Below, piece by piece: positions 1-64,000 of a DNA stretch of 64,000 bases. Each line of letters opens with the position of its first letter. The stretch's first letter is position 1. The notes under the pieces are model-generated. The model did not search any database, was not told where the DNA came from, and saw only the letters and a program-made list of their open reading frames with translations. The DNA comes from a virus, in IMG/VR virus record IMGVR_UViG_3300033121_000149, positions 1 through 64,000 of that record. The stretch is one strand, 5' to 3'. The translations under genes and the position numbers were made by a program.

Positions 1-158
1 AGTATGGGTTTAATTGTAGGGTATAAGTTACATGACGTAACAAAAGTTGTCACTCATTATAACCTTAATCACATGTACATAATGAATCTAATTATGTCTA
101 ACATGGATAATAAAAAGTATGAACGTATCCTGTACCTAATCAAATCATAGGAGTAAGT

Positions 159-407
159 ATGGAGTATTTAAACGACACCGATCTTAAACTAAGAGGATTG
201 AGAGATTTACGTGGTGAAGTACGTAAAGAATTATCTTTAGCTATACAATCATCGGGTACTAATCTAGCTAATGGTATAGGTGATTTAAAGAGTGAAGCTG
301 ATTATCTATGTGACTTTATTCAGAGAGCTGTAAAGAAACTAGATAACATAGAACGTAAGATTGAAGAGATTGAACTACCTTTTTGTAGTGATGATATTCC
401 TTTTTAG
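159..407 (+). CDS. hypothetical protein (82 aa)
   Basis: ORF with upstream AGGAG-like RBS; no recognisable motif. Confidence 0.5.
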   Translation: MEYLNDTDLKLRGLRDLRGEVRKELSLAIQSSGTNLANGIGDLKSEADYLCDFIQRAVKKLDNIERKIEEIELPFCSDDIPF

Positions 408-409
408 AG

Positions 410-598
410 GTGTATATGAAAGTTACATTAACTGAATATCGTAAAGAGAGGCTATTGACTCTCTTCGAAATAACTTGTAAACATTATCCCGAGCGTATAA
501 TATACAGCTATGGGAAGAAACTATTTAAGTTTGTTGGTGAGTTTAGTATATTCGAAGTTAATTTAAACGAAGGATATTATATTATAACAGATAGGTAA
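410..598 (+). CDS. hypothetical protein (62 aa)
   Basis: ORF starting 3 nt after previous stop with GAGG RBS. Confidence 0.45.
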   Translation: MYMKVTLTEYRKERLLTLFEITCKHYPERIIYSYGKKLFKFVGEFSIFEVNLNEGYYIITDR

Positions 599-601
599 TA
601 T

Positions 602-811
602 ATGGAACAAGAAAATATTAGTGACGAGCTAAGGTACTCGCTATATTACTCGCTATGGAACTCGCTAAGGGACTCGCTATACGACTCGCTATGGTGCTCG
701 CTATGGGACTCGCTAAGGGACTCGCTATACTACTCGCTAAGGAACTCGCTATGGTGCTCGCTAAGGGACTCGCTATGGTGCTCGCTACGGAGGGAGTATG
801 GAGAATATTAG
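602..811 (+). repeat. MKQENIS cassette 1. Minigene (69 aa) with 13 tandem 12-bp CTCGCTA units (xxSL repeats), ends REYGEY*
   Basis: Conserved 5' ATGGAACAAGAAAATATTAGTGACGAG, 12-bp periodic array, conserved 3' GGAGGGAGTATGGAGAATATTAG. Confidence 0.85.
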
Positions 812-953
812 TAGCTCCATTCTTATACATATACGTATTAAGTTCTATAAAGAAATGAGGAAACAATTAGGTAAGAGTAAACATAATAAAATTGACGATA
901 TTTTATACGATGCTGTAAGATGTAATACAGTATCTGTTATGAATTTATTATAG
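798..953 (+). CDS. MENIS-family minigene (51 aa), start donated by cassette 3' end
   Basis: ATG inside GGAGGGAGTATGGAGAATATTAGT; stop TAG overlaps RBS of 965 gene. Confidence 0.4.
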   Translation: MENISSSILIHIRIKFYKEMRKQLGKSKHNKIDDILYDAVRCNTVSVMNLL

Positions 954-964
954 GAGAACAAACT

Positions 965-1903
965 ATGTCATTAAACAATCAGTTAATTGAAACGTTAAAG
1001 AAAGAAGCTTTAGACTATTCATTAGTGGTCAATAAGAAAACAGTAGAGAGTAATGTGCGAACATTATTCAATTCTATTTATCAACTAAAGAATAGAACAC
1101 TCAATAAAGTTGAGATACTTCCTTCACCTAAAGCAGTGCAAGATAGAGCGAATGAACTAACTAAGAGTAGTTCCAAGACTGTTCAAAGTAATATCTCACA
1201 TAATTCACTAGCACCTATTGTCCAATGTTATAGGTATCTAATGAAAGAACATAGTGATAAAACTAACGAAACATATAAGAATATTGTAGATAATTTTGAT
1301 TGTTATTTCTACGCTGTTGCATTATCCGATACTGTACTAGTGAGTGAGTTTCCTACCTTCATTCAAGTAGATAGTCAACATAGATTACATAATCTTAATG
1401 GTGCGTCTATGAGATTTAAAGATGGCTTCGAAACATTCCACTTTTCGGGTAACGTAGTAGATAAAGAATTAGCTTTAACACCTGTTGAGAAAGTTACTGC
1501 TGATATGTTAGCTAAAATTTCTAATGCTGATATACGTCGAGACTTCATTCAGAAAGTAGGTACATCACGATTAGTAAAGATACTTAACTTCAAGACAATC
1601 GAAGAAGCTTTAGGTTATAGACTGATAGAGTTCAAGGTAGTTAATGAAACTCATAAATATTTAATGATGGTGAATCCATCTATGAGTGATGAGCTACTAG
1701 AGTTTAGCGATGAGATCAGTGAGATATTCTACGACAACATGGATAATAATCCTAAATGGGTAGTTCATGTCGAAGGTGTTGACGATAATTGTAAGACAGT
1801 TATTGACGCTCTTAAATGTAGAAATGGCAAAATTAGTCCCAGAAAGGGCTTTGAAATTTCTTTAGAAAAGCCTGATAATTTTCTACCGAATCAACTAACA
1901 TAG
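965..1903 (+). CDS. hypothetical protein (312 aa)
   Basis: Long ORF, RBS GGAGAA. Confidence 0.65.
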   Translation: MSLNNQLIETLKKEALDYSLVVNKKTVESNVRTLFNSIYQLKNRTLNKVEILPSPKAVQDRANELTKSSSKTVQSNISHNSLAPIVQCYRYLMKEHSDKTNETYKNIVDNFDCYFYAVALSDTVLVSEFPTFIQVDSQHRLHNLNGASMRFKDGFETFHFSGNVVDKELALTPVEKVTADMLAKISNADIRRDFIQKVGTSRLVKILNFKTIEEALGYRLIEFKVVNETHKYLMMVNPSMSDELLEFSDEISEIFYDNMDNNPKWVVHVEGVDDNCKTVIDALKCRNGKISPRKGFEISLEKPDNFLPNQLT

Positions 1904-1910
1904 GAGTATT

Positions 1911-2030
1911 ATGAAAATATTATTATTGCTATCTATGACATTGTTTGTGTCATGTGTGACATGTAAAACTAAACTAAGTAATAGAGATACTATGTTGGAT
2001 AATATGACGAATAGAAGTACTATTAGATAG
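1911..2030 (+). CDS. putative lipoprotein minigene (39 aa; LFVSC lipobox-like signal)
   Basis: TAGGAG RBS, hydrophobic N-terminus followed by Cys. Confidence 0.3.
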   Translation: MKILLLLSMTLFVSCVTCKTKLSNRDTMLDNMTNRSTIR

Positions 2031-2037
2031 GTAATAT

Positions 2038-2307
2038 ATGAAACAAGAAAATATAAGTGACGAGTTATGGTACTCGCTAGGGAACTCGCTAAGGGACTCG
2101 CTATGGGACTCGCTAGGGAACTCGCTAGAGGACTCGCTATGGTACTCGCTAGGGAACTCGCTATGGTACTCGCTAAGGGTCTCGCTAAGGGTCTCGCTAT
2201 GGTACTCGCTAAGGGACTCGCTAGGGAAATCGCTATGGAACTCGCTAAGGTACTCGCTATGGGACTCGCTATTGAACTCGCTATGGATAGAGTATGGAGA
2301 ATATTAG
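2038..2307 (+). repeat. MKQENIS cassette 2. Minigene (89 aa) with 18 tandem 12-bp CTCGCTA units
   Basis: Same conserved 5' and 3' ends; 12-bp periodicity. Confidence 0.85.
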
Positions 2308-2416
2308 CGAGGATCTACGTGATTGTTTAACGTGGTGTCTATGTTGGGAAATGGAAGCTGATAATTATTTTATAAGACATACAATTAAGGAGGTACTATG
2401 CAAAAAGTTATTTTAG
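2294..2416 (+). CDS. MENIS-family minigene (40 aa)
   Basis: ATG within cassette 3' end; overlaps next gene start. Confidence 0.35.
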   Translation: MENISEDLRDCLTWCLCWEMEADNYFIRHTIKEVLCKKLF

Positions 2417-2742
2417 GAAAAGCTGAACAACAAGGTGACGTGTTAATGTTTCCAGTGGTTAATCACGATGAAGTATTAAAGGTACTTACTAATGGTAAGT
2501 CTACAATGTTAGTACATCAAACGACGCATCAATCTAATCAGCATCGTATTAAGAAAGGTACTATGACACAGTTTGATGGTGACTTCTTTCTCACAGGTTC
2601 AAGTGAGGTGCAAGTAACACACGTTGAACATGATAGAGATGGCGAGACTCCATTGGTATTAAGTCCAAACACTCTTTACTTAAAGGAGATTGTAAATGAA
2701 TTTGACCACATCGCAAACGAACTTAGAAAAGTTATCGACTAA
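2398..2742 (+). CDS. hypothetical protein (114 aa)
   Basis: AAGGAGG RBS 8 nt upstream. Confidence 0.65.
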   Translation: MQKVILGKAEQQGDVLMFPVVNHDEVLKVLTNGKSTMLVHQTTHQSNQHRIKKGTMTQFDGDFFLTGSSEVQVTHVEHDRDGETPLVLSPNTLYLKEIVNEFDHIANELRKVID

Positions 2743-2884
2743 TATATCATATGAGTTAGAAAGTCAGCTAAGAATGTTATTAGTGTGTGACTTAAGAGAC
2801 TTAGAGAACCATGAGATATTCTCACCAATAAAAGCTTTCATTCCTTTACATAGAAAGTTGTATAGACTATTGGATAATATATGA
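2696..2884 (+). CDS. hypothetical protein (62 aa)
   Basis: AGGAGATTGTAAATG RBS; stop overlaps next ATG (ATGA). Confidence 0.5.
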   Translation: MNLTTSQTNLEKLSTNISYELESQLRMLLVCDLRDLENHEIFSPIKAFIPLHRKLYRLLDNI

Positions 2885-3054
2885 AACAAGAAAACATAAG
2901 TGACGAGTTATGGTGCTCGCTATACGACTCGCTATGGTGCTCGCTATGGGACTCGCTAAGGGACTCGCTATGGTACTCGCTAGGGAACTCGCTATGGTAC
3001 TCGCTAAGGGACTCGCTATGGTACTCGCTACGGAGGGAGTATGGAGAATATTAG
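2881..3054 (+). repeat. MKQENIS cassette 3. Minigene (57 aa) with 10 repeat units
   Basis: Conserved ends, CTCGCTA 12-mers. Confidence 0.85.
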
Positions 3055-3184
3055 CTATGAACTAGGTTCAGAGTTAAGAAATGAACTATTCTATTCACTA
3101 TGGGATAATATCGGATATTATAGAACAGATAAATTAACACAAAACATTAATCAATTAATGGTGACTATATGGAAAATTATCTAG
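3041..3184 (+). CDS. MENIS-family minigene (47 aa, contains YSLWDN)
   Basis: ATG from cassette end; overlaps ATG 3169. Confidence 0.35.
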   Translation: MENISYELGSELRNELFYSLWDNIGYYRTDKLTQNINQLMVTIWKII

Positions 3185-3792
3185 TAAGAAATTCTAAGAT
3201 GATGGAATCAAGTGAACGAATATTTAATTTCGGTATTCCTGCTTATAAATCTAAGTCGGGTTTAATAACCTGTCCTTCAGCAGGTATATGTAAGAACGGC
3301 TGTTATGCAACTATGGGTACTTACATATGGGAGCAAGTTCAGAACGCATATGAACGAAGATTAAAATTAACACAAAGTAAAAAGTTTAGTGATGTTATTT
3401 CGGAAGAAATTCAACGTCGTGATATTAAGTATGTTAGAATACATGATAGTGGTGACTTCTATAATTCAGAGTATTTGAGTAAATGGATCAAGGTTATGGA
3501 ACTTAATCCATCGGTTACATTTTACGCATATACTAAACAAGTTAAGTTACTTAAATCATTTGTACTACCTGATAATTTCAAAGTGATATATTCATTCGGT
3601 GGCAAGCAAGACAAGTTAATTAATACTAAATGTGATAGACATAGTAAGGTGTTTATGAATGAAACTGAATTAAAAGAAGCTGGTTATGTAGATGCTTCAA
3701 AAAATGATGCAGTTGCTTTTCAAAATATTTCTAAAAAAATAGGTTTAATTTATCATGGGTATAAATCAAGAGGTGAAGTATGGAAGAACTAA
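3169..3792 (+). CDS. Cys-motif protein (207 aa; C-x5-C-x3-C-YA), possibly DUF5131/Gp37-Gp68-like
   Basis: Motif TCPSAGICKNGCYA read in translation; family assignment unverified. Confidence 0.55.
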   Translation: MENYLVRNSKMMESSERIFNFGIPAYKSKSGLITCPSAGICKNGCYATMGTYIWEQVQNAYERRLKLTQSKKFSDVISEEIQRRDIKYVRIHDSGDFYNSEYLSKWIKVMELNPSVTFYAYTKQVKLLKSFVLPDNFKVIYSFGGKQDKLINTKCDRHSKVFMNETELKEAGYVDASKNDAVAFQNISKKIGLIYHGYKSRGEVWKN

Positions 3793-4001
3793 AACAAAAA
3801 TTTAGAAAACTTTGTGGTAGAATGTCATACTATGAAGCGAGTGAAGGTTCCTCTTACAATCAAGAGGAAAAAGAAAGAAACGAATGTAATGTTGAGTTAC
3901 GTAAGGTAGCTCAAGAACTCCTTAGTAAAGGAGTAACTAAACAAGAGTTACAAGAGCTTTCATCTAATACATTAATGACTGAACGAATATATTTACAATA
4001 G
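3780..4001 (+). CDS. hypothetical protein (73 aa)
   Basis: ORF overlapping previous stop. Confidence 0.45.
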   Translation: MEELKQKFRKLCGRMSYYEASEGSSYNQEEKERNECNVELRKVAQELLSKGVTKQELQELSSNTLMTERIYLQ

Positions 4002-4010
4002 AGTTAGTAT

Positions 4011-4518
4011 ATGGAAAATATTAGTAGTATTCTGTTCTTAGAACTATACTTCGGTATTGGTAACGATTCTAGTTTACTATACAGTGATATATCGTATTCA
4101 TTTGATGATGTAGTTAAAAAAATAAGGATAGATTATGGAGAATATTAGCATAGAGTTAGGAGACTTTCTTTGGTATTGGTTACAACATGAAACATATTAC
4201 AAACTAAATACTCGTATTTATAACGAATTAATGTTTATGAGATTAAAATTAAATAATGTTAGGTTTAGATTATGACCAATATATCAGATGAACTAAAACA
4301 ATATCTCTATTACAATTTACATAATCCATGTTGTAATACTATATTCTGGATTGAATACTGGAACATGAGAGAAGAGTTCAGTAATACGAGGTATTATGCA
4401 GAACATTAGTAAAGAGTTAGATAACTATGTGTGGTCTATACTTTCCAGAGAAATAGACGACGATTCAAGAATATTATTATATTACTTATACAATAAATTA
4501 GGTCGTAAATATATGTAA
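4011..4518 (+). other. Chain of four MxNIS-family minigenes (4011-4148, 4135-4275, 4272-4409, 4396-4518; 40-46 aa each) linked by stop/start overlaps
   Basis: Each begins ATG-GAR/ACC/CAG-AAY-ATT-AGY (MENIS/MTNIS/MQNIS) followed by xEL; first ends IDYGEY* like cassettes. Confidence 0.4.
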
Positions 4519-4527
4519 GGAGTAACT

Positions 4528-6369
4528 ATGCTATTAAATTCCAATGCAGTATCTATTGAAACGAATTTAGATCGATCACAATCAACGTCATTTGGTATAG
4601 GTGACGTTAGTGTTATTATTGAAATTCTTAGAAGTAAGATGTACACTAATCCTGTTCAAACATCAGTACAGGAATATATCTGTAATGGTAGAGATGCTAT
4701 GCGTGAAGCTAAAACATTCAGTATAACACCTTTAGAAATATGTGTACCTAATACGTTTAAGCCAACGTTTAAAGTACGTGACTTTGGTGTAGGTCTTTCA
4801 CCTGAAAGGGTACGTGATGTATTTGTTATGTATGGTAGTTCAACTAAACGTGGTGACAATGGACAGACAGGTGGATTCGGTATCGGTGCTAAGTCAGCAT
4901 GGGCATACACTGATTCATTCACTATTACTTCATTCTATAATGGAATACGTTATGAATATGTAGCTCACCTTGGAGGGAATAATTCTGGTGTACTTGATAT
5001 TATCTCCAAGACAGAAACGACTGAACCTAATGGTGTATCAGTAGAGTTCGCAGTTAAACCTAATGATGTTAATACTTTTAAGGAAGCTATCTTTAGATGT
5101 ATTAGATACTGGAGTCCTAGTAGTTACAAGTTACTAGGTACTGTTGACTTCATAGTTCCTAAGATACTTATTGAAACTGATGATATTATAGTGTTACCTT
5201 ATGAGAAAGTAAACAACATTAATGGATTCATTATCGATAATATTGTTTATCCTAATATTAAACAGGAGGGTAGTTGGCAAGAGTATCACGTATCTGGATT
5301 GTCTGGAAGATTTCTTTTGAAATTTAAAACAGGTGAGATTGATATAAATCCTAACAGAGAATCTATTATTAATAATACTAAAAATCACGAAGTTATTAAA
5401 AGAAAAATAAAGAGTGTTGAATCCTTTATACAAAAAGAACGTGATGAAGTATTAAAACACGTAAATAAATCAGCTAAAAATATTCTAAACGAGTTTAAGA
5501 AAAGACCTTGGTTAATTATTAATGGTGTTGATCTAGGTAATAATTTTATACTTGATTCAACTAAAATTAGATTACCTTTTAAAGTGATTATGAAAGGGTT
5601 AAGTAGACGAGGTAGTAAGAAAACTATTCTAGTTGATTATATTGATCACGATCAAACTATCTACGTTCAATCACTTACTGATAGCGACAATCAATTCACT
5701 AGAAAGGTTGCACCTTTTGTTAATAGTGTAAGTAATATAGTTCAATTAACTTCTGATAAATATAGTAAATGTAAAGATTATCTGGTAGGTAATGTAATCA
5801 TGTCAGATACTTTAGAGTTACCTAAAATTAAAAAGAAAGTTAAAGGTAGTAGTCAATTTGTAGATGGTATTGTCTATAGTGTTGATAGATATGGTGCTAG
5901 AACACAATACAATATATCTAAAATTAGAACATTATCCAATGCTTACGAGTTACCCGACGATATAACAGATCAAGTTGAACGTAATAGAATACTACAGTTA
6001 GGTTCATTTCTTGATGTTGAACTTATCCAAGTTCCTAAAATACATAAAGGAAAATTACCTAACTTGAAACCTATTACAGAACTTGATACTCTATTATTGC
6101 AATACAAGTCTAATGCTATCTTTGATGGTTATAATGTAAACATTCTTAAACTAATTAGAGAAGGATACTTAACTACTAAGATTCCTTTAAATACTTCGTT
6201 GTCTATTAAAGTTCCGTCATTAAATTTATTTAAAGATAAAGCTGTAGTTAAAGAGATTAATGATAGTAGAGAAACATTGAATAAGTTTATTGAATCTAAT
6301 CCTGTATTCAAAACCAATGCTGGTTTAGGTACTATTAAGTTTTATGTTAAGAGAGGTAAGACAGTATGA
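4528..6369 (+). CDS. GHKL-superfamily ATPase (613 aa), Bergerat fold motifs, no TOPRIM seen
   Basis: N-box EYICNGRDA, G1 box DFGVGLS, G2 box GGFGIGAKSAWA in N-terminal 130 aa; TAAGGAG RBS. Confidence 0.6.
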   Translation: MLLNSNAVSIETNLDRSQSTSFGIGDVSVIIEILRSKMYTNPVQTSVQEYICNGRDAMREAKTFSITPLEICVPNTFKPTFKVRDFGVGLSPERVRDVFVMYGSSTKRGDNGQTGGFGIGAKSAWAYTDSFTITSFYNGIRYEYVAHLGGNNSGVLDIISKTETTEPNGVSVEFAVKPNDVNTFKEAIFRCIRYWSPSSYKLLGTVDFIVPKILIETDDIIVLPYEKVNNINGFIIDNIVYPNIKQEGSWQEYHVSGLSGRFLLKFKTGEIDINPNRESIINNTKNHEVIKRKIKSVESFIQKERDEVLKHVNKSAKNILNEFKKRPWLIINGVDLGNNFILDSTKIRLPFKVIMKGLSRRGSKKTILVDYIDHDQTIYVQSLTDSDNQFTRKVAPFVNSVSNIVQLTSDKYSKCKDYLVGNVIMSDTLELPKIKKKVKGSSQFVDGIVYSVDRYGARTQYNISKIRTLSNAYELPDDITDQVERNRILQLGSFLDVELIQVPKIHKGKLPNLKPITELDTLLLQYKSNAIFDGYNVNILKLIREGYLTTKIPLNTSLSIKVPSLNLFKDKAVVKEINDSRETLNKFIESNPVFKTNAGLGTIKFYVKRGKTV

Positions 6370-6536
6370 AACAAGAAAACATAAGTAACGAGTTATGGTG
6401 CTCGCTATGGAACTCGCTAGGGGTCTCGCTAAGGGACTCGCTAGGGGTCTCGCTAAGGAACTCGCTATGGAACTCGCTAGAGGACTCGCTATGGAACTCC
6501 CTACGGAGGGAATATGAATTTGTGGTTATTATCTAA
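6366..6536 (+). repeat. MKQENIS cassette 4. Minigene (56 aa), 9 repeat units, divergent 3' end (REYEFVVII*)
   Basis: ATGA overlap with GHKL stop; CTCGCTA 12-mers. Confidence 0.8.
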
Positions 6537-6569
6537 TGTACGAAATTATTTAAACAATAGGAGATTATT

Positions 6570-7397
6570 ATGAACTTTATTATTTTACCTAGTTCTTTAG
6601 TATTAAACAATGGTAAAGGTTCTTCTGTTACAATTAAAAAAGAGGACGCTCGTTTTGAAAAAATTATAGAGTTACTTAAGAGTGGAGCAACAGATGAAGA
6701 AATCGAAAAACTTATTAATATCGAAGAGCAACTTGAAAAGGAAGGGTTTACTGTTGAGCATGGTCTTGTACAGATTGATGGCAAACCTGTACCTGAAGTT
6801 ATAGGTCAACGTATCTTGGAGTTTTATAAACTAAACTTACCTTACAAACATCTAGTTAAGTTTGTTCGTAAATTACGTAACAATCCAAGCTTTAATAGTA
6901 TTCAAATGTTGTACAAATTCTTAGAACATAACGGACACCCAATCACTACGGAAGGTAACTTTATCGCTTATAAAGCAGTAAGACCGAACTTCTTAGATAT
7001 ACATACAGGTAAGTTTGATAATAGCGTAGGTAATATTGTATCAATGGAACGTAGTTCAGTTGATGATAATCCAGAGAATACTTGTTCGTCAGGATTACAC
7101 GTTGCTACTCTAGGTTATGCTCAAAGTTTTGGTGGATATGACAGCATCTTGATTGATGTTGAAATCGATCCTGCTGATGTAGTATCAGTACCTAAAGATT
7201 ACGATGGTACTAAGATGCGAACTTGTAAGTATAAAGTAGTAGCTGTTAATACTGCTAAAAGAATTATCGAATCACCTTTAGTTGATTCAAGTTATGCTGA
7301 AGGTTATGATATACCCGATGACAAAGAATGTCCTAACTGTGGAGCTGATGTAGACGAGTTCGATTCTTTCTGTAAAGATTGTGGTGAAGAGTTATGA
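6570..7397 (+). CDS. hypothetical protein (275 aa) with C-terminal CxxC...CxxC zinc ribbon
   Basis: AGGAGA RBS; CPNCG...CKDCG at C-terminus. Confidence 0.65.
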   Translation: MNFIILPSSLVLNNGKGSSVTIKKEDARFEKIIELLKSGATDEEIEKLINIEEQLEKEGFTVEHGLVQIDGKPVPEVIGQRILEFYKLNLPYKHLVKFVRKLRNNPSFNSIQMLYKFLEHNGHPITTEGNFIAYKAVRPNFLDIHTGKFDNSVGNIVSMERSSVDDNPENTCSSGLHVATLGYAQSFGGYDSILIDVEIDPADVVSVPKDYDGTKMRTCKYKVVAVNTAKRIIESPLVDSSYAEGYDIPDDKECPNCGADVDEFDSFCKDCGEEL

Positions 7398-7528
7398 AAA
7401 AGCAACAGAATATTAGCGTCGAGTTATACCAGATGATTGACCATAGATTGTACAACTCTAATATAGAGATTATAAATCATCTATATTGGGAGATCTGGGA
7501 TAACCTCCATAATTTATTCATAAAATAG
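7394..7528 (+). CDS. MKQENIS-family minigene without tandem array (MKKQQNISVELY, 44 aa)
   Basis: ATGA overlap; N-terminal family motif. Confidence 0.4.
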   Translation: MKKQQNISVELYQMIDHRLYNSNIEIINHLYWEIWDNLHNLFIK

Positions 7529-7550
7529 TCCCATCGTTTCAAATTCAATT

Positions 7551-7580
7551 CTTTAAAAGAAACCCTTTTTATTTTAGGAG
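7551..7580 (+). promoter_or_regulatory. conserved about 30-bp motif TTTAAAAGAAA-NNN-TTTTTATTTTA directly upstream of RBS (copy 1 of 3)
   Basis: Near-identical copies at 7551, 10505, 11945. Confidence 0.4.
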
Positions 7581-7585
7581 ATACC

Positions 7586-7819
7586 ATGAGTAAATTATAC
7601 TTCAATAGTGATGGTAGTGTTAGTTCTTTTAGTGACGAATTACATGAGTATTATACAACAGTGTTTAGTATATCAGAAGATGACGTTCAGACATTAGCCG
7701 AAGGTAATATAGGTAGGCGATTAACAGAAAATGAAATGAATAGGTTTAGATCTAAGTTTACTGTAGAGGATTGGACTGAAATCGTATTAGATACTATAGG
7801 AAATATAAAGGAGTTTTAA
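7586..7819 (+). CDS. hypothetical protein (77 aa)
   Basis: Preceded by conserved AAAAGAAACCCTTTTTATTTTAGGAG motif. Confidence 0.55.
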   Translation: MSKLYFNSDGSVSSFSDELHEYYTTVFSISEDDVQTLAEGNIGRRLTENEMNRFRSKFTVEDWTEIVLDTIGNIKEF

Positions 7820-7822
7820 TAT

Positions 7823-8068
7823 ATGAAAATATTTAAAATACCTCCTGCTGAATTTAAAGTACTGATGTATCTAAAAACACTAGACTTATCTCAAATGTAT
7901 TGTATCCAGTTTATTGCAGACAATACAAGATTAAGTTTTAAGACAACTAATAAAGCAATACAATGGTTAGAGTACTTCAATATTATTAATAGAAGTATAA
8001 CACGTAATAAGTACACTAAAAATGGTACTGTGTATGTAATAAACTCGGAGGAGTTATGGAAAATATAA
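7823..8068 (+). CDS. hypothetical protein (81 aa)
   Basis: AGGAG RBS. Confidence 0.55.
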   Translation: MKIFKIPPAEFKVLMYLKTLDLSQMYCIQFIADNTRLSFKTTNKAIQWLEYFNIINRSITRNKYTKNGTVYVINSEELWKI

Positions 8069-8217
8069 GTAATGATCTTTATATTGAACTTAGTAATAGT
8101 TTATGGTATTGTTTTGGTAGTATAACAAACTCTTTAGTTTATCGTGTATTTATTTACGATGCTAGTTTTCCACATCATAGAACAGTAAAACAGATATTAC
8201 AAGGTATGACAGTATGA
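8056..8217 (+). CDS. MENIS-family minigene (53 aa; MENISNDLY...SNSLWY)
   Basis: GGAGGAGTT RBS; protein-level xSLx motifs without DNA tandem. Confidence 0.4.
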   Translation: MENISNDLYIELSNSLWYCFGSITNSLVYRVFIYDASFPHHRTVKQILQGMTV

Positions 8218-8423
8218 AACAAGAAAATATAAGTAACGAGTTAAGGAACTCGCTATGGAACTCGCTATACGACTCGCTATACTACTCGCTATGGGACTCG
8301 CTAGGGAACTCGCTATGGGACTCGCTAGGGAACTCGCTATGGAACTCGCTATGGGACTCGCTAGGGAACTCGCTATGGAACTCGCTATACTACTCGCTAT
8401 GGAGGGAGTATGGAGAATATTAG
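8214..8423 (+). repeat. MKQENIS cassette 5. Minigene (69 aa), 13 repeat units
   Basis: Conserved ends; ATGA overlap. Confidence 0.85.
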
Positions 8424-8580
8424 CATAGAATTACGTAATGATTTATTCAATAACATGCTCTGGAATAATCGTTACTTATTAACATATACTGTAATACATA
8501 CTTTATACTCTAAGTTAAGGGATACACTCAATGATCCAAAGGAAAAATATGTTTTATCCGACTATAAAATACGTAGCTAA
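8410..8580 (+). CDS. MENIS-family minigene (56 aa)
   Basis: ATG within cassette 3' end. Confidence 0.35.
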   Translation: MENISIELRNDLFNNMLWNNRYLLTYTVIHTLYSKLRDTLNDPKEKYVLSDYKIRS

Positions 8581-9016
8581 TCCACAGTTTAACGGAATGT
8601 ATATTCCTGAAAACGATACCATCATCATTAAACAAGGACTTCCTGATAGATGGAAAGAATACGTTATTAACCATGAGTTATATCACGCATCGGGACATAC
8701 TGAACGTAATAACCGATATACACTAACACACTTTAACGATCTAGCTATAAACAGAATACATGAAGAGTTATTCGCTGATACATTAGCGTATATTATAGAT
8801 ACTTGTAGATATGGACAAGATACTTGTATTACTTATCAATGGAAATACTACATAATAACACAATCTCGATCAACTTTCGATGATATTAAACTAGATTACA
8901 ATGATTTATATCAAGCTCTAGACTACTTCTTTGAAGGAGAGTATAATGAAAAAGTGTTTAATAACTGTAAACAATTTATAGAGAAGGTAATATATGAAAC
9001 AAGAAAACATAAGTGA
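8531..9016 (+). CDS. HExxH zinc-metallopeptidase-like small protein (161 aa; HELYHASGH); alternative start 8549
   Basis: HExxH motif; AAAGGAAAAAT RBS before 8549 ATG. Confidence 0.5.
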   Translation: MIQRKNMFYPTIKYVANPQFNGMYIPENDTIIIKQGLPDRWKEYVINHELYHASGHTERNNRYTLTHFNDLAINRIHEELFADTLAYIIDTCRYGQDTCITYQWKYYIITQSRSTFDDIKLDYNDLYQALDYFFEGEYNEKVFNNCKQFIEKVIYETRKHK

Positions 9017-9155
9017 CGAGTTATGGGTCTCGCTAGGGAACTCGCTATGGAACTCGCTATACGACTCGCTATACTACTCGCTAGGGTACTCGCTAAGGAA
9101 CTCGCTATGTAACTCGCTAAGGAACTCGCTACGGAGGGAGTATGGAGAATATTAG
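8994..9155 (+). repeat. MKQENIS cassette 6. Minigene (53 aa), 9 repeat units
   Basis: Conserved ends. Confidence 0.85.
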
Positions 9156-9300
9156 TGACGATCTACGTATACTTGTACATAATAAGTTATGTGATGAAAT
9201 ATTTCATAGACATTCAAAATATGTTGAAACAGATGGTATTAACATGATGTTATACAGTAGAATAAAATTAAGAGGAGGGTTTATATGGACGAACTATTAA
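9142..9300 (+). CDS. MENIS-family minigene (52 aa)
   Basis: ATG in cassette end. Confidence 0.35.
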   Translation: MENISDDLRILVHNKLCDEIFHRHSKYVETDGINMMLYSRIKLRGGFIWTNY

Positions 9301-9500
9301 AAGAAGTAAGATTAACTGTTAATAAAGAAGTAGCTCATAGTTTACAATTAATTAGAGAAGAACAACGTGAAGGATCTATTGAAACGGAAGATGACTTGAA
9401 TCAGTTAATTGATAGAGATCTATTCTTCGATATAGACGATCTTACTGGTAGTATATGTAAAGAGATTCGCCGACTTATTCGGAAAGAACTTAAACGATAG
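9285..9500 (+). CDS. hypothetical protein (71 aa)
   Basis: GAGGAGGG RBS. Confidence 0.55.
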   Translation: MDELLKEVRLTVNKEVAHSLQLIREEQREGSIETEDDLNQLIDRDLFFDIDDLTGSICKEIRRLIRKELKR

Positions 9501-9508
9501 GAGTATTT

Positions 9509-9778
9509 ATGAATGGATTTCAATTAGGGTTAGCTATTGTACTAGAATCAGTAACAGTTAGGTTACAAAAACGTATAGAGAGTAGAGATATTCTAGATAC
9601 ACCTTTCGATATGATTGAGAGGGAAATTAAAGAAATGAGAGCTGAGTACGAAGCAGTTAAGGAACAGTTTGAGAATATGTCAACCGAAGAAAAGCAACGA
9701 GAAATTGATAAGGTGTTGAACTCGTTAGAAGAACAAGGTATTGTTAAGAAAGATGTAAACAAAGGCGAATTACAATGA
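9509..9778 (+). CDS. hypothetical protein (89 aa)
   Basis: TAGGAG RBS. Confidence 0.55.
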   Translation: MNGFQLGLAIVLESVTVRLQKRIESRDILDTPFDMIEREIKEMRAEYEAVKEQFENMSTEEKQREIDKVLNSLEEQGIVKKDVNKGELQ

Positions 9779-9945
9779 CAGTATTATTAGCATTAATTTC
9801 TGTAACTATTGCAGTATTGTTGAGTCCTTCAGTAAGGTTAGTATTATTACTACCATTTATGACACTTTTCAAGTATACTATGTTAGTAGTATCCAGTGAT
9901 ATTGGATTAGTGTTAATTGCGATAGTTACGAGATTATTATGGTAA
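9775..9945 (+). CDS. small membrane protein (56 aa, two hydrophobic segments)
   Basis: ATGA overlap; hydrophobic translation MTVLLALISVTIAVLL. Confidence 0.4.
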   Translation: MTVLLALISVTIAVLLSPSVRLVLLLPFMTLFKYTMLVVSSDIGLVLIAIVTRLLW

Positions 9946-10145
9946 AGCGTAAAAAGAAACGTGTTCAAGTCAAGGACGACGAGATAAAGATTCCTAAGAC
10001 AGTAATCGATTCCAAGATGGAGTCGATTCATGTTAGTAATATTCATATGGATGCTTGGGTCGACACTGACACAGTATTCTATTGGATGTCCGAGGAAGAT
10101 TTACTAGACACGTTTCATTTTGCGTATGCTTCTTACGAGGAGTAG
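9939..10145 (+). CDS. hypothetical protein (68 aa)
   Basis: ORF. Confidence 0.45.
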   Translation: MVKRKKKRVQVKDDEIKIPKTVIDSKMESIHVSNIHMDAWVDTDTVFYWMSEEDLLDTFHFAYASYEE

Positions 10146-10151
10146 TATTAT

Positions 10152-10409
10152 ATGGTTAGTAGAATTAAATACGAACGTAGATCTGACGTTAATAACGAGT
10201 ACTGTACACCTCTCTACGTACTTCTAGGTGAGATAGTATACGGTTATGTTACACCTTCAACGTATGGTGTTAAATACCTACGTGGTGATATTATCTATCA
10301 TAACACATGTGATAATCTACGTCAAGGTAAAAGTAAATTAAAAAAGAAATTAGTAGAGTTAGGTGTTGTATTTTACGAGGAAGTTAGAAGTGGACGTAGT
10401 ACTCCTTAA
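10152..10409 (+). CDS. hypothetical protein (85 aa)
   Basis: ORF with GAGGAG upstream. Confidence 0.5.
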   Translation: MVSRIKYERRSDVNNEYCTPLYVLLGEIVYGYVTPSTYGVKYLRGDIIYHNTCDNLRQGKSKLKKKLVELGVVFYEEVRSGRSTP

Positions 10410-10504
10410 ATTTAGATACACAATACTCTCGATCTTTTAAAGTTTTTATCCACGTTACTAGTATAGTATACGTTAAAAAATGATGTCAAGCGTTATTTTA
10501 AAGT

Positions 10505-10535
10505 TTTTTAAAAGAAACGTTATTTTATAAGAGGT
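10505..10535 (+). promoter_or_regulatory. conserved upstream motif copy 2
   Basis: TTTTTTAAAAGAAACGTTATTTTATAAGAGG. Confidence 0.4.
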
Positions 10536-10540
10536 TATGT

Positions 10541-10801
10541 ATGTCGATAACAAAACAATGGAAAGTAACAGATTGGGGACAGATTCCAGACACTCCTGTT
10601 TACGGTGGACGTAATAAACCAGAGGTTGTAAACTCTATAGATCAGAAATACTGTAATCATGAATGGAAGGAAATACTCTTACTAAATACTACAGTGTATA
10701 ACTGTAAACACTGTGATAAAAAGAAAGAAGATTATGAAAAAGAACAGAAAGAGTCAAGCACTACCGAGTGGAAGACTGATTGGCGTGATTACATTTATTA
10801 A
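10541..10801 (+). CDS. hypothetical zinc-ribbon protein (86 aa)
   Basis: CNHEW...CKHC; preceded by conserved AAAAGAAACGTTATTTTATAAGAGG motif. Confidence 0.5.
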   Translation: MSITKQWKVTDWGQIPDTPVYGGRNKPEVVNSIDQKYCNHEWKEILLLNTTVYNCKHCDKKKEDYEKEQKESSTTEWKTDWRDYIY

Positions 10802-10825
10802 CATGTTACTTGCTTTTACAGCTAG

Positions 10826-11107
10826 TTGTATGTTAACATTAATATTATTTATACTAATGATGAGGTTGGTATGGTAAAGAGAAGAGTTGTTTTAAGACGT
10901 TTAAAACAGAAGAAACAAGTAGAAGATCATGGTAGAATGTTTTGTGAGTACTGTGATAAAACAGTATACGAACGAAATAGTATACATAGACAACACGATG
11001 ATGCTACTGCAGATCACATAATACCACGTGCCAAGGGTGGTAAAGATACGTATGATAATATAGCAGTATGTTGTTGGGAATGTAACTGGCAAAAGAGAGA
11101 TTCATAA
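10826..11107 (+). CDS. HNH endonuclease (93 aa)
   Basis: CEYC...DHIIP...DNIAVCCWECNWQK HNH signature. Confidence 0.6.
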   Translation: MYVNINIIYTNDEVGMVKRRVVLRRLKQKKQVEDHGRMFCEYCDKTVYERNSIHRQHDDATADHIIPRAKGGKDTYDNIAVCCWECNWQKRDS

Positions 11108-11337
11108 TGAATAATAATGACGATGATAATAAAGAAGTAACGTGTATTTATTGTGGTAATGATTGGGAAGGATTAGCAGTATGTCGTATGTGTCAAGCTC
11201 ATATATGCGATCAATGTCAAAAAAATGTGTACCCTGAAGAACCTAGTGAATATGTACATGTTGACAGTCGTAAGTCTTATTTTTTATGTCAGAAGTGTGG
11301 GATAAAACATGCTCAGTTTTATGTTCCTATACTATAG
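11107..11337 (+). CDS. Cys-rich zinc-finger protein (76 aa)
   Basis: Multiple CxxC pairs. Confidence 0.5.
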   Translation: MNNNDDDNKEVTCIYCGNDWEGLAVCRMCQAHICDQCQKNVYPEEPSEYVHVDSRKSYFLCQKCGIKHAQFYVPIL

Positions 11338-11349
11338 AGAAGGTAATAT

Positions 11350-11526
11350 ATGAAACAAAAAAATATAAGTGACGAGTTAAGTGATGAATTAACAGCCTCG
11401 CTATGGGACTCGCTAAGGGACTCGCTATGGTACTCGCTAGGGAACTCGCTATGGTACTCGCTATACGATTGGCTAGGGAACTCGCTATGTAGGGAGTATG
11501 AATTTAATAACAAGGAGAATGTATGA
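11350..11526 (+). repeat. MKQENIS cassette 7 (degenerate; MKQKNISDEL, about 8 units, divergent 3' end)
   Basis: Conserved 5' end; CTCGCTA units; ATGA overlap at 11523. Confidence 0.75.
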
Positions 11527-11915
11527 AACAATTAGTATTAATGTCATTATTATGTACAACATTAACAGGGTGTGGAAAGTGGTATGCAAGTTGGCAAGGT
11601 GAGATAGCTAAAATCGAAAAACAAAAATCAGGTGAAGCTCAGTTATTAGAGGCTGAAAACACTAAACGTATTGCTATTGAAGACGCTAAGGCTAAGTTAG
11701 AGTCAGCTCGATTATTAGCTCAAGCTGAAGTTGAACGTGCAAAGGGTGTAGCAGAAGCTAATCAGATTATTGGAGATAGCTTAAAAGGTAACGAAGCGTA
11801 TTTACGTTATTTATATATCTCGAATTTAGAAAAAGCAGAATCGAATGGATCTGTTAACACTATTTACATTCCAACAGAAGCAGGATTACCTATTTTAGAG
11901 GCTAGGAATAAGTAA
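11523..11915 (+). CDS. lipoprotein (130 aa) with SPFH/HflC-like C-terminal region
   Basis: Signal LMSLLCTTLTGC lipobox; AEAERAKGVAEA...AYLRYLYI resembles SPFH C-terminus. Confidence 0.5.
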   Translation: MKQLVLMSLLCTTLTGCGKWYASWQGEIAKIEKQKSGEAQLLEAENTKRIAIEDAKAKLESARLLAQAEVERAKGVAEANQIIGDSLKGNEAYLRYLYISNLEKAESNGSVNTIYIPTEAGLPILEARNK

Positions 11916-11944
11916 AATTGATCCCAAGTGATTTGAATTGTATT

Positions 11945-11975
11945 TTTAAAAAGAAAGGGTTTTTATTTTTAGAGG
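11945..11975 (+). promoter_or_regulatory. conserved upstream motif copy 3
   Basis: TTTTAAAAAGAAAGGGTTTTTATTTTTAGAGG. Confidence 0.4.
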
Positions 11976-11979
11976 TGTT

Positions 11980-12417
11980 ATGGAATTAGTTTACAAAAAA
12001 GGTGATTTATTACAAGCCATGCGAGATAAAGAGGTCGATCATATTATACATGGTTGTAACTCTTTAGGAGTTATGGGTTCAGGTATCGCTAAACAGATTC
12101 GTGATGAATATCCTAAATGTTTTGAAGTGTATAAGAATGGAGTTCTTAGATTAGGTTGGAGTAGTCATTACAAAGATGGAGAAGCTAGTATATTTAATCT
12201 AATAACACAATCAGACTTTCATCCTAGAACAGTTAGACATTGTAATTACGAAGCTCTCGCTGTTGGATTACATGATCTTAATGAATTATATGCTGGATCA
12301 CATTTTGGCTTACCTAAGATTGGCGCAGGACTAGGTGGTGGTGATTGGAATGTTATAGAAGCGATAATAAAAAGCGAAATGAAGGACTGTAAGGTAACTA
12401 TCTATACATTGGAGTAA
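11980..12417 (+). CDS. Macro domain protein (ADP-ribose binding/hydrolase)
   Basis: IIHGCNSLGVMGSGIA and GLPKIGAGLGGGDW macro motifs; conserved upstream motif. Confidence 0.65.
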   Translation: MELVYKKGDLLQAMRDKEVDHIIHGCNSLGVMGSGIAKQIRDEYPKCFEVYKNGVLRLGWSSHYKDGEASIFNLITQSDFHPRTVRHCNYEALAVGLHDLNELYAGSHFGLPKIGAGLGGGDWNVIEAIIKSEMKDCKVTIYTLE

Positions 12418-12421
12418 TAAC

Positions 12422-12619
12422 ATGAAACAAGTTAATATAAGTGACGAGTTATGGGACTCGCTATGGAACTCGCTATGGTGCTCGCTATGGGACTCGCTAA
12501 GGAACTCGCTAAGGTACTCGCTAAGGGACTCGCTAAGGAACTCGCTAGGGTACTCGCTAAGGAACTCGCTATGTAACTCGCTAAGGAACTCGCTACGGAG
12601 GGAGTATGGAGAATATTAG
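12422..12619 (+). repeat. MKQENIS cassette 8. Minigene (65 aa), 12 repeat units
   Basis: Conserved ends (MKQVNISDEL variant). Confidence 0.85.
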
Positions 12620-12868
12620 CTACGATCTTGTTAATACAACATGGGAGAGTTTATATAAATATACTCTATTAAATCACTATTATTTAAGACAATTACACGA
12701 TGATTTAAATGTACTATATTCAATACGGAGATGTACTGTATGAAAAATATTAGCCACGAATTAAGTAATGAGATATGGATAAACTTAATGACACCTGTTT
12801 CGGGAACACCTACTTTTGATATGATAGACGATAAACTTCGAATGTTGTTAATATGGAGATTACCATGA
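12606..12868 (+). other. Two MxNIS-family minigenes (12606-12743 MENISYDL, 12740-12868 MKNISHEL), ATGA-linked
   Basis: Family N-terminal motif; overlaps. Confidence 0.35.
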
Positions 12869-13677
12869 TAATACTAAATCACTCAGGATTACAAACTATC
12901 ATCAAACCTACTATCTTTCCAGATGGTACACAACAAGTATGGAAACTAGAGTTACTTAAAAGTAATAATTGTAACATAGTATGGAAGTATGAAAATGATG
13001 GAGAGCTTATAACACTTGCACAACTCATTGACTTACTTAAAAACGAAGGTATTCAAATTACTGGTATCTTTATTCCGTTCTTACCTTACGCACGACAGGA
13101 TAAATTAATAAGCAACACAACAACATTCGGACTTAATACGTTTTGTCGTATGTTAAATCAGATAACTGGAAACATAAATGTTTATTCGTTGGATATACAT
13201 AACAATGCTTATGGATCAGTCGAAAACATCGAACCTACTGAGTATATTCTTAAAGCTATTATAGAAAGCGAAGCTAGTCGTATTTGTTTCCCAGACAAGG
13301 GAGCTTTTAGACGTTACCATTCAGTAGTTCCTGATAATAAAGGTATCATAACACTTAATAAAATGCGTAATCAGGAAACAGGTGAGATCGTTGAAATGAG
13401 TCTTATATCAAACGATAAGGCTTTAATTAATGGAGGAGTGTTAATAGTTGACGATATTTGTGACGGAGGTGCAACGTTTATTAACACCGTTAAGTCATTA
13501 CGTTCAAACAGTATATTTCAAGGTTGTAACATTGATCTATACACTACTCATGGAATATACTCAAAGGGTATAAACAATTTAATTGACAACGGTATTAACA
13601 AACTCTATACTACAGATAGCTTTTGTAAGCTAGAAGAAAACAAACGATTAAAGATATTTCAAACGAGGTTTAAATGA
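12853..13677 (+). CDS. Prs-family ribose-phosphate pyrophosphokinase homologue (274 aa), candidate ADPR pyrophosphokinase (Adps) of an NAD reconstitution pathway; alt start 12865
   Basis: IPFLPYARQDK and VLIVDDICDGGAT PRPP-binding motifs; ATGA overlap with downstream Nampt-like gene. Confidence 0.6.
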   Translation: MEITMIILNHSGLQTIIKPTIFPDGTQQVWKLELLKSNNCNIVWKYENDGELITLAQLIDLLKNEGIQITGIFIPFLPYARQDKLISNTTTFGLNTFCRMLNQITGNINVYSLDIHNNAYGSVENIEPTEYILKAIIESEASRICFPDKGAFRRYHSVVPDNKGIITLNKMRNQETGEIVEMSLISNDKALINGGVLIVDDICDGGATFINTVKSLRSNSIFQGCNIDLYTTHGIYSKGINNLIDNGINKLYTTDSFCKLEENKRLKIFQTRFK

Positions 13678-15179
13678 AAGGCTTAATTCCTACACTTTTA
13701 TGTGATTTCTATAAAACTTGCCATCGAGAGCAATATCCACAAGGTACTGAAGTTGTATATTCAACTTGGACTCCACGTTCAGGTAAATTAGCTCCTAATA
13801 TTAAACATGTTGTATCGTTTGGTATCGAAGGATTTATCAAAGAATTTTTATTAGATTACTTTAACGAAAACTTTTTCAGTAGATCTAAACAAGATGTGGT
13901 AAACGAGTATAGTAGATATATGAAGAACTGTCTTCTTATTACTAATCCTCATACACAACACATTGAAGATTTACACGATTTAGGTTATTTACCTTTACAT
14001 ATTAAAGCATTAGAAGAAGGAACTCTGTTACCATTTAGAGTACCAATGTTGACAGTTGAGAATACCGATCCTCGTTTCTTCTGGTTGACAAATTATATCG
14101 AAACATTAGCATCAGCTAATCTATGGAAGCCAGCAACAACAGCTTCTATTGCTAAAGTTTATAATGATGTATTAACAAAGTTTGCAATGGAAACAGTTGG
14201 AGATGCAGGATTTGTACAGTTTCAAGGACACGATTTTTCAATGAGAGGAATGTCAGGTCTAGAAGATTCAGCGAGATCAGGAGCTGGACATTTACTATCA
14301 TTTGTCGGCACTGACACTATTCCAGCTATTCAATATGTAGAAGCTTATTATGGAGCTAATGTTGAAAAAGAATTAATTGGTTGTTCAGTAAACGCTAGTG
14401 AACATTCCGTGATGTGTTGTGGCAGCAAAGAAGGTGAATATGAAACATATCGTAGATTAATTCAAGATGTATATCCAACTGGTATTGTATCTTTAGTATC
14501 AGATACATGGGATTTGTTTAATGTTATTACAAACATTCTTCCACAATTAAAACCTATCATCATGTCACGTAATGGCGGTGAAGGTTCTATCGATAAAGTT
14601 GTAATTAGACCTGACTCAGGTGATCCTGCTGACATTCTATGTGGTGATCCTAAAGCTCCGGTAGGTAGTCCAGAAAGTAAAGGTGTAGTAGAACTTCTAT
14701 TTGAAATATTCGGAGGATCAACTAACGATAAAGGATTTAAATTACTTGATTCACATATCGGTGCTATTTACGGAGACTCTATCACTATCGACAGATGTAC
14801 TGAAATCTGTCAACGCTTAAAAGATAAAGGATTTGCTTCAACTAATGTTGTGTTCGGTATTGGTTCATATACATATCAGTATTTAACAAGAGATAGTTTA
14901 GGGTTTGCAATGAAAGCAACTTCTGTTACTATCAATGGTGTACAACAAGCGATCTTTAAAGACCCTAAAACTGACAACGGTACTAAGAAATCAGCTATGG
15001 GTAGAGTAAAAGTTATTAAAGATAAAGGAACGTTAGTAATGTTAGATGAAAGTAATAACGATCACCCAACGGCAGATGATTTACTAACAACAGTTTTCTT
15101 AAATGGAAAACTTACACGTAGTTCAACGTTTGGAGAGATCAGAGAACGATTAAAAGTTAATTCAAGTGAACTAAAGTAG
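13674..15179 (+). CDS. Nampt-family phosphoribosyltransferase (501 aa), NadV or Namat
   Basis: Size and N-terminus typical of nicotinamide phosphoribosyltransferase family; operon with Prs-like gene. Confidence 0.6.
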   Translation: MKGLIPTLLCDFYKTCHREQYPQGTEVVYSTWTPRSGKLAPNIKHVVSFGIEGFIKEFLLDYFNENFFSRSKQDVVNEYSRYMKNCLLITNPHTQHIEDLHDLGYLPLHIKALEEGTLLPFRVPMLTVENTDPRFFWLTNYIETLASANLWKPATTASIAKVYNDVLTKFAMETVGDAGFVQFQGHDFSMRGMSGLEDSARSGAGHLLSFVGTDTIPAIQYVEAYYGANVEKELIGCSVNASEHSVMCCGSKEGEYETYRRLIQDVYPTGIVSLVSDTWDLFNVITNILPQLKPIIMSRNGGEGSIDKVVIRPDSGDPADILCGDPKAPVGSPESKGVVELLFEIFGGSTNDKGFKLLDSHIGAIYGDSITIDRCTEICQRLKDKGFASTNVVFGIGSYTYQYLTRDSLGFAMKATSVTINGVQQAIFKDPKTDNGTKKSAMGRVKVIKDKGTLVMLDESNNDHPTADDLLTTVFLNGKLTRSSTFGEIRERLKVNSSELK

Positions 15180-15354
15180 TATCTTATATATGCCAGCTAT
15201 GTCTACCAACAACTGGTTAATTATAAGAGACACCACTAAAGATTATATATGGTAGGATGTATAATAGAGTAAGAAAACAGTAAGGTCATGTGGAGCCGCA
15301 TCAAAGTCTTAAAAATTTGTCGCTTACTCACTTCTAACGAATGTTGGAAAACTA

Positions 15355-15378
15355 GAACCGAGAAATCGGTTCTTTTTA
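15355..15378 (+). terminator. intrinsic terminator (GAACCGA-GAAA-TCGGTTC + TTTTTA)
   Basis: Perfect 7-bp stem, GNRA loop, T-tract. Confidence 0.7.
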
Positions 15379-15379
15379 T

Positions 15380-15406
15380 TTGACATATACTAAATATTAA
15401 TATAAG
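15380..15406 (+). promoter_or_regulatory. sigma70-like promoter TTGACA-N15-TATAAG upstream of flotillin gene
   Basis: Consensus -35, -10-like hexamer, followed by GGAGG RBS. Confidence 0.5.
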
Positions 15407-15434
15407 CTGTAATAGAAATACCATAGGAGGTATC

Positions 15435-16853
15435 ATGACAATTTCAACGTTATTATTTTCAGGTTTAGGGTTAGCTTTGTTTGCTATCTCTTTCTTTCTA
15501 GCTGCGTTATGGAGACGAGTTGTTCCAACTAATGAAGTACATATTGTACAAACGAAGGGACAGACAATTAGTTACGGTAAGGATACAGGTAACGGTAACG
15601 TGTATTACCAAGTACCTACATGGGTTCCGTTGTTTGGTATCGAGAAAGTTGTATTACCAGTAAGTGTATTCGACATTGAGTTAAACGCTTACGAAGCTTA
15701 TGATAAAGGTAGACTACCATTCGTTGTTGACGTTAAAGCTTTCTTCCGTGTATCGGATTCATCAACAGCAGCTCAACGTGTTGCTAACTTTAGTGAATTA
15801 AAGGATCAACTTGTTGCAGTAGTACAAGGTGCTGTTCGTGCTATTCTAGCAGGTAGTGACATTGAAGAGATTATGCAAGGACGATCTAAGTTTGGTGATG
15901 AATTTACTAAAGAAGTAAAAGAACAATTAACTCATTGGGGTGTAGAACCTGTTAAGAATATCGAGTTAATGGACTTACGTGATAGCAAATCTAGTAATGT
16001 TATCCACAACATCATGGAGAAAAAGAAATCGATGATTGAAATGGAATCAAGACAAGAAGTTGCTAAGAATATGAAGACAGCTCAGATTGCTGAAATCGAA
16101 GCTAAAAGAGAAATCGAATTAAATAAACAAGAAGCTGAACAACAAGTAGGTTTACGTACAGTTGAAGCTAAACGTAAAGTCGATCTCGCCGAAGAAGATA
16201 GAAAACAGATGATTACAGATCAAGCTAAAACTACAGCAGAGAAAGCCGCTGAAGTATTAAGAGTTCAAAAGGTTAAAGCTGCTGAAATCGAGAAACAATC
16301 TCAGATTATTAAAGCTGAACAAGAAAAGACTACGGCTCTTTTAAAAGCAGAACAGGACAAAGCTACTGCTATCTTAAATGCAGAAGCTTCATTTGAATCT
16401 GTTAATAGAAAAGCAGAAGCTGATCTTAATAAGAATGTTAAAGACGCTGAAGGTTTAAAAGCTATCGGTAATGCTAAAGCAGAAGCTGAGAAACTTATGT
16501 TACTAGCTCCGGTCGAAGCACAAACTAGATTAGCTAAAGAGATTGGTGAAAATAAATCATACCAAGAATATCTAATTCAAATTAGAAAAGTTGAAGCTGA
16601 ACAAAATGTAGGTATTGAACAAGCTAAATCTTTACACCAAGCTGAAATTAAGATCATCGCAAATACTGGTTCAGCTACCAGTGGTATTAAATCAGTAATG
16701 GATATCTTTTCATCACAAGGTGGTGTACAATTAGGTGCAATGTTAGAAGGATTACAAAATACAGATACAGGTAAAGCATTACTAAGTACGTTAGGTGTTA
16801 AAGAACAAGCTGAAACTAAAGCAACTAGTTCAGCTACTGTTAAAAAACAATAA
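15435..16853 (+). CDS. flotillin-like SPFH/band-7 protein (472 aa) with N-terminal TM
   Basis: N-terminal hydrophobic segment, SPFH core, C-terminal EA/KA-rich flotillin repeats. Confidence 0.65.
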   Translation: MTISTLLFSGLGLALFAISFFLAALWRRVVPTNEVHIVQTKGQTISYGKDTGNGNVYYQVPTWVPLFGIEKVVLPVSVFDIELNAYEAYDKGRLPFVVDVKAFFRVSDSSTAAQRVANFSELKDQLVAVVQGAVRAILAGSDIEEIMQGRSKFGDEFTKEVKEQLTHWGVEPVKNIELMDLRDSKSSNVIHNIMEKKKSMIEMESRQEVAKNMKTAQIAEIEAKREIELNKQEAEQQVGLRTVEAKRKVDLAEEDRKQMITDQAKTTAEKAAEVLRVQKVKAAEIEKQSQIIKAEQEKTTALLKAEQDKATAILNAEASFESVNRKAEADLNKNVKDAEGLKAIGNAKAEAEKLMLLAPVEAQTRLAKEIGENKSYQEYLIQIRKVEAEQNVGIEQAKSLHQAEIKIIANTGSATSGIKSVMDIFSSQGGVQLGAMLEGLQNTDTGKALLSTLGVKEQAETKATSSATVKKQ

Positions 16854-16862
16854 GTTACATAC

Positions 16863-16896
16863 GAGCTATTCGGAATTACCGAATAGCTCCTTTATA
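16863..16896 (+). terminator. intrinsic terminator (11-bp stem GAGCTATTCGG/CCGAATAGCTC, loop AATTA, T-rich tail)
   Basis: Perfect inverted repeat followed by CTTTATAT. Confidence 0.65.
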
Positions 16897-16972
16897 TCAG
16901 AAGTAGTTAAATTGGTTATAACGATGGATTGTGAGTCCGTAGTAAAGAGTTCGAATCTCTTCTTCTGAACCA
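16897..16972 (+). tRNA. tRNA-His: tRNA-His (anticodon GTG), no encoded G-1, A73, encoded CCA
   Basis: Hand-folded cloverleaf: acceptor TCAGAAG/CTTCTGA, D-arm GTTA/TAAC, anticodon stem ATGGA/TCCGT, loop TTGTGAG, T-arm AAGAG-TTCGAAT-CTCTT. Confidence 0.7.
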
Positions 16973-17038
16973 TAATATTATACCTTATCGGGTATAATAT
17001 TAACAGAAACGATAGATCTACACCCGATAGGGTATAAA

Positions 17039-17557
17039 ATGAATACAAAAATAAGTAAAGATTTATTCGACAAGTTAACATCTAACAAGCATATATCGTA
17101 TACAGTAGGCTCTACTCTCCATAATAACAGAAAACAAAACAGTGATACAGATTATGTATTAGTACTATCTGATAACGACTTAGTTGAAGATATAACATAT
17201 CAATATAACAACGGTACTGATGATTTTATCATAGTCAATGAAAGTAGATTCAATAGATGTAGAGAAGATGGTAGCGATATTGTATTCTTCGAAGCTGATC
17301 CTATTAAACCTAATAAAAATATTATACGTGCATACTTAGGACTTGCTAAACGAGATTGGAAAGAGTATATTAAAACAGGGAATAAGAAAAAGAAGTATCA
17401 CGCAATTAGGTGTTATTGTATAGCTTCAAGTCTTTATAAACACGGTAAACCTCAACTTGATTACAATGCGTATATTGCAGAAATAGAGACTTCTAATTTA
17501 AAAGATTGTGATTTACCTGATATGTATAACAGTCTTAGGCGAAAATTAAATGAGTAA
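17039..17557 (+). CDS. Pol-beta superfamily nucleotidyltransferase (172 aa)
   Basis: GS-x12-DTD motif (TVGSTLHNNRKQNSDTDYVLVL). Confidence 0.5.
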   Translation: MNTKISKDLFDKLTSNKHISYTVGSTLHNNRKQNSDTDYVLVLSDNDLVEDITYQYNNGTDDFIIVNESRFNRCREDGSDIVFFEADPIKPNKNIIRAYLGLAKRDWKEYIKTGNKKKKYHAIRCYCIASSLYKHGKPQLDYNAYIAEIETSNLKDCDLPDMYNSLRRKLNE

Positions 17558-18185
17558 AACGTACTTTATATCAGATACCCATTTCTTTCATGATAATATC
17601 ATAAGATTCTGTAACAGACCTTTTATTGACATTGAACATATGCACACAAGACTTATCAATAACTGGAATAAAGTCGTAAAACAAGATGATACTGTTATTA
17701 TAGTAGGTGATTTCTCGTTTGGTAAAGCAGAAGATACTCGATCAATTGTTTCACAACTTAAAGGTAAGAAAATTCTAATACGTGGAAATCATGACAAAAA
17801 TGTGAATGTAGGATTCGATCATGTATGTGAAGAGATGATGTTAACAATAGCAAATGAACGTGTTTTAATTTCTCATTACCCTTATAGACATACTAAAATA
17901 CGAAGGTTGTTATTTAAACTAAAACATTTATTAAAAGGTGTTATAATCAGAGATAGAAAAAACTGGCACTATCCAGAAGATCGTGGGTTATATCTTATTC
18001 ATGGACATACACATGATAAAGAAAGGATCAAAGGTCGTATGATACATGTAGGTGTTGATGCTTGGAATTTTAAACCAGTACCTTTGCAAGCAATAGCTGA
18101 TTTAATTGTTCAATCGAGGAGAAAAAATGAAACTATTAGACGACTACTACAATCCTGTTCATGGCTTAGAACTAGAACCAAATAA
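17550..18185 (+). CDS. calcineurin-like metallophosphoesterase (211 aa)
   Basis: DTHF, GDF, GNHD, GHTH motifs in order. Confidence 0.7.
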   Translation: MSKTYFISDTHFFHDNIIRFCNRPFIDIEHMHTRLINNWNKVVKQDDTVIIVGDFSFGKAEDTRSIVSQLKGKKILIRGNHDKNVNVGFDHVCEEMMLTIANERVLISHYPYRHTKIRRLLFKLKHLLKGVIIRDRKNWHYPEDRGLYLIHGHTHDKERIKGRMIHVGVDAWNFKPVPLQAIADLIVQSRRKNETIRRLLQSCSWLRTRTK

Positions 18186-18867
18186 AAATACTGGAGATCG
18201 AAATAACGAAAACGGTATTCTATTCTTAGTTGAGTTTATGTTCTTATCAGAGTTTAGAACAGACGACGATGTAGCTGATAAGTTCAACGACGTTGTTAAA
18301 CGTTTAGAAGTAGAAAAAGGTCTTTATGATAGAGGTGCTCTTGATGGTATGATTACATCTATTAATGGTGTTGACTTACCTAAAAGAACTATTTCCCATG
18401 ATAATATATCAGCAATATCAGCAGGTTCTAGATTAATCAACGATCTAACTAATGGTCAAGAATGTTTCTTTCATCATGATATAGCAGAGTATGGTTTGAA
18501 ACATTTCTTCGTATTTAATAATAACCGTAAAGGATTTCGAGCACCTATGAATCCCGGTAATTATTCTATATGGTTAGCGTTAGGTCAAAGAGCATTAATT
18601 CTACAAATACTATTTTTACCGTTCTATCTTATAAACTTTTTTATAACCAATAATAAACCAGCTAATGAAACGTCGGGAAAACTATTAAACTTTGTTGAAT
18701 TATACCCATTGCGTAAAAAGTTTTTTTGGAGTATGATGTATAAAGTATATACAAGCATGATGCGACGTATGTACGACAAAGATTACATGGTTAAACTAAC
18801 TGAGATTTATTTTAAGGATGAAAAACATCCAGTTAGGATAGCCTCTTTGTTATTCCAAGAGGATTAA
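18127..18867 (+). CDS. hypothetical protein (about 246 aa)
   Basis: GAGGAGAAAAAATG RBS. Confidence 0.55.
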   Translation: MKLLDDYYNPVHGLELEPNKNTGDRNNENGILFLVEFMFLSEFRTDDDVADKFNDVVKRLEVEKGLYDRGALDGMITSINGVDLPKRTISHDNISAISAGSRLINDLTNGQECFFHHDIAEYGLKHFFVFNNNRKGFRAPMNPGNYSIWLALGQRALILQILFLPFYLINFFITNNKPANETSGKLLNFVELYPLRKKFFWSMMYKVYTSMMRRMYDKDYMVKLTEIYFKDEKHPVRIASLLFQED

Positions 18868-18868
18868 C

Positions 18869-19048
18869 ATGAAACAACAAAATATTAGTGACGAGTTGTT
18901 TATACAACTTAGAGGTAATTTAATAAATCAGTTACGTTTTAGTCTGTATGGATTACCTTATTATAAATATCAACATGAATATTACGCATTTTTATATCAC
19001 AAATTATATGATAGTATTTACTTTAATAGTCTAGGAGAAATTTTATGA
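18869..19048 (+). CDS. MKQENIS-family minigene without array (MKQQNISDELF, 59 aa)
   Basis: Conserved 5' end; ATGA overlap at 19045. Confidence 0.4.
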   Translation: MKQQNISDELFIQLRGNLINQLRFSLYGLPYYKYQHEYYAFLYHKLYDSIYFNSLGEIL

Positions 19049-19293
19049 GAAAAGAACTAACAGTATATGTCCCAACAACGGAAGACGGTGAAGAAGTTTC
19101 ATTGAAAGGTATTTCACCTGATGGTAAAATAGTGTTATTCGAATTAGCTGGAGTAGGTAGATTCGCCATCAATTCAGATGAATTAAAGAAAGCTTTTATG
19201 GAAATTGAAATCTTTCAAAGTGTTAATAAAAAACAAGAGACACCTGTTCAGCAAATAGACTTTATCGATTGTAATGTGGAGTTTGGATCGTAA
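19045..19293 (+). CDS. hypothetical protein (82 aa)
   Basis: ORF. Confidence 0.5.
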   Translation: MRKELTVYVPTTEDGEEVSLKGISPDGKIVLFELAGVGRFAINSDELKKAFMEIEIFQSVNKKQETPVQQIDFIDCNVEFGS

Positions 19294-20156
19294 TGAATAT
19301 AACAATACTTGTAGGACCACCGGGGTCTGGAAAATCAACATATTGTAAGACATTACTAAATCATGTTCGTATATCTCAAGACGATATGGGAAGAGACGGA
19401 CATTTAAAACAATTCAATGAAGCATTAGAACAAGGTAAAGATATTGTTGTAGATAGAATGAATTTCAATAAGTCACAACGAGCTAGATACTTAAATCCAG
19501 CTAAAGAAAAAGGATACACTACAACTATTGTAGTATTTTATAAAAGCTTTGATAGATGTTTATCAGCTTGTATGGAAAGACCTGAACATCCTACTATCAA
19601 AACATTACAATCAGCTAACGATGCTTTACATAGATTTTTTAAAGATTATCAATTTGTAACAGAAGATGAGGCTGACAGTATTGTAAGGGTAGATGATGAA
19701 GTGTTTCATAAAAAGAACGCAGTTCTTGTTGATTTAGATGGGACTCTTTGTGATATCGAACATAGATTACACTTTGTTAGAACTGATGGGAAAAAGGATT
19801 GGAAAGGATTTTTTGAAGGTATTATTAACGATAGGTTAAATCAAAACATTTATGAAATTGTTGACGAAGAGTATTTCTTAAAAGGTAGGTCAGTCATACT
19901 TTGTTCAGGTAGACCTGATGACTATAGAGGTATTACTGAAACATGGTTAAAGAATAAAGACGTTCAATATACTAAGTTATTGATGAGACAAAGGAACGAC
20001 TTTAGACAGGACGATATTGTAAAACAAATTATATATGAGTTTGACATAAGACCTTACTATAATGTAAAATATGTTTTAGATGATCGCAACCAAGTTGTTA
20101 ATATGTGGCGTAGAAATGGATTAACATGTTTACAGGTCGCTGAAGGGAATTTTTAA
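19293..20156 (+). CDS. pnk: polynucleotide kinase/phosphatase (P-loop kinase + HAD phosphatase), T4 Pnk-like
   Basis: Walker A GPPGSGKST at N-terminus; DxDGT (VLVDLDGTLCD) HAD motif I in C-terminal half. Confidence 0.65.
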   Translation: MNITILVGPPGSGKSTYCKTLLNHVRISQDDMGRDGHLKQFNEALEQGKDIVVDRMNFNKSQRARYLNPAKEKGYTTTIVVFYKSFDRCLSACMERPEHPTIKTLQSANDALHRFFKDYQFVTEDEADSIVRVDDEVFHKKNAVLVDLDGTLCDIEHRLHFVRTDGKKDWKGFFEGIINDRLNQNIYEIVDEEYFLKGRSVILCSGRPDDYRGITETWLKNKDVQYTKLLMRQRNDFRQDDIVKQIIYEFDIRPYYNVKYVLDDRNQVVNMWRRNGLTCLQVAEGNF

Positions 20157-20157
20157 C

Positions 20158-20319
20158 ATGAAACAAGAAAATATAAGTAACGAGTTAAGGAACTCGCTAT
20201 GGTACTCGCTATGGTACTCGCTAGGGAACTCGCTATGGTACTCGCTAAGGGTCTCGCTATGGTACTCGCTATGGTACTCGCTAAGGGACTCGCTACGGAG
20301 GGAGTATGGAGAATATTAG
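20158..20319 (+). repeat. MKQENIS cassette 9. Minigene (53 aa), 9 repeat units
   Basis: Conserved ends. Confidence 0.85.
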
Positions 20320-20351
20320 TGACTTACTAGTTATGAGAGGTATAATTTAAC

Positions 20352-20600
20352 ATGGCTACAACTACTATAGTTAAACATACATGCGATGTCTGTGGAGATA
20401 CAGCAGATCATTTACAAATTAAATTAGATGTTATATTCCAAACAGAGCAGACAGAAGGTAGAAGTGTTCCTAACTATTTAAGTATTGTAACTATTGACTT
20501 ATGTAAAGAGTGTAAAAAACATTTATTAAAGGGTAATTATATTTTCGCAACAGGAGCCATGGGCTATAACAAGTATCGTTTTTTAGGAGACTTTAAATGA
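20352..20600 (+). CDS. zinc-ribbon protein (82 aa)
   Basis: CDVCG...CKEC. Confidence 0.5.
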   Translation: MATTTIVKHTCDVCGDTADHLQIKLDVIFQTEQTEGRSVPNYLSIVTIDLCKECKKHLLKGNYIFATGAMGYNKYRFLGDFK

Positions 20601-21553
20601 AATCTATAGTTAAGATGGAATTTGGTTCAATTGTTTATGGTACAAATACTCCATCTTCTGATAAAGATTATAAAGAAATATTTATCCCCGATCATCGTGA
20701 TATAATTTTAGGAACAACTAAAGACTCATTACAAGTAACTACTAAATTAGACAAGTTAGCAAAAAACACTGAACAAGATGTTGACATTGAAATGTACAGT
20801 GTACAAAAATATCTTAACTTATTATCACAAGGACAAACAGTTGCTACTGATATGTTATTTGTACCAGAAAAACATATAATAGAACATACATATGAATGGG
20901 CACATATTGTTAGCAATAAACATAAGATTATTAACAGAAACTTGAGTGCGTTTATTGGATATTCAAAAACACAAGCCAATCGTTATGGTATTAGAGGAAG
21001 TCGAATGGCTGCCGTTGAAGGATTCATTAATCTTATTAAAGATTTACCAGACAACGATAGAATATCAGATCATATTACTAAGTTACAAGACTACTTAAAT
21101 AATACAGAGTATTGTTCTATTACTCAAAATAACGATAATATATTAATTGAAGTTTGTAATGCTAAAGTTCCAGTTAGAGATAAAGTAAAACGAGCTAAAG
21201 ATCTTTACGTAAGTATTTATAATGAATACGGAAACAGATCAAGACAAGCGAAGGAAAATCAAGGAATCGATTGGAAATCATTAGGACATGCTGTTCGTAT
21301 ATGTGAACAAGGGGTTGAACTTCTAGATACTGGACATGTAACATTTCCTAGACCTAATGCTAAAGATCTTTTAAAAATTAGAAAAGGTGAATATTCATAT
21401 CAAGAAGTAGCAACTAGAATTGAAGAAGGTTTAGATAAACTAGAATCTAAAATTCAAACATCATCATTACCTGATAAATCAGACATTGATTGGATTAACG
21501 ATACAATATATTCAATATACTCTAAACAAGTTGTTGACAATCAACCTAAGTAG
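20597..21553 (+). CDS. nucleotidyltransferase-fold protein (318 aa)
   Basis: GS-x11-DKD motif near N-terminus (GSIVYGTNTPSSDKDYKEIF). Confidence 0.45.
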   Translation: MKSIVKMEFGSIVYGTNTPSSDKDYKEIFIPDHRDIILGTTKDSLQVTTKLDKLAKNTEQDVDIEMYSVQKYLNLLSQGQTVATDMLFVPEKHIIEHTYEWAHIVSNKHKIINRNLSAFIGYSKTQANRYGIRGSRMAAVEGFINLIKDLPDNDRISDHITKLQDYLNNTEYCSITQNNDNILIEVCNAKVPVRDKVKRAKDLYVSIYNEYGNRSRQAKENQGIDWKSLGHAVRICEQGVELLDTGHVTFPRPNAKDLLKIRKGEYSYQEVATRIEEGLDKLESKIQTSSLPDKSDIDWINDTIYSIYSKQVVDNQPK

Positions 21554-21578
21554 ATATATCTTCTATATGGAGGGTATT

Positions 21579-21791
21579 ATGAAACCAGATGATTTATTAT
21601 TAGAACAGTTACAAAACATTGACAAACAAATAGACGAAGAAGAAAGAGCTTTGTTACACTTAAACAAACAAGTAGGAAATAAAATATCTAAGATAGGTAA
21701 ACTAAAAGAAACTAGAAGTAAAGTAGTAGAAGCTTATCGTCAGTTATCAATTCATAATAATAAAGTGGAGGATAAAAATGAGCGAGTTTAA
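21579..21791 (+). CDS. small coiled-coil protein (70 aa)
   Basis: TGGAGGG RBS; internal Met start chosen over long upstream extension. Confidence 0.45.
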   Translation: MKPDDLLLEQLQNIDKQIDEEERALLHLNKQVGNKISKIGKLKETRSKVVEAYRQLSIHNNKVEDKNERV

Positions 21792-23004
21792 AACGTGCTT
21801 TACTCGAATACGTGAGATTAATCCACACAATAACGCAGATGCGTTAGAAATCGCTACAGTATATGGGTTTCAAGTTGTTGTACGTAAAGGTTCTTTTCAT
21901 CAAGGGGATTTTGTTTTATACATTCCTATTGATTCAGTAATACCTGTTGATTTAGAGTCAATAATTTTCGGACCTGATTCGAAAATTAAACTCGATAAAC
22001 AACGAGTTAAACAAATTCGTATTAGAAAATTTGCATCTCAAGGTATGTTGATAAGTCCGTCTGATATACATAAACTTTTAGAACAACGTGGGTTAAAATC
22101 TAGAATGGATTTCAAATTAGAACACGACTATAAGGAATTACTAGGTATTATTAAATACGAACCCCCTGTACCTGAGTTTCAACGTATTCAAGGTGATAAG
22201 AAAACACGTAACAAACCATTAGAGAATCCGTTGTTCCATAAATATAACGGATTAGATAATGTTAAATGGTTTCCTGATTTATTTAAACCAGACGAAGATG
22301 TTGTTATTCAAGAAAAGCTTCACGGTTCAGCAGCTAGGATATGTTTACTACCTACTACAACACCATCGTTTAGACATATCAAGGATGTTTTCTTAACTAT
22401 CAAGGACTCTCCTGATAAGGTTGCAGTATTACGTCAAACATTCGGATTAATTAAAAGATATGTTGCAGGTAAATTAAAACTGTTACCGAGATATGAGTAT
22501 GGTTATGGAAGTAATAATGTTGAATTAACACATAGAGTCGGATATAAAGGATTTTACGGTGAAGATATTTATGGAGCAACTTTTAAACGAGTAGATGCGT
22601 TCAATAAAATACAACACGATGAAATTGTATTCGGTGAAATTATCGGAGAAGGTATTCAAAAGAACTATCATTACGGACATAAACAACACCACTTTGTTGT
22701 ATATGATGTTAAACGATTAAATGAAGATGGAACATTTACATGGCTTCCACCTGAAGACGTTGAGAATTATGCTAAGAGTAGAGGATTTGATTTTGTTCCA
22801 GTATTGTATAAAGGAAAGTTCAATAAAGAATTAGCTTACGAACTTACTAAAGGTAATTCAGTTTATTGTCCTGAACAAAAGATACGAGAAGGTATTGTTA
22901 TTAAATCGGTTAATTATAACGATCCTAGTATGTCTTCATGTAAACGTGCTTTGAAATGGATTTCGGAAGAATACTTGGATAAAGATAATACAGATTTTCA
23001 TTAG
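21778..23004 (+). CDS. ATP-dependent RNA ligase (nucleotidyltransferase superfamily; Rnl with N-terminal extension)
   Basis: Motif I EKLHGS, III FGEIIGEG, IIIa FVVYDV, IV EGIVIK. Confidence 0.6.
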   Translation: MSEFKTCFTRIREINPHNNADALEIATVYGFQVVVRKGSFHQGDFVLYIPIDSVIPVDLESIIFGPDSKIKLDKQRVKQIRIRKFASQGMLISPSDIHKLLEQRGLKSRMDFKLEHDYKELLGIIKYEPPVPEFQRIQGDKKTRNKPLENPLFHKYNGLDNVKWFPDLFKPDEDVVIQEKLHGSAARICLLPTTTPSFRHIKDVFLTIKDSPDKVAVLRQTFGLIKRYVAGKLKLLPRYEYGYGSNNVELTHRVGYKGFYGEDIYGATFKRVDAFNKIQHDEIVFGEIIGEGIQKNYHYGHKQHHFVVYDVKRLNEDGTFTWLPPEDVENYAKSRGFDFVPVLYKGKFNKELAYELTKGNSVYCPEQKIREGIVIKSVNYNDPSMSSCKRALKWISEEYLDKDNTDFH

Positions 23005-23011
23005 AGGTTAT

Positions 23012-23293
23012 ATGACTAAAAAAGAATTTATTAATAGGATAGATAAAGTTATAAAGAAAACAAATAATTATAATTGGTCTTATACATGTTGGAATATGTA
23101 CGAACATTTCCCTACAGACTTCATTAAAAAATATTATAAAAAATATATAAGAACATTTCTTACAAAACCAAATGAATTAATCAGTGTTGAGTATAAAGAC
23201 ACACGTTACACATACAAAACTATACGTATTTTTTTATTAACGTCATTTAGAGAAGAATGTTTACGAACAGGTATATATAAAGATATTTATTAA
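23012..23293 (+). CDS. hypothetical protein (93 aa)
   Basis: ORF. Confidence 0.5.
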   Translation: MTKKEFINRIDKVIKKTNNYNWSYTCWNMYEHFPTDFIKKYYKKYIRTFLTKPNELISVEYKDTRYTYKTIRIFLLTSFREECLRTGIYKDIY

Positions 23294-23294
23294 C

Positions 23295-23411
23295 ATGATG
23301 ACATTGTTTCTATTTTTAACAGGATTTCAAAAAATTGTACCTAAATTAATACTAGGTATTGTATGTGATCTATGTATAGCGTTGATAATAGCTAACACAA
23401 TAAAAGGATAA
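23295..23411 (+). CDS. hydrophobic minigene (38 aa)
   Basis: MMTLFLFLTGF...; fills intergenic gap. Confidence 0.3.
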   Translation: MMTLFLFLTGFQKIVPKLILGIVCDLCIALIIANTIKG

Positions 23412-23412
23412 T

Positions 23413-23685
23413 ATGAAAAAAGTATATAGAGTTTATACTAACAAAGACAGATTAGAAAGTGAATTTAATATGTGGAAGACATTAAATCAATCTTATATCA
23501 ATAAAATAAACGAAACCAAGAAAATTCTTTATTATAAAGAAGGTACTGATCTCCATTTTATAATGTACACTAAAGAAAAACTAAAGGGTTTAAGTAATTG
23601 TTATGTAGAGTTAGATCTGATCTTTGATTTACTTTATTATGAAGAAGCTCTTGAAATTGCTAAAAAGATAAATGTTGACAATTAA
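23413..23685 (+). CDS. hypothetical protein (90 aa)
   Basis: AAAGGATAATATG RBS. Confidence 0.5.
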   Translation: MKKVYRVYTNKDRLESEFNMWKTLNQSYINKINETKKILYYKEGTDLHFIMYTKEKLKGLSNCYVELDLIFDLLYYEEALEIAKKINVDN

Positions 23686-23725
23686 AAATATATAAAGTAT
23701 TCTAATAAAGACATAAGGAGGGAAC

Positions 23726-24616
23726 ATGTCTAAATTAAAAGATTTTTCAATTTTCTTACAAAGTGGTTCTAAGTACATGCCTAGTACCAATCTATCAACA
23801 CACAATCGTCTACCGGCAGGTGTTTATAATGCTAACATGGATAGAGATGGTAATGTGTTTTTAGTAGAGTCTTCATTAAACTCTGACAAATTAATCGATT
23901 TACCTTCAACAGAATTTGAACAGTTAATTGGAGAAATGGAGTTCTTTTTAAAGCCTGAAACGAAATGGAAATTTAAAGAAATGGGCTTTTTATATAAACG
24001 AAGTGCTCTATTACATGGATTACCGGGAACTGGTAAAACGTGTATGGTGGCAAGAGTAGCTAATAAAGTAGTTGAAAACGGTGGTATTGTTTTAATGAAT
24101 CCAGATCCTAGAATGTTATCAGGAGCGTTTCATATTCTTAACACTATTCAACCAGATGTTAATACACTTGTGGTCTTCGAAGAGTTTAATGAAACTTTAG
24201 AAGACTTTGAAGAGATTCTATTATCAATCTTAGACGGTGAAGTTCAGAAAGACAATATTATGTATTTAGCTACTACTAACTTTATTGATCAAATCCCTGC
24301 TCGTATCTTAAGACCGGGAAGATTCAGTAGTGTTATTGAAGTTAAGTATCCAGATATTAAAGCGAGATTGGCTTATTTAAATACTAAGTTAAACGATCTT
24401 AAAAAGATTAATGAACTTGCTAATGTTACAGAAGGGTTCAGTATTGACGAAGTGAAAGAATTAGTATTGTCTACAGAATGTTTACAACAAGATGTTAAAT
24501 ATGTTATTGATCGAATTAAATTCACAAAAGGTATTGTTAAAGAGTTACCTGCTTCGTCGTTAGATAAACGTATGAAGCAACAAGTCCAACTTAATAACAT
24601 GATTAAGAATGGATAG
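23726..24616 (+). CDS. classic-clade AAA ATPase (296 aa)
   Basis: Walker A GLPGTGKT, Walker B VVFEEF, second region of homology ATTNFIDQIPARILRPGRF. Confidence 0.7.
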   Translation: MSKLKDFSIFLQSGSKYMPSTNLSTHNRLPAGVYNANMDRDGNVFLVESSLNSDKLIDLPSTEFEQLIGEMEFFLKPETKWKFKEMGFLYKRSALLHGLPGTGKTCMVARVANKVVENGGIVLMNPDPRMLSGAFHILNTIQPDVNTLVVFEEFNETLEDFEEILLSILDGEVQKDNIMYLATTNFIDQIPARILRPGRFSSVIEVKYPDIKARLAYLNTKLNDLKKINELANVTEGFSIDEVKELVLSTECLQQDVKYVIDRIKFTKGIVKELPASSLDKRMKQQVQLNNMIKNG

Positions 24617-24809
24617 GTCATCCCCCTCTCTTATTATAGGCGTTCTTATCGGAATAGTAGGAACGCTTTTAATAACTGGATATATTACAGAAAAGTATTT
24701 TATTAATAGACAATTTCTAAAAAACGATTTAATATACATAGAAGGAAAGTTCTTTTATCTAAAAGAGTATTGTGGAGAAAAGATTGAACACTGTATAACA
24801 GGACAATAA
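24609..24809 (+). CDS. small membrane protein (66 aa)
   Basis: Hydrophobic N-terminal segment. Confidence 0.45.
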   Translation: MDRSSPSLIIGVLIGIVGTLLITGYITEKYFINRQFLKNDLIYIEGKFFYLKEYCGEKIEHCITGQ

Positions 24810-24810
24810 C

Positions 24811-24948
24811 ATGAAACAAGTTAATATAAGTGACGAGTTATGGTACTCGCTAGAGGACTCGCTATGGAACTCGCTAGAGGACTCGCTATGGAACTCGCTA
24901 GAGGACTCGCTATGGAACTCCCTACGGAGGGAATATGGAGAATATTAA
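24811..24948 (+). repeat. MKQENIS cassette 10. Minigene (45 aa), 7 repeat units
   Basis: Conserved ends. Confidence 0.85.
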
Positions 24949-25081
24949 CAAAGAATTAGATACATTAATATATTCACAATTATATGAATTTTTAGTACAA
25001 CATATTGGTGTATGGGGGTCGTTTAGTTGTGTGTTAGAGTTTAATAGAAATAGATTAGAAGGAGAAATTGTTAATGAGTAA
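24935..25081 (+). CDS. MENIS-family minigene (MENINKEL, 48 aa)
   Basis: ATG in cassette end; overlaps RNR start. Confidence 0.35.
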   Translation: MENINKELDTLIYSQLYEFLVQHIGVWGSFSCVLEFNRNRLEGEIVNE

Positions 25082-26693
25082 AGATGTTTTTGGATCGTCA
25101 TTCGCTAATGATATTTTTTTACAAAAGTATTCAATGGACGGACAAGAAAATTGGGAACAAACTTGTCGAAGAGTTGTTAATGCAGTATGTGGACAATTAG
25201 TTGACGATAAAACAAAAAACAAGATTTTTAAATTTATGTTAGAACGTAAGTTTATACCGGGTGGTAGATATCTTTATTCAGCAGGTAGACCTTTTCATCA
25301 AGTAAATAACTGTTTTTTATTAAGAGCAGAAGACACTAGAGAAGGTTGGTCTAACTTAATGCACAATGTAACATCATGTTTAATGACCGGAGGTGGTATA
25401 GGTGTTTCTTATTCTAAGTTAAGACCGGAAGGTACTAAGATAACACGAACAGGTGGAACGTCTACTGGACCGATAGCATTAATGAACATGGTTAATGAAG
25501 CAGGTAGAGGTATTATGCAGGGAGGTCAACGCAGAAGTGCAATTTTCGGAGGTCTTCAATGGGATCACCCTGATGTTTTTAAATTTATGAAGTTAAAAAA
25601 CCATCCTAAAGAATTAATGGAAATGAAAAAACGAGATTTAAATTTCCAACTTCCAATGGAACTAACTAACATCTCTGTTGAATATAATACTGAATTTTTT
25701 GTAGCTATTGAAGACGAACAACACCCAAAACACGAACTAGCAAAACAAGTATGGTTAGAAAATTGTAGACAGGCATTTGAAACTGCTGAACCGGGTATGT
25801 CTTTTAATTTTCTCAAAGACAATGAGAATCTTAGAAACGCCTGTACAGAAGTTGTGAGTGAAGATGATAATGATAAATGTAACTTAGGTACTGTTTGGAT
25901 GAATAGATGCACTGATAGAAAAGAGTTTGGTGAAGTTTGTAAATATGCCACAATTTTTTTAATGTGTGGTGGTATTTATTCTGATGTTCCTAATGAGTTA
26001 ATTAGACAAGTAGGACTACGTAATAATCGTATAGGTCTAGGGTTAGGTGGTATTCACGAATGGTTAATGACAAGAGGTATGAAATACGAAGTAACTCCCG
26101 AACTTCATAAATGGTTAAACGTATATGAACAAGAATCATCGTCAACAGCATTTATTACTGCTAAACAATTAAACGTGTCTGTTCCTAAAGGCGTAAGAGC
26201 TATTGCACCAACTGGTACTATTGGAATTATCGCAGAAACAACAACAGGTATTGAACCATTATTTTGTAAAGCATATAAACGTAGATATTACAAAGAAGGT
26301 AAATGGTTACATCAGTATGTTGTTGATGGTGCTGTTAAAAGACTATTAGAACAAGGTGTTACTGTTGAAAACATTCAAGACAGTTATGACCTATCATTCA
26401 AAGATAGAGTTAAATTTCAAGCTGATGTTCAAAATTATGTAGACATGTCAATAAGTTCAACTTGTAATATGTCACAATGGGGAAGTGAATTAAATAACGA
26501 AAATACTGTTGAAAAATATTCTAAAATACTACTTAAATACGCTAAACGTTTACGTGGTTTTACAGTTTATCCAGATGGTTGTCGTAGTGGTCAACCTTTA
26601 ACAAGAGTTGATTTACAGGAAGCATTAAATAACGAGGGAACTGTTTTTGAAGAAAAGGAAACAGAATGTGTAGGTGGTGTTTGTGGGTTATAA
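25074..26693 (+). CDS. nrdJ: class II (B12-dependent, monomeric-type) ribonucleotide reductase
   Basis: GGGIGVSYSKLRP, active-site NACTE, C-terminal CVGGVCGL redox tail; GGAG RBS. Confidence 0.6.
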   Translation: MSKDVFGSSFANDIFLQKYSMDGQENWEQTCRRVVNAVCGQLVDDKTKNKIFKFMLERKFIPGGRYLYSAGRPFHQVNNCFLLRAEDTREGWSNLMHNVTSCLMTGGGIGVSYSKLRPEGTKITRTGGTSTGPIALMNMVNEAGRGIMQGGQRRSAIFGGLQWDHPDVFKFMKLKNHPKELMEMKKRDLNFQLPMELTNISVEYNTEFFVAIEDEQHPKHELAKQVWLENCRQAFETAEPGMSFNFLKDNENLRNACTEVVSEDDNDKCNLGTVWMNRCTDRKEFGEVCKYATIFLMCGGIYSDVPNELIRQVGLRNNRIGLGLGGIHEWLMTRGMKYEVTPELHKWLNVYEQESSSTAFITAKQLNVSVPKGVRAIAPTGTIGIIAETTTGIEPLFCKAYKRRYYKEGKWLHQYVVDGAVKRLLEQGVTVENIQDSYDLSFKDRVKFQADVQNYVDMSISSTCNMSQWGSELNNENTVEKYSKILLKYAKRLRGFTVYPDGCRSGQPLTRVDLQEALNNEGTVFEEKETECVGGVCGL

Positions 26694-26696
26694 TGT

Positions 26697-26876
26697 ATGA
26701 ATATAGATAAAATAAACCAGAAGATACTAGAGCTTAAAAATACGTTTTTAGAAGAAACAGGTGAAGATGTTGATGTCGAATTAAAGATCGATCCTAAAAC
26801 ATTTAACACGTTATTTCTTGAACATGTCACTAAATATATGTACCATTCTTTTACACCATTGTTTAAAAAGGAGTAA
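26697..26876 (+). CDS. hypothetical protein (59 aa)
   Basis: ORF filling gap. Confidence 0.35.
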   Translation: MNIDKINQKILELKNTFLEETGEDVDVELKIDPKTFNTLFLEHVTKYMYHSFTPLFKKE

Positions 26877-26879
26877 CAC

Positions 26880-27041
26880 ATGAAACAAGTTAATATAAGT
26901 GACGAGTTAAGGCGCTCGCTAGGGAACTCGCTATGGCACTCGTTAGGGTACTCGCTAATGAACTCGCTATGGCACTCGTTAGGGTACTCGCTAAGGAACT
27001 CGCTAGGGTACTCGCTACGGAGGGAGTATGGAGAATATTAG
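26880..27041 (+). repeat. MKQENIS cassette 11. Minigene (53 aa), 9 repeat units (some CTCGTTA variants)
   Basis: Conserved ends. Confidence 0.85.
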
Positions 27042-27159
27042 CAAAGAATTAGATATTGCTATGTGGACAAACTTACGTCAATGTCTAAGTACTTTACCAC
27101 GTGGAGGACATCGGTTGTGGTGTCATTTTAGAAAACTACCATTAAAGGATATTATATGA
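27028..27159 (+). CDS. MENIS-family minigene (43 aa)
   Basis: ATGA overlap with nuclease gene. Confidence 0.35.
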   Translation: MENISKELDIAMWTNLRQCLSTLPRGGHRLWCHFRKLPLKDII

Positions 27160-28262
27160 AACATTCACATAGTTCCGTAAACAAATTCACTGAATGTGCT
27201 ATGGCATACGACTTACATTATAATAAGAAGTATAGACCTAAGTATCATTCATCTGCTTTATTGTTCGGTTCAGCTATAGATAAAGCTGTTGAAGAATATC
27301 TGAAAACTAAAAACAAAGAAGTAGCTCGTCGTGTTTTTAAAGAAATGTGGGAAGAACAAGATATTAATAAAGTTAAGACACAATTAGCAACATGTACTAA
27401 TATTGTATATGCTAACAATGATTTCGATATAGAATTATTATCTCTTCAAGACATACAAATGTTAATGAAAGATTTTAACATCGAGAATGTGTCACAAGAA
27501 CTTGATGCTATTTATAAACAAAAAGACGTAATAGGTTTCAATAAACTAAAGAAAGAAAAGAAACAATTACTAAACGCTGCTAATTGGTTATGTTTAAGAC
27601 GTAAAGGGCTTCTAATGTTAAAGGAAGCCATTCGTGTTATTGATGAAAATATTGAAGAAGTACTAGGAACTCAAGTTAAAGTAAACTTATCTAACGATAA
27701 TGGAGATGAAGTTATTGGATATGCAGATGCTGTAGTTAGATTAAAAGGACAACCTAAACCTGTTGTAATAGACTTTAAAACAGCAACAAGACCATATGAA
27801 GATGACAGTGTACTTACTTCACATCAGTTAGCGTTGTATATCCACGACTTATCAGATAAGTATGAAGATACACGATCTGCTGGATATATTGTACTAAGTA
27901 AGATTATTCGTAAAAACAAGAAAAAGATATGTACTAAGTGTGGATTCGATGGTTCAGGTTCTAATCATAAAACATGTAATAATGTTATAAACGATGAACG
28001 TTGCCACGGTACATATGATATTGAATTAGACCCACAAGCATCTTCTCAAGTAATACTAGGTGAAATCCCATTTAGACTTGAAGATATTGTTATCGAGAAT
28101 ATGGATAATGTTAATCAAGCTATTACGTATGGTATAAAAATACGTAATCTACAAGCATGTAAAAAGCCATGGGGATTGTGTCCATATTTTAAATACTGTC
28201 ATCAAGATAGTATGGAGGATATTGTAGATATGAATAAAGTTGAGGAGGCTTCCGATGGCTAG
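27156..28262 (+). CDS. PD-(D/E)xK nuclease with Cas4-like 4-Cys Fe-S cluster
   Basis: N-terminal Cys, GYADAVVRL...VIDFKTA, C-terminal CKKPWGLCPYFKYC. Confidence 0.6.
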   Translation: MKHSHSSVNKFTECAMAYDLHYNKKYRPKYHSSALLFGSAIDKAVEEYLKTKNKEVARRVFKEMWEEQDINKVKTQLATCTNIVYANNDFDIELLSLQDIQMLMKDFNIENVSQELDAIYKQKDVIGFNKLKKEKKQLLNAANWLCLRRKGLLMLKEAIRVIDENIEEVLGTQVKVNLSNDNGDEVIGYADAVVRLKGQPKPVVIDFKTATRPYEDDSVLTSHQLALYIHDLSDKYEDTRSAGYIVLSKIIRKNKKKICTKCGFDGSGSNHKTCNNVINDERCHGTYDIELDPQASSQVILGEIPFRLEDIVIENMDNVNQAITYGIKIRNLQACKKPWGLCPYFKYCHQDSMEDIVDMNKVEEASDG

Positions 28263-28391
28263 TGTGTTTCTATTTTCAATAGCTGCGTATTTTTTTATTC
28301 GTTCTATGTTTGTTGACTTTAATATAAGTTTCGTGTATAGTATAACAGGATGGGTATTTTTCCTATTCGCAGTGTTATTAAAGTAGGGTAT

Positions 28392-28556
28392 ATGAAACAA
28401 TTATTAGGTACATTAGTTCCGGGTTGTATCACAATGATTATGATAGGAGTCTATGGACATTTAGTTCCAGCTTTATTAATGTCTAATATTGACTTATTTA
28501 TTTTTTCAGGTATGATATTAACAGTTGTTCCGTTAATCTTATTATTGAGAGGGTAG
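28392..28556 (+). CDS. small membrane protein
   Basis: Two hydrophobic helices. Confidence 0.4.
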   Translation: MKQLLGTLVPGCITMIMIGVYGHLVPALLMSNIDLFIFSGMILTVVPLILLLRG

Positions 28557-28557
28557 T

Positions 28558-28761
28558 ATGTTAAGAAATATAATGTTCGTTCTAGGATTATTAGGAGCTG
28601 CTTTATTGCAATCATGTGGTGGACCTGTTGTACTTGGTCTAGCAGGTGTTGCCTTATTTAAAGAAGCTCAGAAACCGTTTACATATGACGACTTACAAGA
28701 TAAACCTATATTTTATGAAAAATGTATGGAAGTTAATAAATCAAGAGAAAAATGTTTATAG
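28558..28761 (+). CDS. putative lipoprotein (67 aa)
   Basis: Signal peptide ending LLQSCGG. Confidence 0.4.
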   Translation: MLRNIMFVLGLLGAALLQSCGGPVVLGLAGVALFKEAQKPFTYDDLQDKPIFYEKCMEVNKSREKCL

Positions 28762-28770
28762 GAGGAACTA

Positions 28771-29325
28771 ATGAACAGATCTGAATCAATTGTTAAATTA
28801 GCAGAAGCTTTAGTTAAAGCACAATCTAAAATGGGTAATGCTCTTAAAGATAGTAAGAACCCTTTCTTTAAAAGTAAATACGCTGACTTAAACTCAGTAC
28901 GTGAGGCATGTCTACCATTACTAAACGAAAACGGTATTTCAGTAATTCAACCTACTGTTCATATTGAAGGTAAGGCATTTGTTGAAACTGTATTACTGCA
29001 TACATCAGGTGAATTTATTTCGTCTTTAACTGAAATTATCTCAGCTAAAGCTAACGATCCACAAGCTCACGGTTCAGGTGTTTCATACGCTAGACGTTAT
29101 GGATTACAAAGTTTAATTAACTTAGGAGCAGATGACGACGATGGTGAGGCTGCTATGTCTAGAGGTTCAGCACCTGCTAAGACTTTTAACAAAAGTGAAG
29201 AAAAGAAAGCTGATAGTGAAAAACCTGCTGAGAAACCAGCAAGTAAACCAAGTAGTTTTAAAAAACCAAGTAGTACACCAAGTGCTGCAGCTCCAGCTAA
29301 TCAAGCTGATGAAGGATGGCAATAA
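28771..29325 (+). CDS. erf: ERF-family single-strand annealing protein
   Basis: KNPFFKSKYADLNSV motif typical of ERF; GGAGG RBS. Confidence 0.65.
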   Translation: MNRSESIVKLAEALVKAQSKMGNALKDSKNPFFKSKYADLNSVREACLPLLNENGISVIQPTVHIEGKAFVETVLLHTSGEFISSLTEIISAKANDPQAHGSGVSYARRYGLQSLINLGADDDDGEAAMSRGSAPAKTFNKSEEKKADSEKPAEKPASKPSSFKKPSSTPSAAAPANQADEGWQ

Positions 29326-29786
29326 TGGATAATAAAGTAGAAGGTAAAGAAGTGTTTGACGCTGTTCTAGATGAAATGGAACAGATTGAAAAACACATGT
29401 CTACCGAAGAACTAGAAGCTGAATTAATTAAAGAACAGTCTCAACCTAAAGATCCAGTTGAAGCTGCTGCTATGGGATTTAACTTATACTCGTTTAAATT
29501 TAAACAGGGTGTAGATCAGCTTTCAGCTAGGGGTGCTAAACGTTTATTAAAAGCATTAGTAGATGGAAAGCTTTCAGGTAAGAAATACAACCTAAATCAG
29601 TTCGAAGCAACTATGTTAGAAGTAGGTACATTTTGTATGGAATGTAGATTCATTATGGAATTAGATACTTATAACAATGCTAGAGCTGTATTAGAAAAGG
29701 CTGCTGATCCAAATCAAGAACTATCTCAAGAAGAGATTGATATGTTACAAGCTATGGAAAACAACAAGGAGGAAACCAATGGCTGA
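29316..29786 (+). CDS. hypothetical protein (156 aa)
   Basis: ORF. Confidence 0.55.
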   Translation: MAIMDNKVEGKEVFDAVLDEMEQIEKHMSTEELEAELIKEQSQPKDPVEAAAMGFNLYSFKFKQGVDQLSARGAKRLLKALVDGKLSGKKYNLNQFEATMLEVGTFCMECRFIMELDTYNNARAVLEKAADPNQELSQEEIDMLQAMENNKEETNG

Positions 29787-30033
29787 TAGAATTGTAGGTT
29801 CGATTAAGAAAAGTAAAACAGGTGGAGCTGATTACGTAGACATTAGAGATGACCTTAAAAAAGGTACATACAATTTACGTAATAAGAAACAGGCTATCGA
29901 CAGTATTCAAGCAGCGTTAGAAGCTGGTAAACTTTCAGAAGAATATGCTGAGAAATTACTAGCTGATACAGAAAAACTGTATCCAGATTTTGTTCGTTTC
30001 AATATTATTAAAATCGAGAAGAAGGAGAAGTAA
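29779..30033 (+). CDS. hypothetical protein (84 aa)
   Basis: AAGGAGGAAACCAATG RBS. Confidence 0.5.
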   Translation: MADRIVGSIKKSKTGGADYVDIRDDLKKGTYNLRNKKQAIDSIQAALEAGKLSEEYAEKLLADTEKLYPDFVRFNIIKIEKKEK

Positions 30034-30058
30034 TCCCTCCAGTTACTTCTCAAGGTTG

Positions 30059-30088
30059 GGTACTAGCCTTAAAGTAGTACCTCTTTTA
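30059..30088 (+). terminator. intrinsic terminator (GGTACTA-loop-TAGTACC + TCTTTT)
   Basis: 7-bp stem, T-tract. Confidence 0.55.
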
Positions 30089-30104
30089 CTTAGGAGGAAG
30101 GTAA

Positions 30105-32045
30105 ATGTCACCAGTTGATAAACAGTTGTATATTAATGTACGACAAGGCTTAAACAGTAAATCTAATCTAGTTCCCATTTCAGAAGCAACTAAGATTATT
30201 ACCGATAAAAATAAAGATTGGTATATTAGTTTATTTCAGTATAATTCAGAACATAAACAAATTGTAGATAAAACAGGAACGGTTTCAGGTATACAAGATA
30301 CTTCAACTAATATGTTGTACTTTGACTTTGATAGTAAACATAATTTAGAAGAAGCTAGAAAGGACGCTATCACTGTTGCACATAGAGCAATTGAAGCAGG
30401 TATTCCACAAGAGTCTATACATGCTCAGTTCACTGGTAACAAAGGTGTATCTTTGATGATTGACTTAGATACTAGACTTACTCCTAAACAATTTAAGAAT
30501 GCTGTCTTTAAATTAGCAGGTGATTTAAAAACATTTGATAGAGTAGTTAATGACCCTAATCGTATCATCAGAGTTATTAACACTAAACATCAAGAGTCAG
30601 GTTTATACAAGATTCCGTTGGATTTATGGGAACTTGACGAGTTAAGTATTTCAGATATTAGATTAATGGCTACTAATCCTCGGGAGTTAAACATTACACA
30701 ACATCCATCTAAACTACCTGATAGTTTATTAATACCAGAAAAAGAAGATAAGAAGGAAACTGTCAATGAACTAGGTTTCGATATATCTCAAATAGATATG
30801 CGTTTAAAACCAAGAGATTTAGATGATGCTCGTTTTTTATTACTAAATGGGTTTTTTAGAACAGGTGAACGTAACCATGCTATGTTATGTCTAGCTGCTA
30901 CATATCGTAATTTAAGCTATGATGAACGTGTTGTACGAGGTATCCTATCAGGTGTAGCTGAAACTCAAGCTATGCGTACAGGAGAAGAGTTGTTTCCTGA
31001 TAAAGAAATCGAATTAATACTTAAACAAGTATATTCAGATAATTGGAAAGGTGGACAGTTTACAACTAAAGACCCTACTAATTGGTTATCACAGTATGCA
31101 CTAAAGATGGGTTTAAAGATTGACTCATCAACAGACGAACCTATGACTATTCATGAAGTTGAGTCAACGTTTGCTGATTTTGTTAAAAATATAGATAAAA
31201 ATACAGTGAAGACAGGTATTCCTGAATTAGATAAACTTATGCCTATTACAATAGGTTCTAATATTGGCATCGTAGCTTCAGCCGGAGCTGGAAAAACTAG
31301 TATAGCTTTAAAAATTCTAAAAAATACTAGTATGTCTAATGTAGTTACAGTATTCGCTAGTTTAGATATGCACCGTAATAGATTATTTGAGAAACTATGT
31401 TACGCTGTCACTGGATATTCACGTGAACAGATATATGACACGTTTAAGAAAAACGGTGGTAAGGAAATTGTTGAAAAAATCAAAGAACAATATGGTAATG
31501 TTTGGTTCTATGATAGATCAGCAGCTACTGTTTCCAGTATTAAGGATTATGTTCGAGAAGTTGAACGTAAATCTGGACAAAAAGTTAAATTAGTAATGGT
31601 TGATTATTTTGAACGTGTTAATTGTGACGTATCCGATGATACTGCTGCTTCTAAAAAGGTAGCTAACGAGTTACAAGACATGATAAATGATTTAAACGTT
31701 GCCTGTATTACATTATGTCAACCTAATAAGTTCAGTTTAGGAGGTGGACCGGATACCGAGATTAAATCATATACAAGTATTAAGGGAAGTTCATTCTTGT
31801 ATCAATCATTTCGAGGTATTGTTTCATTATCTAGACCGTTCTATACACCTGAAACAAAAGATTTAGATCGCTATATGATTGTAAACATACTTAAAAACGA
31901 TTTAGGTGAGCTTGATCGTCTAATCTATGGGTGGAATGGTAAACGTGGTGATATTTACGGACTTGACGACGCTCAACTTGAACAATTTAATGAACTCATG
32001 AAAATAAAAAACTCTTCTAAGAAAGATAAAGACGGTTGGGATTAA
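30105..32045 (+). CDS. primase-helicase (N-terminal putative primase domain + C-terminal DnaB/SF4-like helicase)
   Basis: Walker A GIVASAGAGKTS, Walker B LVMVDYFE, H3/H4-like motifs; AGGAGGAAGG RBS. Confidence 0.6.
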   Translation: MSPVDKQLYINVRQGLNSKSNLVPISEATKIITDKNKDWYISLFQYNSEHKQIVDKTGTVSGIQDTSTNMLYFDFDSKHNLEEARKDAITVAHRAIEAGIPQESIHAQFTGNKGVSLMIDLDTRLTPKQFKNAVFKLAGDLKTFDRVVNDPNRIIRVINTKHQESGLYKIPLDLWELDELSISDIRLMATNPRELNITQHPSKLPDSLLIPEKEDKKETVNELGFDISQIDMRLKPRDLDDARFLLLNGFFRTGERNHAMLCLAATYRNLSYDERVVRGILSGVAETQAMRTGEELFPDKEIELILKQVYSDNWKGGQFTTKDPTNWLSQYALKMGLKIDSSTDEPMTIHEVESTFADFVKNIDKNTVKTGIPELDKLMPITIGSNIGIVASAGAGKTSIALKILKNTSMSNVVTVFASLDMHRNRLFEKLCYAVTGYSREQIYDTFKKNGGKEIVEKIKEQYGNVWFYDRSAATVSSIKDYVREVERKSGQKVKLVMVDYFERVNCDVSDDTAASKKVANELQDMINDLNVACITLCQPNKFSLGGGPDTEIKSYTSIKGSSFLYQSFRGIVSLSRPFYTPETKDLDRYMIVNILKNDLGELDRLIYGWNGKRGDIYGLDDAQLEQFNELMKIKNSSKKDKDGWD

Positions 32046-32064
32046 GTATTGACATATAAACAAT

Positions 32065-32096
32065 CTCCGGTTATTCTAAAAATCGGAGAGTTTTTT
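32065..32096 (+). terminator. intrinsic terminator (TCTCCG-14 nt loop-CGGAGA G TTTTTT)
   Basis: Stem plus T6. Confidence 0.55.
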
Positions 32097-32147
32097 CGGA
32101 ATTACAGAATGTAGTTTATGTAGACAAGAAACTCGGAGTGATGATTA

Positions 32148-32429
32148 ATGAAACGTAGTCTTATGTTGGAACAAATTGAAGAATTACTAACACCTCCTGT
32201 ATCAATAGACGATGATGAACCATGTGTTACAGTTGAACAACTTCGATATAATAAAGAGTTAGCTGACATCATACTAACTAGATTAGAAGATATGGGAATG
32301 CAACCGCCTCCAGTTAAAGCACGTATTATTAGAGGTGAGAACTATAAGTTTGGTAGTGGTTGTACTATGAGATGTGTATGTGATCAATGCGATCCAAACT
32401 TTCTGATGAATAAATGGGAGAAAGAATGA
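32148..32429 (+). CDS. hypothetical protein (93 aa)
   Basis: ORF. Confidence 0.5.
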   Translation: MKRSLMLEQIEELLTPPVSIDDDEPCVTVEQLRYNKELADIILTRLEDMGMQPPPVKARIIRGENYKFGSGCTMRCVCDQCDPNFLMNKWEKE

Positions 32430-32746
32430 ACTTTATTACATATTTTATACCGATAGTTTTTCTACTAGTATTATTCGTAATGGATAGTTATCACTATCAA
32501 AAACGTATCGATGAATTAGAAGAAAAACTTTTTATCAGTGAATTTAAACATTATGACACAAGTGATTTAACTAAAGAGGAACTTATTAATTTTATAGACC
32601 ATGCTCTTTTATGTGATGGTGTTTTATGGTATAGTTATGATGACGGTCCTCAAATTAAACCAGCATCGGATACTAAGGATATTGCTAAGTTTTTAGTACA
32701 TTCTTTAGAAAGTGTTAACGCTTTAAAAAAATATCAACCGGAGTAA
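32426..32746 (+). CDS. membrane protein (about 106 aa)
   Basis: GGGAGAAAGAATG RBS, N-terminal TM. Confidence 0.5.
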   Translation: MNFITYFIPIVFLLVLFVMDSYHYQKRIDELEEKLFISEFKHYDTSDLTKEELINFIDHALLCDGVLWYSYDDGPQIKPASDTKDIAKFLVHSLESVNALKKYQPE

Positions 32747-32749
32747 ATT

Positions 32750-32950
32750 ATGAAACTACATTTTTTAACACCTAACTTAGGGAAATTTCTACATGACGAT
32801 GGAGGTTACTCTTTTAGAGATGGTTACAGACTTAGTTTTGTAACAGAAATAATGTATTTAAAAGAATTTGAAAGACCTAACTGGATCTCTATTCAAGTAC
32901 TAGGATTCGGTATAGGTGTAAGTTGGGGTGGTGACGAGGATTGTATATGA
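32750..32950 (+). CDS. hypothetical protein (66 aa)
   Basis: ORF. Confidence 0.45.
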   Translation: MKLHFLTPNLGKFLHDDGGYSFRDGYRLSFVTEIMYLKEFERPNWISIQVLGFGIGVSWGGDEDCI

Positions 32951-33318
32951 AACTAATTATAGCAGGTAGTAGAACTTTACAAGTAGACAATGAATTTATA
33001 AAGAGTGTAATTCTAAATCTATTACCAGATGAAGCTTTAACTGGAATGAAGATTGTATCAGGTTGTGCTAAAGGGATAGATAAATGTGGAGAGTGTTTTT
33101 CTTTAGCTAATAAATTAGATTGTGAAAAGTTCCCTGCTGATTGGGATACACACGGTAAAGCCGCTGGAATGATTCGTAATAAACAAATGGCTGAGTATGC
33201 AGATGTTTTACTACTTATATGGGACGGTGAAAGTAAGGGTAGTAGACATATGAAAGAAACTATGTTAAAGTTAGGTAAGCCTGTTTACGAGGTAGTAATT
33301 AGGAGTTATAACGTATGA
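32941..33318 (+). CDS. SLOG/DUF2493-like Rossmann-fold protein (125 aa)
   Basis: IIAGSR...SGCAKGIDK...ADWDTHGKAAGMIRNKQM...WDGESKGSRHM pattern. Confidence 0.5.
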   Translation: MYMKLIIAGSRTLQVDNEFIKSVILNLLPDEALTGMKIVSGCAKGIDKCGECFSLANKLDCEKFPADWDTHGKAAGMIRNKQMAEYADVLLLIWDGESKGSRHMKETMLKLGKPVYEVVIRSYNV

Positions 33319-33611
33319 ATAAGAATTATCAAGGTCTTTATATAAGTAAAGACGGTAATATATATGGTAGATTAAGTAAGACTTTATGGACTAAACTATT
33401 TCATAGATTTGGCGGTTATAATTACATAATGTATAATATCGCACCAGTTTACGATTTTGATAATTACAGTACTTTCTTTAGAGAACTTGACGACGATGAA
33501 ATTGCTCACTTATTAGTAATAAATTATGAAGAAGATGTTATTAGAGATATGAAACAGAAGCATGATAAAAATAAAGAAATAATTATGGATATGTTGAGGT
33601 TTGATAAATGA
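33315..33611 (+). CDS. hypothetical protein (98 aa)
   Basis: ORF. Confidence 0.5.
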   Translation: MNKNYQGLYISKDGNIYGRLSKTLWTKLFHRFGGYNYIMYNIAPVYDFDNYSTFFRELDDDEIAHLLVINYEEDVIRDMKQKHDKNKEIIMDMLRFDK

Positions 33612-34124
33612 ATCTACGACTAACTAAATTCACAGATACCAACACTCATATCTCCGTAACACCAATGTCTTCCACGTTTACAATTAAGTATTGTGAAATA
33701 CCTAGACTTGTGTTATTCTTAGTGAAGGCTTATGTAAGGGGTAAGTTATGATCGATAAAGAGCTTGTAAAATTCTTCAGTAAATTTAAAGACGAAGACTT
33801 AGAAGCTGCTTATATTTTAACTATGGTTATTGCTAACTTTAAAAAGTTATCTAAAACGGAAGAATTTAGGTTACTGTTATTAACAAGTGAGTTGTGTTAT
33901 CGGGGATTGTTATGAAACAGAATATAGTAAACAAACTTGAAATAAATAATGCCATTTCACAGCTAAAAGAAATCAATTTGAAAATTGAATCCTATAATAA
34001 TCAAAATGAATGCGATGAAGAGTTAGAATTGTTTTTAGAATCTGAACAGAAAAGACTAATCAAATTTTTAACAATAAATGTAATGGGATCAAATGTTGTA
34101 ATTATTCCAAGAGGATCAGCATGA
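33608..34124 (+). other. Three ATGA-linked minigenes (33608-33751, 33748-33915, 33912-34124)
   Basis: Overlapping stop/start chain. Confidence 0.35.
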
Positions 34125-34186
34125 AACAAAAAAATATTAGTGACGAGTTAAGTGACTCGCTATGGAGGGAGTATGGAGAATATTAA
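34121..34186 (+). repeat. MKQENIS cassette 12, minimal form (21 aa: MKQKNISDELSDSLWREYGEY*) with a single repeat unit
   Basis: Both conserved ends present around one CTCGCTA unit. Confidence 0.8.
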
Positions 34187-34808
34187 AAAGAAACTAAGAA
34201 GATTACACGAAGATTTAGTTGACAGCTTATACTTACAAACAACTAAGGATATTATTAAAACTAAAACGTTTTTTGCTGGAGGTTGTGTACGTGATTTAAT
34301 TCGTAATAAACAACCTAAAGATTACGACCTGTTCTTCTTTTCTGAAGAGGATAGAGATCTATTCGTAAAAGAAGCTCATAATAACTTTGCATTAAAAAAG
34401 ACAGCTATAAACAACTACAATATACAAGTAGGTGATTGTAAAGTGCAAATTATAACAGTGGTTTGTGGTATGCCGGATAACCTTGTTAAAACATTCGACT
34501 TTACTATTAACCAAGGATTTTATGTTCCGCAGCTAGATATACTTAAACACGGTGACGCTGGTAGTGATTTACTTGTATGTGATAATATACAATCACCTTT
34601 GAACGCTCTTGTTAGAACTATTAAGTTTGTAAACGATGGGTATAATATAACGAGCGAAACTATGATACGATTAGGAGTAGCTGTAAGTAAAATGCAACCT
34701 ATTACTACAGAAGATCAGCTTATAGAAGCTTTGAAAGGTATAAGTACAGGTAATGAACGTTTAATAAAATCGGATTCTGAATTTAAAAGTGACGATATAC
34801 CGTTTTAG
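34173..34808 (+). CDS. minimal tRNA nucleotidyltransferase (CCA-adding enzyme head domain), start MENIKKK donated by cassette 12
   Basis: GGCVRDLI...DYDLFF class II NTase head motifs. Confidence 0.6.
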   Translation: MENIKKKLRRLHEDLVDSLYLQTTKDIIKTKTFFAGGCVRDLIRNKQPKDYDLFFFSEEDRDLFVKEAHNNFALKKTAINNYNIQVGDCKVQIITVVCGMPDNLVKTFDFTINQGFYVPQLDILKHGDAGSDLLVCDNIQSPLNALVRTIKFVNDGYNITSETMIRLGVAVSKMQPITTEDQLIEALKGISTGNERLIKSDSEFKSDDIPF

Positions 34809-34817
34809 GAGGATAGT

Positions 34818-35066
34818 ATGTTAATTGAAGTTATGGCTTTCGATGACGCTGATATAGAAGGTGATTTGTCTCCAATGTTGTTTAATACGGACACAATAAC
34901 ATGTGTAGTATTACATTCAAATAAAACAGCAAGTCTCTTCGTGAAAGATGATAGTGAACCGTTCTTAATTACAGAAGATTCTTATAATAATATTAAAGAA
35001 CGATTTATAGTTAGATACGAAGTACCTACTTCTACAACAAATCCATTCGGTACAAAGATATGGTAA
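34818..35066 (+). CDS. hypothetical protein (82 aa)
   Basis: TAGGAGGATAGTATG RBS. Confidence 0.55.
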   Translation: MLIEVMAFDDADIEGDLSPMLFNTDTITCVVLHSNKTASLFVKDDSEPFLITEDSYNNIKERFIVRYEVPTSTTNPFGTKIW

Positions 35067-35083
35067 CAACATAAGGAACGAAA

Positions 35084-35338
35084 ATGTTTATCAAAATAAC
35101 GTATTTAAGATTAGATAAACCGGTAGTGGGAATGTTTAATACTAAACACATAATAAGAATAATTCCACATTTTACATACCCTGATTACTATCTAATGTCT
35201 ATACATGATCCATATCTTTCAATTAAGGACGATAATTATTTTAAATTATCAACAGAAGAAGCTAATAGAGTTATGTCATTATTAGAAAACACGCCCACTA
35301 ATGCCGTTAATAAAGTTTCACAAGTTATTAAATGGTAA
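35084..35338 (+). CDS. hypothetical protein (84 aa)
   Basis: AAGGAACGAAAATG. Confidence 0.5.
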   Translation: MFIKITYLRLDKPVVGMFNTKHIIRIIPHFTYPDYYLMSIHDPYLSIKDDNYFKLSTEEANRVMSLLENTPTNAVNKVSQVIKW

Positions 35339-35356
35339 CAACATAAGGAGAAAAAT

Positions 35357-35626
35357 ATGTTTAAGAAAAAAGAAAAAACTACGGAACAAATTGTAAACGA
35401 TGCTCTTGGAATTGAAGAACAAGCTCAGTCCGAAGAAGTTAAAGTACCTGAACAACCTTTACAACAAGAAGTAGCGTTCAGTTTAGTTAAAGAAGACGGT
35501 GTTTATAAAGTAGTTGCTGTTAAATTCGATATGAACTCTGCTGTTGTTTTAGAAGAATTTAAAGAACGCTCTGTTGCAATCGAATCGTTTAAAATTCAAG
35601 TAGCTAGATCAGGTATTTTAGGATAA
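35357..35626 (+). CDS. hypothetical protein (89 aa)
   Basis: AAGGAGAAAAATATG. Confidence 0.55.
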   Translation: MFKKKEKTTEQIVNDALGIEEQAQSEEVKVPEQPLQQEVAFSLVKEDGVYKVVAVKFDMNSAVVLEEFKERSVAIESFKIQVARSGILG

Positions 35627-35627
35627 T

Positions 35628-37244
35628 ATGGACGAAATTACTAAACTTATATACGGTAAATCGCCTATTGAACGTATAGTTAATATAGAAGTCGTCGATG
35701 ATGTTGCATATTTATATGTACTTCAAGACGATTTCAGTATTAAACGTATTGATGTTCCTAATAGGTTTTGGGTATTAAGTAGTACTCCTATAGGTAAAAA
35801 ATCAGTAAGACTTGCTGGTAATTTACACTATAAATACGGTAATCAGTTCAAAACACGTAATGATTTTATGGACTTTCGTACTAAAACAAAACGTTATTAC
35901 GATGTTTATAGTATATTCAACTCAACAGAAGCTTTAATGGTTAAAGATGGGTATACATACTTTAAAGGATTAAAGCATACTGATCCACCTATTCTATGTT
36001 TCGATATTGAATCAACCTCTCTTAAAAAAGATGAGAACTCTAAAGTTCTTTTAATCAGTAATACATTCAGAAGAAACGGAATTATTCAAAAACGTTTATT
36101 TTCATACGACGAATACGAAAATGAAGCTGATATGATTGACGATTGGGCTTCGTGGGTTTGTGAAATAGACCCTGCTATTGTTTGTGGACATAATATATTT
36201 GGATATGACTTACCTTATCTAGATTTTATCTATAAAAGAATACGTGGACCTAAAGCTAAGATACAATTAGGTCGTGATGGTGGATATTTACACATAGATA
36301 GCTATATGAATAAGAAACGTGTAGATGGTTCACGTAGTATTTCTTACCCTAAAACTGAATTATTTGGTCGAGAAATTATCGATACAATGTTTCTAGCTAT
36401 AAACTATGACGCTGCTACAAAAAAATACGAAAATTACGGATTAAAGCAGATTATTAAACAAGAAAATTTAGAAAAAGAAAATCGTGTATTCTATGATGCT
36501 TCTCAGATTCGATTTAATTATAAAAAAGCAGACGAATGGGATAAAATTAAACGATATTGTATTGATGACGGTGATGATGCGTTATCTTTATATGATTTAA
36601 TGGTTCCAGCTTTGTTTTACTTTACACGTTCAATACCAAAATCGTTCCAAGCTATGTGTGAATCAGCTACTGGTTCACAATTAAATTCATTATTAGTTCG
36701 TAGTTATTTACAAGATAAACACAGTATACCTAAATCTAGTGAAAAACTTGAGTATCCCGGTGCTATATCATTTGGAGTTCCCGGAATTTACAGAAATTGC
36801 GTAAAGCAAGATATAAAATCGGAATATCCTAGTTGTATACTCCAGTATAATATTTATGACAAAGAAAAAGATCCCAAAGCTAACTTCTATAAGATGGTTG
36901 AATTTTTCACACTTGAACGTTTTAGAAATAAAGATTTATTTAAAGAAACTAAACTCAAATATTATTCGGATATAGAACAATCACAAAAGATCGGTATTAA
37001 CAGTGCGTACGGACTACTAGGTGCTACTGGATTAAATTTCAATTCACCTGCTAATGCAGCACTTGTTACTGAAAAAGGCAGAGAAGTAATTTCTACAGCT
37101 ATACAATGGGCTTCATCTCGCCCTGTATCGTTTTGGTTACAACAAGCAGGAGTTGAAACAGTATATGAAAAACAAGATATTGAAAGTTATTCTAACGATG
37201 GTGTTATTCAATCTAACGAGTTGTTCGACGTTGAAGTGTCATAG
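35628..37244 (+). CDS. family B DNA polymerase, N-terminal part (3'-5' exonuclease + pol motifs A and B)
   Basis: Exo I FDIESTS, Exo II HNIFGYDLPYL, Exo III YCIDDGDDA, motif A DIKSEYPS, motif B KIGINSAYG. Confidence 0.75.
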   Translation: MDEITKLIYGKSPIERIVNIEVVDDVAYLYVLQDDFSIKRIDVPNRFWVLSSTPIGKKSVRLAGNLHYKYGNQFKTRNDFMDFRTKTKRYYDVYSIFNSTEALMVKDGYTYFKGLKHTDPPILCFDIESTSLKKDENSKVLLISNTFRRNGIIQKRLFSYDEYENEADMIDDWASWVCEIDPAIVCGHNIFGYDLPYLDFIYKRIRGPKAKIQLGRDGGYLHIDSYMNKKRVDGSRSISYPKTELFGREIIDTMFLAINYDAATKKYENYGLKQIIKQENLEKENRVFYDASQIRFNYKKADEWDKIKRYCIDDGDDALSLYDLMVPALFYFTRSIPKSFQAMCESATGSQLNSLLVRSYLQDKHSIPKSSEKLEYPGAISFGVPGIYRNCVKQDIKSEYPSCILQYNIYDKEKDPKANFYKMVEFFTLERFRNKDLFKETKLKYYSDIEQSQKIGINSAYGLLGATGLNFNSPANAALVTEKGREVISTAIQWASSRPVSFWLQQAGVETVYEKQDIESYSNDGVIQSNELFDVEVS

Positions 37245-37264
37245 CTTTAATTATTTAAGATGTG

Positions 37265-37294
37265 TTGACAATTGTAAGTCTTTAGGTTTATCAT
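37265..37294 (+). promoter_or_regulatory. candidate internal promoter TTGACA-N18-TATCAT in the gap between PolB halves
   Basis: Consensus -35 and TAnnnT -10. Confidence 0.3.
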
Positions 37295-37339
37295 ATGATC
37301 AGACCATAGAGGTCTGTAAACTAGAGAGAGAACATAGTT

Positions 37340-38050
37340 GTGCAAAAATTAACCCATAATTTCACAATTGTTAATACAGACACTGACTCCATTTCTTTTT
37401 GTAAACAGGATATGTCATCTTATTCTGAAGATGAGATAAAATCACTATTAAACGACATTAATAGTATATTACCTGAAAAAATTAAAATGGACGACGACGG
37501 ATATTATGAAACAGTAATAGTTATTAAAACTAAAAATTATGTACTGTATGACGGTAAAAAAGTAAAGATAAAGGGTTCAGCACTTAAAGCATCAACTAAA
37601 GAACCTGCACTTAAAGAATATATTAATAAATGTATCGACATCATACTACACACTCGAGATATTGAAGACATTAAAACTAAGATGATTGAAACGTATGAAA
37701 CTTATGTTCACGAAATCATGACTTTAACAGATATTAAACGATGGTCTTCACGTAAAACTATTTCAGAAAAAACAATTAATAGTACACGATCTAATGAAAT
37801 AAAGATAATGAACGCTATTAAGGATATTGAATGGTCTGAAGGTGATCGAGTATATGTTTATTATGATAAACAAGAACAACTTAAATTGATTCAGAATTGG
37901 GTTAACGATCACGATAGAGTTCGTTTACTTGGTAAACTATTCGATACATCACTAGTGTTTGAAACTATATTACCTATTAAAGAAATGTTTATTAAATATG
38001 AACTAAAAAAGAACAAACACTTTTTATTGGAAAGAGGTTATGAAGTATGA
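37340..38050 (+). CDS. family B DNA polymerase, C-terminal part (motif C DTDS), GTG start, different frame from N-part
   Basis: IVNTDTDSISF motif C 13 aa from start; frame open from 37325. Confidence 0.65.
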   Translation: MQKLTHNFTIVNTDTDSISFCKQDMSSYSEDEIKSLLNDINSILPEKIKMDDDGYYETVIVIKTKNYVLYDGKKVKIKGSALKASTKEPALKEYINKCIDIILHTRDIEDIKTKMIETYETYVHEIMTLTDIKRWSSRKTISEKTINSTRSNEIKIMNAIKDIEWSEGDRVYVYYDKQEQLKLIQNWVNDHDRVRLLGKLFDTSLVFETILPIKEMFIKYELKKNKHFLLERGYEV

Positions 38051-38433
38051 CTAACGAAGAATTATTTGATGAATATTTTAACAAATTATATAACGAAGCC
38101 ATGCAGTTTAGAGATTGGCAAACCTGTGAAAACTTACTAGATTTTAAGGAAGTAATGAGGAGTTCATTTATAGCAGGGGCTTCAACTAAAGAAAAGAAGT
38201 CTGAACAAATTCTAGAACACTGTAATAAAATAGCTGACGCTGACGGTAAAGCATATAGCGACTTAAATAACAAACTAAATAAAGCAATTGAAACTCTTGA
38301 ATACTATGCTAATGGCAGTAGTTACGACAGTTGTGAAGCGAGCATGGTTTATTATTATTTATGGGAAGAACAGGATACTATAGGAAAAAGAGCACAAGAA
38401 ACATTAGATGAAATACGAGGAAAACATGAGTAG
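38047..38433 (+). CDS. hypothetical protein (128 aa)
   Basis: ATGA overlap. Confidence 0.55.
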   Translation: MTNEELFDEYFNKLYNEAMQFRDWQTCENLLDFKEVMRSSFIAGASTKEKKSEQILEHCNKIADADGKAYSDLNNKLNKAIETLEYYANGSSYDSCEASMVYYYLWEEQDTIGKRAQETLDEIRGKHE

Positions 38434-38668
38434 TGAGATACAACAATTAAAAGAAGGTAAAGCTTACAGACATTCAAATCCTACAACTCTATCAATAAAA
38501 ATTGTTAAAATAATTAAAGAAACAGATGTTGACATTTTAATAAATGTTAAGTATATTAATGATAAGGGTAATTGGATACAGTATCCGTATTCCAAGGATG
38601 GGACGGATACCCTTTTACTCAGTAAAGACGATTATAAAAATTGGACTAAGTTTAATATTGGAGGATAG
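38426..38668 (+). CDS. hypothetical protein (80 aa)
   Basis: GAGGAAAACATG. Confidence 0.5.
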   Translation: MSSEIQQLKEGKAYRHSNPTTLSIKIVKIIKETDVDILINVKYINDKGNWIQYPYSKDGTDTLLLSKDDYKNWTKFNIGG

Positions 38669-39649
38669 ATGGGACACTTTGTAGTAAAAAGCAAGACAAA
38701 TTTAGATAGTTTAAATATCGGAGACATTATTAATGAGTCTGATTTCGCTTCTTTAACACCTGAAGGTAACTTTGTTCAATTAGAATATATCGATAAGTCT
38801 GACTTCACTAGAGGTAATTTAGAAGTTAAACCGGGTATTTTCACTATTATTAAAGATATGTCTGGCTATCACTTAGAACCTACTAACTTCACTAAAGACG
38901 TTATTATGGAAGCATTTATTAACACTAAACAAATTACAGATAAAGCTGATATGTTTTTTGAGAATGCTCCTGTTTATAAGGAATTCGGATTTGATATTGC
39001 TAAACGTGGTATTTTATTATACGGTCCCCCGGGAACTGGTAAATCTACATCATTAGCTGCAATTGCTAATAAGTATACAGCTACTAATGATACTATTGTT
39101 GTGGTATGGAATACTGATAAATACGAAGCACATGAAATTAAAGACTTTATTAAAACATTTGATTACAATAAACACGGTGTTAAACGACTTATTTTAATAG
39201 CAGAAGATATCGGAGGAGTTGAAATCGATCAAGTGCGTATGCGTTCAGATAGTTCATTATTAGCATTACTTGATAATCAAGAAAAAACGTTTACGACAAC
39301 TACATTAATTATCGCTACAACTAACTACCCTGAAGTATTTATGGGTAATTTAACAAACAGACCTAATAGATTCGACGATAAGATCGAAGTAGGGTTTCCA
39401 ACAGCAGAAGCTAGACAATCGTTATTAAAGTTTTTTGATAAAAAGAACATGATCACAGAAGAAGCATCTGAATTAATAGCATCTAAAAAATGTGAGAAGT
39501 TTAGTCCAGCTCATATTCGTGAAATTATTGTTAGAGCCGCTATTCACAGAAAAACATTAGTAGAAGTAATTAATGAGATGTTAACGGAGATTAATCATTA
39601 TGAAAAAGCATTCCAAAAAACGAGATCCACTGGCTTATTTAACGACTAA
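38669..39649 (+). CDS. classic-clade AAA ATPase (326 aa), paralogue of 23726-24616
   Basis: GPPGTGKST, LILIAEDIGG, IIATTNYPE...NRPNRFD. Confidence 0.7.
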   Translation: MGHFVVKSKTNLDSLNIGDIINESDFASLTPEGNFVQLEYIDKSDFTRGNLEVKPGIFTIIKDMSGYHLEPTNFTKDVIMEAFINTKQITDKADMFFENAPVYKEFGFDIAKRGILLYGPPGTGKSTSLAAIANKYTATNDTIVVVWNTDKYEAHEIKDFIKTFDYNKHGVKRLILIAEDIGGVEIDQVRMRSDSSLLALLDNQEKTFTTTTLIIATTNYPEVFMGNLTNRPNRFDDKIEVGFPTAEARQSLLKFFDKKNMITEEASELIASKKCEKFSPAHIREIIVRAAIHRKTLVEVINEMLTEINHYEKAFQKTRSTGLFND

Positions 39650-40265
39650 TACGTTTTTAAAAATATACGGCTCTAGATTTAGTGCACATTGGTTTGTATG
39701 TGTTAATAATCATGAATATAGAACAAACTATTTTTATAATAAACTTTTCAAGAGAGAAGATATATTGACTAACTATGAAGCAGTTTTGTATATAGATGGA
39801 TAATCATAATTACTCAATCCTACATTTACTAACATGTTTAAGTTATGCAACTGTGCAGTTCTATAAAAACTATAATATAGGAGCTAGTGTATTTACTATT
39901 CCTCGACCTAGAGGACATATAATTAGGAGCAATGCTATAACTAAACATAGAGTCAACACACGTAATAAGTGTCTTAAAAAAGAATACAAAATAAACAGTA
40001 TATACATACTAAGAAGATTTTAATGAATAACATAATATCAATACAAGATTTTAAACGATCTAAATCATTGAAAAAAACTATAAACGAAGCAGAATTACTA
40101 ATGAGTGATATAGCTGTTACTTTAAATATATTGACTAAATACAAAGATTTTAGTATGATGAGATCAGTGATTAATGAACTACAAATTAAACACGATGAAG
40201 TATTTAGATTTATAATTAAGAAAAATAACGAATTAAAATCTATCGAGGAGAAATTAGATGGCTAA
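39600..40265 (+). other. three small ORFs (39600-39803, 39796-40023, 40023-40265), coding status uncertain
   Basis: Overlapping ORFs without clear RBS. Confidence 0.3.
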
Positions 40266-41418
40266 GTGGAATGAAAATGATATAAAACGTTTAATTAAAC
40301 TCAGGTTAGAAAGTAATTTAACTTGGGATCAGATGACTGAACACTTTCCCGGAAACTCTCCTAATGCTTTACGAAAAGCTTTTTATAGATATGAAGGTAT
40401 TGAGAAAGATTCAGACCCTTTAATTGAAAGTTTAAAGGCTGAAAAAAGAGCAAAGGTAGCCAAATCATTAGCTGTTAAACAGAATTTAACAGTTGTCAAT
40501 TATTTAGAAAAGAGACAGGACTTACTAAGTGAAATTAAAGACCTTGTTACTTCTACGAGATTTACTAAACCTGTTATAATTAAACCTAAGCTCGATAAAC
40601 GTAAACATAATATGACTATTGAAACAATGTTAACCGATTTACATTACGGTAAAAAATCTAAAACATTTAATGAGAAAATTTCTAGAGAACGTATGAAGAA
40701 ATTTGGAACTGTTACTTTAGATGAAATTAATAGATATTCAAAACATTATAACATTGAACGTATTATAACATTTTTAGGTGGTGACATAATAGAAAATGCT
40801 GATTTCCATGGTGTAGAATCCAGACGAGCATCTGAATTTGGTAATAGTGAACAGGTAGTTTTAGCGGTTAGATCCATATATGAAGATTATATTGTACCTG
40901 TAGTGTCAACAGGTATTAAATGTGATTTTATATGTGTAGCAGGAAATCATTGTCGAAACAGTACAGAGCCGACATTTCAAGATCCGGGTAGAGAAAGTTT
41001 ATCATATATTATATATAATATGTTAATGGATATGTGTAAGTTAGCTGGATTTAAAAACGTTAAATTTATTATACCAGACGGTGTTTTTCATGTTGATGAT
41101 ATATATGGTTCACCTATATTATATGAACACGGTGATAGAATGAAGGGAGGTATAGCAAGAAAGGCTGCCGAGTCTCATTTATCAAAAAGAAGTAAACAAG
41201 TAGGTAAATTAATTAGATTTGCACGTTTCGGTCATTATCATGAAAAAACAATGTTCGGTAGAGGTAGAATAATTTTTAATGCGTCATTATCAGGTCAAGA
41301 TGGATACAGTGAAATTAATGGATTCGATAGTGAAGCATCTTTAACTATAAATTATTATATAGAAACTAAAGACAGGACAGACCCTTTTTATCACAGTTTT
41401 CCGGTTTGTTTGGAGTAA
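40258..41418 (+). CDS. metallophosphoesterase (386 aa)
   Basis: DLHYG, GGD, AGNHC, HGD, GHYHE motifs in order. Confidence 0.6.
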   Translation: MAKWNENDIKRLIKLRLESNLTWDQMTEHFPGNSPNALRKAFYRYEGIEKDSDPLIESLKAEKRAKVAKSLAVKQNLTVVNYLEKRQDLLSEIKDLVTSTRFTKPVIIKPKLDKRKHNMTIETMLTDLHYGKKSKTFNEKISRERMKKFGTVTLDEINRYSKHYNIERIITFLGGDIIENADFHGVESRRASEFGNSEQVVLAVRSIYEDYIVPVVSTGIKCDFICVAGNHCRNSTEPTFQDPGRESLSYIIYNMLMDMCKLAGFKNVKFIIPDGVFHVDDIYGSPILYEHGDRMKGGIARKAAESHLSKRSKQVGKLIRFARFGHYHEKTMFGRGRIIFNASLSGQDGYSEINGFDSEASLTINYYIETKDRTDPFYHSFPVCLE

Positions 41419-41419
41419 T

Positions 41420-41767
41420 ATGAGTAGTAAAAAATCAATCACATTAAACATCAAAGGTACTGATTGGAAGTTTGTTTCATTAACAGCAAAACAATTTGAA
41501 AAGGAAAATCCTCCTGATAACGATGATTACATAGATCATGCTTGTGCTGATAATGAGAAACATACGGTTTTCTTTAAAAAAGAAATGATATCTGCACATA
41601 CTATTAGACATGAATTACAACATGTGCTAGTATTTGAAAGTCTGATAGAATCAAGTGATTTGAATGCACATCAGATGGAAGATTTATGTTGTGAAATAGT
41701 AGGTAAGCACAACAGAGAAATCGAAGCATGGACTATTCAGATATTAGAAGCATTTGCTAGGGGGTAG
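41420..41767 (+). CDS. HExxH motif small protein (115 aa)
   Basis: HTIRHELQHV. Confidence 0.4.
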   Translation: MSSKKSITLNIKGTDWKFVSLTAKQFEKENPPDNDDYIDHACADNEKHTVFFKKEMISAHTIRHELQHVLVFESLIESSDLNAHQMEDLCCEIVGKHNREIEAWTIQILEAFARG

Positions 41768-41769
41768 TA

Positions 41770-42459
41770 ATGTCTATAATTTCAATTTCAGGTAAAAAGG
41801 GTAGTGGTAAAGATACAGCAGCAGCTAGACTTATTGAAAATCACGGATTTACTCGATTCGCCTTTGCTGATATATTAAAAGATATGCTAACAAGTGTTTT
41901 TAAAATAGAACGAAAATACTTCGATGATCATGAATTAAAGGATAAACAATTCGATAGAATTACTGTTGACTTTTCAGACATAGATAAAATTAGAATGTGG
42001 TTAGAGGAAAGAGGTGTTGAAATTGACTATGTTATGCGTACAAACATGGAAAATGTTGGTCATGGTAGAACATTAGATACACCTCGTGAGATGATGCAAT
42101 TTATAGGTACAGATGTATGTCGTGATAATATTTCAAATGACTTATGGATCGATCTTACTATAAAGAACATGTTAAGCAGTGGTAAAAGATTGATAGTAGT
42201 TACAGATGCTCGTTATGCTAATGAACGTCGGGCTTTAAAAAAACTTGGTGGTATTCTTTTATTAATCAAACGATCTACGACAGATGGTAAAGACACTGAT
42301 AAAGAGTGGCAATATGACGATCATAAAACTGAGAATGATCTTGGCTTTGAAGATGACTACGATGTTGTTATCGAAAATAACAGCTCTGTTGGTCAATTAC
42401 AAGCAGATATCGGAATGTGGTGGACACTTAAAAAAGGTATCATCACAAGGAATAAATAA
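41770..42459 (+). CDS. deoxynucleoside monophosphate kinase (T4 gp1-like)
   Basis: ISGKKGSGKDT P-loop and VVTDARYANE resembling T4 dNMP kinase. Confidence 0.6.
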   Translation: MSIISISGKKGSGKDTAAARLIENHGFTRFAFADILKDMLTSVFKIERKYFDDHELKDKQFDRITVDFSDIDKIRMWLEERGVEIDYVMRTNMENVGHGRTLDTPREMMQFIGTDVCRDNISNDLWIDLTIKNMLSSGKRLIVVTDARYANERRALKKLGGILLLIKRSTTDGKDTDKEWQYDDHKTENDLGFEDDYDVVIENNSSVGQLQADIGMWWTLKKGIITRNK

Positions 42460-42460
42460 T

Positions 42461-43054
42461 ATGTTTACAAGATCATGTAAGTCGTGTGGTAAAATACTAG
42501 ATACATTTGATTATCATTACTGTAAGGAATGTCTAGTACATATTCCTGACATTAAAATGTTACCTGTAGAATTTATAACTACTGATAATACAGCAGGTAA
42601 ACCTATATTGTTAAACAGTAAAACATTAAAAGTCAAGAAATTACACGAAGATGCTATAATACCTTCGTTTCAATCTACAGGTGCTAGTTGTTTCGATTTA
42701 CATGCTTTAGAGGATTATGAAATAGCTAATGGCAGTACTCAACTAATACGTACCGGACTTTCATTTGAAATTCCTAAAGGTTATGAACTACAGATTAGAT
42801 CAAGATCAGGCATTGCTTTAAAGACTAAACTTCGTATAGCTAATGGTATTGGTACTATTGATTCAGATTATACAGGTGAAGTAAAAATTATTATGGATAA
42901 TATAGCTACAAACTTCTCGTATGAAAAGATAACTAAAGGTATGAGAATAGCTCAAGCTGCGTTCGTTAAAGTAGAACAACCAACTATTGAAGAAGTAACT
43001 GATATTAAAGAAACAGAAAGAGGTTCTGGTGGATTTGGAAGTACAGGAGTATAA
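42461..43054 (+). CDS. dut: dUTPase with N-terminal zinc ribbon
   Basis: CKSCG...CKEC then dUTPase motifs GASCFDL, RSGIALK, GTIDSDYTGE. Confidence 0.7.
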   Translation: MFTRSCKSCGKILDTFDYHYCKECLVHIPDIKMLPVEFITTDNTAGKPILLNSKTLKVKKLHEDAIIPSFQSTGASCFDLHALEDYEIANGSTQLIRTGLSFEIPKGYELQIRSRSGIALKTKLRIANGIGTIDSDYTGEVKIIMDNIATNFSYEKITKGMRIAQAAFVKVEQPTIEEVTDIKETERGSGGFGSTGV

Positions 43055-43324
43055 ATGACTAAATCATATATCGAAATAAAGCATATCATTCAAAGATTAG
43101 TACATGATCAAGGTAAACATTTAAGATTACTTAAAAAATGTATCAAGAAAACTGACAGATTACCTAGATCACTATATACTAAAGTATATAACGAAGAGAA
43201 AAAATATAACAAAATTCTTTTAAGATGCTTGCAAATCATTAAAAACGCTGGTAATATGGAAAATGTTAGTCGAGATAAAGTAACATTCGAGGCTTTAAGT
43301 ATAATAAATCATTACAAAAAGTAG
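43055..43324 (+). CDS. hypothetical protein (89 aa)
   Basis: ORF. Confidence 0.5.
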   Translation: MTKSYIEIKHIIQRLVHDQGKHLRLLKKCIKKTDRLPRSLYTKVYNEEKKYNKILLRCLQIIKNAGNMENVSRDKVTFEALSIINHYKK

Positions 43325-43331
43325 GAGCATT

Positions 43332-43718
43332 ATGGGTCGTAAACATCGGACCTACGCTAACTCAGATCAAAGGGAAGAACATGAAACAATCGATAAACTT
43401 AAAGCAGCTAATAAAAGACTTAAAAAGCAAGTAGAAGAACTAAAACAAGAACTAGCTACTTATGAAAAAGCTTTTAATAAAACGTCAAGGTTTTTAAAAG
43501 ATAACACAGAGGGCTTTTCAGTTCATGATGTGATTCAAGGTGCTAAACATGGGAAAACATTAGAAGAGATGCGTTCTGATTATAAACAAGTTAACGCTGT
43601 TGAAAAGTGTAATCAATGTTCTAAGTACAGCGTACGTAAATTAGCTGGTGGTCACGGATTTAACTTATTAATATGTGATAATTGTAAACATGTTGAAAAA
43701 AAGGTTGACAATTCGTAA
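43332..43718 (+). CDS. hypothetical coiled-coil/zinc-ribbon protein (128 aa)
   Basis: TAGGAGCATTATG; CNQC...CDNC. Confidence 0.55.
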   Translation: MGRKHRTYANSDQREEHETIDKLKAANKRLKKQVEELKQELATYEKAFNKTSRFLKDNTEGFSVHDVIQGAKHGKTLEEMRSDYKQVNAVEKCNQCSKYSVRKLAGGHGFNLLICDNCKHVEKKVDNS

Positions 43719-43748
43719 TATATTATTTATACTGATTATGATGGTAGT

Positions 43749-43865
43749 ATGTTAAAATTTATAGCGTTATTTGTTATTATATCGTTTTTAGCTTTTTTAA
43801 TTGTTATACCATATGCAGATAAAGTTGAAATGTTAGAGGATTTTTTTGACGATGACGGAGAATAA
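43749..43865 (+). CDS. hydrophobic minigene (38 aa)
   Basis: MLKFIALFVIISFLAFLIVIPY. Confidence 0.3.
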   Translation: MLKFIALFVIISFLAFLIVIPYADKVEMLEDFFDDDGE

Positions 43866-44298
43866 TAACGAAGAAGATAAAGAAAAACAATACCATAGAG
43901 AGTTAAAGAAGTTTTTAACTCCAGTATTACGTCGTGCTACGTATAGATGGAGTGCTCGTAATCAAGCCTTGACTAACGCTAGAGTGGAACGTGGGTTGTA
44001 TATGTGTGCTATGTGTCAAGGTGATTTTAAAAAAGATGAGGTATGTATAGACCACATCGAACCTGTTGTATCCGTCACTGAAGGTTTCACGAATTGGCAC
44101 GATTATGTCGTTCGTATGTTTCCATCAGTTGACGGTTTTCAGGTTTTATGTGAAGTTTGTCACGATCAAAAGACTATGGTAGAAGATTCTTTACGAGCTA
44201 CCTATAATGCTAAACGTAAAGAAGAAAAGAAACGTTTAAAGCAAGAAGAGAAAGAACGTAAAAAACAAGAAAAACTTCTAGCTAAAGGTAAGAAATAA
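43852..44298 (+). CDS. HNH endonuclease (about 148 aa)
   Basis: CAMCQ...CIDHIEPV...W...LCEVCHDQKT. Confidence 0.6.
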   Translation: MTENNNEEDKEKQYHRELKKFLTPVLRRATYRWSARNQALTNARVERGLYMCAMCQGDFKKDEVCIDHIEPVVSVTEGFTNWHDYVVRMFPSVDGFQVLCEVCHDQKTMVEDSLRATYNAKRKEEKKRLKQEEKERKKQEKLLAKGKK

Positions 44299-44480
44299 TG
44301 GATTGGATAGTAGACTGTAAAGAATGTGGACGTAAAACAGAAGAGACCTATATTAACGCTGTAAACGATCCATGTCCTGTTTGTGGTTCATGGAAAACTG
44401 AAGTTTATAAGAAATCAGTAGCTGAGTCTTTTAAAAAAGAATTTGACGAGATGTTAGATAAACATACAAAGGAAGATTAA
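44298..44480 (+). CDS. zinc-ribbon protein (60 aa)
   Basis: CKECG...CPVCG. Confidence 0.5.
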   Translation: MDWIVDCKECGRKTEETYINAVNDPCPVCGSWKTEVYKKSVAESFKKEFDEMLDKHTKED

Positions 44481-44481
44481 G

Positions 44482-44742
44482 ATGGAAGTAGTAATAGCAA
44501 TACTAGGTTCAATTCTTGGATTATTCCTATATAATAAATTTACTAAAACTAACACATTAAACGCTAATGATGGTGTACGTGAAAAATTAGATGATTTATC
44601 TAAATCGATTGCTAACATTGAAAAAGAGAAGATTAAAGAGGAGGCTAAACGTGAGTCTATTAAAGATGGGATTGAAAGAGATTCTAAAGACGTTAGTAGT
44701 GACGAGCTTGTTGATTTCTTTAATAATAGGAAACCTAAATAA
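44482..44742 (+). CDS. N-terminal TM + charged helical protein (86 aa); possible lysis accessory
   Basis: TM MEVVIAILGSILGLFLY then KE-rich region. Confidence 0.45.
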   Translation: MEVVIAILGSILGLFLYNKFTKTNTLNANDGVREKLDDLSKSIANIEKEKIKEEAKRESIKDGIERDSKDVSSDELVDFFNNRKPK

Positions 44743-45088
44743 TGCTTTGGCTGCGGAATCCAGTGTTGCCCTTCAGAAGGGTTCTCAAGCACCGTTCAGT
44801 GGGATTCTTATCTCAGAAGAGGTTGCTCAACAAACACGCAGGGATGTTATTGAACTCGTTGGTCAGCGGTCAATTAACGAATCGCTCAACAAAAGTTTAC
44901 AGTTACAAGATTTACAAATCCAGAAAGCTACAGACCAAATACAACTTTTAGAACATCAGAATAAACGATTATATGATTCACTCCAACAGGATAAATCTAT
45001 GAATAACTATGAAAGAGTTTTATGGTTTGGATTAGGGGTAATAGGTACAGGAGCCGCTGTTTACGGAGCAGGTAAACTATTGAGATAA
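44666..45088 (+). CDS. secreted/anchored coiled-coil protein embedded in +1 frame of previous gene (signal peptide, C-terminal TM); start uncertain
   Basis: Signal-like MGLKEILKTLVVTSLLISLIIGNLNNALA-AES; C-terminal VLWFGLGVIGTGAAVYGAG. Confidence 0.35.
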   Translation: MGLKEILKTLVVTSLLISLIIGNLNNALAAESSVALQKGSQAPFSGILISEEVAQQTRRDVIELVGQRSINESLNKSLQLQDLQIQKATDQIQLLEHQNKRLYDSLQQDKSMNNYERVLWFGLGVIGTGAAVYGAGKLLR

Positions 45089-45780
45089 TGAACAGTAGAA
45101 AAGATACTAAAGAACTATTAGAACTACTAGATACAACAGAAGAGTCAGATACCGACGAAGTGTTAGAGTATTTTGACGATGTTGTTCCATTTATATCTAA
45201 ATTCAACATACAACATGGAGAAAACACTGTAACAGGTGCTTTACTCTATAAATTATATCGATCTTATTCAAAAAATCCATTGACAGTTAATAAATTCCAT
45301 AATATAATGGTAAGATATTTACCTGACTCTATCTATGATTATTCACGTAAAAAAGGACATAGAAGAGTGTACAGGTTAAATTTAACAGCATTACGTGTTA
45401 GTTCTGAACTATTTAAACTAACAACAAAAAAGACTCAAAAACTGTTAACATCTGAACGCTTACTCAATCATTTTAGACAATTTAAAGATGAAGTAGGTTT
45501 GAAAGATGGAGATAAATGGGTAGAAGTTAGAGTTATTTATAAATGCTATAAACGATATTGTGCTAGTAAAAATAAACGTCACACATTAAGTGAAAGACGT
45601 TTTGGACAATTAATAGAAGTTCATTTCAAACATACACGTTTAAATGAGGTTTGCAAGTGGGTAAAAGCTACAGAGGAATATTTAAAGTATGTCAAAAAAG
45701 AAGAAATCAAGGATCTCCGTAAAAAAAGAAGAGAAGGTAAACTCAGACAAACCAACAAAACGTTTAAAAGAAAAGTATAG
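45088..45780 (+). CDS. hypothetical protein (230 aa)
   Basis: ATGA overlap. Confidence 0.55.
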   Translation: MNSRKDTKELLELLDTTEESDTDEVLEYFDDVVPFISKFNIQHGENTVTGALLYKLYRSYSKNPLTVNKFHNIMVRYLPDSIYDYSRKKGHRRVYRLNLTALRVSSELFKLTTKKTQKLLTSERLLNHFRQFKDEVGLKDGDKWVEVRVIYKCYKRYCASKNKRHTLSERRFGQLIEVHFKHTRLNEVCKWVKATEEYLKYVKKEEIKDLRKKRREGKLRQTNKTFKRKV

Positions 45781-46168
45781 AGCACTAAAACCTGAACTTA
45801 ATCTTAAATCTCGTTATGAAGAAATTGAAGATTTAGCTAGTTACGCTTCTACTTTATCAGATGAAGATAAAGCATGGTTAAACGCTTATGCTGAAGAGGA
45901 GATTTGTGCTAACTTTAAACACAAAGGTCCAAAACTTAATACAACAGTAGCAGATAAAAGAAGAATTTACAATAGAAATAATGCAAGAAATCGTTGTGTT
46001 TTTACTAAACAGAAAGCACAAGGTAAAGAGAATATGGATTATATTGAAGTAATGAAAAAACTAGAAGCAGGTGATGACTACTACGCTGAGTACTCTGACT
46101 TATTAGATTACTTAGAAGATTCTGTAGATGATTCTGGTTTATTAGATGGCTTAGACAGTTCTGATTGA
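45689..46168 (+). CDS. hypothetical K-rich/acidic protein (159 aa); 92-nt overlap with previous gene at A7 run
   Basis: ORF in +1 frame relative to 45088 gene. Confidence 0.4.
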   Translation: MSKKKKSRISVKKEEKVNSDKPTKRLKEKYRALKPELNLKSRYEEIEDLASYASTLSDEDKAWLNAYAEEEICANFKHKGPKLNTTVADKRRIYNRNNARNRCVFTKQKAQGKENMDYIEVMKKLEAGDDYYAEYSDLLDYLEDSVDDSGLLDGLDSSD

Positions 46169-46578
46169 GCTTGTTTCACTACATCATTTTTACTGCCTAG
46201 TTTTTCTAAAAGATCTTTGAAAATATTATTACCATTAATAGTGTTTAAATTTTCCAAACATGATTTTAACTCGACGCTACCTATTAAACCACCTATTATC
46301 TTAGAAACAGGAACCAAGTCATATGCTAAATATTTTTCAACAAGAAATCCAGTAACTACTGCTGTTTGATATACTAGACATTTTGTAACAGTTCTTCTTA
46401 ACGCTGCACTTGTTATTTTTTCACCACGTTTTCTAGCTGCCATTATACCAGTTATCAAATCTATGACGATTAGAATACCTACTGTTAACATCGTCGCTTT
46501 TATTGGTGCTAGAGCTGCTACTACTCCGACCATTACATGTTCCAAGTACTTCATCTTATTCCTCTTGTTCGTTCCCAT
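46108..46578 (-). CDS. putative holin (156 aa, 2-3 TM)
   Basis: TM segments VMVGVVAALAPI, LTVGILIVIDLITGIMAA; last gene of late operon. Confidence 0.4.
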   Translation of the reverse strand: MGTNKRNKMKYLEHVMVGVVAALAPIKATMLTVGILIVIDLITGIMAARKRGEKITSAALRRTVTKCLVYQTAVVTGFLVEKYLAYDLVPVSKIIGGLIGSVELKSCLENLNTINGNNIFKDLLEKLGSKNDVVKQAQSELSKPSNKPESSTESSK

Positions 46579-48445
46579 ATAATTCTAAACGTGCATCTGG
46601 ATTTTGCATTATAATAAATAACGCTGCTTTTTTCTTATCCATATCATTAGTATCAATTGCTTGTTTTAAAGCTTCACCGAAACGACTTGTTTTAGGATTA
46701 GCTAAAAGTTTTGAAGCGGCTGACTGTAATTGTTGAATAGGTGCTTGAAATAAGTTTTTACTTAATTGAGCTGCTGGATTTGCTACTCTACCAGCAACAT
46801 TAGCAACTGCTAGACCTTTACCTTTAGCTAAACCAGCTATTTTAGGTATTACACCAGAAGCAGTAACATCTGTAGAATATTGTTCGTTAAAACGTCCACG
46901 TAATGCTCTAACTTCATCTGAAGCTTTTTTACCTTGTTCTAAAATATCAGAACCTTTAAAACCTTGAACATTATCACCCATACGTTCAGCTATATTACTT
47001 AGTGCTATATTAGACTTAGAACCAATATTTTCTTGTTTAGTAGCTCTTGAAAATATATCTTCTAAGTTACCACGAACTGTTTCATATCTCTTTTCAGGTG
47101 AAATATCTCTAAGTTTAGGTGAGTACTTATTTAATTCACGTTCACCTGCTAGTATATTTTCAGGAACTAATGTTCTGAATTGTTCAAACTTATCAATAGC
47201 TTGTTTATATCCCGGAACTTGAGTTATAAGTTCATCACGTAAAGAATTTTTTAAACTAATTAATTCACTACGCATCATTGCGTCAGTACCTTGTGAACCT
47301 TGTAAAAGATCGATAAACTGTTGAATATCTTTCATTAACACATTAGCTTGATCTGGAGTAATAACTCCATTAGTTTGTGATAATCTGTTGAATATTTTTT
47401 CACCACCACGTGCTTGAGCTATACTAGGATTTTTAATATAAGCATCGTTAAGTGATTTGAACCCCTTATTGACAGTATTTGATATATTAATAGGTTGTCT
47501 AGAGTTATTTAATACTTGTTCAATACCCTTACCTAGATTTTCATCGGTTTCAAATATCTTACTAGTTAAATCATCAACCGGTTCGTATAATGCTTTCTTT
47601 TCTAATTGCGATTTAACATCGAAATCACCGGTATTAATACCTTCAGTACCTTTAGTAAAGTGATAAGCTAAATCTTGAACATATGGATTTACTTTAATAG
47701 CGTCAATAGAATCACTAGCTATTTGTTTACCAACACTACCTGCACTTTGTATACCAGATAATGCTCCGCCTGCTAATGCACCAAATGAACCTTCTTCTAA
47801 AGCACCTTGTAATCTATCGTCTGATTGTTCACCAGCACCCATTAAAGCACCATAACCTGCACCTTCTGCAGCTAATATACCAGCACGTTTACTTGCTTCT
47901 TTAACTACTTCCGGTACAGCTTGTACTAATTTATTTTTACTATAGATATCACCTAATGTAGTACCAGCTTTTTGAGCTGCTGTTTGTGGTATAGGTAACA
48001 CCTTACCTAGAGCAACACTTGATGCTATATTACCAAGAATCTCACCGCCTGTGTAACCAATAGGCGTTCTTTCTTGTGCTTCTTTGTTAAATCTTTCGAA
48101 AAGTTTCTGACTTGTTTCGTATGTATCTTCAGGTTGTTCTATTTGAAACCCTTGAGCTTTTAATTGTTCATCAACATCAGATCCACCTTCAGGTATTAAT
48201 TGATCAACACTTGCAGCTAGTTCGTCTCCCCATTTAAAAGTAGTACCTTGACCTAACCCTGATAGTGTATCAATAGCTTGATCTAAATTACTTGAAACAC
48301 GTTCAGATATTGGACGAATATCTCGCTGTTGAGCAGGTAGCTCTTCAACTTGTTCAAATGGAATATTAGGATCGAACTTAGGTTTGACATCATCAATAGG
48401 TTCAAACGGCTTAGTAGGATCGAACTTAGGTTTATTCATATTCAC
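46556..48445 (-). CDS. virion structural/internal protein (629 aa)
   Basis: Large late-operon ORF, Gly/Ala-rich segments. Confidence 0.5.
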   Translation of the reverse strand: MNMNKPKFDPTKPFEPIDDVKPKFDPNIPFEQVEELPAQQRDIRPISERVSSNLDQAIDTLSGLGQGTTFKWGDELAASVDQLIPEGGSDVDEQLKAQGFQIEQPEDTYETSQKLFERFNKEAQERTPIGYTGGEILGNIASSVALGKVLPIPQTAAQKAGTTLGDIYSKNKLVQAVPEVVKEASKRAGILAAEGAGYGALMGAGEQSDDRLQGALEEGSFGALAGGALSGIQSAGSVGKQIASDSIDAIKVNPYVQDLAYHFTKGTEGINTGDFDVKSQLEKKALYEPVDDLTSKIFETDENLGKGIEQVLNNSRQPINISNTVNKGFKSLNDAYIKNPSIAQARGGEKIFNRLSQTNGVITPDQANVLMKDIQQFIDLLQGSQGTDAMMRSELISLKNSLRDELITQVPGYKQAIDKFEQFRTLVPENILAGERELNKYSPKLRDISPEKRYETVRGNLEDIFSRATKQENIGSKSNIALSNIAERMGDNVQGFKGSDILEQGKKASDEVRALRGRFNEQYSTDVTASGVIPKIAGLAKGKGLAVANVAGRVANPAAQLSKNLFQAPIQQLQSAASKLLANPKTSRFGEALKQAIDTNDMDKKKAALFIIMQNPDARLELYGNEQEE

Positions 48446-50102
48446 CAGTACTTTCGTTTAATGTATAAGTATGTCCGTTTTGTATAACAGTTTTAGATTT
48501 AGGTTTACTTGGTTCTAAATCAACACCTCTTACTTTATATGCAGTATTAGCTCTTTCATCAACTCTGTCTTTAAATGTATTAAGGATTTGTTTAGCTGTA
48601 CTATCTCTCATAAACATTCTACCAGTTGTTGATTCAGGTACTAATGATTGACGAACTAAATGTACTTCCGAAGGTCTTGCGATAGATTTCGGATCTTGTA
48701 ATTTAGCCATATCTGTAGCTATTTCATTGAGAATACCTTGAAGTTGTTCACTTTCAGGTCCAGTAGCTTCTACTGTTCCCACTTTATCAATAAGCTGGTT
48801 AACTCTATCTATATTAGATTTAATATTACGACGAAATCCTTCAACTTCTTCTGTAATTAACTTACGTTTATCTAAACGTTCTAATTCACGTTGATTTTCT
48901 TTATCTTGTTTAGCTTCCGCTTTTTCTTTTGCTAAAATATTAGCAATTTCTTTTCTAGAAGCTGCTGACTCTCTACGAGCTGCTTCATTTTGTTCATATC
49001 CTAATAGTGTATTAAGATTTAAACCAGTAGCTTTTTGTATTTGATTTACTGACATACCTTCAGGTACGTTAACACCGAACTTACTTAATTTCATACGAAG
49101 TTGTGAAGCAAGTGGTGAATTAGGATTATTCAAATCACGTTGAGTATTAAGTTCACGATTAGCTTCTTCCATTTTTCGTTGATCGTCAATGTTAGATATT
49201 AATCGTTGTCCATGTTGTTGTAAGTCACCTGCAAAATCTGGACCCTTAACACCTGTAACGGCTTCATTCATAGCTTGTCCAGCTTTAATAATAGCACCAG
49301 CAACACCTAGATCACTAGCTTGTTGTTGAGCTTGTTTTAAAGCTTGTAAATAATCTAATTGTTCTTGATGATAAGATTGTTGTTTATCTAAATCAGAAGG
49401 TATAGATTCTTGACGTACAGGATTAGCTTGAACTTTTTCTATATTAGATTGACCTTGTACTGATTTTATTTTAGTATCTGGATTAGTTTGTTTAATAGAC
49501 TCTGGATTAGATTGAGATGGTTGTACAGACATTCTTTGAATATTACCAGAATTATCGTCACCTAATTGACTCAAACCATAAATACCGCCACCAATACCTG
49601 CTCCGATACCAAGTTTAGTCAAAAGTGACATTCCCGGATTAGCTTCTTTAGCTGATGTCTCAATAACATCTTCTAATGAAGGTTTTTTAATAGTTGCAGG
49701 TAATTCCGAAACAACTTCTGGTTTACTAACATATTTAGTAATATCACCAGCTTCTTGTTTAGGTATTACGTTCATATCAGGTCGTGTTGATACATTACGA
49801 GATGGACTAGACACCGGAGCATGAAACTCTTTCGATTCTGGAAAGTAATCACTTGGTTTCATTTTAATGTCTGGCTGTTGTAAATACTCGCCTAAATCTT
49901 TAGCATCTACATTATCCGACATTACTTCTTTAGAATAAGGTGCTTTTTTACCGATATTACCTTTAGATATATCTTTAGCACGTTTTTGAGCTGTTCTGTA
50001 CTTATTTACATTAAGAATGTCATCAGAAATAGCACTTGTTGGAGCATTATCTGAAATCTTAAGTAAATCTAATAACGTATCTAAAGCTTGTTTTTTACTC
50101 AT
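48432..50102 (-). CDS. virion structural protein (556 aa)
   Basis: Late operon. Confidence 0.5.
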   Translation of the reverse strand: MSKKQALDTLLDLLKISDNAPTSAISDDILNVNKYRTAQKRAKDISKGNIGKKAPYSKEVMSDNVDAKDLGEYLQQPDIKMKPSDYFPESKEFHAPVSSPSRNVSTRPDMNVIPKQEAGDITKYVSKPEVVSELPATIKKPSLEDVIETSAKEANPGMSLLTKLGIGAGIGGGIYGLSQLGDDNSGNIQRMSVQPSQSNPESIKQTNPDTKIKSVQGQSNIEKVQANPVRQESIPSDLDKQQSYHQEQLDYLQALKQAQQQASDLGVAGAIIKAGQAMNEAVTGVKGPDFAGDLQQHGQRLISNIDDQRKMEEANRELNTQRDLNNPNSPLASQLRMKLSKFGVNVPEGMSVNQIQKATGLNLNTLLGYEQNEAARRESAASRKEIANILAKEKAEAKQDKENQRELERLDKRKLITEEVEGFRRNIKSNIDRVNQLIDKVGTVEATGPESEQLQGILNEIATDMAKLQDPKSIARPSEVHLVRQSLVPESTTGRMFMRDSTAKQILNTFKDRVDERANTAYKVRGVDLEPSKPKSKTVIQNGHTYTLNESTGEYE

Positions 50103-50123
50103 TATTTAACCTGTATAAAGTTG

Positions 50124-50780
50124 TTATTTAAAACTATTTCTTAATCTATTGAATATATTAAATCGTTGTATATCTTGACCGTCAGTATCTGGTTCTTGTT
50201 GTTCACCAGTAGCTTGTAATGCTTGTTTTGGATTTACATCAGCAGGTCCACCTAGTTGTCTAGCCATTTTAAGAGCCTCTAATTTAGCTCTCAATTCCTC
50301 GTCCTTTTGACGATCAGCTCTCATTTCTGGGGTTATAATATCACTCCCCTGTCCCACTGATTCAGCAGAATCTAGTATAGGGATTGCAGCAGATACGTCA
50401 CCTGAGTGCAATGCTTCAGCTACTCCAATAGCAGTACCTAAACCCGGAACCATACTAAGAAGTTTTTTAGCTTTGTATAATTTAGGATTAGAGATACTTT
50501 TAGTAACACCTCCACCCTTTTCTTTAATTTTATCTAAAACTTCTGATAGTGTACCAGCTATAGGTTGTGTACGTTCTAATTGTTTTCTAGAACCACCAGC
50601 TTTTTCAATAACATTAGCAGGTAAATCATTATGAACTAAATTAGAAGGAATTGAACCTCCACCTAATTCACCCATCTCAGCACCTACATCAGCTATTCTT
50701 TTATGACGAGCAGCTTCTTCTGCACGTATAGCTTTAATCCTATCAATAATTTGTTGTTTTTTTAAATCATTATCGTTCAT
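50124..50780 (-). CDS. virion-associated protein (218 aa)
   Basis: Late operon. Confidence 0.45.
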   Translation of the reverse strand: MNDNDLKKQQIIDRIKAIRAEEAARHKRIADVGAEMGELGGGSIPSNLVHNDLPANVIEKAGGSRKQLERTQPIAGTLSEVLDKIKEKGGGVTKSISNPKLYKAKKLLSMVPGLGTAIGVAEALHSGDVSAAIPILDSAESVGQGSDIITPEMRADRQKDEELRAKLEALKMARQLGGPADVNPKQALQATGEQQEPDTDGQDIQRFNIFNRLRNSFK

Positions 50781-50786
50781 TATTTA

Positions 50787-51857
50787 CTACCCAATTTTAC
50801 TAGTGTCTGTTTTTATTGGTGGTTGATATGTTCGTATACCCATAGAACGTTCTCTTTCGAGATTATATTGTCTATCTAAATTAGCCTGATTTTGTTGATT
50901 AGTTTGATTTTGAGCATAAGCACTTGCTAGACCTGAAGCGGCTTGACCTATACCTGCCATTAATCCACCGTAATTACTAGCTTGTCTAGCTAAAACTGTA
51001 TTACCACCTGTTCTAGCATTAGCTTTAGCTTGTGCCAAATCTAACTGATCTTGCCAGTATTGACGTTTAGCTTCTTGTTGACGTAATTTTTCAGTATTAG
51101 CCATTTGTATATTAGCATCTTGAATACGTTGTTTTTCACCTAAATTAGCAGCCTGTGCTTGATTACGAGCTGATATATTACGTTGTTGAACACCTCTACT
51201 ATTTTCAATATTAAATCGAGATAATTCGTCCATAGCAGCAGCTCTTGCTGCGTCTACACCGTAATCTTGTTCTCTAATTTGTCCGGCTAAATTACTTGAC
51301 TGTCCTAGAGCTTGTAGAGCATTCATAGAAGCTTGAGCAGCAATTCTATCACCTTGCTCTGATGCTTGATCGGCACCAGCTTGTGAAGCCTGTAAAGAAG
51401 CAATAAGTTCGTTTCCCGAACCGCCTTGTCCACGTGCTGCAAAGTTTTGTAATACTTGTTGTCTTTTAGCTTCGACATCTCTTTGTACTTCCTGTCTTAC
51501 TTTATTTAAAGCTGCTCTATCTTCAGGTGTTAATCCTGCTTTTCCTCGTTGAGAAATTAATTGTAATGCTTGCATTTGTTGATCACGTAATTCAGGAGCA
51601 CGTTCTTTAAGTTCTCCCATCTTACTAGATTGCATTTCAATTTCTTGTTCAAGTTCTGGAGTTAATACACCTGCTTGAGCAAATTGTTGATAGATAATTT
51701 CCTTAGATAAATCAGGAGGCATTCCTACTTTATTAAGTTCTTCTAATGCTGCAGCTATATTAGCTTGCATCTGAGCATTCATCTTCTTATTTTGTTTATA
51801 AGAAGCTATTGATGTACCTAGATTAATGGCACCTGCACCGGCTGCTGCCCATCCCAT
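50787..51857 (-). CDS. A/Q-rich low-complexity protein (356 aa), internal/ejection or scaffold-like
   Basis: Compositional bias. Confidence 0.45.
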   Translation of the reverse strand: MGWAAAGAGAINLGTSIASYKQNKKMNAQMQANIAAALEELNKVGMPPDLSKEIIYQQFAQAGVLTPELEQEIEMQSSKMGELKERAPELRDQQMQALQLISQRGKAGLTPEDRAALNKVRQEVQRDVEAKRQQVLQNFAARGQGGSGNELIASLQASQAGADQASEQGDRIAAQASMNALQALGQSSNLAGQIREQDYGVDAARAAAMDELSRFNIENSRGVQQRNISARNQAQAANLGEKQRIQDANIQMANTEKLRQQEAKRQYWQDQLDLAQAKANARTGGNTVLARQASNYGGLMAGIGQAASGLASAYAQNQTNQQNQANLDRQYNLERERSMGIRTYQPPIKTDTSKIG

Positions 51858-52285
51858 TATTTACCTTCCTGTTTAATAACGTATAATATTTTATTTTTAT
51901 CTTGTATTGCTATTTTTCCACCCTGACGTTCAATAAATTTACGTGCAGGTGTATTATGTTCATATAATCCAACGAAAAATACTGGACAGAAGTTATCACA
52001 AATCTCTTTCCAGATACCTTCCATGTATTCTTTTTTACGAAAAGTAGGATCAATGAAAAAACTAGTAAGAGCTTGCATTCCATTATTCGATTCTATACCG
52101 AAATAACCAATTATACGACCTTCTCTTTCTAAAAGTTTTGTGTATATTTTATTATCTTCTAACATTTTCCATTCATCATTAACACAACTATCGAGACCTT
52201 CACCTGCACATTGATGATATAGATTAATTAGATTTTCATCACTATCATACATTTCACGTAATAAATCTTTCGTTAATTGTTTCAT
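51857..52285 (-). CDS. GNAT-fold acetyltransferase-like protein (142 aa)
   Basis: RIIGYFGI...LTSFFIDPTFRKK...ARKFIERQGG pattern. Confidence 0.4.
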   Translation of the reverse strand: MKQLTKDLLREMYDSDENLINLYHQCAGEGLDSCVNDEWKMLEDNKIYTKLLEREGRIIGYFGIESNNGMQALTSFFIDPTFRKKEYMEGIWKEICDNFCPVFFVGLYEHNTPARKFIERQGGKIAIQDKNKILYVIKQEGK

Positions 52286-53934
52286 TATGATTTCTTTTTC
52301 TCTTTAAGTATATTTTTTAACATATCGCCATATTTAGCTTGAATTTCCTGTGCCTGACGATTGTACGATTCAGTTTGATCTGTATTCATACCTGCCATTG
52401 ATCTGAATAATCTAGCTAATGTATCATTAGCGTTCTCAGTATATCTAGGTAAATTAGGATAACTACTAAAATCAGAACGCTGATTGTATTCGTTCATAGC
52501 TTTTTGTTGAGCTTGTTGGAAAGCTGGATTATAGATACCTTGATCACTGACAGCATTTACAACCTGTTGATTAACATATTTATTAACATCACCAAATTGT
52601 TTTTGTAATTCTGGATTTGAATAAAAAGTATTAGCTGCTGTATTACGTACATTATTTATCATGTTACGTGTTTGTTCATTTAAAATATAATCTTGCTTAC
52701 CTGAACTATCAGTAGCTCCCATAGTATTAACTAATCTGTTATAATCTATATTAGCACCTAATGTATTAAGGTGTTGTAAGCTTCCTTTTAAACCAGCGTC
52801 ACCTGCACCTAATCTACCAAGGGCTGTAGCTCTTTCTAATTCTTTACGAGCTTCTATATCTTTATTACCGATATCTTGTTTAAATTTATCAACATCGAAA
52901 CCAGCTTTTGCTGCTTTATATTGTCCAGCTTTTTCTAGATCGTATTTATCTTGTCTACCCATTAACTTCTGTAGTGCGTTAATACGAGCAGCGTTCATTT
53001 TTTCAATAGTATCAGCTTCACTAGTTGGAACTGATGAACCTTCACGTTTTAAATAATCAGCAAAATTTCCACCCATTGCTGATCTACCCATTAAATCAGT
53101 AATACCTAATGCTTCAGCATCTTCTTTACTAATTTCACCCTTAGCTAAATCTTCACGTAAAGCATTAAGTTTTGCATCAACATCTGTTGACGCTTTAGCT
53201 TTTGCTTCGAAATCAGAACGAGCTAAATCTTCTTGTGCTTTATTTTTTTCAGCTAACATTCTAGATGTTTCATCAGCGAAGCCCTTAGCTTGCTGAGTAT
53301 ACATACTAGATAGATTGGCTGCTTCATTTTTAGCACGTGATAAATCTTCGTCTAATCCTGAAGTATATCGTCTAACAGCGTTTAATGCTCCGGGTTGAGC
53401 TGATAACAATAAGTTATCTATACGTTGTTGACCTACATTATATTGTCCACCACCTGCGTATCTTTGTAGTAAACCTTGTCTACCACCGCTTGTTTGTGTC
53501 ATTCTACCTAAAGCTTGAGCGTTTTCAGTTTGAGCTTGTAACTCACCTTCGTTTTGTAATTGTTGTGGACCTGAATAAGCACCTGAACGGAACTTTTCGA
53601 ATTGTCCTACTTCTTGTTCACCAACAACAGGAGGTGTGTCTTGAGTTTGTTCCACTTTATTTAAAACATTACTACGAGCTGCTCTATTGGCTTCAGTATC
53701 TAATCTACCTTGATTTGCTTGGTCTCTAAACTGAGATGCTGATCCTCGAATATTTTGTCTAGCTTGTTCTGATTGACCTAATACACCTTGAGATACTGCT
53801 TGTCCGAGTCTGTTATTAGTGTTAGCTTGTAACACTCTATTAATGTTAGTAAACCCTGAACCTCTTCTTTGTTGTTGAGGATTTTGAGGTTTAAAACCTT
53901 GATTTTGTTGATTCTTAGGATCGTTAAAAGCCAT
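52285..53934 (-). CDS. Q/N-rich low-complexity virion protein (549 aa)
   Basis: Compositional bias. Confidence 0.45.
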   Translation of the reverse strand: MAFNDPKNQQNQGFKPQNPQQQRRGSGFTNINRVLQANTNNRLGQAVSQGVLGQSEQARQNIRGSASQFRDQANQGRLDTEANRAARSNVLNKVEQTQDTPPVVGEQEVGQFEKFRSGAYSGPQQLQNEGELQAQTENAQALGRMTQTSGGRQGLLQRYAGGGQYNVGQQRIDNLLLSAQPGALNAVRRYTSGLDEDLSRAKNEAANLSSMYTQQAKGFADETSRMLAEKNKAQEDLARSDFEAKAKASTDVDAKLNALREDLAKGEISKEDAEALGITDLMGRSAMGGNFADYLKREGSSVPTSEADTIEKMNAARINALQKLMGRQDKYDLEKAGQYKAAKAGFDVDKFKQDIGNKDIEARKELERATALGRLGAGDAGLKGSLQHLNTLGANIDYNRLVNTMGATDSSGKQDYILNEQTRNMINNVRNTAANTFYSNPELQKQFGDVNKYVNQQVVNAVSDQGIYNPAFQQAQQKAMNEYNQRSDFSSYPNLPRYTENANDTLARLFRSMAGMNTDQTESYNRQAQEIQAKYGDMLKNILKEKKKS

Positions 53935-53954
53935 ATTACACCACTATATAGTTG

Positions 53955-54374
53955 TTAATTCAATGAGATAACTCGTAATCTATAAGTATTATCAGGTATT
54001 AAACCTGTTATATGATCTATAGAAACACCGTCGTTTGTTTGTGTCCATGATATTGTAACACCTGATGTAGGATAACCTGCAGAATTTGTTAGATTTCTAA
54101 CTGAAACAACTAAAAGACCTTTAACTTGTAGAGTTTCAACTTGGGAATCCTGTTTAAAAGATGTTTTAACTTTAGGAATACCTGAAGCATTTACAACAAC
54201 ATCTAAATCTTTAACAGTTGCTTGAAAGTTATCATCAAATGTTAAACGTTTATTAAGAGCTGAATATAATACTTCTAACCCTTGATTGATTGTTACAGAT
54301 AGTTGATCAACAAGAGATTGATATTCACTTGAGAAATCTGTAGTAATTATTCTTCTAAAATTAGGTAACTTCAT
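53955..54374 (-). CDS. hypothetical virion protein (139 aa)
   Basis: Late operon. Confidence 0.5.
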   Translation of the reverse strand: MKLPNFRRIITTDFSSEYQSLVDQLSVTINQGLEVLYSALNKRLTFDDNFQATVKDLDVVVNASGIPKVKTSFKQDSQVETLQVKGLLVVSVRNLTNSAGYPTSGVTISWTQTNDGVSIDHITGLIPDNTYRLRVISLN

Positions 54375-57300
54375 TATTTATAAGCTCTCGTACTTAATCC
54401 AACTTCTGCTGTGATTGTTGTACCTAAAATATCGTAAGATTCTCTAGCTATTGTGTGAGAGAATTTTACTGAGATATATCTACAACGTTGACAGTTTCTT
54501 GGAATATATGTTCTAAATGGAGCTGCATTACTAGCACCACCGAAAAAACCGGCTCCGTAATTACCACTACCGAATATACCGTTACCATCTAAATCAAAAT
54601 TAACTGGTATAAACGCAGGTAAAAGATCTGTTGAAAATTCTAATGTACCACTTGTTACAGCTCTTGTATTAAACATTAGAGTAGCTTCTCTTGCGTGTTT
54701 TAAACTTAACGGATCGCCCATTGTATTAGGGTTATAAGTAAAGCTAGATTTAATAGCTTTGAATATTACAACATCGCCTACGGTATATTGAATATTTTTA
54801 TTAAGTGTTATTGTTTTAGATACTTTATTAACGTTTGTTATAATACTTTCCATTAATGTTACAGTATCAACTTGCATATAATTACTAAATGAAACACCTG
54901 TATCTGCATTTAATTTTGTTACAATTTTATTATAACATTGTTCAATGTCTTTTAAATTCTGATTAAGAGTTTCAAATGTTCCACCTGAAGTGTTACTAAT
55001 AGTTTTCTTAGGTATAGAAAAGTTATTAGCATCTATAACAGTTACAGAATACTCTCCATCATAAGAAGTACCAGTAATATTAACGATACGTCCAGTAAAT
55101 AATCCATGATTGCTCGATGTTATAACAGTTGAATTACCTGCTTGTGTAGCAGTTATCGATCCTGTTTTTAATGAAATTGTTGATAAGTAATCAGTTTGTA
55201 CAACGCCTGTATCATTATCTAATTTAGTAGCAAGTGCTTCTATTTTAGAACGTAAATTATTACCCGAAACAGCTTCTAATGTTGAAAAGAAGTTATTATC
55301 TACAATTCCGGGATCGTTATCTAGAGTCTTTAATAAACTATTAAATTCATATATAGTAAGATACTGAGTTTGAACAAACGCATCTCCTACTTCTACACCT
55401 GTTACTGATGGTAATATTACAGTAGTTCCTGAAAACTTATTATTGTTTATGATAGTATCTACTTCTCTATTAGAATAATCTGTTCTATCGAAGTTTTTAC
55501 GTTCTTGTTCAATGTAATTAGTGTCACCTGCACCTATGTACATCTTATCATCTGAACTAAATATAATACCACACGTATTACTTCTAGTTAATGTTGTCCA
55601 TGTATTTGTTAAATTGGAATAACGATAAGCAATGCTTGCGACTTCATCACTAGGCTCACTGACTGTCCAAACAGTATAACTGTTATCAGACTCATAACCC
55701 ACTCCCCATGTTGCTGTTTTAAAGTTAGTATAATTAGCAGAAGCTAACTTTAATATCTGGTTATCAATAACTCTACTGATAATTTGAACACCAGATTCTG
55801 TAACAGTAACAATCCCTTGAGTAGTCCAGCTATAAACTAAATTATTAGCAACACTCACTGAATCAGGGGCTTTTAATATACAAGAAGAATCGAATAATGA
55901 AACGTTAAAAGGAGCGAACTCTCCTGATATACGATACAACCCATCTTCTTTAAAAACAAATAACGAATCTCTTAACGGAAATATTCTTAAAATTTCTTTA
56001 TCGGTAGCACCTACATCAAAGTAATTTGTGATAGGAACAGCTTCAGGTTGTTGAAACTTTGAGTAGTATACTCTATTAACTTTAATTTCATTTTCAGAAT
56101 AATTAGAGTCAACAGCTTTTAAAATAGAACCACGTACATTAGCTGTACTTGTAGATATATTTAAAACAAAATTATTAGAATCAACAACTAAAGATACTTG
56201 ATGTAAACCATCTAAAGGTGACATTGTACCTATTAATGGAGTAGCATCTGTATTTGTTAATAATACATAATCACCTTGAACTAAACCATGTGAAGGATTT
56301 GTAATAGTAGTTGTAGTACCTGTTGTAACTGCTGTTATGTCAGAATTAGGTTCGATATTAGGATTAAATGAAGAACCTACATTAGAGCTACTTCCTACAA
56401 CGTAAAATGTATTATCAGATAAATCTTTAGATTCTAAAAGAATTTTACCCGGAACATCTTGTGCTCCAGATAGATAATAAGCATATACTGGACTATCATC
56501 ATTTTTATTTATAATTCTAACTAACGATCTAGCTGTAGCATCTACTGATCTAGCTGGTGATGTTAAATTAGATAATAGTATTTTTCTATCAACAGCGTCT
56601 TCACCTTGACCTTCAGTTGTTACACCTGTGAAACCTACAGTTCCCGGATTATAGTTACCTACGTATCCAAACTCTGTCTGAAGAACAGTTAAAACACCTG
56701 TTGAAGAACTTACTTCAAAATCATTTACATATAATGAAAGTTGATCACGTGTTTTATCTGCAACCTGAGTAGCTGTATCGACGTTAGTTATTCTAACTTT
56801 AACTGATATGTAACCAGAAGGTATTGTCGGACCTACTGCTGAACCAGATACATCGTACCACACTCTATAAGTAACGCCACGTACTGCTGGTATATCAAAG
56901 TATTGATCGTCCGATATTGTTCCACCTGATGTACATGTAATATCTACAGACTCTTGAATACCTAAAATAAAACTATAAGTAAAGTCATTAATACCATTAG
57001 CGATAGTTATAACAGGATTTAATGAGCTATTATAATCATCAATGATCTTTTGAACACCTAATAGATTAATAAACAATCTATGTCTAGTTCTGGTATTAGC
57101 ATAGAATATAGAATTTCTGAAACGATTAATATCTTTAGCAAACGGAGGTATGTCATTAGCTTGTGTAATACCTTCACCAGTTGCTGCGTTTGTATAGAGA
57201 TTAGCTCCTCTAAATTCATCAGGAGTTTCATCTGTAAATATAATTTCACCTGCTGATAATTCTGCAGATGTTGGATATGCCTCATAAACTAATTGAAGTT

Positions 57301-58651
57301 CATCTGAAGGCGTTAGATCGTCTAATACTGTTGTTAATTCAGCTTGAGCTATACTTGATCTATAAACCTGCATGAAATGATTTTCAGTAACACCTTCCGG
57401 TATAGTTACTGCTATATCTACAGTTGATGATGTAGTAATATCTAGTAAATCAATATAAGTAGTAGCGTTAGCTAATGTTATAATATTGACATTTTCGGAC
57501 TGTAATCGTTGAATGATACTGTCCATATAGTTTTGGATTTCAACTAATTGTTGATTAGGAGTTGGAATATCAATAGTAGAAGGTTGTGTAATACTTCTAT
57601 ATTCATTAGAATATATAGTAGCTGATGATAGAGTAACAGCTCCAGTTGCTGATGTGTTAAAAGCAATCGTAGTAGACGTTACAGTTACTAATGTTTGAGC
57701 ACCATTTAATGTACCAGTTGCCGGTGCAAACCCTGCTAGAAATACTTTACTATTTGCTAACCAATATTGTGTAGGATCACCTGATGAAAATGTAACAGTA
57801 CAAACACCAGAACTTATAACAGCACTTGAAATTTGTAATGGAGCTACTGCTGCTTGATCTGCTATAAATATGTCGTTATCTAATTTAGAACATAAACTTA
57901 TTAAGTTAGTACGTAATTCAGTAGCAGATGCTGTTATAGGTAATTTTAAAGTATTTGTATAGTTACCATCTGAAATACGTGCAGTTGTTGTAGTATCAGT
58001 TATATTATCTAGATTCACCAACATATACAGAAAATCTTGTATCATCATTGGTGTCATATAATTGTAAACAGTTTCTCGTTGTGATGGCGTTCCTGTTACT
58101 AAATTGTTATTAAGATCTTTTGAAGCCCACACTACACGATATGCTACTGCTGAATCTTGAGGTAAAAACCCTGTTTGATTACCGTAGATATAATTAGAAG
58201 TAGCTTGCATATCTACTGCTTTTATACCACCTGCATCAGTTACTGCTACACCGTTATCTAAATCTGCTCCATTTCGAGCACTAATTTTCTTAATACCTGT
58301 ATTTGTAGTGAAATAGTAGTTACCGTTAGATTCTACTGATTTAACACGTAACCCTGTTTGTGTTTCTGTAAATGTTCCTGAAAAATTAGAAAAGTTACCT
58401 GAACCGTCATCATATTGTAATACATTACCATAATGACGTAAAATTCTATTACGATATTGAGTTAACTGTTTAACTCTATCGTTAGGTGATGGTAAGTTTG
58501 TTCCGTATAGTTTAAAACCACGTGACGGTTCAATAATACCATCTCTTTTAATGATTATATTCTTAGCTTCAGAAAGAGCACCGTCTGGTCTATCTAATAA
58601 GTTAGGAGACGTTATAAGCCCTGCAGCTTTAAGTAATATAGTTGATGCCAC
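54374..58651 (-). CDS. giant tail/structural protein (1425 aa)
   Basis: S/T/N/G-rich beta-type composition. Confidence 0.55.
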   Translation of the reverse strand: MASTILLKAAGLITSPNLLDRPDGALSEAKNIIIKRDGIIEPSRGFKLYGTNLPSPNDRVKQLTQYRNRILRHYGNVLQYDDGSGNFSNFSGTFTETQTGLRVKSVESNGNYYFTTNTGIKKISARNGADLDNGVAVTDAGGIKAVDMQATSNYIYGNQTGFLPQDSAVAYRVVWASKDLNNNLVTGTPSQRETVYNYMTPMMIQDFLYMLVNLDNITDTTTTARISDGNYTNTLKLPITASATELRTNLISLCSKLDNDIFIADQAAVAPLQISSAVISSGVCTVTFSSGDPTQYWLANSKVFLAGFAPATGTLNGAQTLVTVTSTTIAFNTSATGAVTLSSATIYSNEYRSITQPSTIDIPTPNQQLVEIQNYMDSIIQRLQSENVNIITLANATTYIDLLDITTSSTVDIAVTIPEGVTENHFMQVYRSSIAQAELTTVLDDLTPSDELQLVYEAYPTSAELSAGEIIFTDETPDEFRGANLYTNAATGEGITQANDIPPFAKDINRFRNSIFYANTRTRHRLFINLLGVQKIIDDYNSSLNPVITIANGINDFTYSFILGIQESVDITCTSGGTISDDQYFDIPAVRGVTYRVWYDVSGSAVGPTIPSGYISVKVRITNVDTATQVADKTRDQLSLYVNDFEVSSSTGVLTVLQTEFGYVGNYNPGTVGFTGVTTEGQGEDAVDRKILLSNLTSPARSVDATARSLVRIINKNDDSPVYAYYLSGAQDVPGKILLESKDLSDNTFYVVGSSSNVGSSFNPNIEPNSDITAVTTGTTTTITNPSHGLVQGDYVLLTNTDATPLIGTMSPLDGLHQVSLVVDSNNFVLNISTSTANVRGSILKAVDSNYSENEIKVNRVYYSKFQQPEAVPITNYFDVGATDKEILRIFPLRDSLFVFKEDGLYRISGEFAPFNVSLFDSSCILKAPDSVSVANNLVYSWTTQGIVTVTESGVQIISRVIDNQILKLASANYTNFKTATWGVGYESDNSYTVWTVSEPSDEVASIAYRYSNLTNTWTTLTRSNTCGIIFSSDDKMYIGAGDTNYIEQERKNFDRTDYSNREVDTIINNNKFSGTTVILPSVTGVEVGDAFVQTQYLTIYEFNSLLKTLDNDPGIVDNNFFSTLEAVSGNNLRSKIEALATKLDNDTGVVQTDYLSTISLKTGSITATQAGNSTVITSSNHGLFTGRIVNITGTSYDGEYSVTVIDANNFSIPKKTISNTSGGTFETLNQNLKDIEQCYNKIVTKLNADTGVSFSNYMQVDTVTLMESIITNVNKVSKTITLNKNIQYTVGDVVIFKAIKSSFTYNPNTMGDPLSLKHAREATLMFNTRAVTSGTLEFSTDLLPAFIPVNFDLDGNGIFGSGNYGAGFFGGASNAAPFRTYIPRNCQRCRYISVKFSHTIARESYDILGTTITAEVGLSTRAYK

Positions 58652-58659
58652 TTATACTC

Positions 58660-59868
58660 CTATAAACGACGACGATCTCTAGATTTACCGTAGCGTAAAT
58701 GTGAATGTCTAGCTAATACTTTTTTAGGATCACCTGCTCCACGATTATCAATAAGATTAGCTTGTCTCTGTTCAACTTCTGCTAATTTCTTATCGATATC
58801 ACCAACTGCCTGTAAGTCACCTTGAGCTGACATTATTCTAGCACATGTTCTATGTACTAAACTTATATGTAAATCATCAGGAATCTGAGGAATTATACAT
58901 TCATATTGAGAAGCTATGTAATCACCTACTTTAAAATCAGTAGGAATCACACCTGAATTAAACGATATAGTTGAACCTGAAACTACGTTAGCACCTAATA
59001 GAACATCATATTTAAAAGTTCTATGTCCACCTTCAGTTTCAAGGAAATCTATATACGTACTATTCGCTATATTAGTAGGAACAGTCGATGTAAACTCTAT
59101 AATCTCTTTAGAGTTTACTGTCATACCACTAGATGATGACACTATATCAGTATTTATATCAGTGTATTTTAATGTAACTATAGCAGTAGATGGTGTACCA
59201 TTAGAAGCTGAGTAAGTACCTTCTGTTTGAATAGCCTGAGCTAAATTAGTTGCTGTAGCTATATCATTAACACCGATACTAAAATCAACACCTGCTTCAA
59301 AAACTAAAGAACCTATAGATAAAGTATCGCCACTAACTAAGTTAGTATTATCTATAGTTATTTCTTTACAGAAATTTTTACAGAAAGCAGCTCTACTATT
59401 TACAACTAGTTGATTAGGTCTAATATAGAACTTAAATACTAAACTACCTGTTGGATTTGTTATCATTCTAGGGGTAAGAACAATATCATTACCTTCGAAG
59501 TAGTATTTATGTACTGCTTGATTAGCACCTACATTTCGTTGGAAGTATGATTGATCGTCAGGATTTATCTGAGTCATCTCGAATAAATTTCCAGACAAGT
59601 CTTTCCAAAATAAAGCTCGAATATTCATACCTATTGCTCTTTTAGGAATAGGATACTTATTCTTGCCATCTACTAATGTTACTTCGTAATCATATGAGAA
59701 ATAATTCTCTTGGAACTGAAGAACACTAGGTACTTCAGCTATCATCATTTCTTCATTAGCAAATTTTAGTATATCATCTTCTGAAAACGTATTTTGTGAG
59801 ATAGGTACTGCACTATTACGTTTAACAGCTTCGATAATATCGTTACTGGTTTTGTATGGGGTTGCCAT
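58660..59868 (-). CDS. structural protein (402 aa)
   Basis: Late operon. Confidence 0.5.
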   Translation of the reverse strand: MATPYKTSNDIIEAVKRNSAVPISQNTFSEDDILKFANEEMMIAEVPSVLQFQENYFSYDYEVTLVDGKNKYPIPKRAIGMNIRALFWKDLSGNLFEMTQINPDDQSYFQRNVGANQAVHKYYFEGNDIVLTPRMITNPTGSLVFKFYIRPNQLVVNSRAAFCKNFCKEITIDNTNLVSGDTLSIGSLVFEAGVDFSIGVNDIATATNLAQAIQTEGTYSASNGTPSTAIVTLKYTDINTDIVSSSSGMTVNSKEIIEFTSTVPTNIANSTYIDFLETEGGHRTFKYDVLLGANVVSGSTISFNSGVIPTDFKVGDYIASQYECIIPQIPDDLHISLVHRTCARIMSAQGDLQAVGDIDKKLAEVEQRQANLIDNRGAGDPKKVLARHSHLRYGKSRDRRRL

Positions 59869-59882
59869 TACAATCCTTTATA

Positions 59883-60230
59883 TTAAGCTTGTAGCTTTTT
59901 AAGTTCTTCTTTTTTCTTTAAAAGTTCAGCGATCTTTTCATCGATCTCTTCTGGAGTATTACACTCTTCTTCAGAAGATTCCATTTCAGGTGATTCAATT
60001 GATTCGTCTTCATCGCTTTCAACTTCTTCAACCTTTTCTTTAGCCATATCTAGACCTTTTTCAAGTCCTTCTTTGCTATCTGAAGCTACTGTAACTTTCT
60101 TAATCTTACCACCCATAGCTTTCATAGCATGGTTACGTAGATCTTCTAATACGTTCATTTTTGCATCTTTTTCTACTGGAGACATCTTAGATGCTTTCTT
60201 TTTCTCCATCATCTTTTGGAAAGATTTCAT
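59883..60230 (-). CDS. acidic K/E-rich protein (115 aa), scaffold-like
   Basis: Composition. Confidence 0.4.
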   Translation of the reverse strand: MKSFQKMMEKKKASKMSPVEKDAKMNVLEDLRNHAMKAMGGKIKKVTVASDSKEGLEKGLDMAKEKVEEVESDEDESIESPEMESSEEECNTPEEIDEKIAELLKKKEELKKLQA

Positions 60231-60509
60231 TTATACCCCTTTAATTATTTTTATAACTAGCACTATATTCAGTGTGACTAGTGACCCTAAGATAGCGAAA
60301 ATATAGGAAGGAATCTTGTTAACATACACTAACTTCTCGGAATTAGGAACATTAACTTCTATTTTTATATCCTTCAACGCTTGTTTTAAGTTATCTGGAT
60401 CGATCTTTAGGTTCTCTCCAGAAACGATTACAACACGTTGAGCCTCGTTAGACTCATCGTGTTGTGTTCGGATTATCATATTAGCATCTAAGTGTGATAT
60501 ATTTCTCAT
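60231..60509 (-). CDS. small membrane protein (92 aa)
   Basis: C-terminal TM IFAILGSLVTLNIVLVIKII. Confidence 0.45.
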   Translation of the reverse strand: MRNISHLDANMIIRTQHDESNEAQRVVIVSGENLKIDPDNLKQALKDIKIEVNVPNSEKLVYVNKIPSYIFAILGSLVTLNIVLVIKIIKGV

Positions 60510-60551
60510 AAAATTTCTCTTATAAAGTTGTTAATTCACACTCCCAACTTA

Positions 60552-62174
60552 CTAAAAGTTGGTTGTAATTGCTCTAAATCTAATAGTATTTGAAACAAAT
60601 CCTGTTACGTTAGTTGACGTATATTGAATCTGTCCAGCATTGGTAATACTGAATACTATACCAGAATCATCACCTACTGAGCTAACAGTAATATCGAAGC
60701 TTGATCCTTTATTAACACCTAGAATTTCAAAAGACTCATATAAATCAGCAGTTGCGTCTATTTCAACAGAAATTAAAGCTTTGAAACTTCTAACCGAAAC
60801 AGAAGCGAAAGCTAATCCTGTTACATCAGCAGCAGAACCTTGGTTATTAGCAGCCGAGAAACTAGATTCGTTAATATCACCAGCAGAACTTAATGGAACA
60901 CCAGCTAAAAAGTTAGCTCTTGTCATTTTACGACGAGCAGAAGCTGATACATCATAAATTAAGATTTCATCACCATTAGCTACTGAAGTTTCAGCAGTTG
61001 TACCGTTAATATCTACAACAAGTGATCTTGAAGCAGTAGTATCACCACCACCACTTAACCCTGAGTTAGCGTTAGTATTGATTGATACTGAAGAGTGATC
61101 GATGTGTTCATTAGCTACAAAGTTAGCTAACTGATCGTGATCAACACCTGCTGGAAGAACAGCAGCACTAATTTGATTTGAACCATCGTTATATGTAAAG
61201 TCAATAGAAGCAGTATCAGTTAAAGCTGAACCAACTGCATCTTGTGCTCTTTCATCTGTAAAGTATAAGTTAGTACCTTCAGCTAAGTTTGTTGTACTTT
61301 TTGTTGCTAATCTTGTATCGAATGTAGAATTAAAATCAGCAGATGCGAATTTCTCTGAATCTAATTCATCAATAGCAGCTTGTACAGTTGTTGCAGCAAT
61401 ATTACCTGCTGGAACGTTTGTAACTTGGGATGCTGTATAATCACCAGATTGAGCTGTAACTGCTCCTGTTCTACCGAATACAGATGTTACTGAATCTGTT
61501 AAATCCCATTTTTCATATTGAGATGTAGCACCATTATATACAACTTTATCACCGATTACGAATGTAATATTCCCATTACCGAAATCAACAGTACCTGCTG
61601 CATTAACGTGATATACATCTCCGTTATTACCAACACCATCTGCTAACGATGGAGTATTTGTTGCTGCTGACCAGTTTCCTTTGTATTCCATTGGATCTGG
61701 CATAGCTTCTAAAGCAGTTTCTAAAGCTTGAATCGCTTGTTTAACAGTTTGATTATCAGGAATTGTTGTACCTGAAAATGTTCCTAAATTTACAGCATTT
61801 GCTGCAACTCCTGATAAACTAACTAAATCATTAATATCAGTTTGAACATCGTCGATATTAGATTGTAGTTCATTTAACGCTGATTGTACATCTGTCGCAG
61901 CTAAATTACCCGAAGGTACGTTAGAAATAGCACTTGCATCGTGAGCATCTGTAGCATCTGATAAGTGATTTGAAATGTCAGTTGCATTAGTGTTTAATTG
62001 TGTTTGGATAGAACTTGTAACACCTGATACGTAACCTAATTCAGTAAGCGTTACTGAACTTGATACGATGTTACCTGAAGCGTCTAATTGTAACGCTCTA
62101 GATGCGGTCTGTGTTGATAACGTAAAGTTTCCACCTTGTACGTTAATACCGCTTTTAAATTTGTTAGCAGCCAT
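60552..62174 (-). CDS. tail fibre protein (540 aa)
   Basis: S/T/A/N-rich; SALNELQSNIDDVQ and VQAAIDELDSEK fibre-like repeats. Confidence 0.55.
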   Translation of the reverse strand: MAANKFKSGINVQGGNFTLSTQTASRALQLDASGNIVSSSVTLTELGYVSGVTSSIQTQLNTNATDISNHLSDATDAHDASAISNVPSGNLAATDVQSALNELQSNIDDVQTDINDLVSLSGVAANAVNLGTFSGTTIPDNQTVKQAIQALETALEAMPDPMEYKGNWSAATNTPSLADGVGNNGDVYHVNAAGTVDFGNGNITFVIGDKVVYNGATSQYEKWDLTDSVTSVFGRTGAVTAQSGDYTASQVTNVPAGNIAATTVQAAIDELDSEKFASADFNSTFDTRLATKSTTNLAEGTNLYFTDERAQDAVGSALTDTASIDFTYNDGSNQISAAVLPAGVDHDQLANFVANEHIDHSSVSINTNANSGLSGGGDTTASRSLVVDINGTTAETSVANGDEILIYDVSASARRKMTRANFLAGVPLSSAGDINESSFSAANNQGSAADVTGLAFASVSVRSFKALISVEIDATADLYESFEILGVNKGSSFDITVSSVGDDSGIVFSITNAGQIQYTSTNVTGFVSNTIRFRAITTNF

Positions 62175-62186
62175 TGTTTTCTCCTA

Positions 62187-62585
62187 TTATTCTATAATGA
62201 CACGACCGTTAAATCGATTGTCTGGCGTTTCTAAAACTTTTATTGTTATTAATCCTGAATTATCTATTGTAATACTACAAGTAACTTCTTCGTAGCTCCC
62301 ACTTACTAATTCATATATTGTTACCGTTGGATATACACCTTTTAAATGAGCAGCTTCGTTTATTACTAAACTGTATTCACCACCACTCGGTCCTGTCCAA
62401 TCACCTGATACAAATGTTTGTACATATTTTGTTGTACGATCTGCGAGTTGATCGAGAGCGTCACCTACTGTTGATGGATCTGGATTCCAATGAGCAGGAT
62501 CTCCGGGAGTATATGAAGTACTACCACCTGTAGATTGTTCGTAGTAATCTAAATTACCTGTAAGAGGATTGTAAAAAAAAGCCAT
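62187..62585 (-). CDS. hypothetical tail-associated protein (132 aa)
   Basis: Late operon. Confidence 0.45.
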   Translation of the reverse strand: MAFFYNPLTGNLDYYEQSTGGSTSYTPGDPAHWNPDPSTVGDALDQLADRTTKYVQTFVSGDWTGPSGGEYSLVINEAAHLKGVYPTVTIYELVSGSYEEVTCSITIDNSGLITIKVLETPDNRFNGRVIIE

Positions 62586-63223
62586 TATTTTTCTCTCTTT
62601 AAAATTGCTTTAGTAGCGTAGTTATCAGTTTTCTTATGACATTCTTTACATAAAATCTGAACATTAGTAATGTCGTAACGTAAGTCAGGATAATTACACC
62701 ATTCTTTAACATGATGTAGTTCTAATTTTTTATTACTTGAACAAAGTTGACATTTATAACAATCACGTTTAAGTGCTTCTTTTTTTAACTCTTTATATTG
62801 AATACTAGAAAGAGCTAACTTACGTTCAGATGTTTTTCCACCTCTCCAAGCATTGCTAAGATTAGCCTTCTTATTTAATTTGCTCTTAGACATTTTATCA
62901 CGAATTTCTTCTGTATAATCTATACCACCTAAAGTGTTAATTATTTCCATTTGTCTCTTATTTTTATCATAATTACGATTACATTTGTATTCAATATTTT
63001 TATTCCAAGGTGTTTGACCTTTTTTGAATTTTGATTTATTATCTCTTATAGATTCAGCACATTTATAACAATCGCCACTATTTTTATTTGTTTTTATATT
63101 CCAAACTTGACAATATGAAACATATCTTTCGTGTTGACAAGTAGGACATGATATCGCCCATTTGGACTTTCTATCGGTTAAAAATGGATCAACTTTACTA
63201 AACATATAATCACGTTGTGTCAT
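62585..63223 (-). CDS. HNH homing-type endonuclease with zinc fingers (212 aa)
   Basis: CYKCQLC...HHVKEW...ILCKECHKKTD. Confidence 0.6.
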   Translation of the reverse strand: MTQRDYMFSKVDPFLTDRKSKWAISCPTCQHERYVSYCQVWNIKTNKNSGDCYKCAESIRDNKSKFKKGQTPWNKNIEYKCNRNYDKNKRQMEIINTLGGIDYTEEIRDKMSKSKLNKKANLSNAWRGGKTSERKLALSSIQYKELKKEALKRDCYKCQLCSSNKKLELHHVKEWCNYPDLRYDITNVQILCKECHKKTDNYATKAILKREK

Positions 63224-63483
63224 TATACCGTTCTTTCGACTGAACTTAAATCTGTTTTAGTTCCGTCTGTATATGTTATTCTTATTGTATAAAGAAGAGT
63301 TGAACCGTCGTAATATTTATAATCTTCGATATTAACTGATACATTGACTTTTTCGATTTTGTGACCAACTTTTCCTACAACAAAACTAGCTGTAGTTATG
63401 GATTTATCGACACCGTTATATACTTCAGCAATAACTTGTTCAAAGTCTAAATTGTCGGATTGTTTACTTGTTTTATTTGTCAT
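63223..63483 (-). CDS. hypothetical protein (86 aa)
   Basis: Late operon. Confidence 0.5.
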   Translation of the reverse strand: MTNKTSKQSDNLDFEQVIAEVYNGVDKSITTASFVVGKVGHKIEKVNVSVNIEDYKYYDGSTLLYTIRITYTDGTKTDLSSVERTV

Positions 63484-63495
63484 TGTTAGTTATCC

Positions 63496-63936
63496 TTACT
63501 CTACAATACTATTACGTTTATTTTGTCTTTCTAACATTAACTCGTTAAACTCTAAATCAGACATTGAACATTGTACGTTAGCTAATTTTTGTTCATAGTG
63601 TCGAATTACTTTATAGTCAGTATCAGCTAAAAACTTACGAGCATTTCTATTAATAGTTTCTTGGTCGATTTTAGCTTGTACGTTAACTACTTGTGCTTCT
63701 AATAAACTCAAGTTACTGTCGTCGTTACTTTCAATAGCTTCTTTCAATACTAAAGCAGGGTTACTGATTTGTAATCCAGCTAAATGTACTGCTAAATGTA
63801 CGTCAGGTATAGCGTTAAAACGTGCTGTGAGAGCTTCTACTCTAGCGATCTCTGCTTGTCTAGCAGCTTCTTCGATAGCTAATTGTGCTTCAAATGCTTC
63901 ACGTTCTTCTTGTGTCATTGTATTTGGAAATGGCAT
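63496..63936 (-). CDS. hypothetical protein (146 aa), first gene of - strand block in window
   Basis: AGGAGACATAAATG RBS on - strand. Confidence 0.5.
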   Translation of the reverse strand: MPFPNTMTQEEREAFEAQLAIEEAARQAEIARVEALTARFNAIPDVHLAVHLAGLQISNPALVLKEAIESNDDSNLSLLEAQVVNVQAKIDQETINRNARKFLADTDYKVIRHYEQKLANVQCSMSDLEFNELMLERQNKRNSIVE

Positions 63937-64000
63937 TTATGTCTCCTATTTAACCTTAGTAATTTTTACTTGAGTATATATCTCATTAACACTGAAGTTA

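Follow-up and report, generated by a model that had tools for sequence, protein, structure and literature searches.

Phage family B DNA polymerases (PolB) encoded by two genes are already known from T4-like phages. The T4-related Aeromonas and Acinetobacter phages 25, 44RR, 31, 65, and 133 carry the split genes 43A and 43B (Petrov, Ratnayaka & Karam, 2010, cited via PMC2988022 and PMC3061061). According to PMC2988022, the 43A and 43B proteins of Aeromonas phage 25 purify together and have activity; the two cistrons are separated by a seg endonuclease gene in phage 25 and by an intercistronic untranslated sequence in phage 44RR. According to PMC3061061, the PolB of Methanothermobacter thermautotrophicus is split just after motif C, near residue 550, approximately 83 residues beyond Pfu 467. 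Furthermore, an engineered split Pfu polymerase, a family B enzyme produced as two fragments through termination and reinitiation, performs as the intact polymerase does (PMC3061061), supporting the two-fragment mechanism proposed here. In the present study, we analysed a stretch of 64,000 nucleotides from an uncultured phage (positions 1 to 64,000 of IMG/VR virus record IMGVR_UViG_3300033121_000149; hereafter, the window), in which PolB is divided between two ORFs. This locus very probably encodes a genuine two-subunit split PolB, with two cistrons giving two polypeptides that most likely associate non-covalently into one enzyme.

The gene for the large, N-terminal fragment (ORF1; 35628..37244, + strand, 538 aa) was recognised from its reading frame, its translation, and Pfam matches to the PolB exonuclease (PF03104, E = 3.8e-10) and polymerase (PF00136) domains, and terminates with TAG at 37242–37244. 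ORF1 comprises an N-terminal domain, the 3'-5' exonuclease, palm motif A, the motif B-bearing fingers, and the palm helix that comes first after them. It contains the family B exonuclease motif Exo I (FDIES, aa 125–129), Exo II (HNIFGYDLPY, aa 188–197), Exo III (YCIDDGDD, aa 310–317), motif A (DIKSEYPS, aa 395–402, in which E replaces L of the consensus DxxSLYPS), and motif B (KIGINSAYG, aa 454–462, following the pattern KxxxNSxYG). The gene for the small, C-terminal fragment (ORF2; 37340..38050, + strand, 236 aa), recognised as an ORF collinear with Salinibacter phage PolB, starts with GTG and encodes the palm strand leading into motif C, motif C itself (DTDS, codons 14–17, 37379–37390), the KNY motif (37532–37540), and the thumb. 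Exo I–III and motifs A, B, and C are all present at the locus. An earlier note on this DNA had placed Exo I–III and motifs A and B in 35628–37244 and motif C 13 codons into the ORF at 37340, and had held that the two frames differ and that a simple frameshift cannot join them; this description proved accurate. The start positions of ORF1 and ORF2 are 0 and 2 modulo 3, respectively, and the frame of ORF2 is open from 37325, preceded by an in-frame TAG at 37322–37324. Because this frame contains six stops from 37214 to 37322, a single frameshift cannot join ORF1 and ORF2.

A tblastn comparison with Salinibacter phage polymerases indicated that ORF1 aa 62–494 and ORF2 aa 9–232 are collinear with one continuous gene, in which the two homology blocks are just 6 codons apart. 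The two cistrons, each with its own start codon, jointly span the whole polymerase with nothing missing. Identity to cultured phage PolB was 29% or lower at best, and a DNA search of cultured phage genomes with positions 35000–39000 returned no match. No other DNA polymerase was found among 15 ORFs of the 64-kb window that were scanned, most of the largest included. A ribonucleotide reductase gene (25068–26693) had been suspected to be a second split gene and was dropped as a candidate, the adjoining ORF encoding an unrelated ATPase-like protein.

The position of the cut in the fold was examined on a fused, loop-bearing homologue, P0059, modelled with AlphaFold2 (pLDDT 88.8), rather than on the proteins of the window. 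The P0059 model resembled the 9°N, KOD, Tgo, and Pfu polymerases with TM scores of 0.70–0.73 (E of about 1e-31), placing it within the PolB fold, and a sequence search also matched KOD polymerase (E = 1e-22). In the model, the site corresponds to a loop with block-mean pLDDT of 61–65 between helix 472–508 and the motif C strand, and residues 494–508, equivalent to the start of the ORF1 tail, are predicted to extend that helix. The cut maps to KOD residues of about 531–534 (about Pfu 532–535), 6–9 residues before the first motif C aspartate. As judged from the model, the cut is thus in a flexible surface loop of the palm, past the fingers and before motif C, and not at the tip of the fingers, where T4-like polymerases are split. 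Fused relatives tolerate in-frame inserts of 26–92 aa at this position.

The earlier note had proposed a comparison with orthologous polymerases, and this was carried out on IMG/VR viral contigs, where a single-protein scan gave nothing and an alignment-based scan recovered the relatives. ORF1 had 1705 homologues. Among the best 120 of these, inspected by eye, 54 were 494–582 aa long, as expected of N fragments, and the rest were 647–767 aa, nearly all 710–767 aa. The 76 informative IMG/VR loci comprised 34 that were fused, 13 that were fused with an in-frame loop at this exact site (47 fused relatives in total), and 29 that were split there. Approximately 40% of this large family of metagenomic phages, a lineage with genomes of roughly 55–105 kb, thus have the split state. 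At all 25 distinct split junctions that were examined (24 relatives and this phage), an in-frame start codon, which was ATG in 23, GTG in one, and TTG in one, lies 0–6 codons before (H/Y)(N/D)F, the beginning of a conserved block, (H/Y)(N/D)F-x-I-x-x-DTDS. The stand-alone C fragments are full length, with 222–285 aa in 23 of 24, and D14, T15, D16, K65, N66, and Y67 are invariant among the 25 aligned. Of the readings put forward in the earlier note, that of a two-subunit split polymerase is therefore strongly supported by the comparative evidence, namely the 29 of 76 loci that are split, their own start codons, and the unlinked halves described below.

Among the relatives, the gap between the split halves varies between −14 nt and over 1 kb. 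At seven junctions, the start codon and the preceding stop overlap by 4–14 nt, an overlap typical of translational coupling; locus L085 behaves likewise. The gap holds ORFs in about ten relatives, mostly homing endonuclease genes typed as GIY-YIG+NUMOD3 or HNH-like, and small cargo genes occupy other gaps. On contig IMGVR_UViG_3300020049_005939, the gene for the C fragment is found 8.1 kb upstream of that for the N fragment, so that joining in cis is impossible there. These arrangements bear on translational bypass as in T4 gene 60, also raised in the earlier note, in which take-off at the end of ORF1 and landing before ORF2 would yield one polypeptide. The stop directly after ORF1 and a hairpin in the gap recall that system. 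However, the take-off codon would be TCA (37239–37241), and no TCN codon occurs in the frame of ORF2 from 37325 to the conserved HNF (37355). The gap of 95 nt exceeds the 50 nt of gene 60, and the hairpin stands 56 nt from the stop and not at the take-off site. Together with the relatives whose gaps are kilobases long and bear genes, or whose halves are unlinked, this leaves bypass with a negligible likelihood.

The junction from 37000 to 37500 (501 nt) is base-identical in three other independently assembled contigs, one from a JGI sample and two from Logan SRA runs. These contigs derive from three samples that were processed with two assembly pipelines, and 23–31 SNPs elsewhere distinguish two of them from the window. 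ORF2 is annotated as a separate gene in independent contigs. The possibility, listed in the earlier note, that assembly or sequencing had broken one continuous ORF had in its favour only the prior that metagenomic contigs contain errors, whereas the difference from fused relatives is approximately 240 nt of extra DNA and not an indel, and the same architecture recurs in dozens of relatives. Assembly error is excluded by the identical junction in independent assemblies and by the 29 relatives split at the same residue, and this reading is effectively refuted already.

The variant contigs also provide evidence on selection, with 12 synonymous and no non-synonymous differences in ORF1; ORF2 and the spacer show zero variation among the available contigs. 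A decaying pseudogene, in which an insertion or deletion would have broken a now non-functional polymerase and another polymerase would carry out replication, might be suspected from the GTG start and weak Shine–Dalgarno sequence of ORF2, from the long and poorly conserved tail of ORF1, and from SEYPS in motif A in place of the family consensus SLYPS. However, SEYPS also occurs in the two nearest relatives, every catalytic motif is intact in both ORFs, and the SNPs of ORF1 are exclusively synonymous. The split has, moreover, been retained by 29 diverged relatives, whose C fragments are full length and invariant at DTD and KNY, and the scanned ORFs of the window offered no replacement polymerase. 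Decay of the gene is thus improbable.

ORF1 ends in a lineage-specific C-terminal tail (aa 498–538, RPVSFWLQQAGVET...FDVEVS; 37119..37241, + strand), delimited by alignment of tails and loops. With 41 aa, compared to the usual 8–25 aa in relatives, the tail is unusually long, and its likeness to relatives is confined to the first 12 or so residues, which counts against the split-gene reading. Alignments show homology between this first part and the loop of fused relatives, at the helix extension of that loop, and the tails of N fragments have a common pattern, WA(S/T)GKxxxYW followed by acidic residues, homologous to the first half of that loop. Because of this homology with a protein loop, the N-fragment tail is coding sequence and not intron. 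The earlier note had also considered an intron remnant, and a small self-splicing intron of about 240 nt (37119–37354), excised from the mRNA to leave a continuous polymerase ORF, would account for the extra DNA of about 240 nt relative to unsplit relatives, which falls in the size range of group I introns lacking an ORF. Phage polymerase genes are known intron targets (PMC3428280), and the predicted fold of 37225–37360 (−28.2 kcal/mol) has a z-score of −2.0. Against splicing, cmscan of 36800–37700 at E ≤ 10 found no Rfam group I or II intron, only chance snoRNA- or riboswitch-like hits with E > 1, and no such intron reached the Rfam gathering score anywhere in the 64-kb window. Furthermore, the supposed intron begins with the protein-homologous stretch described above, relatives split at the same residue have just 22–73 nt between homology blocks, with stop and start overlapping, and the spacer is conserved in no relative. 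An intron is accordingly very improbable, even more so than a pseudogene.

The earlier note had also listed an intein remnant, and the ends of the two fragments bear on an active intein and on a reading in which the halves of a 'fractured gene' would be ligated after translation by protein trans-splicing through a split intein. Fractured genes with a free-standing homing endonuclease between the halves occur in metagenomes, phage PolB included (PMC2677866; PMC6892783), the loop inserts of relatives start with Ser and end with His-Asn or His-Asp, and a real intein is present in DnaB of a related contig. However, Pfam detected no Hint or intein domain in ORF1 or ORF2, and the extra sequence of about 47 aa (41 + 6) is far below the size of a Hint fold. 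In addition, residue +1 of the C-extein is Phe rather than Cys, Ser, or Thr, with YNF, HDF, or NNF at that point in many relatives. An active intein is therefore excluded, and trans-splicing has scarcely any probability.

The two polymerase genes are separated by an intercistronic untranslated spacer of 95 nt (37245..37339), which showed no similarity to the gaps of relatives except in the identical contigs. As pointed out in the earlier note, it contains TTGACA-N18-TATCAT (37265..37294, + strand), a sigma-70-like element that matches 11 of 12 consensus positions. Its score was not attained in any of 300 shuffles of the local 115-nt sequence, and in a distance-to-next-start test, 11 of 13 matches of the same motif class on the + strand were followed by a gene start within 120 nt against a background of 23% (p = 6e-6). 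Weak promoter-like matches were not in excess in the region (72 compared to 79.6 in shuffles), and no gap of a split relative contained an internal promoter above chance, so the match is specific to this phage. The element is therefore a real sequence match and a plausible candidate promoter for ORF2.

Downstream of the candidate promoter, a small hairpin, CAGACC-ATAGA-GGTCTG (37300..37316, + strand), is located 56 nt past the ORF1 stop and would fall where an ORF2 transcript is predicted to begin; since it lacks a T-run, it is not a canonical terminator, and terminator prediction did not call it. A purine-rich, weakly Shine–Dalgarno-like stretch, AGAGAGAGAA (37323..37332, + strand), lies 8–17 nt 5' of the GTG start. 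A core Shine–Dalgarno motif precedes 46 of 78 ORFs in the window, with G enriched at −10 to −6; that ORF2 has GTG with only a weak site is a point against the split-gene reading. Given the promoter match, the hairpin, the weak Shine–Dalgarno sequence, and the GTG codon, ORF2 is probably initiated independently and may have a transcript of its own. The spacer was also considered as a remnant of a homing endonuclease gene, which was not significant after multiple testing and is a weak lead only: among the gap ORFs of relatives, blastx matched just the HNH motif of the L071 ORF, at E = 0.68; pairwise BLASTP reached E = 0.021 for L071 but gave no match for L023; and a 68-aa third-frame ORF had no Pfam match.

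Taken together, the split-polymerase reading suggests the following arrangement. The large subunit, encoded by ORF1, would contribute the exonuclease, palm motif A, and the motif B-bearing fingers. The small subunit, encoded by ORF2, would contribute the thumb and the beta-hairpin on which the motif C aspartates lie. With palm motif A on ORF1 and motif C on ORF2, the catalytic palm sheet would thus be completed across the subunit interface, giving an active enzyme. Related phages have free-standing homing endonuclease genes or small cargo genes at this junction, whereas this phage has the 95-nt spacer alone; the split itself may have originated with a homing endonuclease.

We also put forward, tentatively and as rather doubtful in the entirety of its steps, a wider scenario in which the loop before motif C would be a family-wide hot spot of repeated, independent PolB splits. 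Two unrelated families of free-standing homing endonucleases targeting the conserved motif C DNA would drive the splits, and occasional re-fusion would leave the 26–38-aa loop as a scar. Once split, the junction would act as an ordinary intergenic site that gains cargo genes, and the halves could even come to lie kilobases from each other. This phage would have lost the endonuclease and been left with an orphan sigma-70-type promoter, which might uncouple expression of the motif C/thumb subunit from that of the exonuclease/fingers subunit. Such uncoupling, if true, could allow regulated stoichiometry of the subunits or an exonuclease fragment acting alone.

For annotation, PolB fragments of about 500 aa and 225 aa in this abundant uncultured family are best treated as real genes, neither frameshift errors nor pseudogenes, and should be neither merged nor discarded. 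The palm loop directly before motif C would be a fourth natural split site in family B polymerases, in addition to those at the fingers tip, in the palm beyond motif C, and at the junction of the N-terminal domain and palm, and may be useful in the design of polymerases that are split or circularly permuted. With dozens of natural variants of one site, whether fused, looped, split, or endonuclease-bearing, the family also lends itself well to comparative work on the fragmentation of essential genes by homing endonucleases and on the way in which the fragments remain functional.

Among known systems, the gp43A/gp43B phages likewise have a family B replicative polymerase in two adjacent cistrons with motifs A and C on separate polypeptides, a junction with a homing endonuclease gene or untranslated sequence, and unsplit orthologues in related phages. 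However, the T4-like cut is at the tip of the fingers, whereas the cut in this phage is in the palm, 6–9 residues before motif C, and the lineage is an unrelated, uncultured one known from sequence alone, with the split in about 40% of the family. Because the cut is in the palm loop and not in the fingers, this split PolB is analogous, rather than homologous, to the 43A/43B group. The engineered split Pfu differs in being an artificial construct of an archaeal enzyme, cut in the fingers at 467/468. In nrdA/mobE of phage Aeh1 and in T4 gene 39/60/mobA, a homing endonuclease gene splits an essential enzyme whose products reassemble, and relatives of this phage similarly have GIY-YIG or HNH-like genes at the junction; those systems concern other enzymes, and the present spacer has no endonuclease gene, only a non-significant HNH-like resemblance. 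In M. thermautotrophicus (Kelman et al., 1999) and other Methanobacteriales, two polypeptides are likewise needed for one PolB, the palm is split near motif C, and a selfish element, an intein, has been proposed as the cause. The genes there are 85 kb apart, compared to 95 nt in this phage, and the cut is after motif C by the published description, whereas here it is just before, at about Pfu 532–535. Since the cut precedes motif C, the catalytic DTD would reside on the small subunit, unlike in the M. thermautotrophicus enzyme.

The family B DNA polymerase (PolB) of the window is encoded by two ORFs. ORF1 (35628-37244; 538 aa) carries Exo I-III and polymerase motifs A and B, with PolB exonuclease and polymerase domains found by Pfam, and ORF2 (37340-38050; 236 aa, GTG start) carries DTDS at codons 14-17; ORF calls, translations and motif positions thus reproduced the coordinates and motif placement of the earlier note. 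Its statement that no simple frameshift joins the two also held, because the frames differ and both carry stops in between, many in the ORF1 frame beyond 37242 and six in the ORF2 frame from 37214 to 37322. In the nearest cultured relatives, the Salinibacter phages (29% identity), the polymerase gene is continuous, with just 6 codons between the stretches matched by ORF1 (aa 62-494) and ORF2 (aa 9-232). Alignment to fused metagenomic homologues indicated that homology stops at ...IQWASS (ORF1 aa 497) and picks up at HNFTIVNTDTDS (ORF2 aa 6), with no polymerase sequence missing across the two ORFs. The surplus of approximately 240 nt comprises a 41-aa tail, the stop codon, a 95-nt spacer and 5-6 leading codons.

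The same 538-aa protein was found on three further contigs, each from a different sample (a JGI metagenome or one of two Logan-assembled SRA runs) and each with the identical 236-aa gene 95 nt downstream. The 501 nt spanning the junction were identical in all these contigs, two of which carried 23-31 SNPs relative to the window outside the junction. An assembly error breaking one polymerase ORF, one of four readings in the earlier note, is contradicted by this identity among independently assembled contigs. Decay into a pseudogene is opposed by the intactness of every motif, by strong conservation across the family and by the SNPs in ORF1 between variant contigs, of which 12 were synonymous and 0 non-synonymous.

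ORF1 had 1705 homologues, the best 120 of which shared 51-58% identity; by our own count, 54 of these 120 were 494-582 aa long and the rest 647-767 aa, nearly all 710-767 aa. The orthologue comparison called for in the earlier note was run as an IMG/VR scan seeded with the alignment, which yielded 78 loci; motif B and motif C blocks were placed in each, and 76 loci were informative. PolB was fused without an insert (WAxxKGFxIVNADTDS) in 34 of these; in 13 it was also fused but held an in-frame insert, 26-38 aa long except in three loci, where it measured 92 aa; and in 29 it was split into two ORFs at the window's site. In split loci, 22 to 1079 nt of DNA separated the homology blocks. An in-frame start, 0-6 codons ahead of the conserved (H/Y)(N/D)F, was present at each of the 25 distinct split junctions examined, 24 of them in relatives and one in the window; 23 of these starts were ATG, the window has GTG, and L058, its nearest relative, has TTG. 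In seven loci the C-fragment start overlapped the upstream stop by 4-14 nt, and a stop/start overlap also occurred in P0002/L085, the second-nearest relative. N-fragment tails had in common WA(S/T)GKxxxYW and then a run of acidic residues, a pattern that aligns to the front half of the insert of fused loop-bearing relatives, and the tail is therefore protein-coding. Stand-alone C fragments ran to full length and did not vary at DTD, KNY and further residues. The 92-aa inserts of L063, L064 and L066 (approximately 4952-5229) occupy the same position ahead of motif C. In L075 the C fragment (4914-5222) ends after 102 aa, which may reflect a second interruption or a frameshift.

The coding ORF1 tail, the stop/start overlaps of relatives, the unconserved spacer and the lack of a covariance-model match all speak against an intron spliced out of the polymerase mRNA. 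Ligation of the halves by a split intein is similarly opposed, as no Hint domain was found, the extra residues total 47 and the +1 residue is Phe; the intron or intein remnant considered earlier was thus not borne out. Translational bypass joining ORF1 and ORF2 also fared poorly, since the take-off codon TCA has no matching landing codon in the open frame of ORF2 and the hairpin lies away from the take-off site. Of the four earlier readings, family comparison left the two-subunit split polymerase standing. On a 74.9-kb contig, IMGVR_UViG_3300020049_005939, the C-fragment gene (L125 254-928) starts with its own ATG and is upstream of the N-fragment gene (L031 3489-5027; contig approximately 9031-10569) on the same strand, at a distance of 8.1 kb, and these halves could work only as separate polypeptides, unless the contig is misassembled. 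Their non-adjacency reflects either rearrangement through paralogues or misassembly. A similar small gene sits beside each half (L031 6332-6745 and L125 13-261).

Sequence alignment to KOD polymerase placed the cut at K531-F534, 6-9 residues ahead of the motif C residue D540. In an AlphaFold2 model of the fused loop-bearing homologue P0059 (mean pLDDT 88.8, pTM 0.80; TM 0.70-0.73 against archaeal PolB structures), the first half of the insert prolongs the long palm helix 472-508, the following approximately 20 residues form a loop (block-mean pLDDT 61-65), and the chain then passes into the DTD-bearing strand. The cut therefore falls in a flexible, insertion-tolerant surface loop. Judging from the known PolB fold, motif A of the large subunit would meet motif C of the small subunit across the interface. 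Motif A of the window (ORF1 aa 395-402; 36810-36833) reads DIKSEYPS, with Glu at the usual Leu position; SEYPS is likewise found in P0002 and P0003, the two nearest relatives, and is absent from the remainder of the family. This Leu (DxxSLYPS) is near-universal among family B polymerases and determines fidelity in RB69 polymerase and Pol delta.

The spacer does hold the TTGACA-N18-TATCAT noted earlier (37265-37294), matching 11 of 12 consensus positions, and a small hairpin (37300-37316). The promoter match is locally significant, as none of 300 shuffles of the surrounding 115 nt reached its score. No Rfam match was found in the spacer, nor, identical contigs aside, any similarity to relatives' gaps or the window's remainder. 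Window-wide, 11 of 13 coding-strand matches to TTGAC[AT]-N16-18-TAnnnT had a gene start no more than 120 nt downstream (background 23%; p=6e-6), and this placement was kept at stricter ORF-length thresholds (p=3e-4 and 8e-5). Such strong sigma-70-like motifs on the + strand (13583, 15380, 20041, 23675, 28313, 28489, 32049, 37265, 38529, 40131 and 43705) cluster shortly upstream of gene starts across the replication and early module, and the one at 32049 overlaps a terminator-like hairpin (32064-32089). These matches suggest many host-type promoters in the window and, with Shine-Dalgarno (SD) sites in 46 of 78 ORFs, suggest that the host reads standard sigma-70 and SD signals. Weak promoter-like matches across the region were not enriched over shuffles. 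For translation, ORF2 has, besides its GTG, a weak purine-rich SD-like stretch. No relative's gap had a TTGACA-type match; the candidate promoter is therefore lineage-specific and not part of the split itself, and its function as an internal promoter is plausible.

The junctions of relatives vary in content. Endonuclease genes of a GIY-YIG + NUMOD3 + I-HmuI-like make-up fill those of L015, L028 and L067, and the junction ORFs of L038 and L059 resemble the GIY-YIG-type genes by eye only. HNH-like genes gave weak matches in L023 (E=0.003, short of the Pfam cut-off) and L071 (E=0.03), and that of L058, grouped with them, had a NUMOD-like DNA-binding match alone. Other small genes in large gaps include zinc-ribbon-like ORFs, DUF3307 and DUF6939; L027 (4975-6059) and L075 (4078-4921) each hold three non-endonuclease ORFs, namely a CxxC...CxxC zinc-ribbon-like ORF overlapping the N-fragment tail, a DUF6939 or DUF3307 ORF and one more small ORF. 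The junction thus appears to gather cargo genes once split. In a rough neighbour-joining tree of N parts, the split state was spread over many clades, and every member of the window's clade was split or loop-bearing; this pattern is compatible with repeated fission and also with spread through homing-associated gene conversion. A Cys-rich 68-aa third-frame ORF (37153-37359, +) covers the ORF1 tail, the entire spacer and the ORF2 start; it had no Pfam match and a very weak pairwise match (E=0.021) to the HNH core of the L071 junction endonuclease, and could represent either a relic of an endonuclease gene or a coincidence. In the related phage contig L082 (1-2131; GCA_017886315.1, JAFMOA010000251.1), a DnaB-type helicase gene upstream of the split polymerase contains an intein bearing Hint and LAGLIDADG domains, and selfish elements of several kinds therefore reside in the family's replication module.

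The coding strand flips from + to - near 46.3 kb, with replication and nucleotide metabolism genes (rIIA-like, NAMPT, RNR, primase-helicase, PolB, AAA ATPase and exonuclease) on the + part and large structural and tail-like genes on the - part. The single tRNA gene lies at 16897-16969 (+; 63 bits). A 218-aa product (34152-34808, +) matched a poly(A) polymerase head domain (nucleotidyltransferase); because precomputed annotation assigns the near-identical gene of L079 (called 211 aa there) to PF26128 (Gad2), this product may serve in counter-defence against Gabija.

Natural splits of PolB are known. As summarised by Edgell et al. (PMC2988022), Petrov et al. (2010) described gene 43 as interrupted by a seg-type endonuclease gene in Aeromonas phage 25, whose 43A and 43B products co-purify and are active, and by an intercistronic untranslated sequence in phage 44RR. 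PMC3061061 places T4-like natural splits at the fingers tip and that of M. thermautotrophicus in the palm, approximately 83 residues past Pfu 467, and reports full activity for a Pfu polymerase split by engineering. The archaeal PolB split has been put down to faulty intein excision (Makarova et al., PMC4104785). The two-gene family B polymerase of the window is real and conserved, and the proposed assembly of two subunits into one polymerase is well supported by sequence comparison. It agrees with the natural split PolB class in all respects tested but cut position and lineage: the cut lies in a palm loop just before motif C, a new position relative to known natural splits, and the phage lineage is uncultured and unrelated to T4. 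The split PolB described here is thus a known phenomenon at a new site in a new, abundant phage family.
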